Source of the DNA: Escherichia coli | Lineage (GTDB): Bacteria; Pseudomonadota; Gammaproteobacteria; Enterobacterales; Enterobacteriaceae | DNA: 5,656 nucleotides | Assembly (NCBI RefSeq): GCF_003334765.1 | Contig: NZ_QOWT01000063.1 | Strand: one strand, 5' to 3' | Shown here: positions 1-5,656 of the stretch, piece after piece | Position numbering within the stretch: the first letter of the stretch is position 1 | Layout of the letters: every line of letters starts with the position of its first letter | The notes under the pieces: model-generated | The model's input: the letters and a program-made list of their open reading frames with translations, nothing else | Databases searched by the model: none | What the model was told of the DNA's origin: nothing | Made by a program: the position numbers and the translations under genes

Positions 1-42
1 GAGCGGTTTTTCAATTGCCTCAATGGCATCAGACGGATTCAT
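1..42 (-). CDS. Partial CDS (first 14 codons only, continues past the left edge); probable N-terminus of a YeeP/YkfA/YfjP-type island GTPase
   Basis: The minus-strand ATG at 42-40 reads MNPSDAIEAIEKPL and stays open to position 1. This matches my recollection of the N-terminus of the CP4-type prophage GTPase family. Its position after a cargo region also fits that island type. Only 42 nt are visible and the identity rests on memory. Confidence 0.45.
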   Translation of the reverse strand, partial: MNPSDAIEAIEKPL

Positions 43-58
43 ACATGTATTCCCGGTG

Positions 59-98
59 AAAAAAGACAAAACCCCGCGCACCGGAAAGGTGGCGGGGG
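59..98 (-). terminator. Rho-independent terminator downstream of the 387-aa ORF
   Basis: The minus strand reads CCCCGCCACC-TTTCC-GGTGCGCGGGG (plus 72-97). The stem is CCCCGC/GCGGGG plus CACC/GGTG with one bulged G. It is followed directly by TTTTGTCTTTTTT (plus 59-71). The hairpin starts 28 nt after the TAA stop at 128-126. Confidence 0.8.
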
Positions 99-125
99 AT
101 TCACGGAAATAATATCTGTCTGAAA

Positions 126-1277
126 TTATCTGGAATCGATTTGGCTGTTCTGCCTGGTTGCCACCAAATCATGGTACGCCTGCTCAATCATTTCATTCAG
201 CAGTTTTTTTGGGAGGACACCACGACTTCGGGCAATACTTTCAAGCTGTTTGTGGATTTTTCCGGACAGTTTCAGAGGGACGGAACCATCAGCACGTTCA
301 TCACGCCTTTTTTGTTGCTCCCGGGCACTTTTCAGCTCATCAAGAAGAATCGCTTTATGCTGAATCCTGGGGGCCTGGAAGGAGACCTGCGTAAACTTCG
401 CTCTGTTCCGTCTGGGATTACTTTCCAGTAAAAACTGTACCTGTTGCTCATTCCAGCCCTCCCAGTTATCAAACGTGGCGCAAGCAAACCAGTATTTCTG
501 CTCCGGGGTAAGGGGATTCAGCGGGGTTCCCACACACCGGACCTGCATGGCGTTCCATAACCAGTCACACTGTTCACTGTCCCTGCTGTCCACCCACGAA
601 AAGGGGGAGGGGTAATCATTGTTTATGCTGGCCCATTCAGAGAATACTGAGTTGATAATCGTCCTCGTAGCCTCTGGTCCGGATTTCAGCAGGTAACTGG
701 AGCAGAACCATATAATTTCACGGTAGATTTTATCCGGATGCACGGTGCGCATCGGCTTTTCTCTGGGACCGGCAATCTTCGGTTGCGATGGAAACCCCGT
801 GGCAAACCGCAGATGTTCCGGGGGCATTCCTGAACGTTTTTCAGGAATGGGTGTGAGTCCTGCGTTTCTGGTCTTTTCCGCTTGTCCGGTATTGCCTCCG
901 GCCGGAGTGTTGTCGGGAGTATCTTCCGGAGGCGAGGTGTTTTCATTAGTTGGGGGAACAACAGCAGAACTGTCCATCTCCGGAATGGGTTGAGGGGCAT
1001 AATCACTGTGGTAGCCAGGGGAAAGCGTTAAGTCCCGAAGGGTGACATCAGGTTCCGGGCAGTGAGTGCCACCGGGAGTGAACGGGAGTTGTTGCTTTTG
1101 GGAGAAAAATGTATTGTGAATGCGGGTATACAGCTGGAACAGAAAAAAATAAGATGCCCGTGGTTCTTTTTTTAACCACTGTGTATATTCCTCTATGGCA
1201 CCGAGCTGTTGTTTGTGCCGTTTTACAGCATCGATATACGGACAGCTGGTGCAGATATCATCCAGTTCCTTTCCCAC
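126..1277 (-). CDS. Hypothetical modular protein (383 aa from GTG 1277; 387 aa if GTG 1289), with a C-terminal ribbon-helix-helix-like motif
   Basis: This 1164-nt open frame is by far the longest in the window. There is no ATG in the first 104 codons. GTG at 1277-1275 is preceded by GAGGTG (1287-1282), and stop codons lie in frame upstream of 1289. The translation shows an N-terminal ~70 aa with CTSC, then a Pro/Thr/Asn/Glu/Gly-rich low-complexity stretch (about aa 95-185, nt 734-1007). A Trp-rich segment follows (8 W between about aa 194 and 280), then a basic stretch QQKRRDERAD. The end reads VPLKLSGKIHKQLESIARSRGVLPKKLLNEMIEQAYHDL, which has a strand-helix-helix pattern. I recognise no family. 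Confidence 0.8.
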   Translation of the reverse strand: MGKELDDICTSCPYIDAVKRHKQQLGAIEEYTQWLKKEPRASYFFLFQLYTRIHNTFFSQKQQLPFTPGGTHCPEPDVTLRDLTLSPGYHSDYAPQPIPEMDSSAVVPPTNENTSPPEDTPDNTPAGGNTGQAEKTRNAGLTPIPEKRSGMPPEHLRFATGFPSQPKIAGPREKPMRTVHPDKIYREIIWFCSSYLLKSGPEATRTIINSVFSEWASINNDYPSPFSWVDSRDSEQCDWLWNAMQVRCVGTPLNPLTPEQKYWFACATFDNWEGWNEQQVQFLLESNPRRNRAKFTQVSFQAPRIQHKAILLDELKSAREQQKRRDERADGSVPLKLSGKIHKQLESIARSRGVLPKKLLNEMIEQAYHDLVATRQNSQIDSR

Positions 1278-1311
1278 AATACACCTCACCTGCTTTTCTC
1301 ACATTTGCAGA

Positions 1312-1354
1312 TTTTAAAAAAGCAAACAAAAACCTCCGTACATGATGTACAGAA
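1312..1354 (-). promoter_or_regulatory. Palindrome GTACAT-N-ATGTAC with a downstream T-tract: a weak intrinsic terminator/attenuator or an operator in the leader of the 387-aa ORF
   Basis: The minus strand reads TTCTGTAC-ATCAT-GTACGGAG (plus 1334-1354), an 8 bp stem including 2 G-U pairs. It is followed by GTTTTTGTTTGCTTTTTT (plus 1333-1316). The core GTACATGATGTAC (1339-1351) is a perfect 6+6 palindrome. It ends about 35-45 nt upstream of the GTG starts, which leaves no room for a separate promoter. Confidence 0.35.
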
Positions 1355-1388
1355 CAATCTACCAGGTAGTGGCGTCAGAAAACCTCCG
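1329..1388. repeat. 10-bp direct repeat AAAACCTCCG, two copies exactly 50 bp apart
   Basis: Copies lie at 1329-1338 and 1379-1388 (minus strand CGGAGGTTTT). The first copy forms the 3' arm of the palindrome/terminator-like hairpin. Similarity does not extend beyond about 11 nt. Confidence 0.6.
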
Positions 1389-1663
1389 GGCCGCCTGCAC
1401 TTTCCGGAATGCGCCGGTTATGAAAAACCGGAAATTCAGTCTCTGTTGTAAGATGTACCCTCTGATACTACGTTTTCTCTGTGTATTTAACTCACTGTAT
1501 TTATTGTCTTTTTAAGCTTGACTGATATTCTCCGGTCATAGTGTGCCGGATACACATCCCGTAAACTTCTCATTTTTATATAAAAATACCTGCACTCTCT
1601 TCAGCGCATCTGTCTCCTTTAAGTAAAAAATGTTTTTACGTATTGCTGTAAATTCATTTTAAA

Positions 1664-1966
1664 TCAGTATATTACCTTGATATTGCTGTCTCCTGGTTTG
1701 ATGCGTAATCGTTCTGCCTTTCTGGATGATTCTGGTGCTTCCGGGTGCATTCTCCTCTGCACATGCAACAGTTCGTCATCGCCACGCTCCCAAAAAGCAT
1801 ATAAAAACGAATCGAATTTGATATTTTTTTCAATCGTTTTTCATAGGAATTTCGTAGGGTATTCTCCGCTATAACCTCCATATTTGCTGTCTTTTTCTTC
1901 ATAAATCGTATGCAATGTAGCCTGTCTGTCAAGACCTCTTCTCTGCTGTTGAGGAGACGATCTCAT
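1664..1966 (-). pseudogene. Possible small gene or pseudogene; reading frame ambiguous (101-codon frame with one internal TGA, overlapping the 86-codon open frame 1672-1932)
   Basis: The frame from ATG 1966 reads MRSSPQQQRRGLDRQATLHTIYEEKDSKYGGYSGEYPTKFL, then TGA at 1843-1841. It continues KTIEKNIKFDSFLYAFWERGDDELLHVQRRMHPEAPESSRKAERLRIKPGDSNIKVIY, with a stop at 1666-1664. This frame is protein-like and has a higher first-position G content than the alternative. The ORF-track frame (TTG 1932, first ATG 1902) has no stop but gives a Cys-rich, odd peptide. I recognise no homology for either frame. Confidence 0.3.
1905..1932 (-). promoter_or_regulatory. Sigma70-like promoter candidate firing leftward
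   Basis: The minus strand reads TTGACA (1932-1927), a 16-nt spacer, then TACGAT (1910-1905). The -35 is perfect and the -10 matches 4 of 6. The predicted start is near 1897. The element lies inside the interrupted ORF, so it may be fortuitous. Confidence 0.35.
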
Positions 1967-2407
1967 TTTTGGTCTTTTCCGGGAGAGAGGCTGTCAGATG
2001 AGCGAGCCGGATATACTGTCAGAGGTACACCCCGTAGCAGACCTGTGCTCCCATTTCCGCGATCCGGAACCAACAACACCCTACGGTTAATACCATTTGA
2101 AGCGTCAGGTACTGCAGGAAGTTCCCCCCTGCGCGGACATCGGTTCCTGCCGACATCTCACAATACGGCCAGACTGTCATGCAGTAACACCCGCATGCGG
2201 TCTGCGGTTTTAAGCGCACTCTCCCGTTTTCAGTGCACCGATAATGCGTCATAGTAAGTCTGGGGGAAGTTACGGAATGCCTGTTAAGTGGTGCCGTGGG
2301 TGGAGACAGCTTACTTTTCTACAGCAACTGCAGTCATTCAGGATGATCAGGAGATATTCTGTCAATGTCACGATCCTGCCATTTTCGTACCCGCTAAGAT
2401 ACTTCCG

Positions 2408-2566
2408 TTACTGATGCTGTCCGCTTTTCACCATTTCATCCTCACTGACAGGCGTTGCGTTTTGGGTCATCACCACAGCTTTACGTTTCTCTTTTAACCG
2501 GTAACGCTCTCCTTTGATATTCAGCGTGGTTGAGTGATGCAGCAGTCAATCCAGGAGCGCTGTTGT
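2408..2566 (-). pseudogene. istB: C-terminal fragment of the IS21-family helper ATPase IstB, carrying an in-frame nonsense codon
   Basis: The minus-strand translation is TTALLD*LLHHSTTLNIKGERYRLKEKRKAVVMTQNATPVSEDEMVKSGQHQ*. It contains the IstB C-terminal signature LDRLLHH...I.G.SYRLK.K. TGA at 2548-2546 sits where the Arg codon should be. The stop TAA is at 2410-2408. About 200 N-terminal codons are missing. Confidence 0.75.
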
Positions 2567-2871
2567 CCGGCAACCACCATATCAACTTCTTCCCGGGTGT
2601 GGCGGAGAGGTGGTATCCTGGCTGAGTTTCGAAGCGAACCGTTCTTTTTGACGGGCGCATTTTACGTCCGGGCTGAATGTAGTAACGCGGCATGGAACGT
2701 CGGCCCGTATACCATTGCCTTAATCTCCGCAAAGATAACCTCGTCATTCCGGACATTCTCTGCCAGGCATATGTCGATGTAATCCATAAACGATTTCAGC
2801 TTACCCCTTTTGTTGTGGCCAGTCTTTCTGGCTGGCGGTTCAGGGGATGTTTTCTGGTTATCGTGTACCAC
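2560..2871 (-). pseudogene. istA: N-terminal fragment of the IS21-family transposase IstA (IS100-like), with two frameshifts and truncated by deletion
   Basis: Three successive minus-strand frames give recognisable IstA sequence. The first reads SPEPPARKTGHNKRGKLKSFMDYIDICLAENVRNDEVIFAEIKAMVYGP (to 2701). The second reads RSMPRYYIQPGRKMRPSKRTVRFETQPGYHLS (2699-2604). The third reads HTREEVDMVVAGQQ (2601-2560). These are collinear with about aa 40-140 of IS100 IstA as I remember it (YPEPPARKTRHKMVKLKPFMDYIDMRLAENVWNSEVIFAEIKAMGYTGGRSMLRYYIQPKRKMRPSKRTVRFETQPGYQLQHDWGEVEVEVAGQ). Upstream of 2871 the HTH region is too degraded to read. Confidence 0.8.
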
Positions 2872-3590
2872 AAAGCAGGGATATTGCCCCGATAGTCACA
2901 TTTCAGATTGATCGCGGTCTGAAGATGTGGCACTGAGGTAACGTGCTGGTGTCACTGGTATTGCTGAAGTTATGGTTTTTCGGGGTCAGGTGAGCCTGTT
3001 GTGTGTATGCTTTTTGTTCAGGTCAGAGGGGGACTGTGTGGACAGCGGCTTTTGTCTCCGGGCATTCACGCCTGAACGATGAATGCGATTTTCAGCAATA
3101 TTTGTCTTTGTGACACTCTCTGGTTGAGAAGCTAATGCGCGCCCCTGTTTCCACAGAGAATGAGGCTTGCCATCAGCCGAAACATCAGTATTCCACGCCA
3201 TACAGACGGCGCCTGACCATGTGCTGATGCAGGTAAAATGTTTCACTACAACTGTTCGGGTTGCTATGCAACGAAACAGCGATTCTCACGATCTTTAACT
3301 GCAACGTTTTTCCGCCTGAAAGCTGACTGCCTCCTGCTGAGGTGGGAGGCTATGATTCAGTGCGTTTATAGTCTCCGGGGTATGCATGTACCGGAGCATA
3401 CCATTTCTGGTGGATAACAAGCCGGCACATTCAGACTGCAGTGAAGATGGAGGCACCTGGTTGTGAAGAACGTTTCTGCCCGTGGCTGCTTCGCATCATC
3501 AATGGTATTCATACCCGCTCAGAAATGACCGGGTGCTGAAGCCCTCCGTTATCGCGCAGTATAATGACGTATATGATCTGTGGACGAGTG

Positions 3591-3615
3591 AGCGGCGTGC
3601 CTGATGTACGCCGCT
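3591..3615. other. GC-rich hairpin (8-bp stem); possible plus-strand terminator or RNA-stability element
   Basis: AGCGGCGT (3591-3598) pairs with ACGCCGCT (3608-3615) around a 9-nt loop. On the plus strand it is followed by ATTACTGTATTTTA, which is only moderately U-rich. There is no U-tract on the minus strand. Confidence 0.3.
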
Positions 3616-3629
3616 ATTACTGTATTTTA

Positions 3630-3663
3630 CCACAGGGCTGGTTTTCTGCTGCCAGCCCTGTGG
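3630..3663 (-). terminator. Perfect 12-bp hairpin 10 nt after the stop of the 200-aa ORF; likely transcript end or stabiliser, but it lacks a canonical U-tract
   Basis: CCACAGGGCTGG (3630-3641) pairs with CCAGCCCTGTGG (3652-3663) around a 10-nt loop. On the minus strand it is followed by TAAAATACAGTAATA, which is A/U-rich but not a T-run. Confidence 0.45.
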
Positions 3664-3673
3664 TTCTCAGACA

Positions 3674-4276
3674 TCAACTGTGAGCGGCATCAACCGATGT
3701 ACGGTATGCCATAAGCACGTACTGATCCATCAGATTTGTCAGTGGTTCACTCTGACCCTGACGTGCAATGATCCATTGCTCCAGATCTTTTTCTGATTTG
3801 TGTTTCAGGTTTTTCGTCCAGTCGTCAAGGCTGTTTCCGGTCATTAAGTCAAGCCAGCAGAGCCAGACCAGTTTGAGACGTAACTCCGTGCCGCCAAACT
3901 GACGGAAGAGGCTGATCAGTTTGTTTGCCAGAGAATGTTGCTTCAGGCGCTCACATTCAGACAGCAGGATCCCTTCCAGCATCGGATGATGAACCAGCAG
4001 GTGTTCGCTGGTGCATAAATTCACCACCAGATCATCATCCAGGGACGGGGAGCTCCGTTTGTCCGGACCATAAATCAGCCGGTGCAGACTCTGGGGAACG
4101 ATGGCAATCTCCGGTTTTTCGCCATTGAATGACACCCACCCGGGCGTCAGATTATGGAAATAGTAGATATTCGGATGACACACGCCCCATGATACGGCGT
4201 GCCGGGTGAAGCCGGTCAGCCATTTCTGGTAGTTTTCATGGAGCAGCTCGTAACGGGTCTGATACTGTTGTTTCAT
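3674..4276 (-). CDS. Hypothetical protein (200 aa), co-oriented with and downstream of the AlpA-family gene
   Basis: The open frame is 618 nt. The GTG at 4291 and the ATG at 4282 sit on or too close to the SD. GAGGAA (4289-4284) lies 7 nt upstream of the ATG at 4276, giving MKQQYQTRYELLHENYQKW.... The stop TGA is at 3676-3674. By position I expected a YagK/YfjJ (inovirus Gp2-like) protein. The sequence lacks the HYH-type motif I associate with that family, so I leave it unassigned. Confidence 0.8.
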   Translation of the reverse strand: MKQQYQTRYELLHENYQKWLTGFTRHAVSWGVCHPNIYYFHNLTPGWVSFNGEKPEIAIVPQSLHRLIYGPDKRSSPSLDDDLVVNLCTSEHLLVHHPMLEGILLSECERLKQHSLANKLISLFRQFGGTELRLKLVWLCWLDLMTGNSLDDWTKNLKHKSEKDLEQWIIARQGQSEPLTNLMDQYVLMAYRTSVDAAHS

Positions 4277-4304
4277 TTTCATATTCCTCACGGGGGATAA
4301 CAGG

Positions 4305-4344
4305 CAGCAGAGCGCCGCCGGCAGGCCGGAGATTGCGTCTGCTG
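4305..4344 (-). other. GC-rich intercistronic hairpin between the AlpA-family gene and the 200-aa ORF
   Basis: CAGCAGA (4305-4311) pairs with TCTGCTG (4338-4344). The stem encloses a GC-rich 26-nt segment with an internal CCGG-cagg-CCGG stem. No T-tract follows on the minus strand, so it is not a canonical terminator. Confidence 0.4.
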
Positions 4345-4369
4345 TGGGCGAAGGGTTAGTGGTTAAAAA

Positions 4370-4576
4370 TTACAGACGGGACTGTGCAATACGCGCCTGC
4401 AGCCAGGCTTCCACTTCACTTTTCAGCCAGCGGGAGCTGCGCCCCATTTTGATGGGCGCAGGAAAGCCCCCATCTTTGATGAGTTTGTCAAACCACTTAT
4501 CGGTTAGGCCGGTCAGTTGAGTGATAAACGCCATGTCGACCATCTGGTCATCCATCAGCGAAACTGGGGTAGCCAT
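4370..4576 (-). CDS. alpA: AlpA-family (phage/island) transcriptional regulator, 68 aa
   Basis: The translation is MATPVSLMDDQMVDMAFITQLTGLTDKWFDKLIKDGGFPAPIKMGRSSRWLKSEVEAWLQARIAQSRL. It fits the AlpA/Phage_AlpA pattern: an HTH, then G.FP.PIK.G, then W...E.E.W. GGAGGAA (4590-4584) lies 7 nt upstream of the ATG at 4576. The ORF track's 135-aa version starts at a GTG with no SD and adds a non-family extension. The stop TAA is at 4372-4370. Confidence 0.9.
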   Translation of the reverse strand: MATPVSLMDDQMVDMAFITQLTGLTDKWFDKLIKDGGFPAPIKMGRSSRWLKSEVEAWLQARIAQSRL

Positions 4577-5656
4577 GAGAATGTTCCTCCGGATGTTGTT
4601 AAACCAGCCGGTGTGGTCATGAAAACAGCGCGCCACCTTCACCGGCATAACAACCGGGGAGAAACGTAAAAAATAATCGGGAATGCGGCTGTCCGGAGAT
4701 AAACGGGGGGATTGCGATGGCAGAGCCGTAGCGGAATCCCGGAGGGGGGTGTTGCGAAAAGATGCTTCCGCACGCACGCGCGATAAAGAGGGGATAGTTT
4801 TCGTGAGGACAGGGAGAGAAGCAGGCGTTCTGATAATTGCAGAGTTGTTTTCGGAGGTGGTTACAGTGAGTCAGCCCGTTCCTGGCGAGCAGGAGACTGA
4901 TATCACCGATGGGATAAGGTTGTCTGATTGGTATTATAAATATAAGAAGTCATCAGAGAGTAACGTAAAGGATTTGCCAGAATAACCTAAGAGAGTAAAT
5001 CTCTCCGGTAACAGAGCGCTGTGAAGCATTCTGTATCAGAGTGCAGATACATGAACGCTGATGCGTAAAATCAGCAGTGACACGCCAGCTCCCCCTATGC
5101 CCATTCCTGTATAAGACATGAACTGAGTGTATTAATGCTTCTGCCCTGAGACTGAGCCGGTGAGTGAGGGGCTGAGAAATCCCTCTTGACACAGCTCTAA
5201 CCAGAAATACTTCCCCGGTTGTTGCGGTGCGTCCGGATCCCCGATAACGGAACACTAAGGCTGTATTGCGGGACACCGGGTAAGTAGCAGCCCGTAAGGC
5301 GTTCTGTCAACGCCAGAAAAAATGATTTCCCACACGCGTTATAGACTCACTCCTGTGGACCTGGAAGCCCGTAACTCTGCGGTTGCCCACTGACTGACGG
5401 AACTGACCGCAAATTTTACGAGTGCGTGCTGGGCTTCAGTCTGGTCACCTGAGCGTTCGGTAACGGAGGCGCGGGCGGTAATAGGCTGATTTTCAGGTAT
5501 TACCGGCTTACAGCGTGTGGTTGATATTGAGGGGCTGTGAGTTTCGCGTATTTGTCAGAAACCCAGACGAGTTTTCCTGTATGGGACGAAATAAGGCAGC
5601 GGCAATACCTGGAAAAATTTAATATGGTATGAAGGAGAACCTGTCGGTTACGCTTA

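Follow-up and report, generated by a model that had tools for sequence, protein, structure and literature searches.

A putative terminator-gated promoter motif of jumbo-phage type precedes the GTPase modules of CP4-type islands in Enterobacterales

Background

Jumbo phages that encode their own RNA polymerases (RNAPs) carry a conserved AT-rich motif near -10 before presumed early operons (Sokolova et al., PMC7598289), and where transcripts have been mapped this motif is the early promoter for the injected virion RNA polymerase, or vRNAP (PMC7598289). In phage AR9 the mapped early consensus is AAATATATATTAT-(6N)-G(+1) (PMC5312081). The vRNAP is thought to be confined to an early-infection vesicle, away from host genes, and is excluded from the phage nucleus (PMC13282480).

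Other described systems join a promoter to a nearby terminator. In the Q-controlled PR'-tR' cassette of lambda and the AlpA cassettes of Pseudomonas (PalpB-tB, PPA0807), conserved bases lie between -35 and -10, a terminator follows tens of nucleotides on and before the first ORF, and the cassette is off by default. Ordinary Rho-independent terminators and attenuators are GC-rich hairpins followed by a U-tract, placed between co-directional genes on the coding strand. P4-type satellites are chromosomal mobile elements with promoters built to a phage transcription apparatus; their Psid and PLL promoters are activated by P2 Ogr or P4 delta, and they use host RNA polymerase together with a phage activator and an upstream dyad.

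Here we analyse the leader of a GTPase gene in a stretch of 5,656 nt of Escherichia coli DNA (contig NZ_QOWT01000063.1, assembly GCF_003334765.1), which we refer to as the window. A terminator alone would be ordinary in such a place; what appears to be new is a terminator-gated promoter motif of jumbo-phage type before the GTPase modules of CP4-type islands. In the literature that we searched, this motif is neither described for CP4-type islands nor linked to phages.

Results

Anatomy of the GTPase leader

Every feature of the promoter-terminator-GTPase region that had been described from the sequence alone lies on the minus strand. The features are as follows.

99..134, minus strand: 36-bp promoter-type motif, cATTCcAgATAATTTCAGACAGATATTATt-TCCG-TGAAT, which is the intergenic repeat of SPN3US-like jumbo phages
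126..128, minus strand: stop codon TAA of a 387-aa orphan ORF, inside the conserved 36-bp motif
109..114, minus strand: -10-like hexamer TATTAT, by direct reading (TATCAT in some relatives)
102, minus strand: candidate transcription start, a G 7 nt past the -10-like element (predicted)
2,767,642 of K-12: counterpart of the predicted G102 start, before yfjP (predicted only)
72..97, minus strand: terminator hairpin of 10 bp with one bulged C and loop UUUCC, from folding and compensatory changes
59..71, minus strand: U-tract TTTTGTCTTTTTT, by direct reading and by scan
43..58, minus strand: spacer with a weak Shine-Dalgarno sequence GGGAA (54..50), possibly the 3' arm of an outer helix with 115..100
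1..42, minus strand: first 14 codons of a YfjP/YeeP/YkfA-family GTPase gene (MNPSDAIEAIEKPL...), truncated where the window ends

The 36-bp motif is present as a single copy in the window, and the orphan ORF ends 29 nt ahead of the hairpin. The GTPase ATG occupies 42..40, and NCBI annotates the same start in E. coli 720632, which has an identical copy; the product there is a 290-aa 'GTPase family protein' (Pfam MMR_HSR1, 7.7e-13). An AlpA-family ORF (Pfam PF05930) is located at 4370-4573 of the window.

The original prediction had placed a strong terminator at 59-98, directly upstream of the GTPase start codon, and this terminator is real, with its hairpin at 97..72, its U-tract at 71..59, a folding z of -3.4 and a record of compensatory evolution. 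The remaining details of the prediction are borne out as well: the gap between U-tract and ATG is too short for a promoter (16 nt, with ATG 42 agreeing with the NCBI start in the identical copy), the gap contains a weak GGGAA (54..50), and TATTAT at 109-114 on the minus strand has no good -35 partner, the best being TTCCAG with a 15-nt spacer and the sigma70 scan being blank.

As a sigma70 -10 element, TATTAT (114..109) matches at five of six positions, including the A at position 2 and the T at position 6. Neither a -35 element at 16-18 nt nor an extended -10 TG is present in the window leader, TTCCAG being a poor match, and a sigma70 consensus scan called no promoter either at TATTAT or anywhere between the orphan ORF and the ATG. 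The invariant bases of the motif fall at positions where sigma70 makes no contacts.

Comparison with described systems

The leader resembles the vRNAP promoters of jumbo phages in having an AT-rich core centred on -10, then 6 nt and a predicted G start, as in AR9 AAATATATATTAT-(6N)-G. It is unlike them in that the island copy is chromosomal, stands before a gene without a phage homolog and is directly followed by a strong terminator. With the Q and AlpA cassettes it shares the conserved bases between -35 and -10 and a terminator ahead of the first ORF, with hairpin 97..72 downstream of the predicted start (102) and upstream of the ATG (42); it is probably also off by default, and its element carries an AlpA-family gene. 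It differs from these cassettes in that the leader contains neither an ABE nor a QBE consensus and in that the terminator is much closer to the start, at about +5. It further departs from the Pseudomonas AlpA system in that intA of CP4-57 lacks the motif, and a link between the island AlpA and the leader would be conjectural.

Like P4-type satellites, the locus belongs to a chromosomal mobile element whose promoters seem built to a phage transcription apparatus; unlike them, the island would copy a whole promoter, of a class presumably read by a phage multisubunit polymerase. The island element is, to our knowledge, not known as a satellite of a jumbo phage. The hairpin and U-tract, on the coding strand between co-directional genes, are those of an ordinary Rho-independent terminator or attenuator. 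In contrast to 5'-leader attenuators, the island leader showed no alternative anti-terminator structure, no leader peptide and no Rfam riboswitch, and a sensor would have no space, as the hairpin begins about 5 nt past the predicted start.

The terminator is maintained by compensatory changes

The hairpin arms, CCCCGCCACC-TTTCC-GGTG(C)GCGGGG at 97..72, fold alone at -18.5 kcal/mol, and the surrounding 91-nt region reaches -29.5 kcal/mol (z = -3.4 against dinucleotide shuffles). On the transcribed strand this GC-rich stem-loop is followed by the U-rich tract TTTTGTCTTTTTT, the form of an intrinsic terminator; a simple terminator scan had caught the inner 5 bp of the stem only.

Relatives of the leader have quite different stems, including CCCGCATCC/GGATTGCGGG, ACCTCCGAcGCC/GGCTCGGAGGT, AACGGCGAATCC/GGATTCGCCGTT, GTGGCGG/CCGCCAC and CGGCAGAACC/GGTTCTGCCG. 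At least six unrelated stem sequences occur across Enterobacterales, and all of them still pair. Indels shift the hairpins out of register in a plain MAFFT alignment, which we replaced by a per-sequence hairpin table and a covariance-model alignment. In the latter, 92% of cells are paired and seven of nine pairs show compensatory changes, a result to be read with the caution that an alignment fitted to a structure favours that structure; in the unfitted MAFFT alignment the trend is the same but weaker. The observed level of covariation was not reached by any of 500 column shuffles, and controls slid along the alignment gave at most 56%. Of the 35 leaders in the table, most have a T-rich tract after the hairpin; this tract was not parsed in three (L028, L038 and L047), is weak in the Pectobacterium group and is absent from two metagenome leaders. 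The conservation of the terminator goes far beyond chance; compensatory changes have kept at least six unrelated stems intact across Enterobacterales.

The cassette travels with the GTPase gene

When window 400..1 was searched by megablast in 5,426 complete E. coli genomes, the matches fell into two classes, one to the orphan gene only and the other to window ~140..1 only. The ~140..1 block precedes the GTPase gene behind unrelated DNA of several kinds: a divergent YfjI gene with 1.2 kb free of annotated genes; in strain HS, an unrelated 305-aa gene that ends at the same TAA inside the motif; and in O157:H7, IS66 debris with a divergent small ORF. Conversely, at another locus a homolog of the orphan gene has neither the GTPase gene nor the cassette downstream. 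Similarity between islands starts abruptly at about 140, some 14 nt ahead of the shared TAA. In Klebsiella, the leader and the 5' end of the gene are duplicated and flank an inserted restriction-modification pair, and among metagenome matches to the cassette about 98 of 120 precede the same GTPase. The terminator is part of a conserved GTPase-gene leader and not of the orphan gene.

E. coli K-12 has one cassette ahead of yfjP and another ahead of the decayed ypjI, which now heads the yfjX operon. The genes downstream of the GTPase in these modules encode WYL-HTH regulators, DUF932 and YfjS/YafY-type proteins, the WYL-HTH regulators being conserved directly downstream of, or together with, the GTPase. 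We found the motif in 4,251 of the 5,426 complete E. coli genomes (~78%), at a median of two and a maximum of seven places per genome, a count that fits GTPase leaders and no wider use by the host.

These results alter how the junction is to be seen. The original prediction had described the terminator as a gate coupling or insulating the orphan gene and the GTPase gene, and had proposed a comparison of the junction across islands with different cargo. Across the 5,426 genomes, ~140..1 is constant and the DNA upstream of it varies. A terminator specific to the orphan-gene/GTPase pair is contradicted by this, as the conserved GTPase leader sits behind unrelated DNA; the idea of a gate survives as the best reading, and its framing as an orphan/GTPase junction proves too narrow because the GTPase gene has the cassette in front of it irrespective of the DNA further upstream. 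Two sources of GTPase mRNA had been offered. Read-through from the orphan gene is not supported as the normal source, since the cassette is also found where no co-directional upstream gene is annotated. Transcription beginning just before the hairpin becomes the favoured option, with TATTAT as the -10-like core of a near-invariant promoter-type motif and a start position that is predicted from the sequence.

No homolog of the GTPase was detected by tblastn in 50,697 phage records, which indicates that the promoter did not simply arrive with a phage gene; on this basis we rejected the idea that the two had been captured together. As to a known defence family for the GTPase, the candidate obtained was a weak PADLOC match to LeoBC (1e-5), limited to the P-loop region, and it was not accepted.

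A near-invariant motif in more than 15 genera

We read the 160 nt upstream of 41 loci that encode relatives of the GTPase (44-96% protein identity) in species-representative genomes, from genera that include Citrobacter, Salmonella, Klebsiella, Enterobacter, Serratia, Yersinia, Hafnia, Photorhabdus, Pectobacterium and Pantoea. A motif of about 36 nt ahead of the hairpin is nearly invariant in 31 distinct leaders from more than 15 genera, with the consensus cATTCcAAATAATTTCAGAyAGATATTATC-NNNN-GTGAAT. This motif, which includes TATTAT, is far more conserved than the GTPase protein: the cassette is present in more than 15 genera in which the GTPase is at 44-60% identity and the hairpin sequence is wholly different. 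The G at the predicted start is invariant in all 31 aligned leaders. The window copy has a T instead of the consensus C right after the -10, and its -35 region is poor.

The leader can also pair with the region of the Shine-Dalgarno (SD) sequence. In the window this duplex is worth -12 to -13 kcal/mol (z = -2.6 to -3.1), and across leaders the bases directly 5' of G102 tend to complement this region, with z values mostly between -1 and -4. We rejected the outer helix 115..100/58..43 as a conserved RNA structure, given that the partner segments vary between clades; the O157 and STEC313 variants weaken the helix without compensation, and pairings of a leader with its own SD region are nearly the same as cross pairings (-11.2 vs -9.7 kcal/mol). 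A second layer of control, in which read-through transcripts would carry an anti-SD segment that masks the SD and transcripts started at G102 would lack it, is suggestive only.

The motif matches the intergenic repeats of SPN3US-type jumbo phages

A scan of viral contigs with the exact motif returned the GTPase islands and two matches in the 241-kb genome of Erwinia phage vB_EamM_Caitlin, both before unrelated genes and with weak hairpins or none. The core TTCAGAYAKATATYAT has 21 copies in Caitlin (at most two mismatches), all on the plus strand, compared with 0-1 in shuffled genomes. Twenty of the 21 lie 45-100 nt upstream of a gene and the other is inside gp40. No downstream gene carries an annotation as a virion structural protein, and at several sites the operon that follows contains split RNA-polymerase subunit genes. 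A terminator-like hairpin accompanies only two or three of the 21 sites. BLAST searches with a 34-nt motif found 5-10 intergenic places in every SPN3US-like phage; among the phages that carry it are SPN3US, SEGD1 and the SPFM phages of Salmonella, coliphages vB_EcoM_EC001 and Lh1B, Proteus phage 7 and many Erwinia phages. The site in coliphage EC001 reads GAGATAGATATTATCTACGTGAAT. This identity with a jumbo-phage motif is the most important property of the leader, and it is not visible from the window sequence alone.

A weight matrix built from the 21 Caitlin sites alone, with about 600 kb of bacterial flanking DNA as background, scored the island leaders at 27-51 bits and the phage's own sites at 29-49 bits. 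In the window the motif scored 34.2 bits and the next best position 5.9 bits. Ordinary background stayed below 12 bits throughout the ~600 kb, and other scores of at least 15 bits came only from two diverged cassettes (L039-L042, L044 and K-12 ypjI, 15-19 bits), of which one is the ypjI copy and the other precedes a WYL-HTH gene and a distant GTPase gene and is likewise followed by a hairpin and T7.

The two sets are also constrained in the same way. Information content per position in island and phage sites is correlated (r = 0.79), and remains so in the flanks that were not used for site selection (r = 0.74), where eight of eight informative positions share the consensus base. Both sets have an A-rich upstream part, TTCAGAyAGATATTATC, four free nucleotides and GTGA; in each, GTGA is conserved and the four bases that separate it from ATTATC are free. 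A covariance model of the island leaders finds the phage promoter regions at full length. Judged by sequence, the island motif is the same code as the SPN3US-type phage repeat.

The island arrangement ATATTAT-(C/T NNNN T)-G has the architecture of the AR9 early promoter, with G102 in the place of the AR9 +1 G. We found no transcript mapping for the SPN3US phage group in the literature searched, and the assignment of its repeat as an early promoter read by the vRNAP is therefore made by analogy and is presumed here. After their own genes, SPN3US-type phages have ordinary hairpin-plus-T terminators.

Discussion

A proposed terminator-gated promoter of phage type

Starting from what was observed (the anatomy, its conservation and covariation, the lack of any tie to the upstream gene and the match to the phage repeats), we infer where transcription would start, that it would terminate in vivo and what would trigger it. 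Our favoured interpretation, held with moderate confidence, is that window 134..40 is a portable leader cassette composed of a jumbo-phage-type promoter, a default-off terminator gate and a weak SD with ATG, for which infection by an SPN3US-type phage is the likeliest trigger. The first part would be a dedicated promoter, with the -10-like TATTAT at 114..109 and a start at the predicted G102. The second would be an intrinsic terminator, formed by hairpin 97..72 and U-tract 71..59, that begins some 5 nt from the 5' end of the transcript, and the third the weak SD followed by the ATG at 42. The gate would stop host-RNAP transcripts that arrive from the variable upstream cargo, the orphan gene included, as well as host sigma70 transcripts begun at the cassette's own -10-like element; with both sources stopped, the GTPase-led module would be silent by default. 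Expression would require either strong firing of the promoter or read-through of the hairpin by a polymerase or factor.

The trigger could be supplied by an SPN3US-type phage as its own RNA polymerase or as an early factor. Infection by such a phage is the most likely trigger because the motif has been kept to the specification of a phage promoter across genera. A more specific proposal is that CP4-type islands wiretap jumbo phages, the leader being an SPN3US-type vRNAP early promoter with a terminator at about +5 that is transcribed only in the presence of a cytoplasmic phage polymerase. We put this forward tentatively, as possible rather than probable. Given the presumed confinement of the vRNAP to a vesicle, its access to a chromosomal promoter is doubtful, unless vRNAP is newly made in the cytoplasm or leaks into it; and, the phages having hairpin-plus-T terminators of their own, the phage polymerase may stop at the gate too.

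Alternative explanations

A promoter for host RNAP under the control of island proteins would explain the leader through a Q/AlpA-style antiterminator acting at the -35/-10 spacer, or through a WYL-HTH (YfjR-like) repressor with an overlapping operator, and the phage copies would be sites also used by a phage or island regulator, for example in titration or repression. The AlpA targets of Pseudomonas are similar in layout, with a binding element in the -35/-10 spacer and terminators that follow the start by 26-54 nt and precede the first ORF (PMC7969949), and an AlpA-family ORF is on the same element (4370-4573); the AlpA consensus GGGACGN5GGTA, however, is absent from the leader, its matches across the window are at chance level, and intA, the known AlpA-responsive gene of CP4-57, is not preceded by the motif. 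Regulation by island proteins would also suit the WYL-HTH regulators conserved beside the GTPase and the invariance of bases that sigma70 does not contact. In genomic SELEX, sigma70 holoenzyme bound in vitro to the spacers of the K-12 paralogs, rnlB-yfjP and perR-ykfA (Shimada et al., PMC3946193), for both of which the predicted promoter is TTGAAA-15-TATCAT (PMC3946193); a sequence check of the yfjP spacer, the one of the two that was checked, showed this to be the same element as the motif's -10. Host control leaves more than 20 phage copies before unrelated genes unexplained, and jumbo phages are held to be independent of host RNAP. We consider this explanation unlikely.

It is very improbable that the hairpin is simply the 3' terminator of the upstream gene, with the GTPase expressed by rare read-through from the orphan gene and the upstream sequence conserved through shared ancestry. 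The orphan ORF stops shortly before the hairpin, which surely ends the orphan transcript here too, and no promoter of sigma70 type was called between this ORF and the ATG; but the cassette precedes the GTPase at loci without an annotated co-directional upstream gene, and the orphan-gene homolog elsewhere lacks the cassette. Moreover, the motif stays near-invariant while protein identity drops to 44% and the hairpin sequence turns over, a pattern for which neutral ancestry is insufficient.

Still more improbable is that the product is a short terminated RNA of about 40-45 nt (GAAUC, hairpin and U-tail), acting as a regulatory RNA, signal or polymerase decoy, with the GTPase translated from rare read-through. 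Small-RNA genes have just such a promoter directly before a terminator, the leaders tend to complement the SD region and phage polymerases seem to obey ordinary terminators. Against this, only about 5 nt would be transcribed before the hairpin, which leaves no seed, and conservation falls on bases ahead of the predicted start. An Rfam scan of the whole window for riboswitch, leader and sRNA families gave nothing at E <=1. The K-12 Term-seq tables (Adams et al.) contain no 3' end in the yfjP leader, a locus that may simply be silent, so the cassette is not an abundantly expressed small-RNA gene under laboratory conditions. A small-RNA gene was rejected on the lack of a seed downstream of the predicted start and of a 3' end in these tables. 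A type III toxin-antitoxin layout was likewise rejected, there being no tandem repeats in 1-600 of the window and a single copy of the motif. The blank in the yfjP leader fits silence and gives no positive support for promoter activity or for termination.

Least probable of all is that the conserved block marks a recombination junction between variable cargo and island core and has no transcriptional role, a view that would suit the abrupt onset of similarity at ~140, the Klebsiella duplication around the restriction-modification pair and the cargo genes that share a stop codon inside the motif, but homologous exchange requires no specific sequence, and the position-by-position match to phages, the common 4-nt gap of low information and the compensation in the hairpin would all go unexplained.

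Implications

If it is a host polymerase that reads the motif, the leader would reveal an unrecognised regulator site common to islands and jumbo phages. If a phage polymerase reads it, a host or island gene would be wired directly to the host-independent transcription of a jumbo phage, which would suggest a function for the uncharacterised YfjP/YeeP/YkfA GTPase modules of CP4 cryptic prophages. Should the islands indeed listen in on jumbo phages in this way, the cassette would be a defence switch thrown by infection, or the point of control in an element that lives as a parasite of jumbo phages. Reading by a phage polymerase would thus bear on whether mobile elements parasitise or sense jumbo phages, a question described as open in a 2026 review (PMC13282480).

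Edges of the cassette and the region upstream of it

In the window, the orphan ORF (the 387-aa gene upstream) terminates within the conserved promoter-type motif, which contains its stop codon (AGATAA, window 126-134). The same TAA ends a different, unrelated upstream gene in strain HS, and the A-rich edge of the cassette is therefore a stop provider for any gene fused upstream. At the opposite edge lies a mini-ORF which is limited to the Escherichia-type leader and is probably due to chance. Further upstream, about 2.4 kb without long ORFs separates the orphan ORF from two ORFs that run in the same direction as the GTPase gene; in the identical copy of this region in E. coli 720632, pseudogene fragments are annotated upstream of the orphan gene.

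Window features
43-46 and 26-28, minus strand: out-of-frame mini-ORF MYESV (ATG at 46, stop TGA), overlapping the GTPase start codon
3674-4291, minus strand: 205-aa ORF, without a family match
4370-4777, minus strand: AlpA-family ORF (Pfam PF05930), preceding the 205-aa ORF

Variation in the motif, hairpin and U-tract

A divergent variant of the motif, TTTTCAGAACTAAATCATTTTCGTGAGC, which scores 15-19 bits against the phage-site matrix, was found at about 1400-1500 in five loci (L039-L042 and L044). L039, the one read in detail, has a hairpin and then T7 after the diverged motif, which lies upstream of a two-gene unit encoding a WYL-HTH regulator and a distant GTPase (41-43% identical). The leaders of two metagenome contigs, L081 and L170, retain the motif and a hairpin (CCCTAG...CTAGGG) that is not followed by a U-tract, so in some lineages the hairpin may be important by itself. 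Coliphage vB_EcoM_EC001 carries a canonical hairpin-plus-T terminator downstream of its major capsid gene (L060 165-200), and the promoter motif occurs again directly after this terminator; SPN3US-like phages are thereby shown to use ordinary intrinsic terminators.

Insertions at the cassette and changes of downstream gene

The U-tract of the GTPase leader in E. coli W21 is interrupted by IS2 (L006 2989-3010), with the junction at the equivalent of window 64, between the terminator hairpin and the GTPase SD. The insertion cuts the GTPase gene, annotated there as a truncated pseudogene, off from its cassette, and the gene could be driven by outward transcription from IS2.

K-12 CP4-57 has another full cassette upstream of ypjI / yfjX-lfgA, followed by 'MSNSEGW*', apparently the decayed 5' end of a GTPase gene. 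Today this cassette stands at the head of an antirestriction/RadC/toxin-antitoxin operon.

L049 22440-22560: ypjI-side cassette, comprising motif, hairpin CGGCAGAATC/GATTCTGCCG, T-tract and SD

In Klebsiella sp. R390 (L021 190-2510), the leader and the first ~30 codons of a GTPase gene are present in two copies, between which lies a restriction-modification pair.

L021 608-1483: methylase
L021 1480-2109: endonuclease

This flanking duplication suggests that the cassette is a site where cargo, in this case a defence system, enters by recombination.

Follow-up and report, generated by a model that had tools for sequence, protein, structure and literature searches.

A fast-evolving backbone gene of CP4-type genomic islands in Escherichia coli encodes a protein with tandem tryptophan-rich units and a predicted C-terminal ribbon-helix-helix domain

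Introduction

All ribbon-helix-helix (RHH) domains pair subunits, and the resulting two-stranded sheet enters the major groove of DNA. Repressors of the CopG, ORF56 and Mnt/Arc type, which include the families RHH_1 (PF01402) and RepB-RCR_reg (PF10723), are 45–90 residues long and consist essentially of the RHH alone. RepB-RCR_reg comprises the CopB-like copy-control proteins of IncFII. The RHH proteins TraY, TraM, MobC/BfmA, ParG and omega of mobile elements act on tandem repeats beside the genes that they control. MatP (PF06303 and PF17414) is the product of a conserved chromosomal gene of the Dam/SeqA/MukBEF clade and binds matS sites in Ter. It contacts matS via a four-helix bundle together with the RHH (PMC6538776). 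Our comparison of about 80 enterobacterial species gave MatP identities of at least 76%.

Here we describe a gene from a 5,656-nt stretch of E. coli DNA (contig NZ_QOWT01000063.1), which is referred to below as the window and which carries part of a CP4-type island. Such islands, which have integrase, AlpA, YfjJ/Gp2-like, GTPase, RadC and CbtA/CbeA genes, count among the most frequent accessory elements in E. coli and its relatives. The C-terminal ~50 residues of the gene product have the same strand-helix-helix pattern as the CopG-type repressors and, by analogy, are likely to act in the same way, i.e. by dimeric major-groove binding to repeats near the gene's own promoter. Unlike in these repressors, the RHH makes up the last fifth of a protein of 383 residues and stands behind two unrelated Trp-rich units and a disordered insertion.

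Results

The gene is common in E. coli and belongs to an unnamed family

No other ORF from the left end of the window to the alpA-like gene approaches the length of an intact one on the minus strand (126–1289; 387 aa when counted from the first GTG in the ORF list). In the RefSeq/PGAP annotation, this frame begins with the GTG at 1277 and gives a product of 383 aa (WP_000514100.1) annotated as "hypothetical protein". The GTG at 1277 is a better start than the alternative GTG at 1289, since it aligns with the ATG start of a diverged paralogue (locus L014) and is preceded by a Shine–Dalgarno-like sequence (GAGGTG, 5 nt upstream). The long frame with a GTG start given in the preliminary description was thus borne out by the ORF list and the PGAP call. 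The absence of an ATG for 104 codons (the earliest internal Met is residue 105), the eight Trp in ~90 residues (W194, 219, 232, 243, 245, 267, 276 and 279, i.e. 8 in 86 residues) and the flanking AlpA-family and YeeP-like GTPase genes were likewise found as described. The features of the locus are collected in Table 1.

Table 1. Features of the gene and its surroundings in the window (residues in the 387-aa numbering).
Feature	Position	Strand	Remarks
Coding sequence of the gene	126..1277	-	383 aa from GTG at 1277; homologues full-length and colinear
Stop codon TAA	126-128	-	
Unit 1, first part	1092..1208	-	aa 28-66; helices with WLKKxxRAxxFFLFxL
Predicted disordered insertion	738..1091	-	aa 67-184; Pro/Thr/Gly/Glu-rich; splits unit 1
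Unit 1, second part	612..737	-	aa 185-226; helical hairpin
Unit 2, Trp-rich helical domain	354..611	-	aa 227-312; PSPFSW..QCxWLW..RCxGxP..ATFDNWxGW..NPxR
Basic helix, then predicted RHH and long C-terminal helix	129..353	-	basic helix LLDELKSAREQQKRRDER
Parts of the predicted RHH	within 129..353	-	strand VPLKLS, helix KIHKQLESIARSRG, helix PKKLLNEMIEQAY
YeeP-like GTPase gene, first 42 nt	left edge of the window	-	ATG at 40-42
Conserved leader of the GTPase gene	40..125	-	separates the gene from the GTPase gene
Invariant box of the leader	109-125	-	TTTCAGACAGATATTAT
GC-rich hairpin of the leader	72-98	-	
U-run of the leader	59-71	-	
Perfect 6-1-6 palindrome	1338..1350		GTACATgATGTAC; 60-73 nt upstream of GTG at 1277
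ACGTAGT, single copy	1467..1473	-	sequence of the gene strand; start ~190 nt downstream
AlpA-family gene	4370..4576	-	68 aa; Pfam Phage_AlpA and PGAP; upstream backbone partner

The gene was found in 1964 of 5426 complete E. coli genomes (~36%), in one to three copies per genome and with the frame intact at full length. It is a real, common and unnamed gene of E. coli genomic islands. Pfam, NCBIfam, PADLOC, PHROGs and PDB sequences gave no match for the protein itself, in agreement with the earlier statement that it resembles no recognised family, and no mention of the protein or its accession was found in the literature. It is not an orphan, as had been proposed: an exhaustive profile search yielded at least 150 cluster representatives at 50% identity from Enterobacterales, Vibrio and Marinobacterium. 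By sequence similarity, the protein belongs to an unnamed gammaproteobacterial family. The gene is always annotated as "hypothetical" and has no Pfam family. Scanning of species-representative genomes with patterns from alignment A1 gave no confirmed relative.

Across lineages, the protein was 24–31% identical, as compared with 52–71% for the GTPase and 52–87% for AlpA, and the gene was generally the most diverged of its island block. Such fast divergence resembles, by analogy, that of specificity or "immunity-type" regulators of related co-resident elements. The possibility exists that the gene is a decaying or functionless remnant of the island, the frame of which has been kept by hitch-hiking. 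The paralogues are 72–79% identical; dN/dS ratios within the E. coli clade (0.50–0.73) were only moderately below 1 and near neutral in the linker, PGAP annotates the surrounding 2.4 kb as pseudogene debris, and no sigma-70-like promoter was detected in the upstream region. Against a remnant stand the intact full-length frames in about 36% of the complete E. coli genomes, homologues from different genera that remain intact and colinear down to 15–30% identity and share conserved motifs in three distinct blocks, and a confident predicted fold; decay is therefore extremely unlikely. The full-length, colinear homologues also argue against a fusion of two decayed genes, which the preliminary description had considered.

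The protein consists of two tandem Trp-rich units and a predicted RHH

The AF2 model used here was built on a 109-sequence alignment, as one from 10 sequences had been too poor (pLDDT 57). A new Trp-rich helical unit occurs twice in tandem in the protein and is followed by an RHH of the CopG/ORF56 type. When the two units were compared by hhalign, they aligned over 70 columns with a probability of 98.9% (E=3.1e-17). The earlier division into an N-terminal domain, a linker and a Trp domain was accordingly replaced by a tandem duplication, in which the "linker" sits inside the unit 1 copy. The modular build as such, the disordered middle and the C-terminal RHH after a basic helix were upheld.

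The first part of unit 1 (pLDDT 91–97) contains invariant columns in alignment A1 and aligns to the FSWxDxxxxQCxWLW helix of unit 2, and the second part (pLDDT 86–96) is the counterpart of ERYxxIxxFFD...KxxxLxxLKxxW. Residues 67–184 between them, which hhalign handles as an insert, are 55% P/T/N/E/G/S and predicted to be disordered (pLDDT <50 over residues 82–145). The insertion is specific to Enterobacterales clades, varies in length and sequence, and shows no conservation in the alignment. Among the E. coli paralogues, its amino acid identity was 52–57% and its dN/dS 0.64–0.80, suggesting that it evolves nearly neutrally within the E. coli clade. Unit 2 (pLDDT >90) is the best-conserved part of the protein, with invariant columns and 90–97% amino acid identity among the E. 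coli paralogues, and its profile alone had no detectable relative among PDB sequences.

As to the CTSC pointed out earlier near the N-terminus, a CxxC does exist at residues 13–16, and it is conserved only within the E. coli clade. A metal site was rejected, since the motif has just two Cys, is confined to this clade and lies in a low-confidence region.

The C-terminus resembles CopG-type repressors and, suggestively, MatP

Sequence and fold signals point to an RHH at the C-terminus, with a basic helix before it. A family profile of the RHH alone matched ORF56B (E=0.0033), ORF56 (0.0078), CopG (0.0088) and Mnt (0.1). The Pfam matches among the 109 members were to RepB-RCR_reg (22 members), RHH_1 (10), MatP_C (3; weak, best 0.01) and RHH_3 (2), mostly below the gathering thresholds of the curated RHH models. 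The protein by itself passed no curated RHH model, the matches being those of its relatives and of the family profile. The predicted fold superposed on RHH domains, and Foldseek gave nothing significant. No DSSP strand was present at the expected position of the RHH strand in the monomer model, which is usual for an unpaired RHH. The modular build with a C-terminal RHH after a basic helix makes DNA binding a reasonable expectation. In this respect the earlier suggestion of a DNA-binding effector or autoregulated sensor held, whereas there was no sign of a defence effector or sensor. The residues of the RHH strand vary across the family, so that one shared operator core is not guaranteed.

It is also possible that the protein is a mobile-element homologue of MatP. 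The Trp-rich units would then be MatP-type four-helix bundles that, together with the RHH, bind 13-bp palindromes, and the protein would bridge or organise island DNA or interfere with host MatP/MukBEF. With the profile of the whole family, MatP was the top match among PDB sequences (E=0.0019, over unit 2 and the RHH), and hhalign aligned unit 2 plus RHH to MatP with a probability of 89–92% (E=7e-7 to 2.5e-6). Separately, unit 2 matched the MatP N-terminus (residues 1–62) with P=2.4e-4 to 5e-4, the observed value being 21.7 vs at most 13.5 in 50 column-shuffled controls, and the RHH matched that of MatP (PF17414) with P=1.2e-6. The order of elements is common to both (a WxWxYL first helix, a helical bundle, the basic helix, the RHH and a long C-terminal helix), both are confined to Gammaproteobacteria, and a 13-bp 6-1-6 palindrome is present upstream of the gene. 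However, in unbiased searches the unit-2 profile alone failed to retrieve MatP from the PDB, and other RHH proteins outranked MatP when the RHH profile was used. HMMER gave just 3 bits for MatP 1–80, and PF06303 was not among the recurrent Pfam matches of the 109 members. The MatP profile was obtained from a genome scan seeded with Photorhabdus MatP and, MatP being so conserved, had an Neff of 1.8; the MatP sequences from a protein search and a metagenome scan were all from E. coli and nearly identical. Homology of the bundle is at most tentative, and the helical unit is duplicated in our protein. Moreover, the gene is accessory, island-borne, multi-copy and fast-evolving, whereas MatP is encoded by a single, highly conserved chromosomal gene. 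The resemblance was downgraded after the unbiased sub-profile searches and is suggestive; that the protein is a mobile-element homologue of MatP is in our view improbable.

The gene has a fixed position in the island backbone

In Enterobacterales, eight loci representing six protein lineages had the gene directly 5' of the YeeP-like GTPase gene, and the adjacency was seen in Escherichia, Citrobacter, Cronobacter and Klebsiella/Serratia. The sole interruption was an IS-containing insertion of 3.9 kb in locus L013. In two distant lineages, the family gene adjoins the integrase gene and is divergent from a YfjJ-like gene. The alpA gene is co-directional with the gene in the window and divergent from the family gene in other clades. 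The cargo beyond alpA (Gabija-like OLD/UvrD, type I restriction-modification, TIR) differs between islands. By the gene order given in the preliminary description, the K-12 islands would lack the gene. What had been called a variable cargo slot was a fixed backbone position in every lineage examined; the gene belongs to the island backbone rather than to the variable cargo, and it evolves fast.

The same observations bear on the proposal that the gene, lying in the slot where CP4-57 carries rnlAB, encodes either a sensor or effector acting against phages or one half, antitoxin or regulator, of a toxin–antitoxin pair. The position is conserved, and identifiable defence cargo lies elsewhere in the same islands. 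PADLOC returned 0 families at E<=1 and PHROGs only noise, no toxin-family gene was adjacent in any of 13 loci, and phage genomes had no member of the family and plasmids hardly any. A toxin–antitoxin pair is also at odds with the length of 383 aa and the C-terminal place of the RHH, and with a downstream gene that encodes a GTPase and lies behind a terminator-like hairpin. Cargo of either kind is thus very unlikely, and, as far as the present evidence goes, the gene is no new defence system.

The leader of the GTPase gene had a fold z-score of -3.8, and five pairs retained pairing through double changes across eight loci; Rfam gave no match anywhere in the window. Since the conserved hairpin and the U-run lie 3' of the gene, it and the GTPase gene probably have separate transcripts. 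The invariant box occurs once per island and stays with the GTPase gene despite the insertion in L013. It was ruled out as an operator of the protein, as it travels with the GTPase gene and not with the gene studied here.

A candidate operator motif is enriched upstream of family genes

In five independent lineages, the rare heptamer ACGTAGT was strongly enriched in front of family genes. Seven of its 12 occurrences in 184 kb of loci fell within 300 bp upstream of these genes (0.23 expected), and it was the only non-A/T-rich one among the 15 most widely shared of 8192 7-mers. In other clades, a related motif, CTAYGWWTTT, occurred as two to four direct repeats with 11-bp spacing (10 of 11 occurrences). 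The Citrobacter orthologue (L002) has 11-bp CTACGNATTT repeats at -155 to -112, and in Vibrio the motif takes the form of a 10-bp palindrome, ACTACGTAGT. The family gene is the one neighbour of the motif that recurs in every case. Part of the motif analysis was done post hoc; the window holds just one ACGTAGT copy, and two of the four E. coli-clade loci have none. We regard ACGTAGT as a candidate operator half-site with family-wide enrichment.

The 13-bp palindrome reported in the preliminary description exists as a perfect copy, one base away from the 1339–1351 given there. A second copy in the window, at 3597–3609, has two mismatches. The palindrome is conserved in L013, has one mismatch in L011, is absent from L014 and was not found in other clades; about 1.4 perfect 6-1-6 palindromes are expected by chance per 5.6 kb. 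Because of this chance frequency and its absence from L014 and the other clades, it was rejected as a conserved operator, and it may be a clade-specific one. Another possible reading, on the gene strand, is a weak hairpin followed by a T-run (terminator-like prediction at 1334–1354).

The upstream repeats could alternatively be iteron-like elements of an origin (oriV/oriT), bound by the RHH of an accessory or copy-control factor for the YfjJ/"inovirus Gp2"-type nickase of the island. Such a factor would not be a general transcription factor; it would control or assist the replication or mobilisation of the excised island, like CopG/CopB of rolling-circle and IncFII plasmids or the TraY/TraM/MobC-type accessory proteins of relaxosomes. 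The weak matches to BfmA and TraM and the 11-bp-spaced direct repeats in several clades recall the RHH proteins of relaxosomes and partition systems. In contrast to these, the protein has no significant sequence match among them and an unrelated N-terminal architecture, and its gene has no adjacent relaxase, partition ATPase or identified origin. The RHH matches to replication and mobilisation proteins were sub-threshold and may reflect the generic RHH fold only. Furthermore, the E. coli clade of the window lacks the repeats and has its yfjJ-like gene at a distance of several kb, and no nick site or origin was identified. A role as a nickase factor is consequently rather unlikely.

Discussion

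The results suggest, with a probability of roughly 0.5, that the protein is a dimeric, probably autoregulatory, island-specific DNA-binding transcription regulator. It would be a sequence-specific DNA binder of CP4-type (tyrosine integrase/AlpA/YfjJ-Gp2-like) islands, in which the two tandem Trp-rich units form a novel helical body carrying the basic helix and the C-terminal RHH. The RHH would pair with that of a second subunit, the two-stranded sheet would enter the major groove of the DNA, and the protein would recognise ACGTAGT/CTACG-type sites in front of its own gene. The regulator would work where, in the backbone, the alpA/YfjJ arm meets the GTPase arm. Dimerisation, DNA binding, the function of the motif as operator and the set of regulated genes are what we infer for this protein from its sequence and predicted fold. 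The tandem Trp-rich unit defines a new domain family, and a fast-evolving RHH protein at a conserved position, together with a candidate operator motif, offers a testable handle on island regulation.

We also considered, with considerable doubt, that the Trp-rich unit is a new DNA- or partner-binding fold and that the protein is the "immunity-type" specificity determinant for a large class of integrase/AlpA/YfjJ (Gp2-like) defence-carrying islands. If this were true, an RHH protein co-evolving fast with ACGTAGT-type operators would let several related islands coexist in one genome without cross-talk, and would gate excision, replication or mobilisation by the YfjJ-nickase arm. A bolder extension would be that MatP was recruited from this mobile-element family.

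The islands carry virulence genes, such as that for an Ag43-type autotransporter found downstream, as well as anti-phage defence cargo.

Family membership and architecture of the focal protein

The window comes from a chromosomal island of E. coli; 1732 of 5426 complete genomes cover at least 80% of its full 5.6 kb. The 387-aa ORF with a GTG start proved to be real, as the preliminary description had stated, and is the sole long intact frame from the AlpA-family gene to the left edge of the window. In RefSeq this frame starts at the GTG at 1277 and encodes a 383-aa 'hypothetical protein' (WP_000514100.1). That GTG is the preferable start, being matched in alignment by the ATG of a diverged paralogue and preceded by a GAGGTG Shine-Dalgarno-like sequence. 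The described composition was also confirmed: residue 105 is the first internal Met, eight Trp lie between residues 194 and 279, and P/T/N/E/G/S make up 55% of residues 67–184. Of 5426 complete E. coli genomes, 1964 carried the ORF at ≥80% coverage (1–3 copies each), nearly always on the chromosome and always annotated 'hypothetical protein'; three plasmid records carried it, and none of the phage genomes searched did.

Pfam, NCBIfam, PADLOC, PHROGs and PDB sequences gave no match, in line with the earlier claim that the protein fits no known family. A word-indexed protein search returned E. coli variants (72–98% identity) and five relatives at approximately 30% identity, Citrobacter and Cronobacter among their sources, and nothing else. 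When a profile from a small first alignment of these sequences was run exhaustively against 1.84 billion cluster representatives, at least 150 proteins were obtained at E≤1e-3 and 46 at E≤1e-10, and the protein is thus not the orphan it had been taken for. The named sources were Escherichia, Citrobacter, Klebsiella, Serratia, Yersinia, Hafnia, Cronobacter, Vibrio and Marinobacterium, and all the proteins are called hypothetical. Many have 290–330 residues and match the Trp-rich core and the C-terminus alike. These profile matches define a genuine gammaproteobacterial family that has no curated entry.

Using a later 109-sequence alignment, the pLDDT of the AlphaFold2 model rose from 57 to 79 (pTM 0.72), with residues 17–66 and 185–386 mostly above 90 and residues 82–145 disordered. 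The family consensus carries the motif series FxWLxxxxxxCxWxWxY ... ERYxxIxxxFDxW ... KxxxLxxxKxxW twice, and hhalign matched unit 1 (residues 28–62 and 185–226) to unit 2 (residues 227–335) over 70 columns with a probability of 98.9% (E=3.1e-17). In the focal protein, one Trp-rich helical unit has therefore been duplicated in tandem, and this unit is a new repeat domain. What had been called a 'linker' is, in the Enterobacterales clades, a variable insertion inside the first unit copy and is absent from the members of ~300 aa. A fusion of two decayed genes, named earlier as an outcome that would count against the first reading, was ruled out in favour of this duplication with a clade-specific insertion. 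Within the E. coli clade the insertion evolves almost neutrally (dN/dS 0.64–0.80). That the gene as a whole is a functionless remnant is exceedingly improbable.

Comparison with MatP

MatP consists of a four-helix bundle plus a ribbon-helix-helix (RHH) used to bind matS (PMC6538776), and the focal protein has a MatP-like arrangement of WxWxYL helix, bundle, basic helix, RHH and long helix. With the full family profile, MatP ranked first among PDB sequences (E=0.0019), with both unit 2 and the RHH inside the alignment. When this region was compared with MatP alignments by pairwise hhalign, the probabilities were 89–92% (E=7e-7 and 2.5e-6), and unit 2 alone matched the MatP N-terminus at P=2–5e-4, exceeding 50 column-shuffled controls. 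In HMMER comparison with E. coli MatP, the RHH half gave nearly all of the score. MatP was not retrieved from the PDB by the unit-2 profile alone, was outranked by ORF56, CopG and Mnt in a search with the RHH alone, and was not singled out by structure searches. The focal bundle is at most a candidate homologue of the MatP bundle. MatP family membership was rejected on biological grounds: MatP is a single-copy, highly conserved gene, whereas the focal gene is accessory, multi-copy and fast-evolving, and it is improbable that the protein is a true MatP homologue organising island DNA.

A 197-aa MatP variant (P0232) contains an internal tandem duplication of residues ~38–84 (bundle helices and basic helix); known from one NCBI contig, this could be an assembly artefact or natural.

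Position in the island

Gene neighbourhoods were recovered for 13 family members. The loci of Citrobacter koseri, Cronobacter, Klebsiella/Serratia, the Citrobacter freundii type and one further assembly share one order: cargo, a YfjJ/'inovirus Gp2'-like gene, a 197-aa gene, alpA, a divergent gap of 500–650 bp and the family gene, followed by a 291-aa GTPase and by WYL-like, DUF932, ArdB, RadC, CbeA/CbtA and DUF4942 genes. Identifiable cargo (Gabija-like OLD+UvrD, type I R-M, TIR) sits on the far side of alpA. In the E. coli clade with the window, the alpA–200-aa module is co-directional with the focal gene, with 1.5–2.4 kb of debris between them, whereas it is divergent in L002, L004, L005, L008 and L010, which implies that the left backbone arm was inverted or rearranged; in the E. 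coli clade the gene divergent from alpA is yfjJ-like. The focal gene again lies immediately 5' of the GTPase gene, except in one E. coli lineage (L013). There ~3.9 kb of inserted, IS-containing DNA lies between the two, with an IstB fragment and genes for an EamA transporter and a TetR protein, showing that they are separable without loss of either. Vibrio diazotrophicus and L178, both distant lineages, have the family gene flanked by the integrase on one side and by a divergent YfjJ-like gene on the other. It is conceivable, if rather unlikely, that the focal protein serves a YfjJ-type nickase in a CopG/TraY-like accessory role.

With its position conserved across the lineages examined and identifiable cargo beyond alpA, the gene does not occupy the variable cargo slot first assigned to it. 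Nor did PADLOC give any indication of a defence system, and a role as cargo, defence or antitoxin is very improbable. The true decayed cargo slot is the debris, in which PGAP annotates pseudogene fragments of an AAA-ATPase and a frameshifted hypothetical. A further backbone gene, likewise uncharacterised, encodes the 200–205-aa protein, for which Pfam, NCBIfam, PADLOC and PHROG gave no match. The family gene is generally the most diverged of its block (24–31% identity across lineages, compared with 52–71% for the GTPase and 52–87% for AlpA); the 200-aa protein shows 56–90% identity outside the L010 lineage and 27–30% in it. Integrase, AlpA, RadC and an inovirus Gp2-like protein have been proposed, independently, as core functions of a widespread defence-carrying island class (preprint, 10.1101/2024.08.29.610337).

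In the fifteen best-scoring genome matches, the window aligns as two pieces with IS100 (istA/istB) between them. In strain VTB96933v, the GTPase gene is split by an ISCro1/IS66-family insertion, past which lie dynamin-family, RdcB-family and patatin-like genes. Elsewhere in the clade (L011–L014), the gene after the GTPase gene encodes an Ag43-type autotransporter.

Coordinates of features in the window and in the recovered loci (L numbers)
Feature	Position	Strand	Remark
YeeP-like GTPase gene	begins at left edge		
GTPase leader	40-125	minus	L002 11145-11241, L005 11133-11229, L008 10987-11083, L010 10615-10723, L011 9141-9233, L014 6614-6711
GC-rich hairpin, then U-run	72-98 (hairpin)	minus	
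17-nt box TTTCAGACAGATATTAT	109-125	minus	invariant
Focal ORF	126-1289	minus	
Debris	about 1290-3673		2.4 kb between 200-aa and focal genes; no long ORF
6-1-6 palindrome, 13 bp	1338-1350		real
ACGTAGT	1467-1473		single copy in window
Pseudogene fragments (PGAP)	about 2408-2841		
Second palindrome copy, GTGCCTGATGTAC	3597-3609		2 mismatches; just downstream of 200-aa gene; ATGTAC half-site kept
200-205-aa protein gene	3674-4291	minus	after alpA in all Enterobacterales-type islands examined
alpA–200-aa module	3674-4576		
AlpA-family gene	4370-4576	minus	
CTAYGWWTTT iteron-like repeats	L002 9846-9889, L004 9846-9889, L005 9834-9870, L010 9284-9305		alpA/family-gene divergent intergenic region
Insertion	L013 9119-13048		
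ISCro1/IS66-family region	L001 8463-12042		strain VTB96933v

The GTPase leader

The 84-nt spacer from the focal gene to the GTPase gene holds a hairpin followed by a U-run ~25 nt ahead of the GTPase ATG. The leader has a fold z-score of -3.8, and five pairs stay paired through double changes across eight loci; its nucleotide sequence is kept even between islands whose GTPase proteins share just 52–60% identity. Each island has one TTTCAGACAGATATTAT box, which in L013 stays with the GTPase gene despite the insertion. Box and hairpin thus belong to the GTPase leader, and the arrangement suggests separate transcription of the focal gene. No matching family was found in Rfam, and the leader may be an attenuator, a terminator or a protein-binding site.

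Candidate upstream sites and function

We consider it about an even chance (approximately 0.5) that the focal protein is an island-encoded, dimeric RHH DNA-binding regulator, and are more confident of DNA binding as such. The gene is not a categorically new system; the analysis provides a useful annotation for a 'hypothetical' backbone gene that is very common, together with the definition of a new repeat domain.

By simple arithmetic, ~1.4 perfect 6-1-6 palindromes are expected by chance per 5.6 kb. The palindrome upstream of the focal gene is lost in L014 and can also be read as a weak hairpin plus T-run; the direct repeats and ACGTAGT motif described below are the better-supported putative element. 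Comparison of the otherwise unalignable upstream regions revealed CTAYGWWTTT direct repeats (2–4 copies, 11-bp spacing) 110–155 bp upstream of the family gene in four non-E. coli lineages, 10 of the 11 occurrences in 163 kb falling inside 300-bp upstream windows against 0.2 expected. These 11-bp-spaced repeats are absent from the E. coli clade containing the window. In the three most distant loci, TACGTAGTRAT lies just upstream of the family gene, in Vibrio as the palindrome ACTACGTAGT. When all 8192 strand-collapsed 7-mers were enumerated, ACGTAGT (6 of 12 loci) was the only one of the 15 words shared by most upstream regions that was not A/T-rich. Since the family gene alone adjoins the ACGTAGT-type motif in all contexts, the simplest reading is that the family protein would autoregulate through these candidate sites, the motif being defined partly post hoc. 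Seven of the 12 ACGTAGT occurrences in 184 kb were upstream of family genes, where 0.23 were expected.

Follow-up and report, generated by a model that had tools for sequence, protein, structure and literature searches.

What fills the 2.4-kb stretch of an Escherichia coli genomic island in which no gene is apparent? The window (the whole 5,656-nucleotide stretch of DNA analyzed, from contig NZ_QOWT01000063.1) contains an ORF-poor zone at 1278/1290-3673 between a 383/387-aa gene and a 200-aa gene. The original prediction placed this zone in a cargo slot and proposed that it might hold decayed cargo, noncoding RNAs, or small proteins. Our analysis shows that the zone is a genuine gene-free stretch and a composite of four parts rather than a single feature. 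It is mostly ordinary, made up of a dead insertion sequence (IS) relic, fast-decaying filler, and a conserved predicted promoter with a long leader. The features are listed in Table 1.

Table 1. Features of the ORF-poor zone and its borders (window coordinates)
Feature	Position	Strand	Basis or description
383/387-aa gene	126-1277/1289	minus	One border of the zone
Rest of predicted AT-rich 5' leader	1278-1791	minus	GC 33-43%; 383/387-aa-gene operon
Small ORF, 69 codons	1672-1881	minus	ATG at 1881; start overlaps the conserved core
Promoter-proximal, putatively transcribed core, ~100 nt	1792-1897	minus	Most conserved part of the gap
Predicted sigma-70-type promoter	1932-1905	minus	-35 TTGACA (1932-1927), 16-nt spacer, -10 TACGAT (1910-1905)
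Filler DNA between promoter and IS21 relic	1950-2359	none	
IS21-family relic (489 bp)	2360-2848	minus	blastn, tblastn, Pfam, NCBIfam
IS21 terminal inverted repeat, TGTCAATGTCACGAT	2360-2374		Counterpart in IS21: TGTCAACGCCACGAT
IstB C-terminal fragment	2408-2566	minus	tblastn, IstB residues 214-266, E = 5e-24
IstA fragment	2560-2844	minus	tblastn, IstA residues 41-134, E = 1e-16
Internal ~1.4-kb deletion junction of the IS21 relic	~2562-2565		
Second filler DNA	2849-3365	none	Pairwise blastn among gap variants
200-aa gene 3' flank	3366-3673	minus	69-83% homology across most island lineages
Two strong hairpins directly past the 200-aa stop codon	3591-3663	minus	MFE folding
200-aa gene	3674-4276	minus	Other border of the zone

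The zone has the ORF content of noncoding sequence

The longest start-to-stop ORF in the zone is 114 codons (1910-2254, plus strand), exactly the ceiling that had been given for frames between the two genes, and the longest stop-to-stop frame is 135 codons. When the same 2,384 bases were shuffled 1,000 times, the longest frame was 117 ± 24 codons, and 80% of the shuffles did not exceed the observed value. Since the observed longest frame is close to the shuffled one, the ORF content of the zone is that of random, noncoding sequence. The scarcity of ORFs, described beforehand as unusual, is so in comparison with normal bacterial coding density but matches the random expectation. The supposed richness in short open frames disappears under the same comparison, their number being that expected by chance.

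Searches for coding homologues agreed with the view that the DNA outside the IS21 remnant has no recognizable coding content. Six-frame translations with stops masked as X matched only IstB in Pfam and NCBIfam. No match was obtained when 1200-3750 was compared by tblastx and word-7 blastn with 37 loci of canonical arrangement, and distant blastn against plasmids and phages returned island copies and IS21 only; beyond IS21, no intact ancestor was found in these sets. A search of 5.8 billion proteins with 41 concatenated stop-free pieces of at least 30 aa gave no match, but it also missed an ORF annotated by PGAP in strain 536 under part of the query and is therefore not counted as a negative. 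The variable columns of the alignment show no codon phase bias. A Hha-like remnant at 1795-1850, suggested by an "IEKN" motif seen by eye, was rejected, there being no match to Pfam HHA at an E value of ≤1. Nothing specific to the gap or to this island type was found in the literature.

The original prediction also described the zone as rich in stable hairpins. For 120-nt windows, the MFE z-score averages -0.36 on each strand of the gap, and in the neighboring coding DNA the averages are -0.29 and -0.50; the gap thus shows no more structure than the genes that flank it. Neither strand of the whole window matched Rfam 15 at an E value of ≤1, and scans found no tRNA, tmRNA, or tandem repeats. 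The proposal of structured noncoding RNAs thus finds neither an Rfam match nor an excess of folding energy, nor the compensatory changes discussed below.

The single folding outlier in the gap is 3561-3680 (z = -7.9 and -6.0), the region of the two hairpins that follow the 200-aa gene. One (3630-3663) has a perfect stem of 12 to 13 bp and the other (3591-3615) has an 8-bp stem, with no clear U-tract after them. They are specific to the lineage of the window, and other lineages have a different short palindrome. It is likely that these hairpins end the alpA/200-aa transcript. Their identity as REP or MITE elements was rejected, since they are single-copy per genome. The 3' flank evolves faster than the gene it follows: 3569-3366 is 70 to 78% identical to the window across lineages, whereas the 200-aa coding sequence (CDS) is 86 to 89% identical, and the flank is not recognizable in island variant L051. 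An AlphaFold2 model of the 200-aa protein had a mean pLDDT of 58, too poor for a fold search.

The zone contains an old IS21 relic

The predicted IS21 remnant of 0.5 to 0.8 kb is real. It accounts for about one fifth of the zone rather than the one third that had been counted as explained. The relic is 86 to 90% identical by blastn to the IS21 of pBS228. Its IstB fragment also matches Pfam PF01695 (E = 3e-6) and NCBIfam PRK09183 (E = 3e-8), and its IstA fragment is frameshifted, 50% identical, and truncated at the 5' end at about codon 40. PGAP annotates the relic as pseudogenes, including "IS21 family transposase, frameshifted, incomplete." Compared with IS21 of the IncP plasmids R68.45 and pBS228, it shares one terminal repeat and fragments of both IstA and IstB at this level of DNA identity. 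It differs in keeping only 489 of ~2,131 bp, short of the full length of ~2.1 kb by ~1.6 kb, ~1.4 kb of which is an internal deletion, and in lacking the istA 5' end and the second terminal repeat. The element is therefore a relic, a nonfunctional member of its family that cannot transpose.

The outer truncation point of the relic is also found in island L007, which is ~83% identical, indicating that the truncation event is old. In other strains, the relic has since received at least three independent IS insertions (at 2813-2816, 2711-2712, and 2754-2762), with IS100 hitting it twice at different sites and an IS66-family element once, all within ~100 bp. The same pattern is seen in the "IS graveyards" of E. 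coli and Yersinia islands, where an old IS relic is re-hit by later IS elements and lineage-specific deletions erode the DNA around it; we found no notable difference from them. Nested IS hits and deletions are ordinary behavior of unconstrained island DNA.

The DNA beside the relic behaves as unconstrained filler

Both segments adjoining the relic behave as unconstrained, deletion-prone DNA. Most of the first (2031-2359) is 77 to 86% identical among variants, with 5 to 9 gap openings that include a 43-nt indel, and its first ~80 nt (1950-2030) are 91 to 93% identical in L003, L046, and L049. L051 lacks the segment and has in its place 56%-GC DNA that is unrelated to every other locus. The second segment is found whole only in the lineage of the window. 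Short collinear pieces of it (2849-2906, 3089-3128, and 3197-3257) are all that sister lineages keep, and L003, L006, L007, L046, and L049 have lost the filler or have other sequence in its place. Neither segment matched a protein family or DNA sequence in Pfam, NCBIfam, the 37 loci, plasmids, or phages.

The filler, and perhaps more of the zone, may instead represent protein-coding cargo genes that have decayed past recognition, a reading that we regard as possible but doubtful. What the original prediction called heavily decayed cargo is indeed variable (30% of columns), rich in indels, lineage specific, and replaced in sister islands, and L007 and L051 have different, unrelated DNA at the same position, as a variable slot would. 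In some assemblies, frames of 174 to 190 codons occur here with TGA read as TGG. These long frames lie in different phases in different variants, however, and resemble chimeras made by the gene caller, and the fast evolution of the filler is accompanied by no codon periodicity in the variable columns. Searches of protein families, tblastx, plasmids, and phages produced neither a match nor an intact ancestor.

The arrangement of related elements also argues against a cargo slot. In the canonical Enterobacterales order, two divergent units abut: gene X (the 383-aa-type gene) reading into the GTPase gene on one side, and alpA reading into the 200-aa and Gp2 genes on the other. The alpA/200-aa module of the window type is inverted relative to this order. 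Gene X and alpA are direct neighbors, with no cargo between them, in 31 loci of other species as well as in canonical E. coli loci. Relatives of the window type have only ORF-poor, mutually unrelated filler at this position, with no intact homologous genes.

A predicted promoter and the first putatively transcribed nucleotides are conserved

The segment 1278-1949 accompanies the 383/387-aa gene in ~2,090 E. coli genomes. As predicted promoter and leader of the adjacent operon, it accounts for ~670 bp of the DNA that had been left unexplained. The longer interval 1290-2400 was found in 2,093 E. coli genomes, compared with 2,097 for the gene itself. nhmmer profiles of the core and of 1960-1290, run against all loci, matched only islands of the 383/387-aa-gene type. 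The proportion of variable columns is 15.6% at 1651-2030, compared with 23.5% at 1290-1650, 21% in the CDS, 30% at 2031-2359, and 38% in the IS21 relic. Because the island lineages are mosaic, recombination rather than selection could account for some of the high identity at 1651-2030.

Within this region, the best promoter-like site of 1100-3800 is the predicted sigma-70 promoter, which matches the consensus at 10 of 12 positions and would start minus-strand transcription near 1897. Twelve diverged variants retain the DNA upstream of it, and none of them shows a change in either hexamer, while spacer and flanks vary; 11 of the 16 positions of the spacer, GACAGGCTACATTGCA, were invariant among the first seven variants compared. 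Even in L051, L064, and L087, which are ~75 to 81% identical across the core, the hexamers are unchanged, and the homology of L051 to the window ends at 1949, just upstream of the -35 element. Promoter activity and transcript boundaries are predicted here from the consensus match and its conservation.

The conserved segment 1949-1795 is 80.6% identical in L051, compared with 60% for the rest of the leader, and 96.8% compared with 88.6% in L046. In the comparison with L003, the core does not exceed its flanks in conservation, and in those with L049 and L051 it does not exceed the third codon positions of the neighboring gene. Scanning metagenomes with the core motif identified 82 loci with 22 distinct core sequences, most of them at least 94% identical, one 92% identical, and two of the L051 lineage ~75% identical. 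Clear constraint is thus confined to ~150 nt, comprising the promoter and the first ~100 putatively transcribed nucleotides, which end in a weak AU-rich hairpin (1803-1841) and a U-rich tail reaching 1792. This piece could be an attenuator or a short RNA.

An independent small-RNA gene (1945-1792, minus strand) would use the promoter to make an RNA of ~95 to 105 nt, acting in trans or in cis and terminated by the hairpin and U-tract. The block of highest conservation extends from the -35 element to the U-tract. All good-quality variants retain the hairpin (ΔG of -7 to -13 kcal/mol) and its U-rich tail, 98% of the alignment cells in the stem remain paired, and one-sided changes (U.G to U-A and GA to AG) preserve the pairing. 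The hairpin is weak, however, with 3 G-C pairs, a 12-nt loop, and a ΔG of about -8, and the folding energy of the core does not exceed that of shuffled sequences (z = -0.4, not significant). Changes on both sides of a pair occur at 0 of 13 pairs, a comparison of low power given ~6 to 8 independent variants; the 22 metagenome cores added no compensatory change, and a C-G pair is broken in L003. No Rfam family matches, conservation in L046 and L049 continues for 140 nt past the hairpin, and no other promoter is predicted for the downstream gene. We consider a dedicated small-RNA gene unlikely.

The small ORF that starts within the core is probably not a functional protein. All variants retain its ATG and first ~29 codons, and the five substitutions at 1861-1873 fall at three-nucleotide intervals, a spacing that suits a plus-strand frame equally well. 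Comparison with L051 revealed 4 codons with synonymous and 9 with nonsynonymous changes. The only substitution in codons 9 to 19 is nonsynonymous, indicating that the start of the ORF is conserved at the nucleotide level. Every ORF that spans 1792 is disrupted by a polymorphic 2-nt indel at this position, which shortens the small ORF to 33 to 35 codons in lineages with the insertion, so that its C terminus changes frame between lineages after about codon 29. No Shine-Dalgarno sequence precedes the ATG at 1881. A HMMER search of 1.84 billion representatives with the 69-aa sequence returned only near-identical E. coli calls and chimeric frames, with no homologue outside the island. With no codon periodicity either, a small protein or leader peptide of 33 to 69 aa as the functional product of the core is very improbable; the original suggestion of small proteins is not supported.

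The predicted leader may control the downstream operon

Beyond the core, the leader is about as conserved as the CDS. It contains two further terminator-like hairpins (1608-1591 and 1354-1334), the second followed by a T-run (1333-1316) just before the start codon. No other promoter-like site was found on the minus strand between 1900 and 1278. A leader of ~600 nt (1897-1278) is unusually long, and a weaker, closer promoter may have been missed by the scan. An RfaH ops element (GGCGGTAGnnTG) was rejected, with 4 sites at 2 mismatches compared with 3.7 expected.

The core could also serve an antitermination switch of the AlpA (lambda-Q-like) type, with the promoter as the loading site and the core hairpin as the first terminator. 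The AlpA protein, whose gene lies 2.4 kb upstream, would join RNA polymerase at the promoter and allow it to pass the hairpins at 1803-1841, 1591-1608, and 1334-1354 into the operon of the 383/387-aa gene, GTPase, and cargo. An AlpA-family gene is present in the same element (4370-4576; Pfam Phage_AlpA PF05930, E = 1.5e-5, above the curated cutoff), three terminator-like hairpins separate promoter and gene, and the promoter spacer is partly conserved. There is also a precedent in Pseudomonas aeruginosa, where an element between -35 and -10 is the binding site of AlpA, which enables polymerase to read past intrinsic terminators ahead of the first gene (PMC7969949). The P. aeruginosa motif GGGACGN5GGTA (PMC7969949) is absent from the spacer, although the cognate motif of this AlpA may differ. 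The terminators are weak, the promoter motif has no second copy in 29.6 kb of island, and in the canonical loci L010 and L014 no promoter-terminator pair was found ahead of the equivalent gene. In E. coli, AlpA is known as an activator of integrase expression. An AlpA-type switch at the core is accordingly judged distinctly unlikely. Its stricter form makes the core a control point, with a strong promoter that would yield nothing beyond a short ~100-nt RNA unless AlpA joins the polymerase and takes it past the three leader terminators; we consider this less likely still.

A composite spacer and its relation to known systems

The explanation that we consider probable is that the zone is a composite noncoding spacer with an IS21 relic, filler, and a conserved promoter and leader. 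Such a spacer may have arisen as the alpA/200-aa module took up a head-to-tail position next to the 383/387-aa-gene/GTPase operon. Read along the minus strand, it begins with the 3' flank of the 200-aa gene, where the two hairpins probably end the alpA/200-aa transcript. Next comes unconstrained filler (3365-1950), in which lies an old IS21 copy, truncated and with an internal deletion, that has trapped further IS elements. The predicted promoter would then start the ~600-nt leader into the 383/387-aa gene, and the transcript would run on to the GTPase gene and the downstream cargo (dynamin/RdcB/patatin in the window strain). The AT-rich leader with its three weak terminator-like hairpins is most likely regulatory, either by attenuation or as a target of H-NS/Hha-type silencing.

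The apparently mysterious gap in ~2,000 E. coli genomes is thus largely IS debris and decaying filler, which should not be mined for hidden genes; this part of the result has mainly clean-up value. The positive result is a conserved, unannotated predicted promoter and long leader upstream of the 383/387-aa-gene/GTPase operon. It offers a concrete place at which H-NS/Hha silencing, attenuation, or AlpA may control the cargo of widespread CP4-44-type islands.

The leader can be likened, by analogy only, to the long AT-rich 5' leaders and attenuators of horizontally acquired operons. The alpBCDE arrangement of P. aeruginosa, with its AlpA/lambda-Q mechanism (PMC7969949), is similar in that terminator-like hairpins lie between a promoter and the first gene and that the element itself encodes a regulator of the AlpA family. 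The zone differs in its weak terminators and in lacking a P. aeruginosa-like AlpA-binding motif, and this likeness too is an analogy only. If the analogy held, AlpA-type antitermination would extend from P. aeruginosa to a very common family of enterobacterial islands, and AlpA would switch on the operon of GTPase and defense cargo in CP4-44-type islands.

The closest likeness in gene content is to the K-12 islands CP4-44 and CP4-57 (alpA, the Gp2-like YagK/YfjJ, the GTPase YeeP/YfjP, antirestriction, RadC, and CbtA/CbeA). The neighborhood of the zone, which adjoins yeeA, encodes the same set: AlpA, inovirus-Gp2 family and zinc-ribbon proteins, a GTPase, DUF932, antirestriction, JAB/RadC, and CbeA/CbtA proteins. 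Elsewhere in the Enterobacterales, alpA is followed by the 200-aa gene, and both are transcribed divergently from the X/GTPase operon, with a spacer of only 0.5 to 0.7 kb in between. In the window, by contrast, the alpA/200-aa pair is inverted and lies 2.4 kb from gene X.

The gap is noncoding and marks a rearrangement junction

The zone between gene X and the 200-aa gene is a composite of an IS21 relic with a history, unconstrained filler (1950-2359 and 2849-3365), and a leader with a promoter-like element, both conserved and both linked to X. The original prediction that 1290-3673 is poor in ORFs was borne out: no ORF exceeds 114 codons, and the longest stop-to-stop frame spans 135 codons. 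In 1,000 shuffles of the same bases, the longest stop-to-stop frame was 117 ± 24 codons. The observed frame is therefore within what random sequence gives, as is characteristic of noncoding DNA. The scarcity of ORFs is unusual only by the standard of bacterial genomes, which are densely coding.

Pfam and NCBIfam scans of six-frame translations matched IstB alone, neither tblastx nor sensitive blastn matched the gap to any of 37 related loci, and plasmid and phage collections held nothing beyond island copies and IS21. When a concatenated six-frame query was run against a 5.8-billion-protein collection, no match was returned; a PGAP-annotated strain 536 ORF lying under part of the query was also missed, so this search is uninformative. 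The mean MFE z-score was -0.36 in the gap versus -0.29 to -0.50 for the genes on either side (120-nt windows), with 3561-3680 as the sole outlier, contradicting the claim that the gap is rich in stable hairpins. Apart from IS21, the gap thus shows no coding or structured-RNA signal. The proposal that the remaining DNA lacks recognizable coding content stands, and the suggestion of noncoding RNA was not supported: Rfam gave no match at E ≤ 1.

Many E. coli strains carry a chromosomal island 100% identical to the window. In SW4848, the island adjoins yeeA, where K-12 carries prophage CP4-44, and encodes CbtA/CbeA, JAB/RadC-like, antirestriction, DUF932, GTPase, AlpA-family regulator, inovirus-Gp2-family, and zinc-ribbon proteins. 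Past the GTPase, to the left of the window (6587-10952 of the window-type island L001), lie dynamin-family, RdcB-family, and patatin-like phospholipase genes, which look like a defence-type module; the corresponding slots of other island variants hold Ag43, BREX, or other cargo. Sister islands have an Hha-like gene, intact or frameshifted, where the window has its Hha/YmoA remnant. All genes flanking the gap are on the minus strand.

Features of the window in and around the gap
Feature	Position	Strand	Details
GTPase end	1-42	-	
X, 383/387-aa hypothetical gene	126-1277/1289	-	
Terminator-like hairpin	1354-1334		Leader of X; T-run after, just before X
Terminator-like hairpin	1608-1591		Leader of X
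Inferred leader	1897-1278	-	
AU-rich hairpin	1803-1841		
Predicted promoter, TTGACA	1932-1927	-	
Predicted promoter, TACGAT	1910-1905	-	
Core	1945-1792	-	Promoter and first ~100 nt of leader
IS21 relic	2360-2848		~1.4 kb lost by deletion
IS21 terminal repeat	2360-2374		TGTCAATGTCACGAT
IS21 IstB part			C-terminus, residues 214-266
IS21 IstA part			Residues 41-134; 5' end of istA and other terminus gone
IS100 in relic	2813-2816		Strain 13C1065T
IS100-type element in relic	2711-2712		Strain 536 and L050
IS66-family element in relic	2754-2762		L053
Hairpins	3591-3663		12-13-bp perfect stem and 8-bp stem, directly 3' of 200-aa gene stop codon
200-aa hypothetical gene	3674-4276	-	
alpA	4370-4576	-	Pfam PF05930
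Hha/YmoA-family gene remnant	5316-5447	+	Upstream of alpA; 58% amino-acid identity to intact 49-aa gene of L003

Gene order was compared in 31 loci from other species and in E. coli, Klebsiella, and Yersinia contigs. The order was GTPase←X / alpA→200-aa gene→Gp2 in every case in which the sampled stretch included both modules, which are divergent and only 0.5 to 0.7 kb apart. In the window lineage, the orientation of the alpA/200-aa pair relative to the GTPase is reversed, indicating that the gap is a rearrangement junction and not the cargo slot for which it had been taken; cargo in these islands is located past the GTPase and past the zinc-ribbon genes. An IS-mediated inversion of the alpA/200-aa module is possible, although its other junction showed no second copy of IS21.

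The gap is ORF poor in all window-type sister E. coli islands, and its length and content differ, with 1.2 kb in strain 042 (L006), 2.0 kb in SC492 (L003), 2.2 kb in L051, and 2.6 kb in L007. Only the ~300 bp adjoining the 200-aa gene are common to most sister gaps, and the 1.56-kb filler of L051 has no match among the others. Three metagenome and MAG contigs (L050, L052, and L053) differ from the window chiefly by single-base changes in the length of A and T runs; since such changes are typical of long-read assembly error, these contigs were excluded from frame and indel arguments.

The IS21 relic is old and tolerates insertions

The relic was delimited by aligning the window to pBS228 IS21. 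L007, with flanks that match those of the window at only ~83% identity, shares the outer truncation point and has a different internal deletion, which indicates that the insertion and truncation are old. L003 has the same internal deletion as the window and a further loss. The relic is an IS trap. Three independent IS insertions in different strains fall inside a ~100-bp stretch of it (window 2700-2820; L002, L005, L050, and L053). That insertions and deletions here are repeated and tolerated argues that the relic contains nothing essential.

A conserved promoter-like element and leader accompany gene X

Segment 1290-2400 accompanies gene X across genomes (2,093 versus 2,097). Using X homologues at 72 to 77% amino-acid identity, we recovered the diverged copies L046, L049, and L051. 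In a six-way alignment, the share of variable columns was lowest in 1651-2030 (15.6%), followed by the X coding sequence (21%), 1290-1650 (23.5%), 2031-2359 (30%), and the IS21 relic (38%); indels are concentrated in 2031-2848. Homology of L051 to the window ends at 1949, and identity is 80.6% in 1949-1795 versus ~60% in the remaining leader. The best-kept part of the gap is the same ~150 to 380 nt in three of four independent comparisons. In the L003 comparison, conservation of the core is no better than that of its flanks, and in those with L049 and L051, X third codon positions are at least as well conserved as the core. The islands are mosaic, and this conservation should be read with caution.

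A second caution is that X itself evolves near neutrality, its first and third codon positions being equally diverged (e.g., 84.3% versus 86.7% against L049). Its amino-acid identity is 72 to 77% at ~86% DNA identity. Sister strains use an upstream ATG that is followed by a TGA in the window (gene interval, 126-1303), and X is frameshifted in E. coli 536. X has no Pfam domain; its C-terminus, judged by eye, may be a ribbon-helix-helix.

Of the promoter-like sites in 1100-3800, the best consists of TTGACA and TACGAT separated by a 16-nt spacer. Neither hexamer varies among the 12 variants that retain upstream DNA, which include the ~75%-identical L051, L064, and L087 lineage with its altered spacer and flanks. 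Between this site and the start of X there is no further promoter-like sequence, so the inferred transcript would have an AT-rich leader of ~600 nt. Similar promoter-like sites lie ~500 nt upstream of X-type genes in two unrelated variants (TGAACA-17-TATGAT, L007 3561-3533, minus strand; TGAACA-17-TATATT, L014 3488-3460, minus strand). Long leaders in front of the X/GTPase operon may be typical of elements of this kind.

The first ~100 nt of the leader are highly conserved and end in the AU-rich hairpin, followed by a U-rich tail. Every good-quality variant retains this hairpin (ΔG, -7 to -13 kcal/mol). Changes in it are one-sided only, three preserving pairing and one, in L003, breaking a C-G pair; no two-sided, compensatory change occurs among the variants, and the core does not exceed shuffles in folding energy. 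That the core yields a short terminated RNA is a minority reading of this region.

A second minority reading is that the core encodes a leader peptide. The small ORF starting at 1881 has ~29 conserved first codons, but it is their nucleotide sequence that is conserved. In the L051 comparison, 4 codons differ synonymously and 9 nonsynonymously. A polymorphic 2-nt indel at 1792 gives lengths of 33 to 35 or 69 to 75 codons with unrelated tails, and there is no Shine-Dalgarno sequence. Among 1.84 billion representatives, its only relatives are near-identical E. coli ORF calls, including chimeric 174- to 190-aa frames opened by TGA/TGG differences. The ORF is accordingly unlikely to be a functional protein, and we read the core as a probable promoter and regulatory 5' leader. 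The 174- to 190-codon frames (P0142, P0144, and P0146; ~1675-2250, minus strand) open where a window TGA is TGG in some assemblies; their phase and N-terminus vary between variants, which gives them the look of gene-caller chimeras. Even so, it is curious that a single stretch has three TGA/TGG differences.

The hairpins next to the 200-aa gene are lineage specific

Relatives of the 200-aa protein occur across Enterobacterales at 47 to 64% identity, and the family has no Pfam domain. The protein always follows alpA and has many invariant residues; a Yersinia locus has a ~30%-identical paralogue beside it (L011 7190-7717). AlphaFold2, run with 27 sequences, returned a mostly helical model with a pLDDT of only 58. 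Identity is lower in its 3' flank, 3366-3673 (70 to 78%), than in the gene (86 to 89%), so the flank is the faster evolving of the two. The 3591-3663 hairpins are single copy per genome and specific to the window lineage, a different short palindrome occupying this place in other lineages. Their most economical reading is as a putative transcript-end or stabilizing structure for alpA/200-aa; they lack a clear U-tract. Canonical loci have a terminator-like hairpin and T-run ~100 nt upstream of alpA on the alpA strand (L010 7579-7592, GAAGGTCAACCTTC; L014 3571-3589, TGGAGGTCAATGACCTTCA; both plus strand), suggesting that alpA may itself have a leader terminator.

Possible modes of regulation

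The gap is thus real and its explanation largely ordinary, namely, an IS-scarred spacer bearing a promoter and leader that had gone unannotated. From sequence, we infer that the promoter fires and that the leader probably regulates the X/GTPase/cargo operon. Two known mechanisms would fit. One is silencing of the AT-rich leader by H-NS/Hha; these islands have an Hha-family gene or pseudogene next to alpA, and H-NS would presumably act at this leader. The other is attenuation or antitermination in the leader. An AlpA-dependent switch at the operon promoter would follow a precedent in Pseudomonas aeruginosa, in which the AlpA binding element lies between -35 and -10 and terminators precede the first gene (PMC7969949). 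Such a switch would be a novel but improbable reading, and the P. aeruginosa binding motif is absent from the window promoter.
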